From: Mobula hypostoma
Taxonomy: Eukaryota
Reading direction: 5' to 3'
Assembly (NCBI RefSeq): GCF_963921235.1
Contig: NC_086097.1
Location: 169,262,001-169,326,000, forward strand
Length of the DNA: 64,000 nt
Part shown: one piece after another, positions 1 through 64,000 of the stretch
How the letters are laid out: the number at the start of each line of letters is the position of its first letter
How positions within the stretch are numbered: the stretch's first letter is position 1
Made by a program: the position numbers and the translations under genes
Notes under the pieces: model-generated
Told to the model about the DNA's origin: nothing
Databases searched by the model: none
Seen by the model: only the letters and a program-made list of their open reading frames with translations

Positions 1-753
1 TCAGAAGGAGTAGCAGACCACATGACCCAATTGACATCGGTGGTGCGCAAGTGGAACAGGTCAAAAGCTTTAAGTTCCTCAGGGTCAATATCACAAATGA
101 CCTGACTTGGTCCAACCAAGCAGAGTTCGCTGCCAAGAAGGCCCACCAGCGCCTTTACTTCCTGAGAAAGCTAAAGAAATTTGGCCTGTCCTAAAACACT
201 CACTAATTTTTATAGATGCACCGAAGAAAGCATTCTTCTAGGGTGCATCACAACCTGGTATGGAAGTTGTCCTGTCCAAGACCGGAAAAAGCTGCAGAAG
301 ATCGTGAACACAGCCCAGCACATCACACAAACCAATCTTCCATCCTTGGACTCACTTTACTCTGCACGCTGTCGGAGCAGTGCTGCCAGGATAATCAAGG
401 ACACGACCCACCCAGCCAACACACTTTTCGTCCCTCTTCCCTCCAGGAGAAGGCTCAGGAGCTTGAAGACTCGTACGGCCAGATTTGGGAACAGCTTCTT
501 TCCAACTGTGGTAAGACTGCAGAACGGATCCTGACCCGGATCTGGGCCGTACCCTCCAAATATCCAGACCTGCCTCTCAGTTTTTTTTTGCACTACCTTA
601 CTTTCCCTTTTCTATTTTCTATTTATGATTTATAATTTAAATTTTTAATATTCACTATTGATTTCTACTCCAGGGAGCGCGCAGCGCAGAATCAAATATC
701 ACTGTGATGATTGTATGCTCTAGTATCAATTGTTTAGCCAGAATAAAGTAAAG
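1..753 (+). mobile_element. Rex1/Babar-type LINE, 3' portion (RT C-terminal region and 3' UTR); 5' part lies outside the window
   Basis: ORF 181..534 (LTNFYRCTEESIL...WYGSC...IIKDTTHPANTLFVPLPSRRRLRSLKTRTARFGNSFFP) has the typical Rex1/Babar C-terminus; ends in AATAAA-GTAAAG tail at 742-753. Confidence 0.85.
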
Positions 754-1159
754 AAGCAACGATCCCAGCAGCAGATTAAAGCCTCCCTGTAAATGAATAA
801 TATGGTCATTTTCTGCTTGGATCTACTATTGGTCTGAAAACTGACAGGATCTCAGGGGCAGGAAAAGCAACCAGTGTGACCCCTATTCTGGTGACTATTG
901 TGTACCCAAACACCAAGCTGAACAACAGGTTGAGGTTCTCCATATTCCCACTGTGGGAAAGGATAGATTTAATCATTTGGCTAGAAGGTTGCCCTAATGC
1001 CCCTGGAAGGAAAGGTTGCATAGGCACATACTTTTATCTACAATTAGGCAAGATATGTACCGAATATCCTCTTGCCCTTATTGGAAAAGGCAATGCTAGG
1101 TTCTGTTAGATCTTCCTTGAGCAGATTATCAAAGCTATTTGACAGAATGCCTGAGAACT

Positions 1160-1517
1160 GTCATAGTCATACTTTATTGATCCCGGGGGAAATTGGTTTT
1201 TGTTACAGTTGCACCATAAATAAATAGTAATACAACCAGAAATAATTAAATAGTAATATGTAAATTACACCAGATGGAAATAAGTCCAGGACCAGCCTAT
1301 TGGCTCAGGGTTTCTGACCCTCCAAGGGAGGAGTTGTAAAGTTTGATGTCCACAGGCAGGAATGACTTCCTATGACGCTCTGTGCTGCATCTCGGTGGAA
1401 TGAGTCTCTGGCTGAATGTACTCCTGTGCCCAACCAGTACATTATGTAGTGGATGGGAGACATTGTCCCAGATGGCATGCAACTTGGACGGCATCCTCTT
1501 TTCAGACACCACCGTCA
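1160..1517 (-). mobile_element. Rex1-type LINE, 5'-truncated 3' end
   Basis: ORF 1297..1518(-) KLHAIWDNVSHPLH...HRKSFLPVDIKLYN; minus-strand tail ATCAATAAAGTATGACTATGAC at 1160-1181; homologous to the 3' end of ORF 14885..15868. Confidence 0.8.
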
Positions 1518-2889
1518 AACAAGCATCAAGACTTAGCTAAAACACACAGATTGCTACAGGAACTCAGCAAGTCAAGCAGCACGTATGGAGTCAACACTTC
1601 AAGCCGAGACCGTTCATCAGCTTAGCTGGTGACGAGAAAGGCCCCCCTTTCTCAGATTGTTCAGCTTGGCGAGAATTCAACAGCACTATTATTGTCACCA
1701 AGGCAACTCCAGTGCGACCGAATCCATCAGCCTTATTGAATGTGCATTTGCCAAGGAAAGGCTGGAAATAGATGTGTGCCCTTTGACGAGAATCTTCCCC
1801 AACAGTTACACACTGTATAGGCCGTTCACACACCAAGACAAATATCAAACTCTGCTGGAGGATCATTGCTATGAAAGGTATTCTTTGCTCTGCCCATTAC
1901 TTGCTGCTGTTCCATTAGGATTGCCCAAAACTGTTTGCTCTAGAGTGGCACATTAGAATCATATTTATCATCACTGACATATATCTCATAAAATTTGTTT
2001 TACATCCCACAATTGAGGACTGTTGGAAAACTGATTAAGATATATAAGGAAAAGCCACAGCTTAAAATCCTCCTGCCATTGCACAATGTCACAAAAATGA
2101 GGGTACTATAAACGGAAGAAAAGAACCCTCAGGCTGATTGTGGCAGAGTGCATATCAGGCAAGTAACACATGTTGATATAAAATGAATCTTGCAAATGGA
2201 ATAGGGCACCTCTTTGTACCATGTACAGTGCTGAATGAATACCATTCTTGATGTATGAGCAATGACAACAACATTTTTGAAAAAAAACTAACAAAGCTGG
2301 CACACTTGGGACTCAATTGCTCAACTTCTTGCTTGCTTAAATTAATGAAACACCACAGTTGCAGCTTAGTTTCTTTATCTACGATAATGCAAGTCTTTCT
2401 TCTCTGTATTTGAGCAATTATTGCATCTGTAACATGCTTCAGTATGCACAATACCCACTTATATTTAAATGCCACCACACTACTAAACATACAAAATTAG
2501 TTGCATGTTCAACTGGTAGGTAATCATTTGATATATCTAGCAAATGATAGATCTATCTACTCTTTCTCCTTTGCTTTTACACTTTAATGGCCTATATCTG
2601 TTTCTGATTTTTAATGATTTCGCATTTAACTTCCCAGATTCTTCAAATCAAGATCTGCACATGCTTACAAGAGGTCCTGATATTTAGTCACTTAAAATTC
2701 TAACAGTAATCTGCAGAGATCAATAAAATATCCCAACAACTGCCATTACATTTAGATCCTCACCCATTATATTTGTGACTAACCAATATACAACTATGTT
2801 TCTAACTCAACGTATCCAGTTCAGAGATCCTTCAGTTACCCTTTTGCTAAAATATTCCCAGAAATGAAGGACCACTAACATTAGTTAAC

Positions 2890-3225
2890 CTTACAGTTAG
2901 GCACAATATCATGAAGGGCATAGATAGGATGAAAGCATATGGTCTTTTTCCTAGGGTAAGTAATCAAAAACAAAAGGGCACAGATTAGAGGGGGAAGAGG
3001 TTAAAGCAGCATAAGTGACAACTTCTTCACACAGAGTGGTGTACACAAGGAATAAGATGCCAGAGAAATTAATTAAGGTAGGTATATTAACAATGGTTAA
3101 GACATTTGAACAGGTACATGGGTAGAAAAGGCTTAAAGGGATATTGGCCAAATGCTGGCACATGAGACTAGTTCAAATGGTTGAGTTGGGCCAAAGGGCC
3201 TGATTTTGTACTGTACGACTCAATA
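2890..3225 (+). mobile_element. CR1 LINE degenerate 3' end
   Basis: Similar to 3' ends of other CR1 copies here (ttcacacagagtggt...gggccaaagggcctg...tgtactgtacgactc). Confidence 0.7.
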
Positions 3226-4149
3226 ATTTGAATTAGTCAAGTGAAAATAATTGAAGATTTGAAAATTCCAGGGATGAGAGTTTGTGACCACAATCTTCTA
3301 GATACAAAACCCATTTCTGTGTAAAGGTACACAGAAACTTACACTTTTCCTAACTTGTTTATCAAAAAAAAAATCAACTATCAAAATCTGGCTTCTGTCC
3401 CCTTCTCTCCAGTCTTAATGAAGAATCTTGACCTAAAATATCAACTTTTTATTCCCCTCCATAGATACTGACTTGCTAAGCTCCCCTAACCTTGTGTGTT
3501 TTAAACATTCAGTCAAGTTGAAGGTGACACTTTCACTTGCCAAATGGTAGAAGTGAGATCCTCATAGAGCATTTACACCAAAAAATAACATAATGTACAA
3601 CTTCCTGCACTGCAACCGAAATCCTGGAGTCACCCTAACATAGAAAAGCAGGGGAAATTATTTTTTTAAATCTGAGTTTTAACTTTTTAAATATTTTTTA
3701 AAATCACCTTGTTTATCACGTGTGTTCTGCAATTCAATGACAATAGGGATCCAAGATGAACCTTCCTGAAATCATATTCTTTTATTTTTACAATAAATAC
3801 CTTACTTTAAAAAAACTGCAGCTGGACGCTTCATATAGCACTATAGTTATTTACTAATAGCCTTAGTGCATTCAGTGTTCACACCCAAATAAGGTTTTAA
3901 AAGGCAAATCAGCAGTTTAAATAGTATTGTACTCCAAAAAGTGACCAACGATGAAATTAACACAAAAATAAGCTCTACAAGGTGGTGTTTGGTTAGATGT
4001 TATAATGCATGGGTACTATAATATTTAAATAGATTAAGAATTACAACATTAACCTATAATTTATATTTAAAAAATTAAAGCCTTCTATTGTCTAAAACAA
4101 TTTAGGTCTACAAGACGCTCGTCAATCATACAAGCAAATAACTCCTTTT

Positions 4150-4360
4150 CCCACCAAATCCAACTGTCCTAACCGTCTCTTTCCATCTTCGCGCCACTTC
4201 TTTCTGTCGTCACTTCCCTTATTCGCCGCATCAACTGCGCTGAACAATTGGACGCAAGAGGAGGAACGCGTTGGGACGTAAAGTCCGCGATGGAGCGGAG
4301 CCCCGCCCCCGAACACTGCGTCACCCACAGGACCGCTGCATTCCGTAGCTACGTGAGCTC
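4150..4360. promoter_or_regulatory. CpG-rich promoter-like region (ETS/CRE composite, GC box); gene unidentified
   Basis: Local CpG cluster in AT-rich flanks; CGTCACTTCC (= GGAAGTGACG on minus) 4208-4217; CCCCGCCCCC 4301-4310; TGCGTCA 4317-4323; no resemblance to repeats in this window. Confidence 0.6.
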
Positions 4361-4529
4361 TGTCAATTTATCATCCCCAGGGTCCTGAAGTCCCACCGTC
4401 AGCTGTTTCCCTCTGTACTGATGCTTCCTGACCTGCTGAGTATTTCCATTTTTATTATAGATTTTTGGCTTCAGATTATTTACCTCGTATACTGAACATG
4501 ATTTGGTATTCTAAAGACGAGAGAGATCT

Positions 4530-4672
4530 GGAACAACACGCATAAAATGCTGAGGAACTCAGCAGGTCAGGCAGCATCTAGAGAGGGAAATAAACAATTG
4601 ATGTTTCAGGCCAGTACCCTTCATCAGTCCTCAGGAGCTGCCTGAGTTCCTCCAGGGTTGTGTGTGTGTGTT
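4530..4672. mobile_element. Short palindromic Penelope-like element terminus with degenerate hammerhead motif
   Basis: aacacgcataaaatgctgaggaactcag...ctgagttcctccagggttgtgtgtgtgtgtt inverted arms; minus-strand CTGATGAAGGGTACTGGCCTGAAACATC. Confidence 0.7.
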
Positions 4673-4852
4673 AACTTGGTATTTTGAAGTGCAAGTGAAA
4701 TAAGACTTATTGATTATATCAATCTTCATCCATATTCTGTCTTGTATCAAGTGCAGTGCTGCCTATGATTCCTAACTTTCTTCCTCTGAAAACCTGGTCA
4801 CTCAAGAACTCAATATGAAAAACCAAATACTTAAATCCCTGCCTCCCTCTAA

Positions 4853-5591
4853 AGGCTGATTTATACTTGTGCCTCAAATGTACGCCGTAGGTACGGTGTA
4901 GCAACGTACCTACGCTGTACTCTACGCCGAACCCTACACCGTAGCCTAACACGCACCTCTCCCAAATTGTAACTACGCGTTGCGGCGACGCAGACCTCAA
5001 CAACTGTGATTGGTTGGCTTGGTAGCATTGCATTTCCTCCTACGCTGCAATAGCTTCCCATTTGGCGATTGAAGGGCAGGGAAGGATCTCTGGCTGCAAT
5101 GCTTTCCATAAAGCTTTACAGACCTCTGAAATTATGGAGGACCCTGTGCTTGATGCCAGATTGTAGCTAACTGCTACAGCCTGTTGACTTCCACCTGGAG
5201 CTAAAACTCGAATGGTGGTTGCCAGTCTCTGAGTATACTGTGCGTACACTGATGCAAAATAAATGGTTGGAGACGATGAACCAAATCGTCAAATCTACCT
5301 GCCGACATCCGAAAATATTTGAAATGCATTTCCTCGTCCATGTCTCTCAGTGGCCGGACAAGCACAGAAAATTCACCCTCCTTCAGTTTCAGTCGCCATT
5401 GTTTGAAGTTTGAGTTTCTTCGTGTTGAGTTTCAACATGAAGAAACTCAACACAGCGGCATAGAAACCCCACCGCCAACTTTTTTGGTGATGAATTGCAG
5501 AGCGACGCAGACACACCAATGCGCAAGTATAAATGCCCACAACGGCGTAGCCCACTTGCGTAAGCTAGTAGGCACAAGTATAAGTCAGCCT
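4853..5591 (-). mobile_element. PIF/Harbinger DNA transposon, internally deleted (non-autonomous)
   Basis: 22-bp TIRs AGGCTGATTTATACTTGTGCCT / AGGCACAAGTATAAGTCAGCCT (1 mismatch); TAA TSD at 4850-4852 and 5592-5594; minus-strand transposase remnant [28 protein letters not shown] / [46 protein letters not shown]. Confidence 0.9.
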
Positions 5592-5594
5592 TAA

Positions 5595-5830
5595 CAATGG
5601 TAGCACAATTGGTAAAGCCACTGCTACAGCACCAAAGATCCGGGTTCAATCTGACCTTGGTGCTATAAGTGTAGAGTTTGCAGCACTTGTGTTTCCTTTG
5701 GGTGCCTCCTCATCATCCCAAAGACATGCAGGTAGGTAGATCAATTGGTCACTTGCGGTGTGGCCCTTGTGTGGAGGTGAGGGGTAGATCTGTTGGAGAG
5801 TTCATGGGAATGAGTGGAGAATAAAAAATG
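5595..5830 (+). mobile_element. tRNA-derived V-SINE (HE1-like), degenerate
   Basis: A/B-box-like head (tggtagcacaattggt...ccgggttcaatc) followed by V-domain-like gtagagtttgca...cccaaagacatgcaggt. Confidence 0.7.
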
Positions 5831-8800
5831 CAATGAATAGAACACAGAGTGGTACAGCACAGTGGGAGCCCTTCGGCCCACAATGTTATGCAAACCTATA
5901 TAAATCTATGCTTGGCATCTCCCCTAAACATTCCTCGACTCACCTTAAAAGGATGTTCTCCAGTACTCGCCATTGCTGCCCTGGGAAAAAGGTGCTGGCT
6001 GTTCATTCTTGAATGTCATCACCTCCTACAAAGCAAAACCAAACTGAGACATACACAAAATGCTGGAGGAACTCAGCAGATCAGACAATATCTATGGAAA
6101 TGAACAGTTGATATCTCAGACTGAGGCCTTTCACAAAGGATGGTACATGGTAATGCGGGCGTTTACAGAGGATAAAATTATAATAGAGTTTACAAAATAC
6201 TACATAAACAGACTGACAAACAACCGATGTGCAAAAGGAGACAAACTGCAAATATAAAATAATAGAGAACATGAAGAAGGGCCTCAGCCCAAAACATCAA
6301 CAGTTTGTTCATTTCCCTAGGACCTGCTGAGTTCCTCCAACACTTTGTGTGTATCACATATGTTTCTTAGTTTTGGAGAAGCCAAGAGAATGGGGCTGAG
6401 GGGAAAATAAATCAGCCACGATGAAATGGCAGAGCAGACACAATGGGCCAAATGGCCTAATTCTGCTCCTATATCTTATGGTTTTAAAATTTTGTTTATG
6501 TTGCTTTGAATTTCCTGTATTTGCAGAATATCTTGTGTTTAAACATATGTGGCCATAAGCTCAATGCTTTTTTATGTTGGCTTCAATTGACAAAACGAGG
6601 AGGCACGTTCACAAACTCTCATAGCCCCTGATGACCCTGTGATTTCAGTCTCTGAGGCCAATGTGAGAGCATCTGTCAGGAGGGTGAACCCACAGAAAGC
6701 ACCTGGCCCAGACAGTGTACCTGGCCAAGTACTGAAGACCTGTGCTGATCAACTGGCTGGAGTGTTCACTGATATCTTTAACCTCTCACTTAGGCATTCT
6801 GAGGGACCCACCTGCTTAAAGAGGTCTTCAGTCATACCACTACCCAAGAAGAATGCAGTAACCTGCCTCATCTAGCAGCACTTATATCCACTGTGCTGAA
6901 GTGTCATGAAGCTGATCAATTCCTGACTGAGGAGTGACTTGAATTTACTCCAACTTGCCTACCGTCACAGCAGGTCAACAGCAGATGCCATTTCGTTGGC
7001 TCTTCACTCAATCCTGGAAGATCTGGACAGTGAAGTTGCATACAGTAGGGTTCTCTTCACTGACTACAGTTCTGCATTCAACCCTATCATCCCCTCAAAA
7101 CCAATCATTAAGGTCCAAGACCTAAGCCTTGAAACCTCCTCGTGCAGCTGGATCCTCAATTCCTCACTCGCAGAACCCAGTCAGTACAGATTGGCAACAT
7201 CTCCTCCACAATCACCAACAACAGAGGGGCACCTTAAGGCTGTGTGCTTAGCACTGCTCTACGCAATTTATCCACATGACTGTGAGGCTAAGTACAGCTC
7301 CAACATCATATTTAAGTTTGTTGATGACACCTCTGCCATTTGATGAATCAAAGGTGGTAACAAATCAGCATGTAGGAGGGAAATTGAAAATTAGGTTGAG
7401 TGTTTCCAAAACAAAGATTTTTTACCCATCATCCACTAAACCACAAAGGTGATTATTGACACAGAAGCAAAAATTGGAGGTCCTTCTCCATAAGTCAGTG
7501 CTCATTGGGGGTTTGGAGGTGGAGAGGGTTAGTAACTTTAAATACCAGTAACTTTAAGTATCATATCAGAGGCTTTGTCCTGGAACCAACATGATATGGC
7601 CTGATATGGAAACACTTGTGCCCAAGAATGGAAAAGCTTGGAAAAAGTGGTAGATACAGCCCAGTTCATTGCAGGAAAAACCCTCACACCACAGTACGTG
7701 GCCTATCAGCGGTATCAACAGAGCTCTATGAACTGAATAAAAGTACAGAAGGGATAAGCGGAGCGGCCATTGTCGGGAGTAGGCCAGTGGTGAGAGTAGA
7801 AGTGACAGTCTTTGGCTCAAAAGAGGCATCGGCTCTGTGTAAAGCATCTATTAAAGTTTCCTTTTTGATTTTTTTTCCTCTCCTACGGTACCATTTAAAT
7901 AGCTGTGGTGTGCTCTTTGTGCCGGATGTTAGAGAACTGGGAGACCCAGAGTCTCCCGGGAAACAACATCCGCATGAAGTGCATCCAGCTGCAGCTCCTT
8001 GATCTGGAGCAGCAACTGGATGACTTCCGGCTTGTACAGAAGAGCAAGGATATAATTGATCAAAGTTACAGGGAAGTAGTCAGCCCAGAGTTACAGGAGG
8101 CAAGTAGCTGGGTGACCGTAAGGAGAAATGGAAATAGGCAGTTAGAGCAGAGCACCCCTGTGGCCATTCCCTTCAAAAACAAGTAATACCGCTTTGGATA
8201 CTTTTGTGGGGGATGACCTCCCAGGAGAATGCCATGGCAACCGGGTTACAGGCACTGAGCATGGGCCCGTGGTGCAGAAGGGAAACAGGCAGAAGAAGGG
8301 AGTGGTAGGGATAGGGGACTTGATAGTGAGGGGAACAGACAGGAGATTCTGTGGACATGAACGGGACACCCAGATGGTATGTTACCTCCCAGGTGCCAGG
8401 ATCAGGGATGTCTCAGATCACGTCCACAACATTTTGGAGAGGGAGGGGGAGCAGCCAGATGTCTTGGTACATATTGGTACCAATGACATAGGAAGGAAAA
8501 GCAATGAGGTCCTGAAAAGAAAATTTGGAGAGCTAGGTAGAAAGCTGGGAAGCAGGATCTCCTCGGTAGTAATTTCTGGATTGCAGCCTGTGCCACGTGC
8601 CAGTGAAGGTAGAAACAGGACGATTTGGCAGATCAATGAGTGGCTGAGAGACTGGTGCATGGGGCAGGGCTTCAGGTTCTTGGATAATTGGGGGAGGTAT
8701 GACCTGTTCAAAAGTGACGGGTTGCACCTGAACCTGAGGGGAAACCAATATTCTTGCGGGCAGGTTTGTTAGAGCTGTTTTAAACTAACTTGGCAGGGAG

Positions 8801-10540
8801 GTGGGAACAGAGTGAAGGGACTCAGGATAGGACAGATGGTAAAAAAGTAAAGATAGCATGCAGTCAGACTGTCAGGAAGGGCAGGCCGGTGATGGGACTT
8901 AGTTGCAGCCAACAGGCTGAGTATTAAATCATTAGGGATGCAGAATCTGAAAGGATAGCAAATATGGTACTCAAGGTGTTGTATCTAAATGCACGTAGTA
9001 TAAGAAATAAGGTAGACGATCTTATTGCAATATTACAGGTTGCCAGGTATGATATTGTGGCCATCACTGAATCGTGGCTGAAGGATGGTTGTAGTTGGGA
9101 GCTGAATGACCAAGGAAACACATTATATCAGATGATAGGAAGGTAAGCAGAGGGAGTGGTGTGGCTCTACTGGTAAAGAATGGCATCAAATCCGTAGAAA
9201 GAAGTGACATAGGATCAGAGGCTGTTGAATCCTTGTGGGTTGAGTTAAGAAACTGCAAGGGTAAAAGGACATTGGTGGCAGTTATATACAGGCCTCCCAA
9301 CAGTGGCTGGGAGATGGACCACAGGCTACAACTGGAAATAGAAAAGGCGAGTCAAAAGGGCAATGTTATGGTAGTCATGGGAGATTTTAACATGCAAGTC
9401 TATTGGGAAAATCAGGTTGGTAATGGACCTCAAAGAGAATGAGTTTGTTGAATGCCTAAGAAATAGCTTTTTAGAGCAGTTTCTTGTTGAGTCTACTAGG
9501 GCATCAGCTATACTAGATTAGGTGTTATATAATGAACCAGGTGCAATTAGGGATTGAGGTAATAGAACCCTTAGGAACCAGTGATCACAGCATAATTGTG
9601 TTCAACTTGAAATTTGATAGGGAGAAAGCAAAGTCTGATTAGCAGTATTTCAGTGAAGTAAGGGAAATTACAGTGGTATGAGAGAGGAGTTGGTCAAAGT
9701 AAATTGGAAGGAGCTGCTCGCAGGGATGTCAGCAGAGCAGCGATGGCGTGCATTTCTAGGAAAAATGAGGAAGGTGCAGGACATGTGTATTCCAAAAGTG
9801 AAGAAATATTCAGATGGTAAATTCGTACAATAGTGGCTGACAAGGGAAGTCAAAGCTATTGTAAAAGCAAAAGACAGGGCATACAACAAAGCAAAAAATA
9901 GTGGGAAGATAGAGGATTGGGAAGTTTTTAAAAACCTACAGAGAGCAACTAAAAAAATCATTAGAAGGGAAAAGATGAAATATGAAAGCAAGCTAGCAAA
10001 TAATATCAAAGTAGATAGTAAATGTTTTTTCAAGTATGTTAAAAATGAAAGAGAAATGAGAGTGGATATAGGACCGCTAGAAAATGAAACAGGAGAAATA
10101 ATAACAGGGACAAGGAGATGGCTGATGAACTAGTTGATTATTTTGCATCAGTCTTCACTGTGGAAGATACTAACAGTAATCCTGATGTTGTAGTGTGTGA
10201 AGGAAGAGAAGTGGATGCAGTTACTGTTACAAGAGAGAAGGTGCTCAAAAAGCTGAAAGACCTAAAGCTATATATGTCACCTGGACCAGATGAACTGCAC
10301 CTAGGGTTTTGAAAGATGTAGCGTTAGAGATTGTGGAGGCATTAGAAATGATCTTTCAAAAATCATTGGACTCTGGCAGGGTGCCAAAGGAGTGGAACAT
10401 TTGCAACATTACTACACTCCTTAAGAAAGGAGGAAGGCAGCAGAAAGTAAATTATAGACCAGTTAGCCTGACCTCAGTGGTTGGGAAGATGTTGGAGTCA
10501 ATTGCTAAGGATGAGGTGATGGGGTACTTGGTGACCCAGG

Positions 10541-12433
10541 ATCAGAATCAAAATCAGGTTTATTATCACTGGCACGTGATGTGAAATTTGTTAACTTAGC
10601 AGCAGCAGTTCAATGCAATACATAATCTAGCAGAGAAAAATATAATAAATAAAATAAAAATAATAATAATAAATAAACAAGTAAATCAATTACAGCATAC
10701 GTATATTGAATAGATTTTTAAGAAACATGCATAAACAGAACTACTGTATTTTTAAAAAAAGTGAAGTAGTGTCCAAAGATTCAATGTCCATTTAGGAATC
10801 GGATGGCAGAGGGGAAGAAGCTGTTCCTGAATCACTGAGTGTGTGCCTTCAGGCTTCTGTATCTCCTACCTGATGGAAACAGTGAGAAAAAGGCATGCCC
10901 TGGGTACCCATAATGGATGTTGCCTTTCTGAGACACCGCTCCCTGAAGATGTCCTGGGTACTTTGTAGGCTAGTACCCAAGATGGAGCTGACTAGATTTA
11001 CAACCTTCTGCAGCTTCTTTCAGTCCTGTGCAATAGCCCCTCCATACGAGACAGTGATGCAGCCTGTCAGAATGCTCTCCACAGTACAACTGTAAAAGTT
11101 TTTGAGTATATTGCGAGTTGCAGGAGGAGAAGATGGCAACGCGCCTGTGTGTGCGCAGCCCTCCGGTGAAAAATGATATTGTATCTGTTAAATAGGGGCC
11201 GTGGACAATTCTGATTTGATGGAGAATGGACATGAAAGCACAGAGGAACATCTGGAGAAATTTCTGAAATGCCCGTTCGCTGCTGTTGTTACTGTGTGGT
11301 CAGAAATCTTTTGGAGGGTAAGCTTCAAAATCCCTGGCCTTGCCTGCTTTTGGCGACCGAGAAAGAGGTCGAATCATTCGGACAGAGATGGCGCTCAGTA
11401 CTCGGTGTTGGAGAGCTGATCAGAGCTTGAAGTTTTCGGATGACTCAGAGTCGGATTGTGGTCGGCATGGCAGGGAGAGTTTTTCTTCCTTCTCCCGTCT
11501 GCGTGAGATGTGGGACATTTGAGGGACTTTGAACTTTTACTGTGCTCGTGGACTTCTTCATCAAGTTATGGTATTGTTGCACTGTTGTAACTATATGTTA
11601 TAATTATGTGGTTTTGTTAGTTTTTTCAGTCTTGGTCTGTCCTGTGTTTTGTGATATCACACCGAAGGAAATAATGTATCATTTCTTAATGCATGCATTA
11701 CTAAATGACAATAAAAGAGGACTACATGTCTTCATATTTGTTGACATGCCAAATCTCTTCAAACTCCTATTAAAGTATAGTTGCTGTCTTGCCTTCTTTA
11801 TAACTACATCGATATGTTGGGACCAGGTTAGATCCTCAGAGATCTTGATACCCAGGAACTTGAAACTGCTCACTCTCTCCACTTCTGATCCCTCTATGAG
11901 GATTGGCATGTGCTCCTCCATCCTACCCTTCCTGAAGACCACAATCAGCTCTTTCGTCTTACTGACGTTGAGTGCCAGATTGTTGCTGCCACACCACTCC
12001 ACTAGTTGGCATATCTCACTCCTGTACACCCTCTCGTCACCACCTGAGATTCTACCAACAATGGTTGATTCATCAGCAAATTTATAGATGGTATTTGAGC
12101 TATGACTAGCCACACAGTCATGTATATACAGAGAGTAGAGCAGTGGGCTAAGTACACACCTCTGAGGTGCGCCAGTGTTGATCATCAGCGAGGAGGATAT
12201 GTTATCACCAGTCCGCACAGATTGTGGTCTTCCAGTTAGGAAGTCGAGGATCCAATTGCAGAGGGAGGTACAGAGGTCCAGTTCTGCAACTTCCCAATCA
12301 GGATTGTGGAAATGATGGTATTAAATGCTGAGCTATAGTCGATGAACAGCATCCTGACGTAGTTCTGTTGTCCAGGTGGTCTAAAGCCATGTGGAGAGCC
12401 ATTGAGGTTGCATCTGCCGTTGACCTATTGTGG
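10541..12433 (-). mobile_element. Rex1/Babar-type LINE, 5'-truncated, inserted in CR1 ORF2
   Basis: ORF 11679..12218(-) [17 protein letters not shown]...IYKFADES...KARQQLYF; tail seen as atcagaatcaaaatcaggtttattatcac at 10541-10569; CR1 reading resumes at ~12434. Confidence 0.88.
11113..11733 (+). mobile_element. Non-autonomous SINE-like retroposon (no tRNA head), copy 1
   Basis: Interrupts the Rex element with candidate ATATT TSD (11108-11112, 11734-11738); starts GGAGGAGAAGATGGC, ends ATGACAATAAAAGAGGACTACATGTCTTC; homologous along its length to 12822..13482(-). Confidence 0.75.
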
Positions 12434-12821
12434 AGATAGGTCAAAGTCAGCATGGTTTCCTTCAGGGAAAATCCTGCCAGACGAACCTGTTGGAATTCTT
12501 TGAGGAGATTACAGGTAGGATAGATAAAGGGGATGCAGTGGATGTTGTATATTTGGACTTTCAGAAGGCCTTCGACAAGGTGCCACATGTGAGGCTGCTT
12601 ACCAAGTTAAGAGCCCGTGGTATTACATGAAAGTCACTAACATGGTTAGAGCATTGGCTGATTGGCAGGAGGCAGCGAGTGGGAATAAAAGGATCATTTT
12701 CTGGTTGATTGCCAGTGACTAGTGGTGTTCCACAGGGGTCAATGTTAGGACCACTTTCTTTATGCTGTATATAAATTATTTAGGTGAAGGAATATATGGC
12801 TTTATTGCCAGACTTGCAGAT

Positions 12822-13482
12822 TAGATTAGATTAGATTATGAGGACACGCAGTCCTCTTTTATTGTCATTTAGTAATGCATGCATTAAGAAATGATACAAT
12901 GTCTTTCCAGAACGATATCACAGAAACACATGACAAACCGAGACTGAAAAACTGACAAAAACCACATAATTATAACATATAGTTCCAACAGTGCAAAGCA
13001 ATACCGTAATTTGATAAGAACAGACCATGGCACGGTAAAGTCTCAAAGTCTCTCGAAAGTCCCATCATCTCACGCAGACGATGAACCTCCAGCGCCACAA
13101 ACTTGCCGGTGCAGCATCCTGGAAGCATCCGACCACAGTCCGACTCCAAGTCCATCCAAAAACTCCGAGCCTCCAACCAGCTCTCCGACACCGATGCACC
13201 AAGCACCATCTCTGCCGAGCACTTCGACCCTGGCCCCGGCAGCAGGCAATAGGCAAGGCCGAGGATTTGGGGCCTTCCCTCCGTAGATTCTGAATTGCAC
13301 AGTAGTAGCGGCAGCGAAGCAGCCATTTCAGAAGTTTCTCCAGATGTTCCTCCGTGCTTCTCACAGCTGTCTCCATCAAATCAGGATTGTGCACGGCATC
13401 CTACTTCACAGATACGATATCATTCGGAACGGCCACACGTGCTGTGTCGTGCCGCCATCTTCTCCTCCCTCCTTGCTACGAG
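12822..13482 (-). mobile_element. Non-autonomous SINE-like retroposon (no tRNA head), copy 2
   Basis: Interrupts CR1 at the FADD-encoding site (ttgcagat | gatacaag); (TCTAA)n tail on minus strand at 12820-12837; same 5' GGAGGAGAAGATGGCG and 3' end as copy 1. Confidence 0.8.
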
Positions 13483-14865
13483 GATGATACAAGAATTGGT
13501 GGAGGGGCAGGTAGTGTTGAGGAAACAGGTAGATGCAGAAGGACTTAGACAGATTAGGAGAATGGGCAAGAGAGTGTCAAATGAAATATAATGTTGGAAA
13601 ATGCATGGACATGCACTATGGTAGTACAAATAAATATGTGGACTATTTTCTAAACGGGGAGAAAATCCAGGAATCTGAGATGCAGAGGGACTTGGGAGTC
13701 CTTGTGCAGAACACCCTGAAGGTTAACTTGCAGGTTGAGTCAGTGGTGAGGAAGACAAATGCCATGTTAGCATTCATTTCAAGAGGTTTAGAATACAAGA
13801 GCAAGGATGTGATACTGAGGCTTTATAAGGCACTGGTGAGGCCTCACCTTGAGTATTGTGTACAGTTTTGGGCTCCACATCTTATAAAAGATGTGCTGGC
13901 ATTGGAGAGGGTCCAGAGGAGGTTCACAAGGGTGATTCCAGGAATGAAAAGGTTATCATACAAGGAAAGTCTGATGGCTCTGCGTCTGTACTCGCTGGAA
14001 TTCAAAAGGATGAGGCGGGGATCTCATTGAAACCTTCCGAATGTTTGAAGGCCTAGACAGAGTAGAAGTGGAAAGGATGTTTCCCATGGTGGGGGAGTCT
14101 AGGACAAGAGGGCACAGCCTCAGGATAGAGGGGCGCCCTTTCAAAACAGAGATGTGGAAAAATTCCTTTAGCTAAAGGGTGGTGAATTTGTGGAACTTGT
14201 TGCCACATGCAGCTGTGGAGGCCAGGTCGTTGGGCGTATTTAAGGCAGAGATTGATAGGTTCTTGATTGGACACGGCATCAAAGGTTAAGGGGAGAAGGC
14301 CAGGAACTGCGGTTGAGGAGGAGGCATGATTGGAGGAGCCATGAAAAAAAGGATCAGCCGTGATTGAATGGCAGAACAGACTCGATGGGCCAGATGGCCT
14401 AATTTTTATGTCTTATGGTCTTATTTAACACGTCTACAAAGCGTGCTGTCACAAGAAAGCAGCATTCATCATCAAGGACCCCTACCATCCAGGCCATGCT
14501 CTCTTCTCTCTGCTATGTTCATGAAGGTGACACAGGAGCCTTAGGTCTCATGCTACCAGGTTCATGGATAGTTATTACCCTTCAACCATCGTGCTCCTGA
14601 ACCAGCGAGCATACCTTCACTCATCACCACAACACTGAACTGATCATTGAATACAACCTATGGACTCACATCCTAGGACTCTACAAGTCATCTTCTCAGT
14701 ATTATTTATTTATTTATTTATTATTAATTGTCTCTTTTTGTATTTGCACAGTTTGTCTTCTTTGCACTTTGGTTGCTTGTCTTTTTATATTATTTTTATT
14801 GATTTTATTATGTTTCTTTGTTCGACTGTGAATACCTGCAAGAAAATGAATCTCAAGGTAGTATT

Positions 14866-17268
14866 TCAATAACATGCAGCGTCATTGCTGGAGGGAAAGT
14901 TTTGTTCAATGCAGGTTGGCACTTCCATAGTATCCTGGATAATGAACTACCTGACTGGCAGACCACAGTTTGTGTGGCTTCAGAGCTGTGTGTCATACAT
15001 GGCTACAAGCAGTACCGGGGCCCCACAGGGGACTGTATTGGCTCCCTTCCTGTTTACCCTGTATACCTCGGACTTTAGATATAACACTGAGTCATGTCAT
15101 CTGCAGAAATTCTCTGATGACTCAGCAATAGTTGGGTGTATAAATGGAGGACGGGAGGATGAATACGGAGCCCTGGTGGAGAATTTTGTCAAATGGTACA
15201 AGCCAAATCATCTGCAGCTCAACATCAGTAAGCCAAAGGAGATAGTGATGGACTTTAGGAAGACCAAGCCTGCACTATTGCCTGTTACTGTTGATGGAGA
15301 AGACATGAATGTGGTGAGGACCTACAAGTACCTGGGGGTGCACCTGGATGACAGACTTGAGTGGAGCACCAACACAGAGGCTGTGTACAAGAAGGGCCAG
15401 AGTCACCTCTACTTCCTGAGGAGACTGAGGTCCTTTGGAGTACGCAGGTCTCTCCTTCACATGTTCTACCAGTCTGTTGTCACCAATACAATCTTCTATG
15501 AGGTGGTGTGCTGGGGCAATGCCATCAACATGGGTGATGCCAACAGGCTCAATAAACTAACTAGAAAGGCTGGCTTTGTTACAGGAGTCAAACTGGACAC
15601 ACTGGAGGCTATGGCAGAACAAAGGATCCTAAGGAAAACCCTGGCAATTCTGGACAATGTTTCTCACCCTCTGCATGCCACCTTGGCTGAACAGAGGAGC
15701 ACTTTCAGTAATAGACTAAGACAACGACATTACTCCGAAGAGTACTATATTAGATCATTCTTACCCTTGGCCATAAAGCTCTATAATATGAGTCAATCTA
15801 TAGCTGGGGAAATGATGACCCCTCCTGTTAGACTGTTATTAATCTCTGTTTACCAGAGCTGTGGTTAAGCTCTATTTAGTATATGCTGCTATCGCAGACA
15901 CCCTGTGCAATTCTACCATCACTTCTTTTCTGGACAATGTGAATGTGCATTTATTACTGTATAACATTACAGTAATTCTTGCACTACCATCTTATCAATG
16001 TGAACTTGTAAATCTTGTAATCTTTGACTTATAAATCTTGTACATCTTATTTCTAAGTTAACTTATTTTCTGTTCGTTCTTACTCTTCTAAAATTTGTAT
16101 ATCTGTGCACTTGTAATGCTACTGTGAAACTGTAGTTCCTTTGGAATCTGTCATGGTCCGGGCCGTGGACTCAAGACTCCGGGTCTTCCAGCTGTCCCTC
16201 GTTTAAGTTAATCATTGGCACCTGATTCCCATCTTTGGGCTTGCAATATAAGTAGCCCTGAGATTGAGTTTGGGCTGTTGGTTTGTCTTGTCAGTCCCCC
16301 TTAGGGCAACCTGCTGATGGAAGGCTAGTGAAACCATTTGTGATCTCTAGGTCTGGCTGGAGGACCACTGCTTCATGGAGCCTTGTTGCTACTTGTTGGA
16401 GTGGTCTTTGCTGTATGGATTCAGCTGTTTCCTGGGCCAGCTGAGTGGCGGCCAGCCACTCTGAGTTAGGTAGGGATCTGCTTGTTTCTGTAGCCAGCTG
16501 AGGTTACTGGCTAAACTGAGACTTGGAGCTACCCTGGAGCAGAGATGAAACTGTCTGTTGTTCTTTAGTGTTTGTCTTGTCTTGTCCTCACCTCTGTGGG
16601 GTAAGTTAGGCTGTTTTTCTGTTACCCTGTGGGGGGTCATGTCTTGTCTAGTCTTGTCTAGTCTTGTCCTTGCCCCTGTGGGGTAAGTCTGGCTGTCCTG
16701 CTGTTACCCAACAGGTGTACCTGTCCCACCTTGGTGTGGAGATGAAGTTGAGTCCTGGCTTGTCATAAGATAAGTCCCGGCTCTATGTCTATGTTCTGTC
16801 CTGTCTCATGTTTGTGTGTTGTGTTAAAGATGAGTTCTGGCTTGTCGAAGGATAAGTCCCAGCTCTATGTTGATGTTCTATTCCCAGTCTGTCTCTCAGC
16901 TCCAGTCTCCGAGTTATTAGCCTCTGCATTTCAAGACACAGATCTCGCGGCTGCGCTCTCGACCCGAGACCCCGAGCCATGTCATGTCCTTGCCTGGTTC
17001 TGGGGTCTGAGCCCGAGGCAAGACCCAGGTTCTGGGTCCTTGTCCAGTCTCAGGCTCGGAGTCCAAGGCTTGTCTCCTAGTCTATAGTTCCTAGTCCTGG
17101 TCCCACTTTCCCTAGCCCAGCTCTGCATTCTTGTCCCTGCCCCTTGCCTGAATCCTGTCACGTCCTTACTCTAGTCAAGTCCTGTTTCTTGTACTTCAGT
17201 GTCTGTGTCTTGCACTTGGGTCTGTTCCCAGCACCCCCTTGTAACAGAATCAGTAAAGTATCTATCTA
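14866..17268 (+). mobile_element. Rex1-type LINE, 5'-truncated, with an uninterrupted 327-aa RT/C-terminal reading frame (14885..15868); 3' tail split by a solo LTR
   Basis: STGAPQGTVLAPFLFTLYTSDF...LQKFSDDSAIVG...YKYLGVHLD; tail ttcctttggaatc|agtaaagtatctatct resumes after 17251. Confidence 0.88.
16149..17246 (+). mobile_element. Solo LTR (Gypsy-like LTR retrotransposon), 1098 bp
   Basis: Begins TGTCA, ends GTAACA; perfect 5-bp TSD GAATC at 16144-16148 and 17247-17251; CACCTG 16219-16224 and TATAAG 16247-16252; internal short tandem duplications; no coding remnants. Confidence 0.85.
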
Positions 17269-17409
17269 GTTGGTGACAGTATTTTGATACCAAATTAATT
17301 TTGAACATTAAACTTGATTATGCTTCTCATAATCTTGTACTCCTCTATCAATTTGCCTCTCATCCTCCTTCACTCCAAAGAGAAAAACATTTCCTCATGT
17401 TCTCTAATC

Positions 17410-19192
17410 CAGGCAGCATCGAGCTGCAGCTTTCTGGATTGCTGGAATCTCTTCTGGGTAAAAGAGGAGACCTGTACAAACACCTGAACCCAAGGGATCC
17501 AATATCTTTGTGAGCAGGTTTGCTAGAGTTTTGGGGGAGGGTTTAAAGTAATTTGGCAGGGGGGTGGGAATAAGAATGATAGGGCTGAGAATGTGATGTT
17601 GGTATAGAACTAGATGCAGTGTGTAATGAGACTGAGGAAGGACAGACAGATGATAGGGCAAAATTGCAGTGCAACAGAATGCCAAAATCAAAAAGGCTGA
17701 TGAATACAGGACTGAAAGTGTTATATTTGAGTGCAACTAGTATATGGAATAGGAAGATGATGCCATAGTGCAGTTAGAGATTGGCAAGTATGAAGTGTGG
17801 ACATTCCTGAGTCATGACTGAACGAAGATCACAGTTGGAAGCTTAGCATCCAAGGATGCACATTGTTTTGGAAGGACAGGCAGGTAGGCAGAGGGGGTTG
17901 GGGTGGCTCTGGTTGTTTTTTTAAATAAATAAATAAATAAATAAAATAAAATCTTTAGAAAGATGTGACATAGGACAATATCCTTGTGGATAAAGTAAAA
18001 AAAAACTGCAAGAGTAAAGAGACCCTGATGGGAATTATATATAGGCCTCCGAACACTAGCCAGAATATGGGCCACAAACTACAATGGGAGACGGAAAGGA
18101 GCATGCCAAAAGGGCAATGTTGCAATATGGGGCATTTCAATATGCAAGTAGATTGGGGGAAAAACAGGTTGGTGCTGGATTGCAAGAGGGAATTTGTAGA
18201 ATGCCCACAAGATGGCTTTTTAGAGCAGGCTGTGGTGGAGCCCACTGTGGGAATGGCAATTCCAGATTGGGTGTTATGTAATGACCCAGATTTGATTAGG
18301 GAACTTCAGGTGAAGGAACCCTTGGGAGGCAGTGATCGCCATTATACAACTCACCCTGCAGTTTGAGCTAAAATCGGATGTATCAGTATTACAGTGGAGT
18401 AAAGGGAATTACAGAGGCATGAGAGAGGAGCTGGCCAAAGTCGACTGGAAGGGAATGCTATCATGGATGACAGTGGAACAGCAATGGCTGGTGTTTGTGG
18501 GGGAAATTCAGAAGGTGCAGAAAAAATACAGTATATCCTAAAGATTAATTACTCAAAAGGGAGGATGAGGCAATTGTGGCTGACAGGGGAAGTCAAAGAC
18601 AACATAAAAGAAAAAGAGAGGGCATATAATATTGCAAAGTTAGTGAGATGTTAGAAGATTGGGAAGCTTTTAAAAACCAACAGAAGGTAACTTAAAAAAA
18701 AGCCATAAGGAGTGAAAAGATGAAATATAAAAGTAAGCAAGCCAATAATATAAGAGTATACAGAAGTTTTTTTCAGATATATAAAGAATAAAGAGATGAG
18801 TGTCACTGAAAATGACACTGGAAAGATAGTAATGGGGGACAAAGTAATTGCAGATAAACTTAATAAATATTTTGCATCTGTCTTTACTGGGGAAGCACTA
18901 GCAGATTGCCAGAATCTAGTAGTTTGCCAAGGGGCAGAAGTGAGTGTCATTACTATTACTAAGGAGAAGGTTCTTGGGAAACTGAAAAATCTGAAAGTAG
19001 ATAACTCACCAGGACCAGATGAACCACATCCCAAGGTCCTGAGGTAGCTGAGGAGATTGTGGAAGCATCTTTCAACAATCACTTGATTCTGGAATGGTTC
19101 TGGAGGACTGGAAAATTGCAAATGGTACTCCACTCTTTAAGAATGGAGGGAAGCAGAAGAAAGGAAATTATAGGCCAGTTAGCCTGACTTCA
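17410..19192 (+). mobile_element. CR1 LINE fragment (end of ORF1, APE domain, start of RT), heavily decayed
   Basis: IIYRPPN, LNKYFASVFTGE, VDNSPGPDEPHPKVLR in ORFs 17986..18366 and 18796..19047. Confidence 0.85.
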
Positions 19193-20215
19193 ACATCTCT
19201 AGCTCCATCTCTCTGAGCATTAGCGCCCCACCACCAGGGCAGCATGCTTAGCCCACTACTGCTCACTCTGCTGATGCATGAATCTACTGCTAGATCCAGC
19301 TTAAATTAGCTGATGATGCAATAGTGGTTGGCCTTGCCAACAGCGACGATGTGAATGCATAGGAAAGGAGGTAGAGCGGTTTGTAGAATGGAACAAGCAC
19401 ATCAATTTGAGTCTTTATGTGGACAAGACTAAAGAGATGATTGTGGACTTTATGAAGGTGCAGGCTGACCACTTCTCCGTGGACAGTGTTAGGAACGCCA
19501 AGTTTCTGGGGTACGCACAATGGACGATCTCACTTGGTCTGTCAACACCACCTCTTCAGTCAAGAAAGCATAATAGTGTCTCCACTTCCTGAGGGGATTG
19601 AGGTAATAGAGGCTTCACAAACCCAGCCCTCTCCTAACACATTCTAACCAATTTTTACAGGAGATATGGTGAGAATGTACTGACTTGCTGCATCACCATC
19701 TGGTGTAGAAATTGCAAAGCATCTGACTCTGCAAGACCCTACAAAGGATTGCAAGAACTGCTGAGATAATCATCATGGTCTGTCAAGATATTTATCAGAA
19801 ACGCTGTGTAAGCAGGGTCCTTAGCATTGTCAAAGATCCCATCAATCCATCCTACAATCCCTTTGGCTCTCTATCATCAGGCAGGAGTTTCTGTAGCATT
19901 AGGACAAGGACTGTTAGGATGAGAAGCAGCTTCTCAATCCAGGCCTTAAGGCTATTGAACTCCCTGCTACCACCCAGGTCTCATCATTTACTAAGTGCTG
20001 GTAGCATTATATTGTTTGTTTTTTGACTGGTGTCATAAATGCACCTTCTGTGAAATGTCAGTCTTCTGGAATATATTTCATTGATAATTTACTTGTAGTA
20101 ATATTACTTTATTTGTCATATGTAAGTTATAGATACTGTGTTGTGCACTTTAGTCTGGAGGAACATTGTTTCCTTTGGTGGTATACATGTACATAGTTCA
20201 ATGATAATAAACTTC
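19193..20215 (+). mobile_element. Rex1/Babar-type LINE 3' fragment, decayed
   Basis: KTKEMIVDF (19407..), IVKDPINPSYNPFGSLSSGRSF...RMRSSF (19775..20026); ends atgataataaactt. Confidence 0.75.
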
Positions 20216-20254
20216 AAACAGATCCCTCTGTTTCTCCACACAGCTAAGAAACTT

Positions 20255-22230
20255 ACCATTGACCTTGTACTCTGCCTTCAAGTTCAATCTTCCAAAGTGT
20301 ATCATATGACACTTCTTCATCTAACTCTGCATTGTATCTATATCCTGCTGTAACTTACAGCATCCTTCTAATCTAGACTATCCACAACACCACCTTCATG
20401 TCATTTGCAAACTTACTAACCCACCCCTCCAATTCCTGACACAAATCACACTTAACAATCACAAAGGATGAAGGTCCCAGAACAGATCCCTGCAGAACAT
20501 CACCAGTCACCAGCTCCAGGCAGAACATGCTCCATAGAACACGAGAAAGACTGCAGATGCTGGAAATCCAAAACAACACAGACAAAATGCTGGAGGAATT
20601 CTGAAGTTCAGGCAGTATCTATGGAAATGAATAAACAGTTGCTGGTTTGGACCAAGACCTTTCTTCAGGGCAAAACAAAGGGGGAAGATGCCAGAATAAA
20701 AAGGTGGTGGGAAGGAAAGGAGGATAGCTGAAGGTGATAGGTGAAGCCAGTTGGATAGGAAAGATAAAGTGCTAGAGAGAAAGAAATCTGATAGAGGAGT
20801 GTAGACCATAGTAAAAAGGGAAGGAGGAGAGGCATCAAGGGGAGGTGATAGGCAGGTGAGAAGAGGCAAGAGGTCAGAGTGGGGAATGGAAGAAGTGGGA
20901 AGGGGGAGGGTCATTTTTTTTGTTACCAGAAAGAGAAATCGATATTCATGCCATCAGGTTGGAGGCTGCCCAGAAGGAATAATAAGGTGTCGTTCCTCCA
21001 CCCTGAGGGTGGTCTTATCTGGGCACAAGAGTAAGTCATGGACCAGCATGTCAGAATGGGAATGGAAATCAGAATTGAAATATTTGGCCACTGGGAAGTT
21101 CCATTTTTGGCATATGGAGCAGATATGCTGGACAAAGTGGTCCCCCAATTTATGATCGGCCTCACCAATGTGGAGGAGGCCACATCAGGAGCACCGGACA
21201 CAGTAAACAACACCAGAAGTGTTGCCTCACATAGAAGGACTGCTTGGGGCCCTGAATGCAGGTGAAGGAATTGGTGAATAGGTAGGTGTAACATCTAGGC
21301 TGCTTGCAGGGATAAGTGCCAGGAAGGATATTGGTGGGGAGGGACGAATGGACAAGGGAATCACGGAGGGATCAATCCCTGTGGAAAGTGAAGAGGGTGG
21401 GAGGTAAAGATATGTTTGGTGATATGATCCCTTTGGAGATTTTGGAAATTGTGGTGGATGATGTGTTGATGTGGAGGCTCATGGGCTGGTAGGTAAGGCA
21501 AAGAGGGACTCTGTCACTGTCAAGGGAGCGGGAAGATGGGGTGAGTGCAGGTGTTTAGGAAATGGAGGAAATGTGGGTGAGGGCAGCATCAATGGTCGAG
21601 AAGGGGGACCATTCTTTGAAGAAGGAGGACATCTCTAATGTCCTGGAATGGAAAACCGCATCCGGGGAACAGATGTGACAGAGACTTTCTCCAGGGGACA
21701 AGGAGGGAAGAAGTATAGTCAAGATAACTGTGGAAATCTGTAGGTTTATAAAAGATGTTAATCAATAGTTTGTCCCCAGAGATGGAGACAGAGAGATTGA
21801 GAAATGGGAAGGAGGTGTCATAAATAGACCAAGTTAAGGGCAGGGTGGAAGTTAGAGGCAAAGTTGATGAAATTGATGAGCTCAGCATGGATGCATGAAG
21901 CAGCACCAATGTCGTCATCAATGTAGCAGAGGAAGAGTTGGGGAATATTACCGGGGAAGGCTTGGAACATGGACTATTCCACAAAGCCAGCAAAGAGGCT
22001 GGCATAGCTGGGGCCCATGAGGGTGCCCATGGCTACCCCTAGAGTCTGGAGAAAGTAGGAGGAGCTGAAGGAACTCCATCTACCACCACCCTCTGTGGGC
22101 AAGCCAATTCGGAATCCACACAAGTCCCCATAGATCCCAATCCTTATGACTTTCTGAATAAGCCTACAATAGGGAACCTTATCATAAAATCTGTGTACAC
22201 CACATCCATCACTTGACTTTCATCAACTTG
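20255..22230 (-). mobile_element. CR1 RT fragment, split by a Penelope-like insertion
   Basis: VTGDVLQGSVLGP...WVSKFAND in ORF 20373..20585(-); continues at 22074 (ctccatctaccaccaccctctg). Confidence 0.7.
20536..22073 (-). mobile_element. Penelope-like element (RT and GIY-YIG endonuclease fragments plus pLTR), 5'-truncated
   Basis: Minus-strand QTLGVAMGT (RT), DKLLINIFYKPTDFHSYLDYTSS, GDHFVQHICSI...FPVAKYFNS, LGSLQPDGMNIDFS; candidate TSD CTCCAT at 20530-20535 and 22074-22079. Confidence 0.88.
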
Positions 22231-22388
22231 TCTCCTTCTTGAAGTGTAAGATTAGTGTAAAATGTGGAGATGATGAGCTGAAGGGTCTGTTTCAGTATTG
22301 TAGCTCTTGAAGATGAAAAGAACTTAATATGGTGCCACAATCACCACCAGTGTACCATTGTCTCCCAGTAAACTCCTTCCCCAATCCT

Positions 22389-22594
22389 TTAGCCGGTTGG
22401 TGGTATAGTGGCACCCGCTTCTGACTTTGAGCTGAATGGTCCTGGGTTTGAATCTGGCTGGCTTCTTGCAAGCTTTCCGTTTGTGCTTGGTTGAGTGTCA
22501 AGCTAGCAACTTGGCCTTGAAAAGAACGTTCAAATGCTAAAGAAATGGCAAGGTTGCCACCCAATGTGCCACAAGGTGTCAAAAGGAGCAACAA
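22389..22594 (+). mobile_element. tRNA-derived SINE with (CAA)n tail
   Basis: A-box TGGTATAGTGG, B-box-like GGTTTGAATCT, acceptor-stem-like agccggt/gctggct; tail caacaacaa; 7-bp TSD CAATCCT at 22382-22388 and 22595-22601. Confidence 0.8.
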
Positions 22595-23099
22595 CAATCC
22601 TGAAGAAAGTAAGTAGTATCAGAATTAGTAATTTGACTTCTTGAGTTGGTTCTACCATTCAATAGATCCATGGCTAATCCTAAACTTAATTTACACTTTC
22701 CTGGTTCATATCCCTTTTCCATGATTAGTTGAAAGAACTAATAACGGCTTCTCACCCAAACCATCACACCTACAAATCTAATGCTATTTTTATAGCTACA
22801 GTATTACTTTACTGAATAGAGCAAGTAACTGGGTTAGTTATATTATTATTTATTTTGAGGGGAAATGAACACAAAAGGGAGGTTTTGATTGAGTTATTAG
22901 TGAGGCATATGAAATGAAATACATTGAACATGATTAATCTCCTTACTAAAGGAAGAATATTAATGCTGGTTGACTTGCGAGGAGAGGTTGGACAGGCCAG
23001 GCTTGTAACAACCGAAGCTTAACAGTGAGAGGAGACTTGGTTGAAACTGTTAAGATTCTGAGCTGAGTCGGAGAAAATGCTTCCACTTGTGGTAGAATC

Positions 23100-23820
23100 T
23101 CAAAGTTAAAGTCAAAGTAAATTTATTATCACTGTACATATAAGTCATCATATACTATCCTGAAATTCATTTTCTTGCAGGCATTTAAAGGAAAATAAAG
23201 AAATACAACAGAATGTATGAAAAGCTATTTATAAAGAAAGACTGACAAACTAAAGTGCAAAATAAAACAAATTGTGCAAATAACAACAAAAAAAAACATA
23301 CTCAGGACATGAGTTTCAGTCCTTGAAAGTGAACCTGTAGGATGTGGAATCAGTTCAGATTGAAGTTATCGATGCTAGTTGTAGAGTAATAACTGTTCCT
23401 GAGCCTGGTGGTGTGGGACTTAAGGCTCCTGTGCCTTCTTCCCAATGGCAGCAGTGAAAAGAGAGCTGGATGGGTGGGGTCTATGATGATGAATACTGCT
23501 TTCTTGTGCCAGAGCTCCTTGTAAATGTGCTCAATGGTGGAGAGGGTTTCACCTGTGATGGACTGGGTTATATCCACCACTTTCTGTAACTTTTCTGTTT
23601 CTAGGTATTAGTATTTCCATACCAGGCCATGATACATCCGGTTAGATCAGGGGTTCCCAGCCATTTTAATGCCACGGATCCTTCCCATTACCAAGGGGTC
23701 CATGGACCCCAAGTTAGGAACTCTTGAGTTAGACAGTACTCTCCACAGCGCATCTAATGAAAATTGTCAAAGTTTTAGATGTCATGCCAAATCTACATGA
23801 ACTTCTAAAAAAGTAAGAAA
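23100..23820 (-). mobile_element. Rex1/Babar-type LINE 3' end, decayed
   Basis: ORF 23350..23580(-) QSITGETLSTIEHIY...LLPLGRRHRSLKSHTTRLRNSYY; tail caaagttaaagtcaaagtaaatttattatc on plus strand. Confidence 0.75.
23648..23726. mobile_element. Tiny hAT (Charlie-like) MITE, 79 bp
   Basis: CAGGGGTTCCCAG...TTAGGAACTCTTG imperfect TIRs; 8-bp flanks GGTTAGAT / AGTTAGAC (6 of 8 identical). Confidence 0.65.
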
Positions 23821-24064
23821 ATTATCCAGAACTAGGGTTTACTGTTCACAAATGAGGAACTGGCCATTTAAGACAGAGACAAGGCAAAAGCTCTTCTCTC
23901 AGTTCTGGGTCTGTGAAACTCAATTTCTCAAGAGATAGTGGAAGAAAAGACATTAAATATTTCTTGAGACAGAGTTAGATAGAATCTTGAAAAATACACC
24001 TCTGAAAAGTTATGACATGTAGACAGAAATGTGGAGTTGAATTTTCAATAAGATCAGCTATGAC

Positions 24065-25045
24065 ATTATTTGATGATGAAGGTAGAGCAGTGGATGTAGT
24101 GTGTATGAATTTTAGTAACACATTTGATAAGGTTCCCCATGCGAGGCTCATTCAGAACGTAATGAGGCATGGGATCCAAGGAGACCTTGCTTTGTGGATC
24201 CAGAATTAGCTTGACCAAATTATGGTTATGGATGGTTCATATTCTGCATGGAGGACGGTGACCAGTGGTGTTCCACAGGGATCTGTTCTGGGGCCCCTCC
24301 TCTTTGTGATTTAATGGTAAGACTCTTGGCAGTGTGGAGGATTAGTGAGATCTTGGGGTCCATGTCCATAGGACACTCAAAGCTGATGTGCAGCTTGACA
24401 GTGTTGTTAAAGAAAGCATGTGGTGTGTTGGCGTTCATCAGCTGTGGGATTGAGTTCAAGAGCCTTGAGGTAATGTTACAGCTATATAGGTCAGACCCCA
24501 CTTAGAATACTGTGTTCAGTTCTGGTCACCTCACTACAGGAAGGATGTGGATACCATAGAGAGAGAGTGCAGAGGAGATTTACAAGGACGTTGCCTGCAT
24601 TGGAGAGTATGCCTTATGAGAACAGGTTGAGTGAACTTGGCCTTTTTTCCTTGGAGTGACAGAGGATGAGAGGTGACCTGATTGAGGTGCATAAGATGAT
24701 GAGAGGCATTGATCGTGTGGATAGCCAGAGGCTTTTTCCCAGAGCTGAAGGGGCTAACACAAGAGAGCATAGTTTTAAGGTGCTTGGAAGTAGGTACAAG
24801 GGAAATATCAGAGCTAAGTTTTTCACAGAGAGTGGTGGGTGGATGGGATGCACTGCCAGCGAAAGTGGTAGAGTCAGATAAAAAAGGGTATTTTAGGAGA
24901 CTCTTAGATGGGTACATGGAGCTTAGAAAAATAGCGGGCTACAAGGAAGGGAAGCTAGAGGCAGCTTCGAGAGTAGGTTACATGGTTGGCACAACATTGT
25001 GTGCTGAAGGGCCTGTAATGTGCTGTATATTTTCCATGTTTCTAT
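24065..25045 (+). mobile_element. CR1 LINE 3' portion
   Basis: AVDVVCMNFSNTFDKVPHARL; MRGDLIEVHKMMRGIDRVD; tail ttttccatgtttctat. Confidence 0.85.
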
Positions 25046-26359
25046 TAAATGCAGGAGTAGCCTACATGGGCTCCAAATTTGAATGTTCCTGTTTGTATGT
25101 TATTACAAGGGATTCCTCCATATTGCTTTATCTACTCTTGCCAAAGAATAAATATATGGAATATTTACCTCTAGTGCCTAGTCATCTTGTAATCTTATCT
25201 TAGTAACAGATGTTACATCAAATGCTTTGAGCTTTTACATTGACTTTAATCACTAATATGCCATTACCATTAACTCTTTCAATTTCTGTGTCACTCTGCC
25301 TATTGTGGGCCATCTTGCAACTTTTATATCAAAAACCAAACTGCTGGAGGAACAGTTTGCTTCACAGGGCATAGAGCATCCGTGAAGCGAACTGGATTGA
25401 AAAGGGCCCAGACCTTTCACCTGGACTGATAGTGGATACTTTGGGTCAAAACCCTTTATCTGGATTTTTTGGTCTTTGACCTGCTGAGTTTCTCCAGCAG
25501 TTTGCTTCTTACCCCAATTTGCAATATCTTCAGTCTCCTTTGCAACTTTAATACTTTAAATTCTTGACCTTTCCTCACTTCCAAATTTACCTACATCTCA
25601 CACCACTTTATTGACTTGGAGCCTTGTTTTAAACATTGATTGCAATCGGTGAAGTTTTTTTTTTCAAAAATCAATCACCTATGCAATGTGGGTAAAGCTG
25701 TATCCACTCTGTCCCCAGCATAGGTCCCTCATACCAGGGCATAGAGTACAGGACTCTGGAGATCATGGTACAACTTGATAAAACCTTGCTTCAGCCACAA
25801 CTACAAGAACAATGTGGGATGATTTCTCTGGAAGTTGCCAAGGAGATTCACCAGGATGTTGATGAGATGGTATTTCAATTGTGCGGAGGATGATGTGGAG
25901 CAAGTTTTTTGTGCAGACTGGTGGGTGCCTGGAACGCGCTGCCAGGGATGTAAGTAAATATGACAAAGGCGCTCAAGGGGCTCTTAGATAAGTACATGAA
26001 TGTGCAGGAAATAGAATATGGACATTGTCTGGCCATTGTTTAGTTTCCTTTGGGCATTTGATTACTAATTTAATTAGCTTGGCACATTGTGAGCCAAAGG
26101 GCCTGTTCCTGTGCTGTACTGTTCCATGTTTTATAATAACTACCTTCTCACAAGTCATTTAGCAATGGAGAATAAACATTGGTTTTGTCAGTGGTGCTAT
26201 TGAAAGAGTGAAAGAATTCCTCACAATGCACAATTCTGTTTTGACCTTGGCACTCCTTTCCTCCTAGAAGACAAAAATTTAACTTTAATGAAACTTTTGG
26301 TAAACTCTCCAATTATCACCTTTTGCATCTATTTATGAAAAGAAAAAAAACTTTGAAGT

Positions 26360-26660
26360 TAAATAATCATTTGTCACACGTTTATCGAAACAAAATGTGA
26401 AATGCGTTGTTTAGGTCAAATCAAATCAGTGATTAATGTGCTGGGCAGTCCACAAGTGTTGCCACGCTTCTGGTGCTAACATAGCACACCCACAATTCAC
26501 TAACCCTAACTGTATGTCCTTGCAATGTGGAAGAAAACTTAAGAGTCACGGAGAGAATATACAAACACCTTACAGGCAGTGGCAGGAATTGAACCCCAAC
26601 TGGTGATCGCTGGCACTGCAGTAGAGTTACACTAACCACTATAATACCTTGCCACCCAAT
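26360..26660 (-). mobile_element. tRNA-derived SINE (V-SINE-like), degenerate
   Basis: Minus strand gggtggcaaggtattatagtggttagtgtaac...ggggttcaattcctgcc...gtttgtatattctctccgtgac. Confidence 0.65.
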
Positions 26661-27772
26661 ATCTAAATCTGGTGTAAGGTACTGGTCAATGAGTTTTAAT
26701 ATGTATTTATATCATTGGCCTCAATCTTCCATTCATCTATGAGCTGCCTGCACTTTCCACTAACCTTGACAGGAAACCTGTTCTCAACTTTGACTGGAAA
26801 GGATTATGACTGAAATGGGCACATATGCCACTCTCCTTAATAACTACTTTTTTCAATTGGTACTGAAAACAGACATGGCAGTGTGGGACAGAAAAGGTTG
26901 CGACTCAAAGTTCAAAGTACCATAATTTCTAAGAGACATATGAGACTGTAGGTGCTAGGATTTGGAGTAAAGTAAACTATAGGAGGAAGTCAGTATTGAT
27001 GGAGAGAAATGGACAGGCACATTCTGGACCAGATGAAGGGTCTAGACCGGAAATGTTGCTATATTATTTATTTATTTATTTTTAACATGATGTCAACAAA
27101 AGCTTATTGCTGAAGAAGAATGGGAAGTATGACATAATTTGCAAAACAGCTAGTTTTGTAAATTATATCAAATATAGCTGCAACCACATGGACCCAGGTT
27201 GGTGGTTACTCTTCACGGAAGGACTGAGCTTGTACGCCCACTCTCCTCGTATGCTGATGGAAAGATGTTTTCAATATTCTGAGATTTATGTGATAATTGG
27301 ATTGCAATTTATATTGGTCTCCTTCAGTTTGTTGGTGTTACCTTTCTTGTGGCTGATTTGTTAATCTTTTGTATGAGAGAGACGGGTTGGGGGTTTTGAT
27401 GCTACTATCACTGTTCTTTACTGCAAGTGAGGGGATCGTGGATTGTTATTGTTGCTGTTTTTTCTGCAAGGAAATGTTGGGGATTTGTTGCTATTACTTT
27501 TTTCTGTGGGGGTGGTGGGGAATTTTGGGGTTGGCAAGTTTTGTTTATTTTTCTTTTTCATGTGGAGGGAAGGAGTTAATGTCTTTTCTTTCAACACTTC
27601 CATGGTCTTTCTGTATTTCATGGCTATCTGAAGACAAATATCAGAGTTGCACTGTACATGCACATTTTGACAATAAAATGAACCTTTGATCTATCAATTC
27701 TATTGGATTATGCTCTACTCAATTTGAAATAAAAGAAAATCCCAAAAACCTAAATAAATATACATTATTAAC

Positions 27773-27778
27773 TTTATT
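27773..27778 (-). terminator. Candidate polyadenylation signal (AATAAA) for CEP192
   Basis: AATAAA on minus strand about 365 nt after the stop codon, followed by T/GT-rich sequence; an ATTAAA at 28041-28046 is an alternative. Confidence 0.4.
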
Positions 27779-28141
27779 TCAAATATACATCAAAATATAA
27801 AAACAGCCAAAAAAATAAACGTTTGTGCAAATTAATTTGTTATACAATACTGAAGGAAAGAGCAGAAACCTGTAGAATCCTGCACACAATGCTGGGATTT
27901 TTAATTTAGTATGGTGCAAATATTTACCAAAATACTTTTCAAAAGTCACAGTGATGGTGTTAAATCAAAATAGCACCAGTGTATAAATAACTTAAATTTA
28001 CAAATTACAGTTTTAAATTTTGTATACAAAAGGTGCTTTTTTTAATATTGTTACAAGATTTCTACTCTATATTAGAGTGTCAAATATTATCTCCAGGTTA
28101 GTTCTTCAGTCAGGTACTTCAAGTTGATAATGCTATGTTGT

Positions 28142-28280
28142 TCATTCTTTTGTAACAGATTCACCAACAAGTCGGATAGGGATACTTCCACATATATCTG
28201 TTTGTACCACGAGCAGTGCTTCGAATTTTCCTTCTGACTGTGGTTTGAACTGGACAGGCAGATTGATGTAGTGTTGAGCA
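28142..28280 (-). CDS. CEP192: Centrosomal protein 192, terminal coding exon
   Basis: ttttgtctag acceptor; (R)AQHYINLPVQFKPQSEGKFEALLVVQTDICGSIPIRLVGESVTKE-stop matches the recalled vertebrate CEP192 C-terminus (AQHYINMPVQFKPKSAGKFEALLVIQTD...); 139 nt, phase fits the preceding exon. Confidence 0.95.
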
Positions 28281-28839
28281 CTAGACAAAATAGCAGAGAT
28301 GTTAAATGAAAACAACAAGAAGCAAAGTTTTCTTCCCCCCAAACTTTATGACTAATAACATTTTCTTAAAAATTTGGCTGGTCTGTTTATGTATCATCTA
28401 TCCAACAGTGAAAAGCAGGAGAATACTAACATACAAGCTGTTAATTTTAAAACCCACTCTATGCCCCCTCAAATATTACAAGTCTTGAAATAGGGGTGAT
28501 CGTTTGGTTGAGATGTACTACTAAGTAATACTACTGCAAGAAATCCATTTTGTGGACAATCAAGAAACCAAGGTCGAAGTCTAAAAAAGATGTGAATGGA
28601 ATACTGACTTTACTTTCAATAAGCACTGAAATAAAGGGATAGATGATGTTTGTTATACAAAGCTTAGGGGATAGTTTACAAAAATGTGGGCAACAATCTT
28701 ATTTTCTCAGTTAAGAACCTATTAAAACTAAGAAAAAAGAGTTTCTTGAGATTAGGCCAATTGAAAATTATAGCTTTATTCTTCCAATTTCTCATCAATT
28801 GATAAATGTTATTTATTTATAGGGAGGAAATGCAGGGCA

Positions 28840-29130
28840 ATGTGATAGTCCGGTGGTTAGCCCTGTGTCTTCATAGCTCCAGGAATCAGGCTTGACTCTG
28901 ACCTTGAGTACTATTTGTGGGAGTTTGTAAATTTGCCCTGTGATGACATGAGCTTCTGGGTGCTCCGGTTTCTACCCATATCCGAAGATGTACTGGTCAG
29001 TAGATTAAATGGGTACTGTAAATTGCCACTAAAGTAGGCAAGAGAGATAATGGAAAGGCAGTTGAGGGCTATATTATTGAGATTGAGCTCCAAGGGAATG
29101 ACAAGATAGCTCTGCTGGAAAGTAGTATGT
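28840..29130 (+). mobile_element. V-SINE (HE1-like), degenerate
   Basis: ggtggttagc...catagctccagg...gggagtttgt...tgggtgctccggtttctacccatatccgaaga...tgtaaattgcc. Confidence 0.7.
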
Positions 29131-29920
29131 AGCTGATGGACAGAATCACTTCCACCTATTTTGCAGTAAGGAGGAGAAAGGAATACGTTAGATTGTTTTT
29201 AAATCACAAATGCCATATTAGGAAGTTAGTGAGAAACAAAAAAGGGAAGGACTGAAAGAAATCTACATGCTGGTACACTGTAATAAAGAGCCTACTGAAG
29301 ATCCAAATTTATCTTGTATTGACCTTCTGCAACTTCTGGGACATGGAGAGATCAAGAAGCAAACATGCTTTACAAGTCCACAAGGTGTTCCAAATTACTT
29401 TGCAATTAAACCCTTTGTAAGTGTAAAACTCTTGGTAAACTCTCCTATCAGAAAAATAATAAATTCATCAATAGTTATTTGGTAATCTCAGTCAGGGATT
29501 TGGTAAAACATGTTACTTCAGTGACCATGTCACAGAGAAGGGTAAAAGAAATGTTTTATTGAATCAAGTTCATTTCGGGCATTTTTATTGATTAAGGATG
29601 CAGTCAAATTTGAAATATTAAAGCAATTCTTCCACTGCATTCCATTTTGCTTATCGTTGACTTTTAATTTGCTCAGCTTTGGAGCTTACTCTGTCAAATG
29701 AAAGAGAATTATACACATGGATGTTCTATCTTTTGTCCAACACACAGAAAGATGTATTCCTTTCTGCAATGAAAGCATGAAGCAAATAACTTAATATAAA
29801 AACACAAAGGTCAAGAAGAGAACCCAAATCTTCTGCGGAGCAGTTCATACATGAGGTTTGAAATTTAATTTGCTCGAGTATTTGCTTCTTTTTATCTTGT
29901 GTTTCTTATTGGTCACTCAC

Positions 29921-29979
29921 CGCAATGAATAATTGGAATGCTTGATATAAAATGGTTCTCTGGGATTTACAAACTTCAG
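29921..29979 (-). CDS. CEP192: CEP192 coding exon (59 nt)
   Basis: tttgcag|LKFVNPREPFYIKHSNYSL(R)|gtgagt; phase 0 in, phase 2 out. Confidence 0.95.
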
Positions 29980-30899
29980 CTGCAAATCAATACCAAAAGC
30001 ATTAGCATAGCCACAAGCAAATACAAACATGCTCATTCCAAACATTCATTTTAAAATTACCATTTTACCAAATAGCTTAAGTTATCAGCAATGGTGTCAA
30101 ACTTCATATCTGAAAAGCTTTTGAACACCATTTTAGTTATTGGCATGAAGCAAGACTGCAAATGAAATTCACATGCATCACTCTATTAGCAGCATTATTC
30201 TTCTTTCTTAGAAAACTTATGTGCAAAAAAAACTGGGCTAGATTAATTAAGGATTTCACTGCCATTTGTAATTATTCCCAGCAGTAATCTGCACAATGCA
30301 AAAAAACTGATAAAGAATAGGATCAATGAACAACTTGCAAATAAAACTGAAGTTTATATAGTGGAACCAACCAACAAGGGCAAGAACCCAAGTCCTTGAT
30401 CCCTTGCACTTCTCCTAATGAGGGTACTGACTAGCTTTAAGGACACTGAATCTTATCTTTAAAAACTTGTTATTTCCTTTTTGCCTGAAATCATAAACAC
30501 TTGCTTATCATCTTCTGTCAAACACTAATCTTTTTCCTCAAACTGCCATGGTTCTTTCTAATTAAGTTGCTGATCTAGAACATACAAGTTCTCATTTAAA
30601 AAAAAGATTTTGATTAGAACGGATGTTATAGCACCCGCTGCTTTTGCTATCATCTCTGAGAGATAAATTAGACCATATTTCTTTAACAATCTTTTATTGC
30701 ATGCAAACAAAACTTACTTCATCTATCAAAGTGTTGACTTAATACAAAGTATGTGTAATTTTCTCTCAAGATTTTAAAACATCATGTCACCTTTATCTTT
30801 CGGACATGTATATTCAATTAAGGTTTGCTTTTTCCTGGCCTGTCTAGAATCATGGAAAGGGTCTTCAATCTGGAATTCAGTTTCTCCAGAGACTGATGC

Positions 30900-31780
30900 T
30901 GCCTGAAAGTGTGAAGTGATAATCGCTGGATGATTGAAGTTCATGGCGGAGGACAAAGTTAATGGCAGGATTCTCAACAGCATGGAGGAACAGAGGGATC
31001 TTGGGATTTGAGTGTATTCCTATTTTACATTGACTGTTCTATTTATTATAAATTACGATTACACATTTAGATGGAGATGTAACAAAGATTTTTACTCATG
31101 TATGTGAAGGATGTAAGAAATAAAGTCAAATTCAATTCAATGCCCAAGTCCCCAGATGCTTCAAAGTTGCCATACAAGCTGATAGGATGGTTAAGGCGGC
31201 ATATGCTATGTTGGCTTTTATTAATTGGGGATTAAGTTCAAGAGCTATGAGCAAACGTTCCAGTATGTAAAACTCTGGCGAGACCACACTTGAGAGTATT
31301 GTCTTCAGTTCTAGTTGTCTCATTATAATAATTTATAAGATTTCGAAAAGGTGCAGATGAGATTTCCAGGCTACTGCCTGGATTAAAGAGCATATCGGCT
31401 GAAGAGAGCTAGGGCTAAGGATTTTCTCACTGGAGCAAAGGAGGACGAGAAGAAACATGATGGAGGCATAGATATAGTGGGTAGACATCTTTTTCCCAGC
31501 ATGGCATTGGCTAATACAAGAAGACACATTTTAAGGTGATGGCAACAAAGTATAGGGGGACGTTAGAGGAAGATTTAAAAAAAATACAGCATGGTAAGGC
31601 ACTTCAGGGGGTGTAGTAGATGCTGATACACTGAGGACATTAAGAGATTCTTTGATAATTACATGGATGAAAGCAAATGGAAGGCTATGTGGGAGGGAAG
31701 TGTTAGATTGATTTGGAGTAGGTTAAACGGTCAGCACTACACTGTGGGCTGAAGAGCAGGTACTTGTGCTGTACTATTCT
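30900..31780 (+). mobile_element. CR1 LINE 3' fragment, decayed
   Basis: aagtgtgaagtgat...gatggttaaggcggcatatgctatgttggctttt...gaccacacttgagagtattgt; 3' end tgtgctgtactattct. Confidence 0.7.
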
Positions 31781-31849
31781 ACAGCATGGGGTTATCTATT
31801 TATTACTGACTTCAGAAGTTATTTCTTTGCACAGAAAGTTAAAAGGAAG

Positions 31850-33265
31850 TTACAAATGTCACGCCACTCTTCAAGAAGGGAGAAAGGGAGAAGAAAGGAA
31901 AATATATGCCAGTTAGCCTGACCTCAGTAGTAGGAAAGATGTTACAGTCAATTGTTAAGGATGTTGTTTCAGGGTACTTGGAGACGCATACTAAAATAGG
32001 CCGAGGTCAGCACGATTTCATGAAGGAAAAATCTTGCCTGACAAATCTATTGGAATTATTTGAGGATATACCAGGCAGGATAGACAAAGGAGATTCAGTG
32101 GATGTTGTTTATTTGGATTTTCAGAAGGCCATTGTCAAGATACTGCACACACAAGACTGCTTAACAAGAAAGCAACCCAGTATTACAGGAAAGGTACTAG
32201 TCTGGGTAGAAGTTTGGCTGACTGGCAGAAGGCAAAGTGTGGAATAAAGGACCTTTTCTGGTTGGTGCCAGTGACTAGTGGTGTTCCACATAGTTCAGTG
32301 TTGGGGCTGCTGCTTTTTATGCTATATGTCAATGATTTGGATGGCCAAGTTTGCAAACATACAAAGATAGGTGAAGGGCAGGTTGTGTTGAAGTAGGGAA
32401 TCTGCAGGAGTTGGGACAGATTGGGAGAATGAATAAAGAAATAGCACATGGAATATAGTGTAGGGAAGTGTATGGTCATGCAGTTTGGTAGAAGGAATAA
32501 AGGCGTAGATTGTTTTCTAAGTGGGGAGAAAATTTTTTTAAAAATCAGAGGTGCAAAAGGGACTTGGGCAGGATTCCCAAAGGTTAACTTGCAGATTGAA
32601 TCGGTGGTAAGGAAGACAAATGCAAGGTTAGCATTAATTTCCAGAGGACTAGAATATAAAAGCAAGGGTGTAATGCTGAGGCTTTATAAGGCACTGGTTA
32701 GACCACACTTGGGAGTATTGAGAGCAGTTTTGGACCTCTTAACCAAGAAAAGATATGCTGGCATAGAAGGTCCAGAGGAGGTTCATGAAAATGATGGTGG
32801 GAATGAAAGGGTTAGTGTACGTGGAACATTGAATATCTCTGGGCTTGTATTGCTAGAATTTAGAAGAAATAGGGTGATCTCATTGAAACCTAGTGAATAT
32901 TGAAAGGCCTAGATAGGGTGGATTTGGAGAGGATGTTTCCTATAGTGGGTGAATCTAGGGCCAGAGGGCACAGGCTCAGGATAGAGGGACATCCAGTTAA
33001 CACCGAGATGAGAAGCAATTTCTTTAGCCAGAGGTTAGTGAATCTGTGGAATTCATTGCCACAGAGAGCCGTGGAGGCCAGGTCATTGAATATATTTAAA
33101 GTAGAGGCTGATAAGATTCTTGCTTAGTCAGGGTGTCAATGGTTACAGGGAAAAGGCAGGAGAATGTGGCTGAGAGGGATAATAAATAGGCTTGATGGAA
33201 TGGCAGAGCAGTCTTGTTGATCGGAGTGGCCTAACTTTGCTCCTATGTCTTATGGTCTGATGGTC
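31850..33265 (+). mobile_element. CR1 LINE RT and 3' end
   Basis: PVSLTSVVGKML...VYLDFQKA; VMLRLYKALVRPHL; tail tcttatggtctgatggtct. Confidence 0.88.
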
Positions 33266-34132
33266 TTTGGAATTCTCTAAAGGTTCGAAACAGTTGTATG
33301 GTGAAGATCACCTTAATATCTAAATATAAAAAAAACTAGTCAACGTTTAAAATTAATGCAGCTTAAACATTCATGAAGTATGGTAACATTCTGGCATAGC
33401 AATCCACTTGATTGTCACCTTACATCCTAAATGTAAACCCTTTCTACCACTTCGGTACTATGGTTGCAATGCAATGCATTCCAAACCAATAACATCTTTA
33501 ACAATAATCCCAACCATTATGATCTTGATGAACAAAGGCCGCAGAAGACTGGGAACGGTATCATCTACAAGACCCTCCAAGTTATCTACTAATTTGAATT
33601 GGAAATAGATCATTGTCCCTTCAATGTGCTCAAGTTCAAATCTCAGATCTCCCCATTTATTATTCGGCAGACAGCTCTAATTCAAAAGTTAAGGTTTCCT
33701 TTCTAAAGGCAATTAGAAATTAACTTTGCTAACAATAGTGATATTACATTAATAAATGATTTAAGCTGATCTACGTCAGTAATTTCTGTGTCAACAATGC
33801 TATTTATACCTAGGATCCACTGATAAATTCCAAATAAGCAGACCAGTTAATATTTGAAACTTATAAACAAGTTTTATAAACACAACTTAAAAACAAAGCT
33901 CTCCAGTCAATGATACAAACACAAATGGCAGTGGACCTACAAAGTGTAGCAGATCAACACAATCCACTGTCTGCAGGAAAATGTTTGTCATTCAATTGAA
34001 GAAACATATTTGCCTTTGTATATTGCAATACTATTGTTATACATTTAGCATAAGTATGCTGTGACACAACTTAAAAATAATATCCTCATTTTAGACTATG
34101 CTTAAACTTACTCACAGGAAAGAGAAACTCAC

Positions 34133-34256
34133 CGAATGTGCAACGGAGGAACTGTTCCGTAAATGAACCTTTAATGTGCTTGACTCCCGAACAGGTGTTA
34201 CAGGGAATGAGTACAAATCATCAGGAGCATAGACACCTTTGAATGACACCTCTCGC
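34133..34256 (-). CDS. CEP192: CEP192 coding exon (124 nt)
   Basis: atttgtag|(G)REVSFKGVYAPDDLYSFPVTPVRESSTLKVHLRNSSSVAHS|gtgagt; matches recalled GVYAPEDVY...RTLKVNLRNNS motif; phase 2 in, phase 0 out. Confidence 0.93.
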
Positions 34257-34584
34257 CTACAAATAACAAAATTTAAATTATACCCGTAGATTTAGTCTTT
34301 CAGTGAAATCTTTTGCAATACTTTCATGCCACAGAAACAGAATTTTCAATGCAACAACGGAACAAACTAAACAATTCTTAACAAGCAACGCATTTTCTCC
34401 ATATTAAGTTTCGAAACAAATGATAATTTTGTTAGAATTGAAAGCCAAGCATATATTTGGAAAATGATAACTGCACAGGTATGCTATATATGGATTTCCA
34501 CAGAAATGGATGATCTGCTAAACAGGAATTCAAGGACTGGTAAAGAAAAAAAAAACTGGCTCAGAAAAGGGGGCGGGGGTGGTT

Positions 34585-35150
34585 TTCAAAGTCCAAATCT
34601 ATTATCAAAGAGCATGCATATCACCATATACTACGCAGAGGTTCATTCACAATAGACACAAAACAGCAATAGAATTAGTGAAAAACTCAACACAAAGATT
34701 GGCAAACAACCAAAGTGCAAAAGTCAAACTCCAAATACAAACATAATAATAATAATAGATAAATAAGGAATAAGTACTACTGAGAACATAAATTGCAGAG
34801 AACTTGAAAGTGAGTCCATAGGTTGTGGAATCGGTTCAGTACTGAAGCTGGTTCAGGAACGTGGTGGTTGAAGAGTAGTAACTGTCTCTTAACAAGGTGG
34901 TGTTGGACCCAAGACTCCTGTACCTCCTTCCTGATGGTAGTAGCAAGAAGAGCATAGCCTGGATTGTGGGAGGTCCTTAATGCTGATTTTTTTCTAGCAT
35001 CTCTCCATGTAGATGTGCTCAATGGTGGGGAAAGGTTTTTTCCCTGTGATGGACTGGGCCATATCCTGTACTTTTTGCAGACTTTTTCTTTTATGGACAT
35101 TGGTGTTTTCATACCAGGCTGTGATGCAACCAGTCAGGATCACAAGAGGG
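34585..35150 (-). mobile_element. Rex1/Babar-type LINE 3' end, decayed
   Basis: ILTGCITAWYEN...KSLQKVQDMAQSITGK in ORF 34994..35200(-). Confidence 0.75.
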
Positions 35151-36187
35151 TTGCAATTTAACAGTAGCCTTTCCAGTTGGAATGAATTAGGCATTGGCAT
35201 TCTTCACTGTTTTGTGCTGGGGCAAATGTTATTTTTGAAGTTAGACATGTAGGGCAAAGTTTCAAACTTCAACAATGGCACAAAGGGGGATGAAAGTAAG
35301 TGGAAGTCCAAGGAGGGAAGGCAAATTCAAGAGGCTGGTGGCAAGGGCAGATGTTTAACTACTAAAACAATGCAGAAGTGCAAAATTATAACATTTTGAT
35401 ATAAATAGTGCAAATTATACAGCAAATAGTACTGTTTTAAAGGGGGAGCATTAATAAACATCTGCGTGAGAAAGCAATTACTTAAGTAAAGGAAATTTCA
35501 GCTGTGAGGTCAACTACAGAAACTAATATTCTTCTTAGAGCAGAGAAGACTAAACTAACTGACAGAAGTGCACCAAATCTGGACTTACTTAGATAATGTA
35601 AATAGCAAACTGTTCCCATTATAGCATGGCTTAAGGACTAAAGGATGCAGAATCAATTTAGAGTAACTTTTAGGGGTAAAGCGAGGAAAATCTTTGTGCA
35701 GTATACAGTTATGATATAGAATATACTGCTTGAAAGTATGAATAATGTAAATTTTATTTTGGCTTTTAAAAAACTCGATAAATATTTAAAAATTGAAAAT
35801 ATCGATGGGAGAAACAGCATGGAAATGAACATAATTGATCATGTCCAAAAGCATAAAAATAACACACTTCTACAGACATACTGTTAAAAGTATCCTGTTT
35901 GGTCGTATTATAGTCTCTTAAGGCAATTCGAACGTGCAGGAACACAAGGTGTTGCAGAGCAGTGGACTCAGCCTGATGTATCCCTCCCACTCTACAAGGC
36001 AAAGATCCCCACCATCTATGCCATGCCATTTTAATGCAGCTACTACTGGATAGGAGATACAAAACCTGAAGTCCCACACAGCCATGTTAAGAACAACTAT
36101 TTATCTTTAATCATTTGGTTCTTGAACCAACTGGCATAACCCTAAATGCTATAGTATAGCAACACCATAACCACCTTACACTAAAAT

Positions 36188-36730
36188 TTGTGCAGTTTTG
36201 GGCTCCTTATTTTAGGAAGGATATACTGACTTTGGAGAGGGTTCAGAGAAGATTCACAAGAATGATTCCAGGAATGAAAGGGTTACCATATGAGGAACGT
36301 CTGGCAGCTCTTGGGCTGTATTCCCCGGAGTTCAGGAGAATGGGGGAGGGGGGATCTCATAGAAACATTCCAAACATTAACAGGCCTGAACAGATTAGAT
36401 GTGGCAAAGTTATTTCCCATGGTAAGGGAGTCTAGGACAAGAGGGTACGACTTCAGGATTGAAGGACGTCCATTTAAAACAGAGATGTGGAGAAATTAAT
36501 CAGAGGGTGGTAAATCTGTGGAATTTGTTGCCACTAGCGGCTGTGGAGGCCAAATCATTGGGTGCATTTAAGGCAGAGATAGATAGTTTCTTGATTAGCC
36601 AGGGCATCAAAGGGTATGGGGAGAAGACAGGGGAGTGGCGATGACCGGAAGAATTGGATCAGCCCATGATTGAATGGCAGACTCGATGGACCAAATGGTC
36701 TACTCCTGCTCCTGTATTTTATGGTCTTAA
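36188..36730 (+). mobile_element. CR1 LINE 3' end
   Basis: [37 protein letters not shown]; tail ttttatggtctt. Confidence 0.88.
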
Positions 36731-36899
36731 AATTGACTGTTTTTGTTCTGATTGTATTCTTTCTTGTAAAAATATATTCTGCAAATACTTGATTACACCT
36801 GTATAAGCGTGGATTTATGCACCTGAAAGTAAATTCAATTTTGACTAAAAAAGTCAAGTTACAACTAAATAAAACTTTGGTTAGGCTGCATTTGGAGTT

Positions 36900-37060
36900 A
36901 ACATAGAAACATAGAAACATAGAAAATAGGTGCAGGAGTAGGCCATTCGGCCCTTCGAGCCTGCACCGCCATTTATTATGATCATGGCTGATCATCCAAC
37001 TCAGAACCCAGCCTTCCCTCCATACCCCGTGACCCCTGTAGCCACAAGGGCCATATCTAA
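36900..37060 (-). mobile_element. Short CR1 3' terminus with (TTTCTATG)n tail inserted in older CR1 sequence
   Basis: acatagaaacatagaaacatagaaaataggtgcaggagtaggccattcggccc on plus strand. Confidence 0.8.
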
Positions 37061-37373
37061 GTTGTGTGTGCAATACTGGTCACTCCATCATAGGAAGGAT
37101 GTTGGAATTCTTTGAGGAAGTAACATACAGGGTAGTCAAAGAAGAGTCACTGGACGTTGTTTACTTGGATTTTTAGAAGCCCTTTGACAAATTGCTGCAC
37201 ATAAGGCTGCTTAACAAGTTAAGTGTCCATGGTATTACTACAGGTCATGGTGCAACTGTACAGGATGCTGCTGAGTCCGTACTTTGAGTATTGTCTTCGG
37301 TTTCAGTTGCCCTGCTATGAGAAAAATGTTATTAAACTGGAGATTACAAGGATACTGTCAAGGCTTGAGGGAC

Positions 37374-37468
37374 AGATGAAAGGTCTCAACCCGAAACGTC
37401 AACTGTTTATTCCTTTCCATAGATGCTGCCTGGCCTGCTGAGTTCCTCCAGCATTGTGTGTGTGTTGC
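37374..37468 (+). mobile_element. Miniature Penelope-like 3' terminus (95 bp) beginning within the hammerhead motif
   Basis: TSD CTTGAGGGAC (37364-37373) / CTTGAGGAAC (37469-37478); ends gtgtgtgttgc like the larger copy at 39744. Confidence 0.75.
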
Positions 37469-38506
37469 CTTGAGGAACTGAGTTGTAGGTGGTGATCTTA
37501 CAGAGGTGTATAAAATCACGAGGGACATAGATAGGGTGAATGCACCAGCCTTCTTGTCAGAGTTGGGGTATCAAGAAATAGAGGGGCATAGAGTTAAGGT
37601 AAGAGGGGAAAGATTTAAAAGGAACTTGTGGGGCAACTATATATTTTGCCTTAAACAGAAAGGGTAGTATCTATGTGGAATTGACTGCCACAGGAAATGG
37701 TTGAGGCAGGTACAATAACAATTTCAAAAAGACAGTTGGACTGTTGCATAGATTGTAAAGGTTTAGAGATTAGGTGCCAAATGTTAGCAAAAGGGACCAG
37801 CCTGGAGGAAACACCGTAGACAAGTTGGACCAAAAAACCCAAGTTGAGCCAAAAGTCATACATGTATGACTCTGACCATCAACAGCATGGCATGGTAGGT
37901 AAAAAAAAAGATATACTGTAAATACATTCAGGATACTGGGACTAAACAAAAGCAGAGAGAATAAGTACAAAGTACTTGTAGTGAAACTTAATAAAACACT
38001 CATTTGGCCAGAACTAGCAGAGTTTTGGTTTTAAGTGTTGACTGCTACAACAGAGAAAGAAGGTTTTAAGGAGGTTTGCAGGAGATTTACCAGAATGATT
38101 CCAAGGATGAGGGATTTGAGTTGAAAACTCAATTGGGAACTGGGCAGATATGCACTATTCTTGCAAACAGTGGTCATTGTGGCTTTCTTCAATATTAACC
38201 TGTGATTCATGAAACCTAAATATTCATAATTAGGAGATGAGACTATGGTAAAGAGAAACGAATAATTAATTCATTTCAGGCAATGACAAAATCAAACAAA
38301 CAGCAATGTTCACAACAAACAGGTGTTTAACATAGTGTCAACTACACTTAGGTGGGTTCTGCTATTAAAGATACCAAGTAAGATACAAACAAAAATTGTA
38401 GCAAAGAATGCAAAGCTTGTCATACTTCACCGGAAAAACAATAGATTGAACGAGACCAATATTGTACTCTAATTTAATGACTTGTAGCAAATATTTTCTT
38501 ACTGAC

Positions 38507-38619
38507 CCAGTTTTGGTTAATCTTTCCAACAAAGACTTCCTTGTTTTCACTGCCGTTTCTGTTCTTACTAGTTGTGGGGCTGAACTGGTTTCCTTGGAGC
38601 TCATTTTGGGTTTTGTTCC
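38507..38619 (-). CDS. CEP192: CEP192 coding exon (113 nt, linker between ASH domains)
   Basis: ttttccag|GTKPKMSSKETSSAPQLVRTETAVKTRKSLLERLTKT(G)|gtcagt; low sequence conservation but phase 0 in / phase 2 out exactly bridges the flanking exons. Confidence 0.8.
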
Positions 38620-38641
38620 CTGGAAAATAAATGCGTTTATT

Positions 38642-39741
38642 GCAAATACAAGGAATTCTGCAGATGCTGGAAATTCAAGCAACACACATCAAAGTTGCTG
38701 GTGAACGCAGCAGGCCAGGCAGCATCTATAGGAAGAGGCACAGTTGACGTTTTGGGCCGAGACCCTTCGTCAGGACTAACTGAAGGAAGAGCTAGTAAGA
38801 GATTTGAAAGTGGGAGGGGGAGGGGGGGATCCAAAATGATAGGAGAAGACAGGAGGGGGAGGGATGGAGCCAAGAGCTGGACAGGTGATTGGCAAAAAGG
38901 ATATGAGAGGATCACGGGACAGGAGGCCCAGGGAGAAGGAAAAGGTGTGGGGGGGAGAAACCCAGAGGATGGGCAAGGGGTATAGTCAGAGGGAGAAAAA
39001 GGGGGGGGGGGGGGAGAGAGAAAGAAAGAGAGAGAGAGACACACACACAGAAAATGTGTGTATATAAATAACTAACGGATGGGGTACGAGGGGGAGGTGG
39101 GGCATTAGCGGAAGTTAGAGAAGTCAATGTTCATTAGCGAGATCGTTTTGCTGAACACCTACGCTGTCCGCCAGAGAAAGCAGGATCTCCCAGTGGCCAC
39201 ACATTTTAATTCCACATCCCATTCTGATATGTCTATCCATGGCTCCCCTACTGTAAAGATGAAGCCACACTCAGGTTGGAGGAATAACACCTTATATTCT
39301 GTCTGGGTAGCCTCCAACCTGATGGCATGAACATTGATTTCTCAAACTTCCGCTAATGCCCCACCTTCCCCTTGTACCCCATCCGTTATTTATTTATATA
39401 CACACATTCTTTCTCTCTCTCCTTTTTCTCCCTCTGACTATACCCCTTGCCCATCTTCTGGGTTCCCCCCCCTCCCCCTTTTCCTTCTCCCTGGGCCTCC
39501 TGTCCCATGATCCTCTCATATCCCTTTTGCCAATCACCTGTCCAGCTCTTGGTTCCATCCCTCCCCCTCCTGTCTTCTCCTATCATTTTGGATCTCCCCC
39601 CTCCCCCTCCCACTTTCAAATCTCTTACTAGCTCTTCCTTCAGTTAGTCCTGACGAAGGGTCTCGGCCCGAAACGTCGACTGTACCTCTTCCTAGAGATG
39701 CTGCCTGGTCTGCTGCGTTCACCAGCAACTTTGATGTGTGT
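38642..39741 (+). mobile_element. Penelope-like element, 5'-truncated, with inverted pseudo-LTR
   Basis: Inverted arms 38679..39134 and 39327..39744; centre encodes GIY-YIG C-terminus (DRFAEHL...QDLPVATHFNS...LGSLQPDGMNIDFSNFR-stop 39354-39356); TSD TGCGTTTATT at 38632-38641 and 39742-39751. Confidence 0.92.
39645..39682 (+). ncRNA. Minimal type I hammerhead ribozyme motif in the Penelope pLTR
   Basis: Stem I TAGTC/GACTG; core CTGACGA (39650-39656) plus extra A; stem II GGGT-CTCG-GCCC; GAAA (39670-39673); loopless palindromic stem III ACGT; GTC cleavage triplet ending 39677. Confidence 0.8.
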
Positions 39742-39874
39742 TGCGTTTATTACACATTTCTTTGCTATTAAATGGGGAAAAATGTATCCAAAATTATATC
39801 AATATAAAAACTTGTATAAACAAAAATAATTCCTGCATCCAAACAGCTTTTCCAGGCAATTAACATTGTCTACA

Positions 39875-40695
39875 GAGACTTTAACAAGGATTTTTAGCGA
39901 AGTTTCATGAGAGGCTAGTCCAGATGGTTAAGTTGCGTGATATTCAGGATGAAATAGTCAATTGAGTTTAGCACTGGCTCCGTGGGAGAAGACAGAGTGC
40001 TAGTAGATGCTTGTCTCTCACTGGAAGTTTGTGACTAGCGGCATGCTGCAGGGATCTGGGCTGGCTATGTTATCATCTATATTAATGATTTCAATGACAA
40101 TATGACAAAATGGATCAGCAAATTTGCAGATGACATCAAGATAGAAGGGACAGTGGACAGCGAGGAAGGCTATAAAAGCTTGCAGTGGGATCTGGACCAG
40201 CTGGAAAATGGGAGATGGAATTAAATGCAGATAAGGTATTGCACTTTGGGAGGACAAACCAGGATACAACTTACATGGTGAGTGGTAGGGTACTGAGGTG
40301 TGCGAGAAAACAAGGGGATCTGGGAATACAAACTTATAATTCCTTGAAAGTGGCATCACAGGTAAATAGGGTTGTAAAGAGAGCATTTGGTACATTGGCC
40401 TTCCTGGAACATAGGGAATGAGGGGAGATTTGATAGAGGTATACAAAACGATCAGGGGTATAAATAGGGTAAATACATGCAGTTTTTTTCCCCCTTGAAG
40501 TTGGGTGAGTCTAGAACCAGAGGTCATAGATTTAAGGTGAAAGGTGAAATGTTTAGGGGGAACCTGAGGGGAAACTTCACTTCACTCAGATGGTAGTGCA
40601 AGTAGGAAACTGCCATCTGAAGTGGTGGATGCTGGCCAGCACATACTAGATGGGCTGAAGGGCCTGTTTCTGCACTGTAGTGCTCTATGACTCTT
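39875..40695 (+). mobile_element. CR1 LINE 3' portion with internal deletions
   Basis: tggatcagcaaatttgcagatgacatc (WISKFADD); atgaggggagatttgatagagg; tail tgctctatgactct. Confidence 0.8.
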
Positions 40696-40859
40696 TGTCC
40701 TTAAATTAAACACTCATAAATGTCACCCAACAGCCTCCTACATTACAGTGAAAATAAACATCAGCCTATCCAATCTCTCCTCATAACTTCAATCCTTCAT
40801 TCCAGATATTAGCCTGGTGAATCACTTCCACATTCTCTCAGTTGTTTACCAAATCCTTC

Positions 40860-43034
40860 CAGTGCATGTGGGTACCAATGGCATGGGTAGGACGAGTGAC
40901 AAGGTTCTGCAAAATGAGTTCAGGGAGTTAGGCACTAAGATGAGAGCAGGACTTCCAGGGTTGTGATCTCAGGATTGCTACCTGTGACACTTGCTGGTGA
41001 GGCCAGAACGTGGAAGATTATACAGTTTAATATCTGGCTAAGGAGTTGGTGTAGGAGAGAGAGCATAAGATTTTTGGATCATCGACTCTCTTCCAAAGAA
41101 GGTGGAACCTGTACAGAAGGGACAGTTTGCACCTGAACTGGAGGGGGACTAATATCCTAGTAGGAAGGCTTGTTAGTGCTGCACAGTGCCCTGAACTGCG
41201 ATATTTTTCAATGCAATTAGTATTGTAGGAAAGGTGGATGAGCTCAGGGCATGGATCAAGATCTGGAATTATGACATTGTAGCCACTGGTGAGATTTAGT
41301 TGCAGGTATGGCAGCTCAATATTCCGTGGTTCCATTGTTTTAGATGGGAGGGATTAAAGGGATTTAATCTGTACAAAGAAGTCCCAATGGGAGAGAATGC
41401 AATACTGGGAATACAATTGGGAATGAGACAGGGCAGGTGACAGAAGATTTGTAGGAGAACACTCTAGATCCAGTGACCACAATACCACTAGTTTCAAAGT
41501 AATTATGCAAAGAGATTGGTCTGGTCCGTAGGTTGAGATTCTAAATTGGGGAAGGCTAATTTTGATTGTATCAGAAGTGATCTGCCAGGTGTGGATTGGG
41601 ACAGGCTGTTTTCCGGCAAAGATGTACTTGGAATGTGAGAGACCTTCAAAAACAAAATTTTGAGAGTACAAAGCTTGTATGTGCCTGTCAGAATAAAGAG
41701 TAAAGATAACAAGTGTAGGGAACTTTGGTTTTCAAGAGATGTTGAGGCCCTGGTTAAGGGAGAAAGTAACAGGTATAGGCAAGTAGGAACATATGCCGTG
41801 TTCATGGAGTACAAGAAATGCAAGAGGAAATTATAGGCCGGCCAGTCTGACATTAATTGTGGGAAAGTTATTCTAAGGGACCAGATATATAAATATTTGG
41901 ATAGACATGTACTGATTAAGGATAGTCAGTATGACTTTGTGTATGGTAGGTCATGTCTAACCAATCTTGTAGAGTTTTTCGAGGAAAGTGATGAAGGCAA
42001 GGCAAGGCAGTGTATGTTGTCTACATGGACTTTAGTAAGGCATTTGACAAGGTCCCGCATAGGAGGCTGGTCAAGAAGGTTTAGTCCCTTGGCATTCAGA
42101 ATGAGGTAGTAAACTGGATTAGATATTGACTTTGTGGGAGAAGCCAGAGAGTGGTAGTAGAGCGTTGCCTCTCTGACTGGAGGTCTGTGACTAGTTGTGT
42201 GCCGCAAGAATTGGTGCAGGGTCCTTTCTTGTTTGTCACCGAAATCAATGATCTGGTTGATAATGTGGTTAACTGGATCAGCAGATCTGTGGATGACACT
42301 AAGAGGGGGGTATAGTGGACAGAGAGAAAGGCTATCATTGCTTGCAGGGGGATTTGCAGCAACTGGAAAAATGGCAGATGGAATTTAATGCAGACAAGTG
42401 CAAGGTTCTGCACTTAGGTAGGACCAACTAGGGTGAACAGTAAGGCACTGAGGAGTGTGGTAGAACAAAGTGATCTGGGATTACAGGTACATAATTCATT
42501 GAAAGTGGTGTCACAGGTAGATAGGGTTATTAAGAAAGCTTTTGGCACATTGGCCTTTTGTAAATTAATGCATTGAGTACAAAAGATGGGATGTCATGTT
42601 GAAGTTGTATAAGACGTTGGTGAGGTCTATTTCGGAGTACTGTATGCAGGTTTGGTCACCTACCTACATGAAAAATGGAAACAAGGTTGAAAGAGAAAAT
42701 TTACAAGCATATTACCTGGTCTGGAGGACCCGAGTTATAAGAAAAGATTGAACAGGTTAGGACTGTATTCTTTAGAACATAGAAAATTGAGAGGAGATTT
42801 GATAGAGGTATACAAAATTATGAGGGGTCTAGATAGGGTAAATGCAAGCAAGCTTTTTCCACTAAGTTGGGTGGGACTACAGCCAGAGGTCATGGCTTAA
42901 GGGTGAAAGGTGAGAAGTTTAAGGGGGACGTGCAGGGGAAACATCTTCATTCAGAGGGTCATGAGAGTGTGAAATGTACTGCCAGCACAAGTGGTCCATG
43001 TGATTTCGATTTCAGCACTTAAGAGAAGTTTGGA
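40860..43034 (+). mobile_element. CR1 LINE, deleted and decayed (ORF1 end to 3' ORF2)
   Basis: HVGTN-like gtgcatgtgggtaccaatg; GRSCLTNLVEFFEE; truncated at the TA of the Tc1 insertion. Confidence 0.85.
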
Positions 43035-43036
43035 TA

Positions 43037-43416
43037 CAGTTGAAGTCAGAAGTTTACATACACCTTAGCCAAATACACTTAAACACAGTTTTTCACAATT
43101 CCTGACATTTAATCCTAGAAAACATTCCCTGTCTTAGGTCAGTTAGGATCACTATTTTATTTTAAGAATGTGAAATGTCATAATAATAGTAGCGAGAATG
43201 ATTTATTTCAGCTTTTACTTCTTTCATCACTTTCCCAGTGGGTCAAAAGTTTACATACATTTTATTAATATTTGGTAGCATTGCCTTTAAATTGTTTAAC
43301 TTGGGTCAAACGTTTTGGGTTGCCTTCCGCAAGCTTCTCACAGTAAGTTGCTGGAATTTTGTTCCATTCCTCCAGACAGAACCGGTAACTGAGTCAGGTT
43401 TGTAGGCCTCCTTGCT
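43037..43416 (-). mobile_element. Tc1/mariner fragment: Sleeping Beauty-like right IR/DR plus transposase C-terminus
   Basis: TA|CAGTTGAAGTCAGAAGTTTACATACACCTTAGCC outer DR; inner DR CAGTGGGTCAAAAGTTTACATACA at ~43236-43259; minus strand ARRPTNLTQL-(frameshift)-RFCLEEWNKIPATYCEKLAEGNPKRLTQVKQFKGNATKY-stop (43265-43267). Confidence 0.92.
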
Positions 43417-45037
43417 ACAATAGCAGCAGGAAGGGAAATAGGCATCCAATGCAAAGTACCTGTGTGGCCATTCCCCTCAATAATAAATATACCTTTTTGG
43501 ATACTGTGGAGGGCGACGATCTTCCAGGGGTGGGGGGAACCACACTAACCAGGTCTCTGGCGCTGTGGCACAGAAGGGAAAGGGGCGAAGAGGACTGCAG
43601 AAGTGAGAGAGGAATAGACACGAGATCATGAGATTCTGTGGACTCGATAGAGAGACCCGGATGGTATGTTGCCTCCCAAGTGCCAGGGTCAGGGTCATTT
43701 TGGATTGGCTTCATGACATTCTAAAGGGGGAGGGTGTGTAGCCAGAAGTCTCGATATATATTGGCGCCAATGACATAGGCAGGTAAGGTCCTCAAGAAAG
43801 AATTTAGTGAGACAGGTAGAAAGCTGAGAAGCAGGATATCCAGTGCCTGTGCCACATGCCAGAGAGGGTAAGAATAGGATGATCTGGCAGATTCATGTGT
43901 GGCTGAGAAGCTGGTGTGGGGTTTAAGACTTCTGGATCATTGAGATCTCTTCTGGGGATGGTACAACTTGTACAAAAAGGGTGGGTTACACCTGAACCCA
44001 AGGGAGACCAATATCCTTACAGGCAAATTTGTGAAAACTATTGTGGAGGGTTTCAACTAATTTGGCAATGGGATAGGAACCAGACTAATAGAGGAAGAGA
44101 TAGGGCTGTTAGTTTACAAGTAGAGATAATGTGTCGTGAGACTGGCAGAAAGCAGTCAGATGGTAAGGCAATATTGCAGTCGTGGAATGAGTTTCAGTGT
44201 AGAAGGGAGACAAAATCGAAAAAGGTATTGGATACAGGATTAAAGGTTTTTTGTTTGAATGCACACAGTATACGGAATAAAGATGATGATCTTGTAGCGC
44301 AGTTTGAGATTGGCAGATATGACATTGTGGGCATCACTGAATCATGGCTGAAAGCTGGGAGCTTAACCTCCAAGGATACACGTTGTATCAAAGGGACAGG
44401 CGAGTTAGCAGAGGGGATGTGTGGTTCTGTTGGTAAAAAAAAATCCCTAGAAAGAGGTGACATGAGATTGGAAGTTGTAGAATCCTTATGGGTAGAGTTA
44501 AGAAGTGAAACAATAAAAATACCCTGATAGGAGTTATATAAAGGCCTCTGACCAGTAGCCAGAATTACAGCGGGAGATAGAAAAGGTTTGTCAAAAGGGC
44601 AATGTTACGATAGGCATGGGGATTTCAATATGCTGGTAGACTGGAAAATCAGGTTGGTACTGAAACCCAAGAGAGAGAATTTGTAGAATGCCTACAAGAT
44701 AGCTTTCCAGAGCAGCTTGTAGTTGAGTCCTTTAGGGGATCAACTATTCTGGATTAGGTGTTGTGTAATGAACCAGATTTGATTAGGGAGCTTAAGGTGA
44801 CGGAACCCTTAGGAGCCAGTGATCATATGATAGAATGCACCCTGTAGTTTGAGAGGAGTCAGATGTATCGGTACTACAATGGATAAACCGAATTACAGAG
44901 GTATGAGAGAGGAGCTGGCCAAGGTTGACTAGAAGGGGATACTAGCCTGGATGACAGCAGAGCGGCCATGGCTGTAGTTTTTGGGAGCAATTTGGAAGAC
45001 GCAGGATAGATACATCCCACAGAGTAAGTGTTCTAAA

Positions 45038-45180
45038 CACAAACAAGAGAAAATCTGGAGATGCTGGAAATCTAAGCAACACACACAAGATGAAGAGTCT
45101 CAGCTCGAAACATCAACTGTACACTATTCTACAGATGGTGCCTTGCCTGCTGCGTTCCTCCAGCATTGTAGGTGTATTGC
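45038..45180. mobile_element. Miniature Penelope-derived insertion (143 bp) with short inverted 5' arm
   Basis: 13-bp TSD TAAGTGTTCTAAA (45025-45037) / TAAGTATTCTAAA (45181-45193); degenerate hammerhead gatgaagagtctcagctcgaaacatc. Confidence 0.8.
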
Positions 45181-46535
45181 TAAGTATTCTAAAGGCAGGA
45201 TGATGCAATCATGGCTGATAAGGGAAGTCAAAGCCAACATAAAAACAAAAGAAAGGGCATATAATAGAGCAAAAATTACTTGGAAGTTAGAGGATTGGGA
45301 AAAGTAAAAACCAACGGAAGCCAACTAAAAAAGCCATGGGGGGGAAACGGGGAGAGATGAAATATAAAGAGTTAAAGAGAGGTGACAGAAGACATTGGAT
45401 CGATGAAACTTGGCACAGGAGAGGTGGTAATGGGGGACAAAGAAATACAGATGAACTGAATAAGTATTTTGCATCAGTATTCACTGTGAAAGACACTAGT
45501 AGTATGCTGGCGTGCCAGGGTGTAGAAATCAGTGTAGTTACTATTACTAGGGAGAAGGTGCTTTGGAAGCTGAATGGTCTGAGGGTAGATAAGTCACCTG
45601 AACCTGATGGAGTACACCCCAAGGTTCTGAAGGGATTGTGCAGGCATTAGTAATGATCTTTCAAGAACCACTTGATCCTAGAATGGCTCTGGAAGAATAG
45701 AAAATTGCAGATGCCACTCTACTCGTCATGGAGGGAGGAAGTCAGAAGAAAGGAAAATATATGCCAGTCAGCCTGACCTCAGTGGTTGGAAAGATGTTGC
45801 AGTCAATTAAGGATGTATTTTCAGGGTATTTGGAGACACATGATAAAATAGGCCAAAGTCAGCATGGTTTCCTTAAGGGAAAATGTTGCCCGACAAATCT
45901 GTTGGAATTCTTTGAGGAAATAACAAGCAGGACAGACAAAGGAGAATCATCGATGTTGTATACTTGGATTTTCAGAAGGCCTTTGACACGATGGCACATG
46001 TTAGGCTGCTTAACAAGAGCCCATAGTATTATAGAAAAGATACTAGCACAGATAAGAGTATTGGTTGACTGGCAGGAGGCAAAAGGTGAGAGTAAAGGGA
46101 ACCTTTTTTAATTGGCTGCCTCTGACTAAAGGTCTTCCAGAGGGTCAGTGTTAGGACTGCTTTTTTTTAACGTTACATGTCAATGATTTGGATGATGGAA
46201 TTGATGGATTTGTGGCCATGTTCGCAGACAATAGGAAGATAGGTGGAGGGGTAAGAGATGTCGAAGCAAGTAGCTGAAGAAGTGAGCGGAAGAATTTGGG
46301 TGGAAAAAGTTGTTTCTTTTTAAAAACTGCTTGGGGAGAAGGGTCTGCACTGCGCAGGCGCGTGATGTAGCGCGCCAAGGTTTAAAAAGCAGACCACCAT
46401 ATACAGCGGCCATCATCGGAGTGGACTGAGTCAGAGTGGGGCGGCTTTGACTCAAACAGGCTTAGGCGAGAACAGGCAGACGCCAGGGTAGGTTCTGGTA
46501 AGTTTTTTTTGTTCAGATTGTCCTGTGTAGAGAGA

Positions 46536-47470
46536 ATGCCAGGCAGGATGTTGGAATGCTCCTCTTGCAGGAGGTGGGAAGTCAGGGAGCCCTCCGGTGT
46601 CCCCGACAACGCACCTGCAAGAAGTGCATCCAGCTGCAGCTCCTGACAAACCGCGTTAGGGAACTGGAGCAGGAGCTGGATGACCTGCGGATCATTCGGG
46701 AGAATGAGGAGATTATAGATAGTAGCTACAGGGAGGTAGTTACGCCAAAGGAGCAGAGGACAGGAAATTGGGTCACTGTCAGGCGAGGGAAGGGGAAAGG
46801 GCAGGCAGAGCAGGGTTCCCCTGTGGCCATTCCCCTCAACAACAAGCATACTGCATTGGATACTGTTGGGGGGGATGACTTACCTGGGACTAGCTGCAGT
46901 AGCCGGATCTCTGGCACTGGGTCTGGCTCTGCAGTGCAGAAGGGAGGGGGGAAAAAGAGGAGAGCAGTAGTGATAGGGGATTCGATAGTTAGAGGTGCAG
47001 ATAGGAGGTTCTGTGGTTGTGACAGAGAATCCAGGATGGTTTGTTGCCTCCCAGGTGCCAGGGTCAAGGATGTCTCTGATTGATTGCATGACATTCTGAA
47101 GTGGGAGGGTGATAAGCCAGATGTCGTGGTGCACGTCGGTACCAATGACATAGCAAGGAAGAGTGAGGAGGTCCTGGAGAGTGAGTATAGAGAGCTTGGT
47201 AGGAAGTTGAAAAGCAGGACCTCGAGGGTGGTAATCTCAGGATTGCTACCTGTGCTACATGCCAGTGAGGGTAGGAATAGGATGCTCTGGAGGATGAACA
47301 AGTGGCTGAGGAACTGGTGTAGGGAGCAGGGTTTCAGATTTCAGGATAATTGGGACCTCTTCTGGGGCAGGTGGGACCTGTACAAGAGAGACGGGTTACA
47401 CTTGAACTACAGGGGGACCAATATCCTTTCAGGGAGGTTTGTTAATGCTATTGGGGGGGCTTTAAACTAG
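46536..47470 (+). pseudogene. CR1 ORF1 (zinc finger/leucine zipper plus SGNH esterase), disrupted
   Basis: MPGRMLECSSC...(frameshift)...TCKKCIQLQLL...VIGDSIVRG...stop 47081-47083...VHVGTND...DGLHLN. Confidence 0.88.
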
Positions 47471-47472
47471 AT

Positions 47473-50400
47473 TTGCAGGGGGATGGGAACCACAGTACCA
47501 GAGCTGACAGTGTGGCTGGGGTGAAAATAAATGATGTTAAAAGTTCAAGCAAATCCACTAATAGAAAGGTTGTGAGTGGTGGTAAAAATCTTCTGAGGTG
47601 TATATATTTCAATGCTAGGAGTATTGTGGGGAAGGCGGATGAGTTGAGGGTGTGGATTGACACGTGGAATTATGACGTTGTAGCAATTAGTGAAACTTGG
47701 CTACAGGAGGGGCAGGACTAGCAGCTTAATATTCCAGGGTTCCGATGTTTCAGATGTGATCGAGGCAGAGGAATGAAAGGTGGGGGAGTGGCATTGCTTG
47801 TTAGGGAAAATATTACAGTAGTGCTCAGGCAGGACAGATTAGAGGGCTTGTCTACTGAGTCCTTGTGGGTGGAGCTGAGAAACAGGAAAGGTATGGCCAC
47901 ATTAGTGGAATTGTATTACAGACCACCCAATAGTCAAAGAGAATCAGAAGTGCAAATCTGCAGAGAGATAGCAGGCAACTGCAGGAAACATAAAGTTGTG
48001 GTGGTAGGGGATTTTAATTTTCCATATATTGATTGGGTCTCCCATACTGTTAGAGGTCTAGATGGTTTAGAGTTTGTAAAATGTGTTCAGGAAAGTTTTC
48101 TAAATCAATATATAGAGGGACCAACTAGAGGGGATGCAATATTGGATCTCCTGATAGGAAATGAATTAGGACAACTGACAGAAGTCTGTGTAGGGGAGCA
48201 CTTTGGTTCCAGTGATCATAACACCATTAGTTTCAACTTGATCATGGACAAGGATAGATCTGGTCCTAGGGTTGAGGTTCTTAACTGGAAGAAGGCCAAA
48301 TTTGAAGAAATGAGAAAGGATCTAAAAAGCGTGGAATGGGACAGGTTGTTCTCTGGCATGGATGTGATCGGTAGGTGGGAAGCCTTCAAAGCAGAAATTT
48401 TGAGAGTGCAGAATTTCTATGTCCCTGTCAGGATTAAAGGCAAGGTGAATAGGAATAAGGAACCTTGGTTCTCAAGGGATATTGCAACTCTGATAAAGAA
48501 GAAGAGGGAGTTGTATGACGTGTATAGGAAGCAGGGAGTAAATAAGGTGCTTGAGGAGTATAAGAAGTGCAAAAAAATACTTAAGAAAGAAATCAGGAGG
48601 GCTAAAAGACATGAGGTTGCCTTGGCAGTCAAAGTGAAGGATAATCCAAAGAGCTTTTACAGGTATATTAAGAGAAAAAGGATTGTAAAGGATAAAGTTG
48701 GTCCTCTTGAAGATCAGAGTGGTCGGCTATGTGCGGAACCAAAGGAAATGGGGGAGATCTTAAATAGGTTTTTTGCCTCTGTGTTTACTCAGGAAACTGG
48801 CATGAAGTCTATGGAATTAAGGGAAACAAGTAGTGAGATCATGGAAACTGGAGGAGGTGCTTGCTGTCTTGAGGAAAATTAAAGTGGATAAATCCCCGGG
48901 ACCTGACAGGGTGTTCCCTTGGACCTTGAAGGAGACTAGTGTTGAAATTGCAGGGGCCCTGGCTGAAATATTTAAAATGTCGCTGTCTACAGGTGAGGTG
49001 CTGGAGGATTGGACAGTGGCTCATGTTGTTCCGTTGTTTAAAAAAGGATCGAAAAGTAATCCGGGAATAGGCCAGTAAGTTTAACGTCGGTAGTAGGTAA
49101 GTTATTGGAGGGAGTACTAAGAGACAGAATCTACAAGCATTTGGATAGACTGGGACTTATTAGGGAGAGTCAACATGGCTTTGTGCGTGGGAGGTCATGT
49201 TTGACCAATCTACTGGAGTTTTTCGAGGAGGTTACCAGGAAAGTGGATGAAGGGAAGGCAGTGGATATTGTCTACATGGACTTCAGTAAGGCCTTTGACA
49301 AGGTCCCGCATGGGAGGTTAGTTAGGAAAATTCAGTCGCTAGGTATACATGGAGAGGTGGTAAATTGGATTAGACATTGGCTCGATGGAAGAAGCCAGAG
49401 AGTGGTGGTAGAGAATTGCTTCTCTGAGTGGAGGCCTGTGACTAGTGGTGTGCCACAGGGATCAGTGCTGGGTCCATTGTTATTTGTCATCTATATCAAT
49501 GATCTGGATGATAATGTGGTAAATTGGATCAGCAAGTTTGCTGATGATACAAAGATTGGAGGTGTAGTAGACAGTGAGGAAGGTTTTCAGAGCCTGCAGA
49601 GGGACTTGGACCAGCTGGAAAAATGGGCTGAAAAATGGCAGATGGAGTTTAATACTGACAAGTGTGAGGTATGCACGTTGGAAGGACAAACCAACGTAGA
49701 ACATACAGGGTTAATGGTAAGGCACCGAGGAGTGCAGTGGAACAGAGGGATCTGGGAATACAGATACAAAATTCCCTAAAAGTGTCGTCACAGGTAGATA
49801 GGGTTGTAAAGAGAGCTTTTGGTACATTGGCCTTTATTAATCAAAGTATTGAGTATAAGAGCTGGAATGTTATGATGAGGTTGTATAAGGCATTGGTGAG
49901 GCCGAATCTGGAGTATTGTGTTCAGTTTTGGTCACCAAATTACAGGAAGGATATAAATAAGGTTGAAAGAGTGCAGAGAAGGTTTACAAGGATGTTGCCA
50001 GCACTTGAGAAACTCAGTTACAGAGAAAGGTTGAATAGGTTGGGACTTTATTCCCTGGAGCGTAGAAGAATGAGGGGAGATTTGATAGAGGTATATAAAA
50101 TCATAGATAGAGTGAATGCAAGCAGGCTTTTTCCACTGAGGCAAAGGGAGAAAAAAACCAGAGGACATGGGTTTAGGGTGAGGGGCGAGAAGTTTAAAGG
50201 GAACATTGGGGGGGGGGCTTCTTCACACAGAGAGTGGTGGGAGTATGGAATGAGCTGCCAGACGAGGTGGTAAATGCGGGTTCTTTTTTAACATTTAAGA
50301 ATAAATTGGACAGATACATGGATGGGAGGTGTATGGAGGGATATGGTCCGTGTGCAGGTCAGTGGGACTAGGCAGAAAATGGTTCGGCACAGCCAAGAAG
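47473..50400 (+). pseudogene. CR1 ORF2 (APE endonuclease plus reverse transcriptase), disrupted
   Basis: [42 protein letters not shown]; split across ORFs 47473..47721, 47773..48882, 48833..49078, 49105..49779, 49671..50273. Confidence 0.9.
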
Positions 50401-51464
50401 GGCCAAAAGGCCTGTTTCTGTGCTGTAGTTTCTATGGTTTCTATGTTGAGGAAGAACAGAGGCTGCAGAAGGTCTTGGATAGATTAGGAAAATGGACTAA
50501 GTAGTGGCTAATGGAATAGTGTCGGGAAGTACACGGTCATACACTTTGGTAGATGGAATAAAAGCATAGACTATTTTCTTAATAGGGTGAAAATTCAAAA
50601 ATCCAACATGCAAAGGGACTTGGGAGTCATCGTGCAGGATTCCTTAAAGGTTAATTTACAGGTTGAGTCGGTGGTGAGGAAGACAAATCCATGTTAGCAT
50701 TCATTTCAAGAGGACTGGAATATAAAAGCAAGGATGTAATGCTGAGGGTTTAAGGCACTAGTGAGGTCTCATTTGGAGTACTGCGAGCAGTTTCTTATTT
50801 AAGAAAGGACGTACTGACATTGGAGGGGTTTCAGAAAAGGTTCACGAGAATGATTCTGGGAATGAAAGTCTCATCGTATGAAGAGCGATTGAAGGCTCTG
50901 GGCCTTTACTTACTGGAATTTAAAAGAATGAGGGGTGGGGAGGGCAAGAATCTCACTGAAACCTCTCGAATGGTGCAAGGCATAGATAGGGTGGATGTGG
51001 AGAGGATATTTCCTATATTGCGTGAGTTTAGGACCAAAGTATATTGCCTCATCAGAATAGATGCTTTAGAATGGAGATAAGAAGGAATTTGTTTAGCCAG
51101 AGAGTGGTGAACCATGGAATTCATTGCCACAGGCAGCTGTGGAGGCCAGGTCATTGGGTATTTAAGGCCAGGGTTGATACGTTCTTGATTAGTCAACCTG
51201 TGAAAGGTTACGGGGAGAAGGTTGAGAAGAATGAGGCTGAGGGGGAAATGGATCAGCCATGATGAAATAGTGGAGCAGACTCGATGGGCCAAACAGCCTA
51301 GTTCAGCTCCTCTGTCTTATGGTCAAAAACACTAAATTTCTTGTGCAAGCCCACATCTCTCTTTTTACCTGGGTTAAATTGCATGTCATGCAAAATTATA
51401 CACTCACATACCCAAATGGATTGCACTCTTCATTTCAAAAACAGAAGCCTTCATTTTTGCTTAC

Positions 51465-51584
51465 CACACCATGAAGCTGAAACTGAATCTTGTTCTTTAC
51501 ATGTGGCTCTGCAACCAGACGATATTCCAGATCCCAAAATTGTGCATAATCCCCCTTATCTCGAGGCATAAAAGAGACAGGCAA
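51465..51584 (-). CDS. CEP192: CEP192 coding exon (120 nt)
   Basis: tcttctag|LPVSFMPRDKGDYAQFWDLEYRLVAEPHVKNKIQFQLHGV|gtaagc; GDYAQFWD motif matches recalled CEP192. Confidence 0.95.
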
Positions 51585-52002
51585 CTAGAAGAGATCACAA
51601 AGTAACTTCATTAAGCACAATAATTAATACTACTTCTTTGAGTTTGAGCAATTTCAAAATTTTAGGAATACAATTCAAGTCCAAATGTTTTGAGAATGCA
51701 GCTGATCTCATGCTCTGACCTTCAGGATCAGACTCCTAAAGAGAACCTTGACAGAGGCTTTAAGGAAATCCACAGACGACATTAACCGCAATTCCCTTCA
51801 CTGATGAGAGCAGTGGGTATCTATGCAGAGTTAAGCAAGGCTTTTGACAAGGTCCCAATACAATTTCTGGCCCAATTTGCCAACCATGTCTATCCAAATA
51901 CTTGTATATCTGGTCCCTTAGAATACCTTACAATAATTTCCCTGCTACTGATGTCAGGCTCACGGGCCAAAAGTTTCCTAGTTTATTTTTAGAGCCTTTC
52001 TT

Positions 52003-55000
52003 AAACATAGAAAACTTAGAAAAACTACAGCACAATACAGGCTGTTCGGCCCACAATGCTGTGCCGAACATGTATTTACTTTAGAAATTACCCTGGGGTT
52101 ATCCATAACTCTATTTTTCTAAGCTCCATGTACCTATCCAGGAGTCTCTTAAAAGACCCTATTGTATCTGCCTCCACCACCATCGCCAGCAGCCCATTCC
52201 ATGCACTCACCACTCTGTGTAAAAAAACTTACCCCTGTCATCTCTTCTGTACCTACTTCCAAGCACCTTAAAACTATGCCCTCTTGTGACATCCATTTCA
52301 GCCCTGGGAAAAAGCCTCTGACTATCCACATGATCAGTGCATCTCATCATCCGTCGCTCCAGGGAGAAAAGGCCAAGTTCACTCAACCTATTCTCGTAAG
52401 GCATGCTCCCCAATCGAGGCAACATCCTTGTAAATCTCCTCTGCACCCTTTCTATAGCTTCCAAATTCTTCCTGTAGTGAGGTGACCAGAACTGAGTGGG
52501 GTCTAACCAAGGTCCTATATAGCTGTAACATTACCTCTTGGCTCTTAAACTCAATCCCACAGTTGATGAAGGCCAATGCACCATATGCCTTCTTAACCAG
52601 AGTCAACCTGTGTAGCAGCCTTGAGTGTCCTATGGACTTGGACCCCAAGATCCTTCTGATCCTCCACACTGGCAAGTGTCTTACCATTAATACCATATTC
52701 TGCCATCATATTTGACCTACCAAAATGAACCACCTCACACTTATCTGGGTTGAACTCCATCTGCCACTTCTTAGCCCAGTTTTGCATCCTATCAATGTCC
52801 TGCTGTAACTTCTGACAGCCCTCCACACTATCCACAACACCCCCAACCTTTGTATCATCAGCAGATTTAATAACCCATCCCTCCACTTCCTCATCGAAGT
52901 CATTTATAAAAATCACGATGAGTAGGGGTCCCAGAACAGATCCCGAGGCACACCACACTGGTCACCGACCTCCACGCAGAATATGATCTGTCTACAACCA
53001 CACTTTGCCTTCTGTGTGCAGGTTCTGGATCCACAAAGCAAGATCCCCTTGGATCCCATGCCTCCTTACTTTGTCAATAAGCTCTGCATGGGGTACCTTT
53101 ATCAAATGCCTTGCTGAAATCCATATACACTACATCTACTGCTCTTCCTTCAATGCATTTAGTCACATCCTCAAAAAATTTAATCAGGCTTGTAAGGCAT
53201 GACCTGCCTTTGACAAAGTCATGCTGACTATTCCTAATCATATTACACCTTTCCAAATGTTCATAAATCCTGCCTCTCAGGATCTTCTCCATCAACTTAG
53301 CAACCACTGAAATAAGACTCACTGGTCTATAATTTCCTGGGCTATCTCTACTCCCTTTCTTGAAAAAGAGAACAAAACATGCAACCCTCCAATCCTCTGG
53401 AACCTCTCCCGTCCTCATTGATGATGCAAAGATCATTGCCAGAGGCTCAGCAATCTCCTCCTTCGCTTCCCACAGTAGCCTGGGGTACATCTCGTTCGGT
53501 CCCGGAGCTTTATCTAACTTGATGCTTTCCAAAAGCTCCGGCACATCCTCTTTCTTAATGTCTATATGCTCAAGCTTTTCAATCTGCTAAGTCATCCCAA
53601 CAATCACCAAGATCCTTTTCCGTAGTGAATACTGGAGTAAAGTATTCATTAAGTCCCTCAACTATCTCCTCCAGTTCCATACACACTTTTCCACTGTCAC
53701 ACTTGATTGGTTCTATTCTCTCACGTCTTATCCTCTTGCTCTTCACATACTTGTAGAATGCCTTGGGGTTTTCCTTAATCCTGCCCGCCAAGGCCTTCTC
53801 ATGGCCCCTTCTGGCTTTCCTAATTTCACTGCTAAGCTCTTTCCTGCTAGCTTTATAATCTTCTAGATCTCTATCATTACCTAGTTTTTTTTTAAACCTT
53901 TTGTAAGCTTTTCTTCTTGACGAGATCTTCAACAGCCTTTGTACACCACGGTTCCTGTACCCTACCATCCCTTCCATCTCATTGGAACGTACCTATGTAG
54001 AACGCCACACAAATATCCCCTGAACATTTGCCACATTTCTGCCGTACATATCCCTGAGAATGTGTTTCCAATTTTTGCTTCCAAGTTCCTACCTGATCGC
54101 TTTATATTTCCCCTCACTCCAGTTAAACACTTTCCTAACTTGTCTGTTCCTATCCCTCTCCAATGTTATGGTAAAGGAAATAGAATTGTGATCACTATCG
54201 CCAAAATGCTCTCCCACTGAGAGATCTGACACCTGACCAGGTTCATTTCCCAATACCAGATCAAGTACAGTCTCTCCTCTTGTAGGCTTATCTACATAAT
54301 GTGCCAGGAAACCTTCCTGAACACACCTAACAAACAACACCCCATCTAAACCCCTTGCTCTAGGGAGATGGCAATCAATATTTTGGAAGTTAAAATCTCC
54401 CAACACGACAACCCTGTTATTATTACACCTTTCCAGAATCTGTCTCCCTATCTGTTCCTCGATGTCCCTGTTACTATTGGGTGGTCTATAAAAAACACCC
54501 AATAGAGTTATTGACCCCTTCCTGTTCCTAACTTCCACCCACAGAGACTCAGTAGACAATCCCTCCATGACTTCCTCCTTTTCTACAGCCGTAACACTAT
54601 CTCTGATCAGTAGTGCCACACCCTCACCTCTTTTGCCTCCTTCCCTGTCCCTTCTGAAACATCTAAAGCCTGGCACTCTATGTAACTGTTCCTGCCCCTG
54701 AGCCATCCAAGTCTCTGTAATGGCCACAACATCATAGCTCCAAGTACTGATCCACGCTCTCAGCTCATCTGCTTTGTTTATGATGCTTCTTGCATTAAAA
54801 TAGACACATCTCAAACCATCGGTCTGAGTGTACCCCTTCTCTATCACCTGCCTATCCTCCCTCTCACACTGTCTACAAGCTTTCTCTATTTGTGAGCCAA
54901 CCCGCCCCTTCCTCTGTCTCTTCAGTTCGGTTCCCACCCTCCTGCAATTCCAGCTTAAACTCTCCCTAAGAGCCTTAGCAAATCTCCCTGCCAGGATATT

Positions 55001-55525
55001 GGCCCCCCCTTGGATTCAAGTGCAACCTGTCCTTTTTGTACAGGTCACGCCTGTCCCAAAAGAGGTCCCAATGATCCAGAAATCTGAATCCCTGCTCCCT
55101 GCTCCAATCCCTCAGCCACGCATTTATCCTACACCTCACTCTATTCCTATTTGACTGCTACTTTTGTCCCTTATTTGGGAGTGAGAAAGTTGGCAACCCT
55201 ACTTGAACAACCCCTCCCCCACCCCACCCCCGGTCGGCCGGTCCGCAAGGATATTGTCAATATTAAACCAGTCTGTGGTGCAAAAAAGGTTGGGGACCCC
55301 TGTCCTATACTCACTGTGGTGTGGTACAGGCAGTAATCCCGAGATTACTACCTTTGAGGTCCTGCTTCTCAACTTCCTTCCTAACTCCCTGTAGTCTGTT
55401 TTCAGGACCTCCTCCCTTTTCCTACCGATGTCATTTGTACCAATATGTACCACGACCTCTGGCTGTTCAACTTCCCACTTAAGGATATCATGGATGTGAT
55501 CAGAAACATCCTGTTCAAAAACATC
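52003..55525 (-). mobile_element. CR1 LINE, ORF1 3' half through 3' tail, sense to CEP192
   Basis: HIGTNDIG (55199..55555); 282-aa APE ORF 54089..54937; RT ORFs 53074..53544 and 52593..52958; tail aaacatagaaaacttagaaaa at ~52003-52025. Confidence 0.9.
55151..55302. mobile_element. hAT (Charlie-like) terminal fragment inserted in CR1 ORF1
   Basis: Ends aaaaaggttggggacccctg (= CAGGGGTCCCCAACC TIR); flanked by TCCTAT on both sides; the other terminus is missing. Confidence 0.65.
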
Positions 55526-58044
55526 AGGAACAGCAGAACGTTGACTATCCTCCAATTCTCTAGCACCTTACCTATTGCTAAGTTTGATTTAAATATCTCA
55601 GCTAGAGCTCCGGCAATTTCTGTACTTGCCTTCCGTAGTGTCCAAGGAACACCTTGTCAGGCCCTGGGGATTTACCCACCCTAATTTTCCTCAAGACAGC
55701 AAACACCTTCTCCTCTGTAATCTGTATACAGTTCATGAAGTTGACAACGCTTTGCCTTATTTCGATAGACTGTGTCCATCTCCTGAGTAAATACAGATGA
55801 AAAAAATATAAGATCTTCGTCATCTCTTTTGGCTCCACACATGGATTGCCAGTCTGATCTTTCAGAGGATCAACTTTGTCCCTTGCAATCCTTTTGCTCT
55901 TAACATATCTGTAGATTTCCTGAGGATTCTCCTTCACCTTATCTACCAAGGCAACCTCTGGCCTTCTTTTAGCCCTCCTGATTTCTTTGTGTTCTCTTGC
56001 ATTTCTTATACTCCATAAACACCTCATTTGTTCCTACCTGCCTATAGCTGCAATGCACTTTTTTTAAAAACCAGTGCCACTATCTCTCGAAAGCCAAGAT
56101 AGCTGAACCTATTATCTTTACCTTTTATTCTGACAGGAACATACGTCTCAAAATTTCACCTTTGAAAGCCTCCCACTTACCAAGTACACCTTTGCGAGTA
56201 AACAGCCTGTCGCAATCCATACTTGCCAGATCCTTTCTGATAATATCAAAATTGGCCTTTCTCCAATTTAGAATCACAACCTGTGGACCAGACCTTCTTT
56301 CTGCATATTTACTTTGGATCTAGTGATCATAATGCCATTAATTTCAAAGTGTTCCCCTGCACAAACTTCTGTAACCTGACCTGTGTTGTTCCCTAACAGC
56401 AGATCCAGTATTGCACTCTTTCTCATTGGGATGCACTGATTAAGAAAACTCTGTCAAACTCTAACCCATCTCGTCCTTTTACAGTATCGTAGTCCCAGTC
56501 AATACGTGTAAAGTTAAAATCACTAGCTATAAAAACCTTATGTTTCTTGCAACGGTCTTCCATCTCTCGACAAATTTGTTCCTTTAAATTCCTCGGACTG
56601 TTAGGTAGTCTGTAATTAAGCCCCATTAACGATCAATAAAGTAAGACTATGACTAACATGGTCATACCTTTCTTATTATTCAGTTCCACCCATAACACCT
56701 CACTAGACAAGTTCTCCAGTCTGTCCTGACTGAGCACTGCCATGTCATTTTCCCTTATTAGTAATGCCACCCTTCCTCCTTTGATCTCTCCCGCTCTGTC
56801 GCATCTAAAACAATGGAACCCTGGAATATTGAGCTGCCAGTTACGCCCCTCCTGCAACCAAGTCTCACTACTGGCTACAATATCATAATTCTAGATGTTG
56901 ATCCATGCCACGAGCTCATCTGGCTTTCCTACAATACTTCTTGCATTGAAATATATGCAGCTCAGGACATCAGTTGCACTATGCTCAAGAATTTTTATAA
57001 CCAAAGGATACTTGGATTTTCTTGATGGGTGGTGGGACTGAACCTCTCACAGTATTCAAGTACCTCACTGAGTACTTGCATTATCAAGGCATAGAAGCTA
57101 CAGGCCAAGTGCTGGAAGATGGGATTAATCATAGATTGGTACTCCAATCACAAACAAGAGAAAATTTGCAGATGCTGGAAATCCAAGCAACGCACATAAA
57201 ATGCTTGAGGAATTGAGCAGGCCAGACAGCAACTGCGGAAAAGAATACAGTCGACCTTTCGGGCTGAGACCCTTCAGCAGGAATCGTTGGATTGATTCGT
57301 ATTTAATGGTTAGATTGGACATGGAGGGTTGAAGGACCTTCTTCTCTGCTAGATGATTTTATATAAATCCCCAAAAAATTCAACATATATACAATTCAAA
57401 AAAGTTATGAAGGTGTCATCCAAGTTTCTATTTCTGGATTGTGAATTTTTGTACAGAATAATTTGAGATAAATTATAGAATAATTCTCAACAGTTAAGCC
57501 ATTCAAAACCAGTTTACTCAAGCAGCTGCAACAACCATAAAAAACTGCAGACAAATCAAATGAAATGTAAATTCAAAATATGTTTCTTTTCCATAGTCAG
57601 AAATGCACTTTTGTTGGGAAAAATCAATGTTTTGTGCCTTTGTGCTGGGAAGGTGGAGGTAGATACTAGGCCATGAGCTTTGACCATTGAACTTGTGTAC
57701 TGAAAGCCCTCTTGCAATGATGGGAGTAGGGACTTACAGAAGAATGGCCCAGCTCAAGGTATTATAAGCACAGGAACAGTTTAAAGGCAACTTAAGCACT
57801 TTCCATTTGGTAATTATATTTTTCCTACAAGTCAATCACTGCATTGTGTGTAGCTGCCAGGCATCGTATTTTGCACTTATCATTGATAAGAGAGATGTTT
57901 TGTTTTTCACCTCATCACCCTGAAATAAATTTTCATGCATTATTTGTAAACAAAATTATACTTCTTCATTCATTTCAATATGGCATGAATATAATCAAAA
58001 TCAAGTGTTTTGAGAAAAACAGTTGTACGAAAATTAGTTCTTAC

Positions 58045-58140
58045 CTGTATTGTGCTATGCCCCTGAAGTGTTCCAGACACTCTGGAGCATCGGAAGGCAG
58101 TGTAGGTTGCCCTGTATATATCTCCACTGTCATCTACCCA
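58045..58140 (-). CDS. CEP192: CEP192 coding exon (96 nt)
   Basis: ttcaacag|WVDDSGDIYRATYTAFRCSRVSGTLQGHSTIQ|gtaaga; matches recalled VDESGDVFRATYAAFRCS. Confidence 0.95.
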
Positions 58141-59087
58141 CTGTTGAATACAGCAAAAGTTGAAACACAAAAAAATAATAAATACCCTACCAATAGAGGT
58201 ATTAAAACAAGCCACTAATATAGACACAGGAGATTCGCCAAATGCCGAAAACCTTGAGCAACACACAAAGTTCCAAAGGAACCCAGCAAGTCAGGCAGTA
58301 ACTACGGAGGGGAATAAACAATCAATATCTTGGGTCGAGCCCCTTCATCAGGACACTGATATCCGAGAGGGTCAGAGTAGGAAAATACATGTTTTATTAT
58401 GCTATCACATATATTTCTATAGAAAAGAGCAACTATACATATTGGATTCAAGCTTGTTCAATGTCATTTCCTGGACACAAGTGCAAAGGAGACCGAAAGA
58501 ATTGTTACTCCGGATCCAATGCAGCACCAGAAAAACATGAAAGAACACAATGATAATAGTAATAATTTTCTAAAATGGTAATAAAACAAAAGGTTGATAA
58601 TACTCAAGATATGGAACAAATATTAATACAAAGTTGCTGAGCTTTAATATTAATGCTGATTCTCTTCACAGATGCTGCCTGATCCACTGAAATTTACAAC
58701 AATTTGTGCTTTGTTTCATACTTCCAGCATTAAAACTATTTTCTCTTTCTCTTTGAACTTATAAGCATTTAGAAAGGCAGAATAATGATACACTTGAAAA
58801 AAGATTAACATTCAATAGTTTTCAACCAATGTGCTGTTTATCTGTTCAAAGTACAGTACACTTGTTTTCTATTATACTTGCCAATTTGAAAATGATCTGG
58901 TTATTCCTGTTTTCTGTAAAGCAAATTTTTGTTCAAACTAATACATCGTTCACAACTCCCTGCTGACATGCAGTAACCTTTTCTTGTGACATCTCAGCAA
59001 ATGTATTTTTAGAAATTCAAAAACCCTACATCCACTGCATCCCCTTTGCTTCACCTGCCAATTACATCCTTCGGAAATGTTGATATA

Positions 59088-59678
59088 CATTAGATTCTGG
59101 TTAATTGGGCCACTGGTTATTCAGGACAGCTGCGTATTTGGGACAACTCAAAGAAAAAAAACTGAGCAAATAGCTGGGAATCCCTTTGTTTATTTGGGAT
59201 ACTCTGCCACTTAATTAGAACAGGAGACTGTTGCTGAACAGTTTCCAGCCAGAATCAGTTGTGTGCATTTGTGTGGCTAAATCGTGCTTAGAGTGAATAA
59301 TTTTAAAATAGTGTCATTTGCATGTGTTGTATTCAAAAAAGTTGGCGAGAAATAAGCAGCAAGAAAATTCCGAATTGTTTTGTTCCCTGCAGTTTCAAGT
59401 ATTGAGGCTTGAAGATACCAGAAACAGTCAGGAGTGAATATAATACAACTTCACAGCTTCAATAAGTACACTGGATGAATTCCTTTGTCGTTATCTATTA
59501 GGAACTAATCCAGTTTTATAGCACTATAATAGCATTCTAATTTGTTCTACACTTTATCTAAATACACAATTTGTTATTTTTAAAAAATTATTTCCATGAA
59601 ACTTTGGCTAATTGGGCAGCCACTGAATTGGGCCAAATTGTATTGGTCCCGAGTGTCCCAATTAACCAGAATCCACTG
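59088..59678. mobile_element. Tigger/pogo-like MITE (591 bp)
   Basis: TIRs CATTAGATTCTGGTTAATTGGG / CCCAATTAACCAGAATCCACTG (2 mismatches in 22); TA on both flanks (59086-59087, 59679-59680). Confidence 0.8.
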
Positions 59679-60099
59679 TACTTGTTAAAATACAACAGGT
59701 ATTTTTCCAAATTGGGTACAGTGTTCCTCCGGGGCCAAGGTGCAAAACACATTGCCAACAGCACACAACATACAGACCGGAAATTCCCTTTAGAACCATC
59801 CTGCTGAAGATCATCATTAAAGGATGAAAGATAGGAATGAATAAACACAAGGACATGGTTACAAAAAAATAACAAAGCTTGCAACATGAATCTATAACAG
59901 GCTGTGTAGTTTAAAGCTACAAAACATGCGAAGATGAAGGAGTTTAAGTCCATTGTAGATGGAAATAAAATACGTCACAACACTATTTGAATATAAGCAC
60001 AGGACCCCTTAGCCAATATTCTCATTATTTCTACCTATAGTTCTACATACAATCATCTACAGGGCTCAAGGCTTGGAAGGGAGATTAATCTGATTATTT

Positions 60100-60345
60100 G
60101 TTTAGAGATACAGCATAGTACCAGGCCCTTCTGGCCCAACAAGCCCGTGCCACCCAATTATACCCATATGATAATTAACAAAAACCTGTATGCCGTTGAA
60201 ATGTGACAGGAAACCAAGAACCTGGAGGAACATCATGTGATCACAGGAGAACGTACAAATTCTTACATACAGATGCAGAATTAACCTGGGACCCTGGCAC
60301 TGTAATAACATATTGCTAATCACTATGTTGCTGTGCCACCCCAAA
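60100..60345 (-). mobile_element. V-SINE with CR1-like 3' tail, degenerate
   Basis: Minus strand ggggtggcacagcaacatagtgattagc...tttgtacgttctcctgtga...gggccagaagggcctggtactatgctgtatctctaaa. Confidence 0.7.
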
Positions 60346-60852
60346 GAGCACCCTTTTTCCTAGCATTCGAATGCCTCTTTCTCTGTCATTAACAAGACTG
60401 CGACAGTTCAATGGGCTTTCTAACTATCAGTATAAAGTTAACCTTTAATGCAGTGGCTAGTTTTTCTTAGTTTGTGAAGGTATATACAATTGGCAATGAA
60501 TTGGGTAGTAGCTAATCTTTAAATCACAATAGTTGTAAAAATCTTGGTGAACTAAACAAATTTACAAGCCTTACGAACATTAAAATACGATTTAAGATGA
60601 ACTCTTGACACGTTATAGTCTTGTACCTTATTGTCTGGCTGCATTGCACATTCTTTGTAAGTGTAACACTATACTCTGTTATTGCTTTTCCCTCGTTCTA
60701 AATCGACACACTATTGTAACAGAGTGGATGACGTGCAAAACAGTTTTCTGTGTATCTTGGTACATGTGACAATAACAAACCAATTAAAAAATTTCATGTC
60801 CAGAAAATCACAGATGGCAACAACACACGCGAACTTTTGAAGGTAAATTTAC

Positions 60853-60932
60853 CTTTACATATGGAGGCGCAAATGATGATAAAAACCACTGTACAGTTTC
60901 TTCTCCATCATTTTCGATTTCCAACAATGATT
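60853..60932 (-). CDS. CEP192: CEP192 coding exon (80 nt)
   Basis: aaaacag|(E)SLLEIENDGEETVQWFLSSFAPPYVK|gtaaat; matches recalled LELENHG...WHLSSLAPPYVK; phase 1 in, phase 0 out. Confidence 0.93.
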
Positions 60933-63175
60933 CTGTTTTGAGATTAAAAGATTTTTTTTTGTGTAAGTCCTTTTTAAAAAAATTACAAGGACAAATCCTT
61001 TGTACTTTTATGCTGCACAACCTTCAGTCAAGAGCAACTTTCTCAGCTGAGAGGATTGCCGAGGCAAACAATTTAGGCTGACAAAAGTTTAATATTGAAA
61101 GAGTAGTACATTGCTGGAGGTTCTTTCCTTTCATTCAGTTAATGGGAGCAACCATCATTCCTCCCAATTTTGGACCAACTTAAACACAAGTATGGGTTAT
61201 TTACTTGGTGTGCCTGCTGATATCTATCATTCATCCTGGATTATGACAAGGATATAGGTACAAATGGATTTTGCTTATAGGTTTTGCCATTCATCAGCAG
61301 ATCTTGACCACAAAACGTTACTGCGTGTTGCACTCTTCAAATATAAGACACCAGGATTATCATGCATTGCAAAAGTAACCTTACTTCTTTTCTTTGGCAC
61401 AGGGTTAAATAAGATCAGAGAACTGAATGCATAGTTCAAAGACTGGTCTGAGAGAAATGGGCTTCAATTAAAACCAAAACAGAACCAGTGCTGGGAAAAG
61501 AGCTGTTTCATTGAGAGGCATCACACTTGCACTCAGAGTGGGCCAAGCTCATTGTTCCAGTCATTTGATTCCTCAGGGCTATAGTTAAGGCTCTAAATTA
61601 AACACTGAGGACAGATGGACATTCTGGAGAGTGAAACTTTGAATATTAAGGGAAATGGCAAAGCAATAGGACAGGGTAACAAAGTGGATAATGATCAGAG
61701 TATTTGAGGAAGGGACAGTGCATACAAAATCAAGTAAAGCTCCAATTCCAGAGAGAGCAAAAAAAATACAAAGGCAGAATTGAGAGCTCTCCTCCAAATG
61801 CTGTAGCATTTGTAATAAGACTGAAGTAATAACAAAATACAATACCCAGTAAAGATATGATTGCAAAGTGACCAAATCTGGGAAGTACCCCAGCATACTC
61901 AATTCTTACAAAAAAAGACAAGCAAATTGAAAATAACATTGAAGAATAGGATAAGGGCAGTAGAACGAAAGGGTCTGCGCTCAGTAAAACCATACAGAAT
62001 CTGTGGGAGGATGGGAGGGAGGAGAAACAGCAAACACACAAACATTAATGGGAGCTGAATATTGGGCCACAGGCAGTAATGAGAATTAAGGGCACAGTAC
62101 ATTATCAGTGAAATTAGAGGTGTATGTAATAACCATAATAATTACAGCAGACTTAATTTTGCATATAGACAAAGCAAACTAAATTCTTGGATCCAACTCC
62201 CTCAGTACATTGAGTTGGAGGTGGCAGGATGACAGTGAAAAAATTTTGAAGGGATAGGTATAGTACTTGCAGAAAGAACACAGACCATGGGGTACTAAAG
62301 TAATTCTACAGAATTCAGCCCTTTTACTTGTACTCTACAGCTGCTGCTCAACCTACAAAGTCCCTCCAGCAGATTCTTTATTGCTTCAGATTCCAGCAGA
62401 CACAATGCACTTGTACCTCACTATACTTGTGCGCGTGATAATAAACTTGACTTGGGCCAACTATTTCTATTTCTTCCATTGCAAGCCATGACCTTAAATC
62501 CATCTCCTGTATCCACCTTCACTTTCAGTAGGCAAAAAAGCTCACAATCAAGACTGTAACCATCTAGTCAGCAACCTCTGCCCTTCTGCTCCCTTTTTTT
62601 CATCTTCCAAACAAAGTGCCCACTGCTCTTCCCAGCTTCTGTTCTAGTGAATCTTTTCTCTCACTCTCTTCTGAATTCATGCTGTCCATGAAACATGCAG
62701 CCTAATCCACCAACATCACTTCTCCTAAACACCTTATCATCCACTTCATGGACATCACAGTCTGTTCTTTCAGCAAGTACAAACCCATTCTCCTTCAAAA
62801 ATTTCCTCTGTAATCCTACCACCTACAGAACTTAACTGTTGGTCAAACAACTGGCTTACAACCTTCGCTGCTTTACAAAGCCTTTGAATATTTTGAAGTC
62901 TGACACATGCACACTGAACTTGCAAAAAGTTCTTGTTTGAATCTCTTCAATGGGAGAATAGAGGAGAGACTAAATGGATAGAACTTAATTACTTCTAATT
63001 AACAGTTCTCATCAGCTGAACAAAATGGATATACACCAAAGTCAATCCTAAAGGATCAGGTGATAGAATAGTAATGGGAGTCACTGCTAACTTTTTAAGC
63101 ATGTAATCTTTCCAATATTTATTAACGGAGTATTGAAAACTCTGACAAGAGTAATTAAAATGTTCATTAATTCAC

Positions 63176-63374
63176 CTGAACTTGACCCAGCTGCAGTATT
63201 AGGAAAATGTATAGTTCGATTCTTTATCCTTAACTTGCTAGGTGGAGATTTTGATGGAGTTTTTGATACATGTAGGTTAGGAGCCCAAGGTTCTGTGTCC
63301 AGTACTACATTTGGACTTTGTGTAGCTGCAGAAGTATCCATTGTTACATCTTCCCGAATTTGTACTTTAATTAA
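63176..63374 (-). CDS. CEP192: CEP192 coding exon (199 nt); gene continues beyond the window end
   Basis: tcttttcag|LIKVQIREDVTMDTS...KLRIKNRTIHFPNTAAGSSS(G)|gtgaat; phase 1 out matches the next exon. Confidence 0.88.
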
Positions 63375-63599
63375 CTGAAAAGAAAAACACGTTACTTGTG
63401 AACACAGAATAATACAGAAACAAAAGTTAATTATAATTCTGCGAGTTTGGTAATGTTAATATTCAAATGGCTTAGCCCATTTTGGCAAGACTTAAGCTTC
63501 AATCTTTTAAATGTTTTAAAATGAGAACACAAATTTTAGTTAAAATAGAAGTGCATTGGTATACACTTAGACATGTTGCATTTATAGTGCCTGTTTAAT

Positions 63600-64000
63600 G
63601 AGGTGTCTCTTAAATGAGGTGATCGTGTCTGACTCTACCACCTTTTCTTGTACAAAGTTCCCTAAAATCCCTTTTAAAACTTCTTCTGCTTACCTAAAAT
63701 CTATGCCCTCTTGTTTTTGATACCCATACCATGGAACAGGGATGATGATAATCTACTCAACTTATGCCAATTATAATCTTACATATCTCTATCAGGTCAC
63801 CCTGCAGCCTCTTACTTGAGAGTAAACAAGGTTTACCAATCTAATCTCTTCCCATAACTAAACTCATCCAATCCTGGCAACCCCTGTACTCTTCGTAGTG
63901 TGGTCTAACCCAAGTGTTTATAAAGTTACAGAACATCACATACCTATGAAGATAAGCACGCTAAATCCCTTCTTTACCGCCCAATTTATCTATGTTGCCA
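63600..64000 (-). mobile_element. CR1 LINE 3' fragment, decayed
   Basis: Plus strand ctatgccctcttgtttttga...ataatcttacatatctctatcaggtcacc = reverse of the GDLIE.YKI motif. Confidence 0.7.

Follow-up and report, generated by a model that had tools for sequence, protein, structure and literature searches.

A decaying Penelope-like fold-back element beside a CEP192 splice acceptor in Mobula hypostoma

One intron of the CEP192 gene of Mobula hypostoma carries an element of about 1.1 kb that ends 22–25 nt upstream of the real splice acceptor. Its sequence features indicate a dead, 5'-truncated Penelope-like retroelement (PLE). We consider it probable that the element is a neutral, decaying fold-back, carried as a tolerated passenger, whose distal arm would be transcribed first, whose duplex would probably be edited and whose neighbouring exon would be constitutive. 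Two details of the element are new: the hammerhead in CEP192 sense lacks G12, and the stem buries a cryptic acceptor stronger than the native one.

The host exon and the anatomy of the element

In the window (the whole 64-kb stretch of DNA analysed, to which all coordinates refer), CEP192 is represented by eight minus-strand exons, from 63374 to 28142, which join into a single open frame of 309 codons. The translation is identical to the annotated M. hypostoma CEP192 isoforms (309/309) and differs at three positions from M. birostris CEP192 (306/309), and the frame has Pfam matches to Cep192_D7 and Cep192_D8. Of seven CEP192 exon frames scanned against Pfam, six matched D7 or D8 and one, the linker exon 38619–38507, had no match. 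This coding exon (38507–38619, minus strand; 113 nt, phase 0 to 2), identified by tblastn, the open frame and the annotated isoforms, encodes the linker between ASH domains 7 and 8. It lies outside the conserved SP2D, which comprises ASH4–5; according to PMC11922060, the function of the extra ASH domains is unknown. The preliminary description had called this exon frame-critical, and rightly so: skipping its 113 nt shifts the frame, so that translation stops 33 nt into the following exon, far ahead of two later junctions, and ASH domain 8 is lost. With the stop so placed, NMD would be expected for the exon-skipped transcript. An alternative 117-nt in-frame exon that would use the donor-like site 38502 was rejected, since the following exon requires phase 2 and a length of 113 nt agrees with every homologue. 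The three residues that differ in M. birostris all fall within the linker exon, and by sequence comparison this exon appears to be the least constrained part of the last 309 residues of CEP192.

Read outwards from the exon, the native acceptor AG and its short pyrimidine tract (38620–38631, minus strand) are untouched by the insertion. They are followed by the exon-proximal copy of the target site duplication (TSD; 38632–38644, plus), which contains the branch candidate at −18 (38637), and by a one-sided Penelope tail (38642–38678, minus) with two out-of-frame AGs (38667 and 38658) and a TNA motif at −56. By this tail, 34–37 nt according to TSD length, the proximal side extends past the distal arm. 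The inverted, proximal arm (38679–39134, minus) comprises the pseudo-LTR and the last ORF codons; it has the pre-mRNA sense and is 74% pyrimidine. Within it lies a minimal type I hammerhead (38741–38782, minus) with the same sense as the pre-mRNA; its G12 is replaced by A (38753) and one pair of helix I is broken (38745). A cryptic acceptor (38780–38796, minus; AG at 38781–38780, 14/17 pyrimidines) sits at the 5' end of this helix I. The 192-nt spacer, together with the initial 27 nt of the distal arm, holds the broken end of a C-terminal GIY-YIG endonuclease ORF (39135–39353, plus). This arm (39327–39744, plus) is the element's own 3' pseudo-LTR without the tail. The distal arm holds a second minimal type I hammerhead (39641–39682, plus), antisense to CEP192 and with an intact core. 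Beyond it are the distal TSD copy (39742–39754, plus), whose first 3 nt also match the pseudo-LTR end, and the displaced former branch zone (39747–39769, minus; TNA motifs at 39769, 39768, 39750 and 39747), directly 5' of the stem.

The near-perfect inverted arms around a 192-nt spacer, as first described, were confirmed by blastn (38679–39134 against 39327–39744, reverse complements, E 1e-164). Global alignment gave 417 paired columns with 19 mismatches (4.6%; 95% alike) and 40 gap columns, nearly all of them in a CT/GT microsatellite. The TSD reported at 38632–38641 also held, the 10-mer being repeated at 39742–39751 and found at no other site in the 64-kb window. The match extends to 12/13 (38632–38644 against 39742–39754), and the true duplication may be 13 nt instead of 10 nt, since the breakpoints in organism D (see below) and the ends of family contigs fall at 38644. 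The empty site as first reconstructed depends on a TSD of 10 nt; with a 13-nt TSD the ancestral base at −23 is ambiguous, and the motif at −21 may never have existed.

The Penelope-like identity first proposed is supported by the broken GIY-YIG end, the pseudo-LTR with its minimal hammerhead, the inverted copy and the one-sided tail. Assignment of the spacer to a C-terminal GIY-YIG endonuclease ahead of the pseudo-LTR is indirect: the spacer shares 77% identity over 164 nt (E 1.8e-27) with a longer relative in the window (20933–21096), of which the frame 20957–21184 scored 0.94 in the Atlas with GIY-YIG clusters, where the family is found on 15–31% of the members. A tblastn comparison also pointed to the endonuclease end. 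Pfam matched none of three frames of the element and none of five frames of the relative, and a word search for homologues with the relative's endonuclease frame yielded none among seven candidates. The truncated focal copy has no RT; at 21.6–22.2 kb the relative carries what we take to be RT-like motifs, for which Pfam gave no match. The relative itself is a longer, decayed Penelope-like copy (20538–22200, minus) located downstream of CEP192, with a GIY-YIG end and a terminal repeat. A motif scan placed the hammerhead cores of the focal element at 39650 (plus) and 38773 (minus), and a pseudo-LTR with a minimal hammerhead motif fits the description in PMC4209133. Rfam recognised no hammerhead in the element; its single match at E values up to 5 was a chance H19_3 hit.

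According to PMC8557442 and PMC3846280, the standard PLE insertion has an inverted, 5'-truncated copy with a 30–40-bp tail at one end, and PMC3846280 describes inverted pLTRs, a 31-bp tail and TSDs of 8–10 bp. A preference of the PLE endonuclease for AT-rich targets is reported in PMC11167929, and PMC4209133 reports minimal hammerheads in PLE terminal repeats, with pairs on opposite strands. Family contigs in the sequencing runs end both with and without the tail, with ends at 38644. Given this standard architecture, the inverted arms are a by-product of the family's mode of insertion; their shape is standard for Penelope-like elements, and the focal copy is one more such insertion. Insertion would have proceeded by endonuclease nicking and reverse transcription at the AT-rich 3' end of the CEP192 intron, copying only the 3' end of the element (the last ~70 endonuclease codons and the pseudo-LTR), and the inverted copy with its tail would have been placed at the other end, as is usual for the family. 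Capture of host DNA between the arms was ruled out, the spacer being the element's own endonuclease end.

Age, decay and abundance of the family

Insertion state was read from assembled contigs of four of 24 sequencing runs; in one of these, X9, intron sequence was covered and the material is possibly DNA. None of the runs was recorded as RNA, and ten were taken to be RNA by guess. Organism B (run X5, records 19 and 20) has both junctions and is a carrier: its left contig (37695–38670) runs through unique flank and 26–29 nt into the left end of the element, and its right contig (39722–40140) starts inside the right end and continues into flank. In organism D (run X18, record 12, 713 nt), 38644 is joined to 39755 with one letter between them, which represents the empty site. 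Both junctions in organism B and the empty site in organism D rule out an assembly artefact. Counted over the eight flank pieces listed for each organism, the flanks differ from those of organism B at 69/4515 positions (1.5%) and from those of organism D at 209/3232 (6.5%). The arms differ from each other at 19/417 positions (95% CI of the 4.6%, 2.9–7.0), or by 3.4% without five low-complexity mismatches, a measure of age that assumes identical arms at insertion. The arm divergence, together with a carrier and an empty-site relative, dates the insertion between the splits from B and from D. Anatomy, the insertion polymorphism between lineages and the divergences were all observed directly: the element is old, is common to organism B, a sister species, and has been tolerated since it inserted. 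Judged from the sequences, the arms appear to have drifted at about the rate of the flanks. Among 14 transitions between the arms, four keep a G-U wobble pair in the pre-mRNA and ten produce an A-C mismatch (p 0.18), and these sequences give no sign of selection maintaining the pairing of the stem.

The repeat end gave 15 blast hits in the window, at about a dozen loci. Summed contig depth in run X5 was ~2 million over the arms against 10–14 on single-copy flank contigs; such sums are no copy number, but the family is nonetheless clearly very large, and in the run contigs the arms of the focal copy are swamped by thousands of other copies. With 11 loci and eight acceptors, an element would be expected by chance to end no more than 25 nt from an acceptor in ~3% of such windows, which is not rare across a scan. 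An exact 34-nt pattern searched for in JGI metagenomes gave no matches.

Several other repeats in the window were recorded. The same CEP192 intron contains a second, miniature Penelope fold-back (45025–45193) with an inverted tail, a short direct repeat end and a 12/13 target duplication, equal in length to the extended TSD of the focal copy. A Penelope repeat-end relic (58228–58359, minus) lies ~90–120 nt before another CEP192 acceptor, at 58140. LINE-like inverted pairs occur at 11172–13424 (76% over 598 nt) and 48989–53412 (66% over 1090 nt), the arms of the latter lying on both sides of the CEP192 exon 51584–51465. An older repeat end in the next intron (37375–37473, plus) lies in inverted orientation to the proximal arm, with 79% identity over 101 nt, and the focal exon is thus flanked by an inverted pair. 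Looping of the exon through this copy was rejected: the duplex would be weaker (−137.5 vs −181.1 kcal/mol) and the copy is transcribed later.

The hairpin, the cryptic acceptor and the native acceptor

In the model, the minus strand of the element forms a single stem (about −896 kcal/mol), with longest perfect runs of 79 and 74 bp, whose end at 38679 is 59 nt before the exon. The long CEP192 pre-mRNA hairpin of the preliminary description is thereby upheld as a prediction, and it probably forms in the pre-mRNA. As an intronic hairpin stays nuclear, its proposed role as a Dicer substrate is the weakest part of the earlier interpretation. The 5' arm contains 144 adenosines, and ADAR editing of the hairpin is plausible by analogy with Xenopus tropicalis, where Penelope elements rank with the most heavily edited repeats (PMC10636886). 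Like other intronic inverted repeats, the hairpin probably undergoes editing.

Among the intron's 347 YAG sites, the cryptic AG of the proximal arm, at 38780, ranks ninth, ahead of the native acceptor. Splicing to it would lengthen the exon by 160 nt and shift the frame, and in the modelled stem it is completely paired. A stronger cryptic acceptor so placed makes it more plausible, on the model, that the stem protects the exon than that it harms it. The site may be the element's own acceptor, by analogy with the D. virilis Penelope intron, which ends at the 5' end of helix I. A donor-like site at 39076 (minus), which differs by one base in the other arm, lies ~297 nt from the strong acceptor at 38780 (minus) inside the inverted arm, and the two may be an intron of the element's own pseudo-LTR.

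At 38753 the sense hammerhead carries A, against G at the corresponding position 39670 of the distal arm, and an intact core with G12 was not found in this copy. Both of its changes, at 38753 and 38745, are of CpG type, and from one copy selection for the loss of G12 is indistinguishable from plain CpG decay. The G12A change slows the hammerhead 500-fold to million-fold (PMC2553840), and single minimal PLE hammerheads show no cleavage in vitro as monomers (PMC4209133); self-cleavage of the CEP192 pre-mRNA by the sense hammerhead is therefore, judging from its sequence, very unlikely. These points also weigh against the idea that the element is a selected regulatory module, in which the ribozyme or small RNAs from the stem control CEP192. 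The intact hammerhead core in the distal arm speaks for such a module, but that copy is antisense to CEP192, both hammerheads are buried in the stem and the element is absent from organism D, and we regard a role of this kind as extremely improbable.

The element lies within branch-point range, as originally claimed. The last 22–25 nt of the intron are unchanged by the insertion, so that the pyrimidine count stays at 11/17; with the element, the AG-free zone increases from 28 to 36 nt and modelled pairing of positions −30 to −1 decreases from 0.75 to 0.55. In the reconstruction with a 10-nt TSD, the TNA branch candidates were at −40, −39, −21 and −18 and are at −56 and −18 with the element, i.e. 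three of the four former candidates were displaced, −18 was kept and −56 was gained. The comparison acceptor at 29979 likewise has only two branch candidates. The focal exon is present in 5/5 M. hypostoma and 7/7 M. birostris CEP192 models and in 10 stingray models, or 22/22 of the stingray and devil-ray models examined; these are automated protein models from a C-terminal search, with 15 of the 19 members listed for one model cluster, and such models rarely show NMD-targeted skipped forms. A spliced contig of 1624 nt (run X11, record 1) covers the next exon, and the focal exon is not among its listed pieces. The earlier proposal that branch-point use and exon inclusion are altered thus goes unsupported: the acceptor end is unchanged and, in the model, less paired, the AG-free zone is larger, the insertion is common to organism B, and all 12 Mobula models keep the exon.

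The geometry of the fold-back nevertheless makes an effect on splicing possible, by analogy with exon 3 of human RABL5. There, an inverted Alu pair 24 nt upstream leads to skipping, which persisted while added spacer was shorter than 68 nt (PMC2533698). By this precedent, the CEP192 hairpin might lower or tune exon inclusion through branch-point crowding or ADAR binding and give carriers a minor frameshifted, NMD-bound isoform; the stem base at 59 nt and the element end at 22–25 nt from the exon, the few and weak branch candidates left and the 144 adenosines agree with it. Since the insertion is shared with organism B and long tolerated, no annotated skipped or extended form occurs in the 12 Mobula models, the modelled acceptor is less paired with the element and the arms do not appear to be conserved for pairing, we think such an effect unlikely.

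A different use of the stem would be as a bridge, the old branch zone still being used and 1066 nt being collapsed by the hairpin, as in yeast introns with distant branch points. The displaced TNA motifs are 3–25 nt from the stem base and include a yUnAy match at 39768, and the collapsed branch-to-AG distance would be 62–84 nt. The tail AGs at 38667 and 38658, however, precede the native AG and both shift the frame, a local branch candidate remains at −18, and the idea is taken by analogy from fungal introns; bridging appears highly improbable.

The reading of the element as a tolerated passenger has to accommodate the displacement of three of the four TNA candidates in the 10-nt reconstruction and a stem within the distance relevant in RABL5. 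Its survival would be explained because the duplication left the last 22–25 nt of the intron intact, the tail adds a harmless pyrimidine-rich stretch, and the arms would pair with each other during transcription, the distal arm being transcribed first. Pairing would leave the native acceptor open but conceal the ribozyme, the cryptic acceptor and the pyrimidine tract of the sense strand. The hairpin would then be edited as other intronic inverted repeats are, the exon would stay essentially constitutive and the element would decay neutrally; folding, editing, masking and constitutive inclusion in vivo are what we infer.

Wider meaning and comparison with known systems

As it stands, the element is one of very many Penelope remnants in the ray genome and matters little. 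A stronger reading, which we think very unlikely, is that the fold-back is load-bearing, CEP192 being spliced correctly only because the distal arm masks the proximal arm. If so, a lone inverted arm would be a splicing poison, i.e. a 456-nt, 74% pyrimidine tract with a ribozyme and, 160 nt upstream of the native acceptor, an acceptor stronger than it. By inserting as inverted pairs, PLEs would then shield themselves and could thereby remain next to splice sites, and mutations or ADAR editing that loosen the stem would adjust the output of CEP192 via the frameshifted isoform. The locus offers a clean natural experiment: there are lineages that carry the element and a relative with the empty site, skipping of the exon shifts the frame, and the geometry is one that affects splicing in a human gene. 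Should masking by the second arm prove necessary, it would explain the tolerance of single-event fold-backs near splice sites, and this could be tested genome-wide in rays. A literature search, with most subscription journals outside its scope, found no paper on the CEP192 locus or on PLE fold-backs that alter splicing.

The element resembles EN+ PLE insertions (PMC8557442, PMC3846280) in i) the GIY-YIG remnant, ii) the pseudo-LTR, iii) the inverted copy producing terminal inverted repeats, iv) the 34–37-nt tail on one arm, and v) the short TSD at an AT-rich site. It differs from known PLE insertions only in host and position, a ray genome and the vicinity of the CEP192 acceptor, although its TSD is possibly 13 nt as against 8–10 nt in the rotifer examples of PMC3846280.

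The hammerheads are like the minimal ones of metazoan PLEs (PMC4209133) in their type I core, unpaired base before helix II, palindromic tiny helix III and two copies on opposite strands, and helix I has an acceptor-like AG at its 5' end, as is described there for the D. virilis Penelope intron. Their spacing is ~880 nt, as against ~100–700 in that source, and the pre-mRNA-sense copy, unlike those PLE hammerheads, lacks G12. The animal retrozyme preprint (10.64898/2026.07.22.740005) treats tandem forms only.

With the RABL5 Alu pair (PMC2533698) the element shares an intronic retroelement inverted repeat within ~60 nt of an acceptor; in both, the proximal arm contains cryptic acceptors and a pyrimidine tract. 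For RABL5, editing and skipping of the exon were demonstrated, whereas the CEP192 hairpin is known from sequence and model. Unlike the Alu pair, the CEP192 element acquired both arms in one insertion event, and skipping of its exon shifts the frame.

Follow-up and report, generated by a model that had tools for sequence, protein, structure and literature searches.

The transposon fragment and its place in the ray genome

The window, by which we mean the whole stretch of 64,000 nucleotides from Mobula hypostoma that was analysed, carries the last eight coding exons of CEP192 on the minus strand (28145-63377), all intact and near-identical to Mobula proteins. The exon at 28145-28282 (minus strand) matched Pfam Cep192_D8 and was 100% identical to Mobula CEP192 over 45 residues, while the exon at 38506-38619 had 38 of 38 residues as in M. 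hypostoma and 35 of 38 as in M. birostris. A further CEP192-like protein of M. hypostoma (P0395, 481 aa) showed 68% identity in the last exon. Between the exons at 51465-51584 and 38506-38619 lies an intron of 12,845 bp (38620-51464, minus strand), and within it we found the right end of a Tc1 transposon of the Sleeping Beauty (SB) clade, 380 bp long, at 43037-43416 on the minus strand and thus in the same orientation as CEP192.

To the right of the SB fragment, a young and nearly full-length CR1 with long open frames (46400-50395, plus strand) is nested within the older CR1 that adjoins the fragment; the 3' part of that older copy picks up again at ~50400-51270. ORF2 of the young CR1 was 95% identical to an M. 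hypostoma protein, with best identities of 65-81% in Hypanus, 58-65% in Narcine and 45% in Heterodontus, and no teleost name occurred among the best 120 of its 259 matches. Judged by the matches of the exons and of this ORF2, the DNA around the SB fragment belongs to a devil ray or a very close relative. This agrees with a sequence-only reading of the window, which had taken the host for a cartilaginous fish and not a teleost.

The window reads GGA-TA-CAGTTGAAG at 43032-43045, and the SB fragment begins with CAG at 43037, directly after the TA target dinucleotide (43035-43036), which lies within the 3' region of a CR1. The right inverted repeat (IR), of the IR/DR type, spans 228 bp (43037-43264, minus strand). 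It holds an outer direct repeat at 43045-43067, assigned to family D2 in the repeat search, and an inner one at 43242-43264, with a spacing of 197 bp and 87% likeness; changes private to this copy fall in the inner repeat at 43246, 43260 and 43264. By analogy with SB, we take the outer repeat to be a putative transposase binding site. The IR/DR group is marked by IRs of ~180-300 bp with two internal direct repeats, and the surviving right IR, the sole one left, has this length and structure. The last 50 codons of the transposase (291-340) and the stop follow at 43265-43416 (minus strand), where the frame finishes in PKRLTQVKQFKGNATKY-stop, with the stop codon at 43265-43267, and is shifted by one 2-bp deletion behind 43384. 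The best match of this frame to a solved structure was the catalytic-domain chain of SB100X (5cr4, E 4.1e-14; one of two sequences at E<=10). The TA target, an IR of ~225 bp with outer and inner direct repeats, and a transposase C-terminus with a single frameshift had all been noticed in the sequence-only reading, and all were recovered here.

The left part of the element (~1.26 kb) and any further SB sequence were absent from the rest of the window, as examined by blastn and tblastn. An autonomous element has both IRs and an intact ORF of ~340 codons, whereas this copy retains one IR and 50 codons with a frameshift. The DD34E catalytic residues presumably sit upstream of codon 291, hence outside the fragment. 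The SB copy is dead, with a single IR and no catalytic core. Scans of the window for tRNAs and Rfam families gave no match.

The CR1 that received the insertion (41391-43034, plus strand) runs from the endonuclease-RT part of ORF2 to the 3' region, shows 71-74% identity to the window's young CR1, and has lost its tail past the TA. Its 3' region reaches the TA, and the corresponding end of another CR1 in the window likewise shows GGATA and then continues. The transposon therefore took a TA already present in the CR1 as its target and arrived later than that CR1 copy. On the right, ~8 unassigned bases (43417-43424) separate the transposase part from a second CR1 copy (43425-45844, plus strand), which begins within ORF1 and is not the continuation of the left-flank CR1. 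Other copies of the transposon read on into transposase at 43416 in three sequencing runs. Simple insertion of the second CR1 into the SB transposon was ruled out, because the rest of the element is not in the window, and a later deletion appears to be the simplest reading of the edge at 43416. The second TA of the target duplication was probably lost along with the remainder of the element, leaving a TA on the surviving side alone. The earlier claim of an insertion into a CR1, postdating that copy, therefore holds at the left junction; on the right, the neighbour is a different CR1, apparently joined by deletion.

A ray-type SB family beside the salmonid-type elements

Two metagenome contigs with complete SB elements flanked by TA, L001 and L002, were used for comparison; they came from a metagenome scan with the full-length relative P0029, in which 3 of 130 candidate stretches were confirmed. 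They are called salmonid-type by sequence and not by host label, because Oncorhynchus and Hucho proteins fall in the 90% cluster of P0029 and because P0029 itself shows 97.4% identity to a vector SB transposase. Contig L001 also carries a second Tc1 (44-1610, minus strand) with 65-bp terminal repeats and an open frame of >330 codons, which abuts the SB element with one TA common to both.

The window copy and L001 were alike in 355 of 386 columns (E 2e-161 against 3 loci), far beyond chance. From the terminus to 43416, DNA identity was 92.4% to both L001 and L002, and the difference from L001 amounted to 29 substitutions and one 2-bp deletion over 380 bp. Low nucleotide identity to salmonid elements, which the sequence-only reading had named as the result that would tell against it, was thus not seen. 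By part, identity to L001 was 93.4% in the non-coding IR (213 of 228 bp) and 90.8% in the coding part (152 bp), the latter above the level of >80% given for SB within-clade comparisons in the available text of Jia et al. (PMC9777934). Since 43037-43264 was only 66.8% identical to the left IR of L001, the window IR is a right IR, and together with the SB100X structure match this confirmed the proposed assignment to the right IR/DR of SB.

Sequences of the window stretch were partly present in 21 sequencing runs from 9 studies, none of which holds half of the words, and four runs were compared (X1, X15, X8 and X19). X1 is a skin metagenome, i.e. a mixed sample, and X15 comes from one labelled organism of a different study; both were called ray-type by CR1 cover alone. 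X1 and X15 covered all 30 bins, both CR1 flanks included. X8 and X19 covered the SB element only, with very high summed depth and salmonid-type letters, and lacked cover of the CR1 flanks at 80% likeness. The element contigs, one per run, showed 10 differences from the window in 260 bases for X1 and 8 in 221 bases for X15, the latter with the 2 bases that the window lacks, and the listed difference positions explain the full totals for both runs. At 8 listed places where X8 and X19 differ, X1 and X15 have the letter of the window, and 17 of the 29 substitutions between the window and L001 are common to X1 and X15. Private to the window copy were 13 changes in 380 positions (3.4%, 95% interval 1.8-5.8%; 9 transitions and 4 transversions) and the frameshift. 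Because letters are shared with ray-type and not with salmonid-type runs, contamination by vector or teleost DNA cannot explain the copy, and the same substitutions support the earlier argument against a vector origin. Read from these shared letters, the fragment is a decayed copy of a ray-resident SB family and neither vector nor fish contamination.

The window copy was 96.6% identical to the ray-type subfamily versus 92.4% to the salmonid type, and L001 and L002 were 99.1% alike; copies within a clade were closer than copies between clades, which is one criterion of Zhang et al. for horizontal transfer. The ray-type family differed from L001 at 8 of 228 IR positions (96.5% DNA identity to the right IR), 10 of 152 coding positions and 18 of 380 positions overall. 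Eight of the 10 coding differences were non-synonymous, counted on 50 codons only, and 2 synonymous changes fell on ~32 synonymous sites. At F303, P312-A313 and E317 the ray family agrees with proteins from Prochilodus, Sparus and Muraenolepis and departs from the salmonid type, and at other codons it carries the salmonid state. This mix of non-salmonid and salmonid residues indicates that the ray SB family is, by its sequence, sister to the salmonid subfamily and not a copy of it. The match to salmonid-derived SB claimed in the sequence-only reading was accordingly upheld in its high non-coding identity (93.4% for the copy, 96.5% for the family), but "salmonid-derived" proved too narrow for a sister family.

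As a safeguard against contamination, Zhang et al. require five or more copies per clade; those found here were the window fragment, a part of M. hypostoma TTC33 isoform X3, and one collapsed X1 contig with a depth of 258.8, which is not a copy number. Isoform X3 of TTC33 (P0002, XP_062905703.1) ends, at residues ~160-235, in the C-terminal part of the same ray SB transposase; this part is annotated as its last exon and reads a few residues beyond the normal stop. Of 38 residues, the window peptide has 34 in common with TTC33 X3 and 30 with the salmonid and vector proteins. TTC33 X3 was the sole chondrichthyan name among 106 protein matches, and among the best 120 of 206 protein matches no chondrichthyan name occurred besides the query, which is weak evidence for a patchy distribution across cartilaginous fishes. 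The end of TTC33 X3 is possibly an exonisation of an SB right end, or an annotation artefact. A protein from a 577-bp NCBI contig (P0001) had ray-type residues save at codon 309 and could come from another ray or from the donor lineage.

Two trees were built, one from 12 SB rows hand-picked from several hundred matches with one outgroup, the Tc1 translated from L001, and one from 16 rows without outgroup. The ray rows were short, just 38-98 residues in the tree with outgroup. The window, the Mobula piece and P0001 clustered together (84/87). The ray rows were sister to the salmonid and vector rows with support of 94/97 with the outgroup, on a branch that was not starred, and 96/96 without it. 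By this grouping the short ray rows belong to the SB clade, and in the free tree they fell within teleost diversity. A tree holding all teleost-type rows together was not rejected by the AU test (p 0.198) with ray rows of this length.

Probable horizontal transfer and its alternatives

The SB end is far too alike the salmonid type for inheritance from an ancestor of rays and bony fishes, which makes a crossing between lineages most likely, and we consider horizontal transfer the best reading of the ray fragment, with a probability of about 0.9. The ray-type IR has 96.5% DNA identity to the salmonid type, whereas CEP192, over its last 300 residues, reaches 48.5% protein identity with sardine and 55.6% with paddlefish, an amino-acid proxy and not Ks. 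The proxy speaks strongly for an element that diverged less than host orthologues did at synonymous sites, as Zhang et al. demand of a transfer. The contrast supports the argument of the sequence-only reading that such non-coding likeness is too high for vertical descent.

We propose that an active SB-clade Tc1 colonised the germ line of an ancestral myliobatiform ray, with ray-finned fishes as the most likely source, either directly or via a carrier, and that cut-and-paste transposition would then have built up a subfamily specific to rays. One copy appears to have landed at a TA in the old CR1 of the CEP192 intron, where the TA junction, the intron and the host are seen directly in the window. 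The 13 private substitutions and the 2-bp deletion in its 380 bp look like neutral decay, and a deletion, as suggested by the anatomy, may have removed the left 1.26 kb of the element along with the end of the one CR1 and the beginning of the other.

The age of the insertion is poorly bounded, because mutation in sharks is slow (7e-10 per generation, as given in the accessible part of PMC10587355); the teleost side is still not frozen. A decay of 3.5% corresponds to 11, 35 or 70 My at rates of 3.1e-9, 1e-9 and 0.5e-9 per year, of which the first is about the vertebrate rate per site in the available text of PMC7070016 and the last two are illustrative. No date is claimed for the insertion, since the shark pedigree rate implies implausibly many generations. 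According to the same text, Zhang et al. found transferred elements to show purifying selection; in contrast, the coding changes between ray and salmonid types (8 of 10 non-synonymous, on 50 codons) do not show it.

Transfer from teleost to ray seems more economical than other directions, because known SB diversity is actinopterygian. A variant of transfer, in which a third party, such as another fish or a parasite, passed the element to both lineages or the ray was the donor, is a real possibility, though we would not favour it. It is consistent with the residues at F303, P312-A313 and E317, shared with Prochilodus, Sparus and Muraenolepis and not with the salmonid type, and with the clustering of P0001 with the ray rows. 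On the other hand, known SB diversity is nearly all from ray-finned fish in the available text of PMC9777934, and chondrichthyan names were confined to one in 106 protein matches and to the query itself among the best 120 of 206. A 19-nt direct-repeat pattern had no match in viral contigs, and none of 51 candidate stretches of P0001 in prokaryote genome contigs was confirmed.

It is highly improbable that the element was inherited vertically since the last common ancestor of jawed vertebrates and changed very slowly in rays. Taken at face value, the shark rate would turn 3.5% decay into ~5e7 generations (0.035 / 7e-10), which, like the non-significant AU test, would suit slow descent. Yet the split lies ~473 My back in the tree of the consulted supplement of Zhang et al. 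2020 (PMC7070016), and descent over 2 x 473 My is possible only if both sides averaged 3.8e-11 changes per site per year, compared with about 3.1e-9 for vertebrates, so the teleost side would have to be frozen as well, IR spacer included. Teleost SB proteins differ among themselves by 14-19%, exceeding the DNA difference between ray and salmonid types. The copy, moreover, sits within a kind of CR1 that had no cover in the two salmonid-type runs at 80% likeness.

It is equally improbable that a function keeps the fragment in place, such as that of a CEP192 module providing an intronic poly(A) site or a terminal exon. Its sense orientation with CEP192, 4 poly(A)-like hexamers and the annotated last exon of TTC33 X3 from the same family part would fit such a role, but the decay looks neutral, with transitions, transversions and a frameshift, and the eight CEP192 exons seen are all intact.

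SB vectors are common in laboratories, and no contig of the four runs compared bridges either junction of the copy, yet an assembly artefact in which vector or teleost (food, lab) DNA was joined into the ray assembly is scarcely credible, given the 17 substitutions common to ray-type runs, the same residues in the Mobula protein, the private changes and frameshift, the clean TA junction in a CR1 inside an intact CEP192 gene, and no match by blastn in 72,556 plasmid records.

Known relatives, implications and other elements of the window

The ray fragment shares its IR/DR right end, TA target and transposase C-terminus with SB10/SB100X and natural salmonid-type Tc1 sources, and differs from them in that the host is a ray, the family is 18 of 380 positions apart and the copy is a 380-bp dead remnant. 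In its available text, the survey of Jia et al. 2022 (PMC9777934) recorded SB in 107 ray-finned fish species of 33 orders and one mollusc, with no chondrichthyan; SB-like elements were given for no cartilaginous fish and ZB-like ones for one. The ZB-like Tc1 of that species is likewise a fish-type DD34E/Tc1 with long TIRs and many copies in a cartilaginous fish, and it thus offers a precedent for such a host jump, although it belongs to a different clade (CDS identity of SB and ZB 52-54% in the same text).

Transfers of this kind are well documented in vertebrates. In the accessible parts of Zhang et al. 2020 (PMC7070016), Tc1/mariner, as found here, was the commonest transferred type, and ray-finned fishes took part in 93.7% of 975 events; PMC3516227, in the portion available, describes a teleost-lamprey Tc1 transfer. 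Of 6 chondrichthyan names looked for in the PMC7070016 supplements, just Callorhinchus and Rhincodon were present in the portions available, with no batoid. Likewise, 6 chondrichthyan terms gave 0 matches in the available text of the preprint version of PMC12400950, and 6 chondrichthyan labels, guessed abbreviations that may be wrong, gave 0 matches in the obtained part of the Jia et al. supplement. The accessible text of a manta genome preprint (10.64898/2026.10.27.761883) gives DNA-transposon totals only, and that of PMC13343379 CR1-group elements only. No published report of SB in rays was found in the literature searched, which covered few subscription journals and, for bioRxiv, the preprint text.

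With the ray SB family, a familiar type of event gains a new host; transfers of SB seem not to have been reported from this group before. Surprise is moderate, since such events are well known and the copy is a dead remnant. The record would extend the SB clade across the deepest split of jawed vertebrates (~473 My), into a group listed as SB-free by the 2022 survey and, in the available material of the 307-genome screen, represented by no batoid among the names looked for. The ray subfamily may serve as a dated marker for a fish-to-ray jump and as a natural outgroup for SB evolution.

A bioRxiv preprint (10.1101/2024.05.27.594570) reports, in its available text, that TcMar elements make up 2.3% of ray and 3.3% of skate genomes versus 0.14% in sharks, and mentions SB among the TcMar subtypes in a general sentence. 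For this skate and ray expansion, no family-level identification or transfer claim was found in that text, where "horizontal" occurs once, for retinal cells. The ray SB family offers a testable cause for the TcMar burst reported in rays. Tentatively, and with some doubt, we suggest that the Tc1/mariner excess of rays over sharks might stem from horizontal invasions from ray-finned fishes, one of them the ray SB sister family. It would then be a natural, separately evolved SB lineage with older C-terminal residues. Its right end would already be part of the host transcript TTC33 X3, and some ray may still carry intact copies.

Further elements were observed in the window. In the intron that holds the SB fragment, at 52 bp from the CEP192 exon 38506-38619, lies a palindrome of ~1.08 kb (38672-39751), with arms 89-95% complementary and 192 bp between the innermost arms; related pieces occur at 37375-37445 and 45089-45157. 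It resembles two inverted copies of the end of a ray retroelement, which we take to be a candidate Penelope-like element. Downstream of CEP192, at ~4100-4400, AT-rich unique DNA is interrupted by a short GC-rich, CpG-bearing patch, which may mark the promoter or the first exon of an adjacent gene. Bounded by 23-bp terminal inverted repeats (96%) and holding two internal hairpins, an element of 741 bp at 4852-5592 is in our view reminiscent of the non-autonomous PIF/Harbinger elements of fishes and is a possible second candidate for horizontal transfer.
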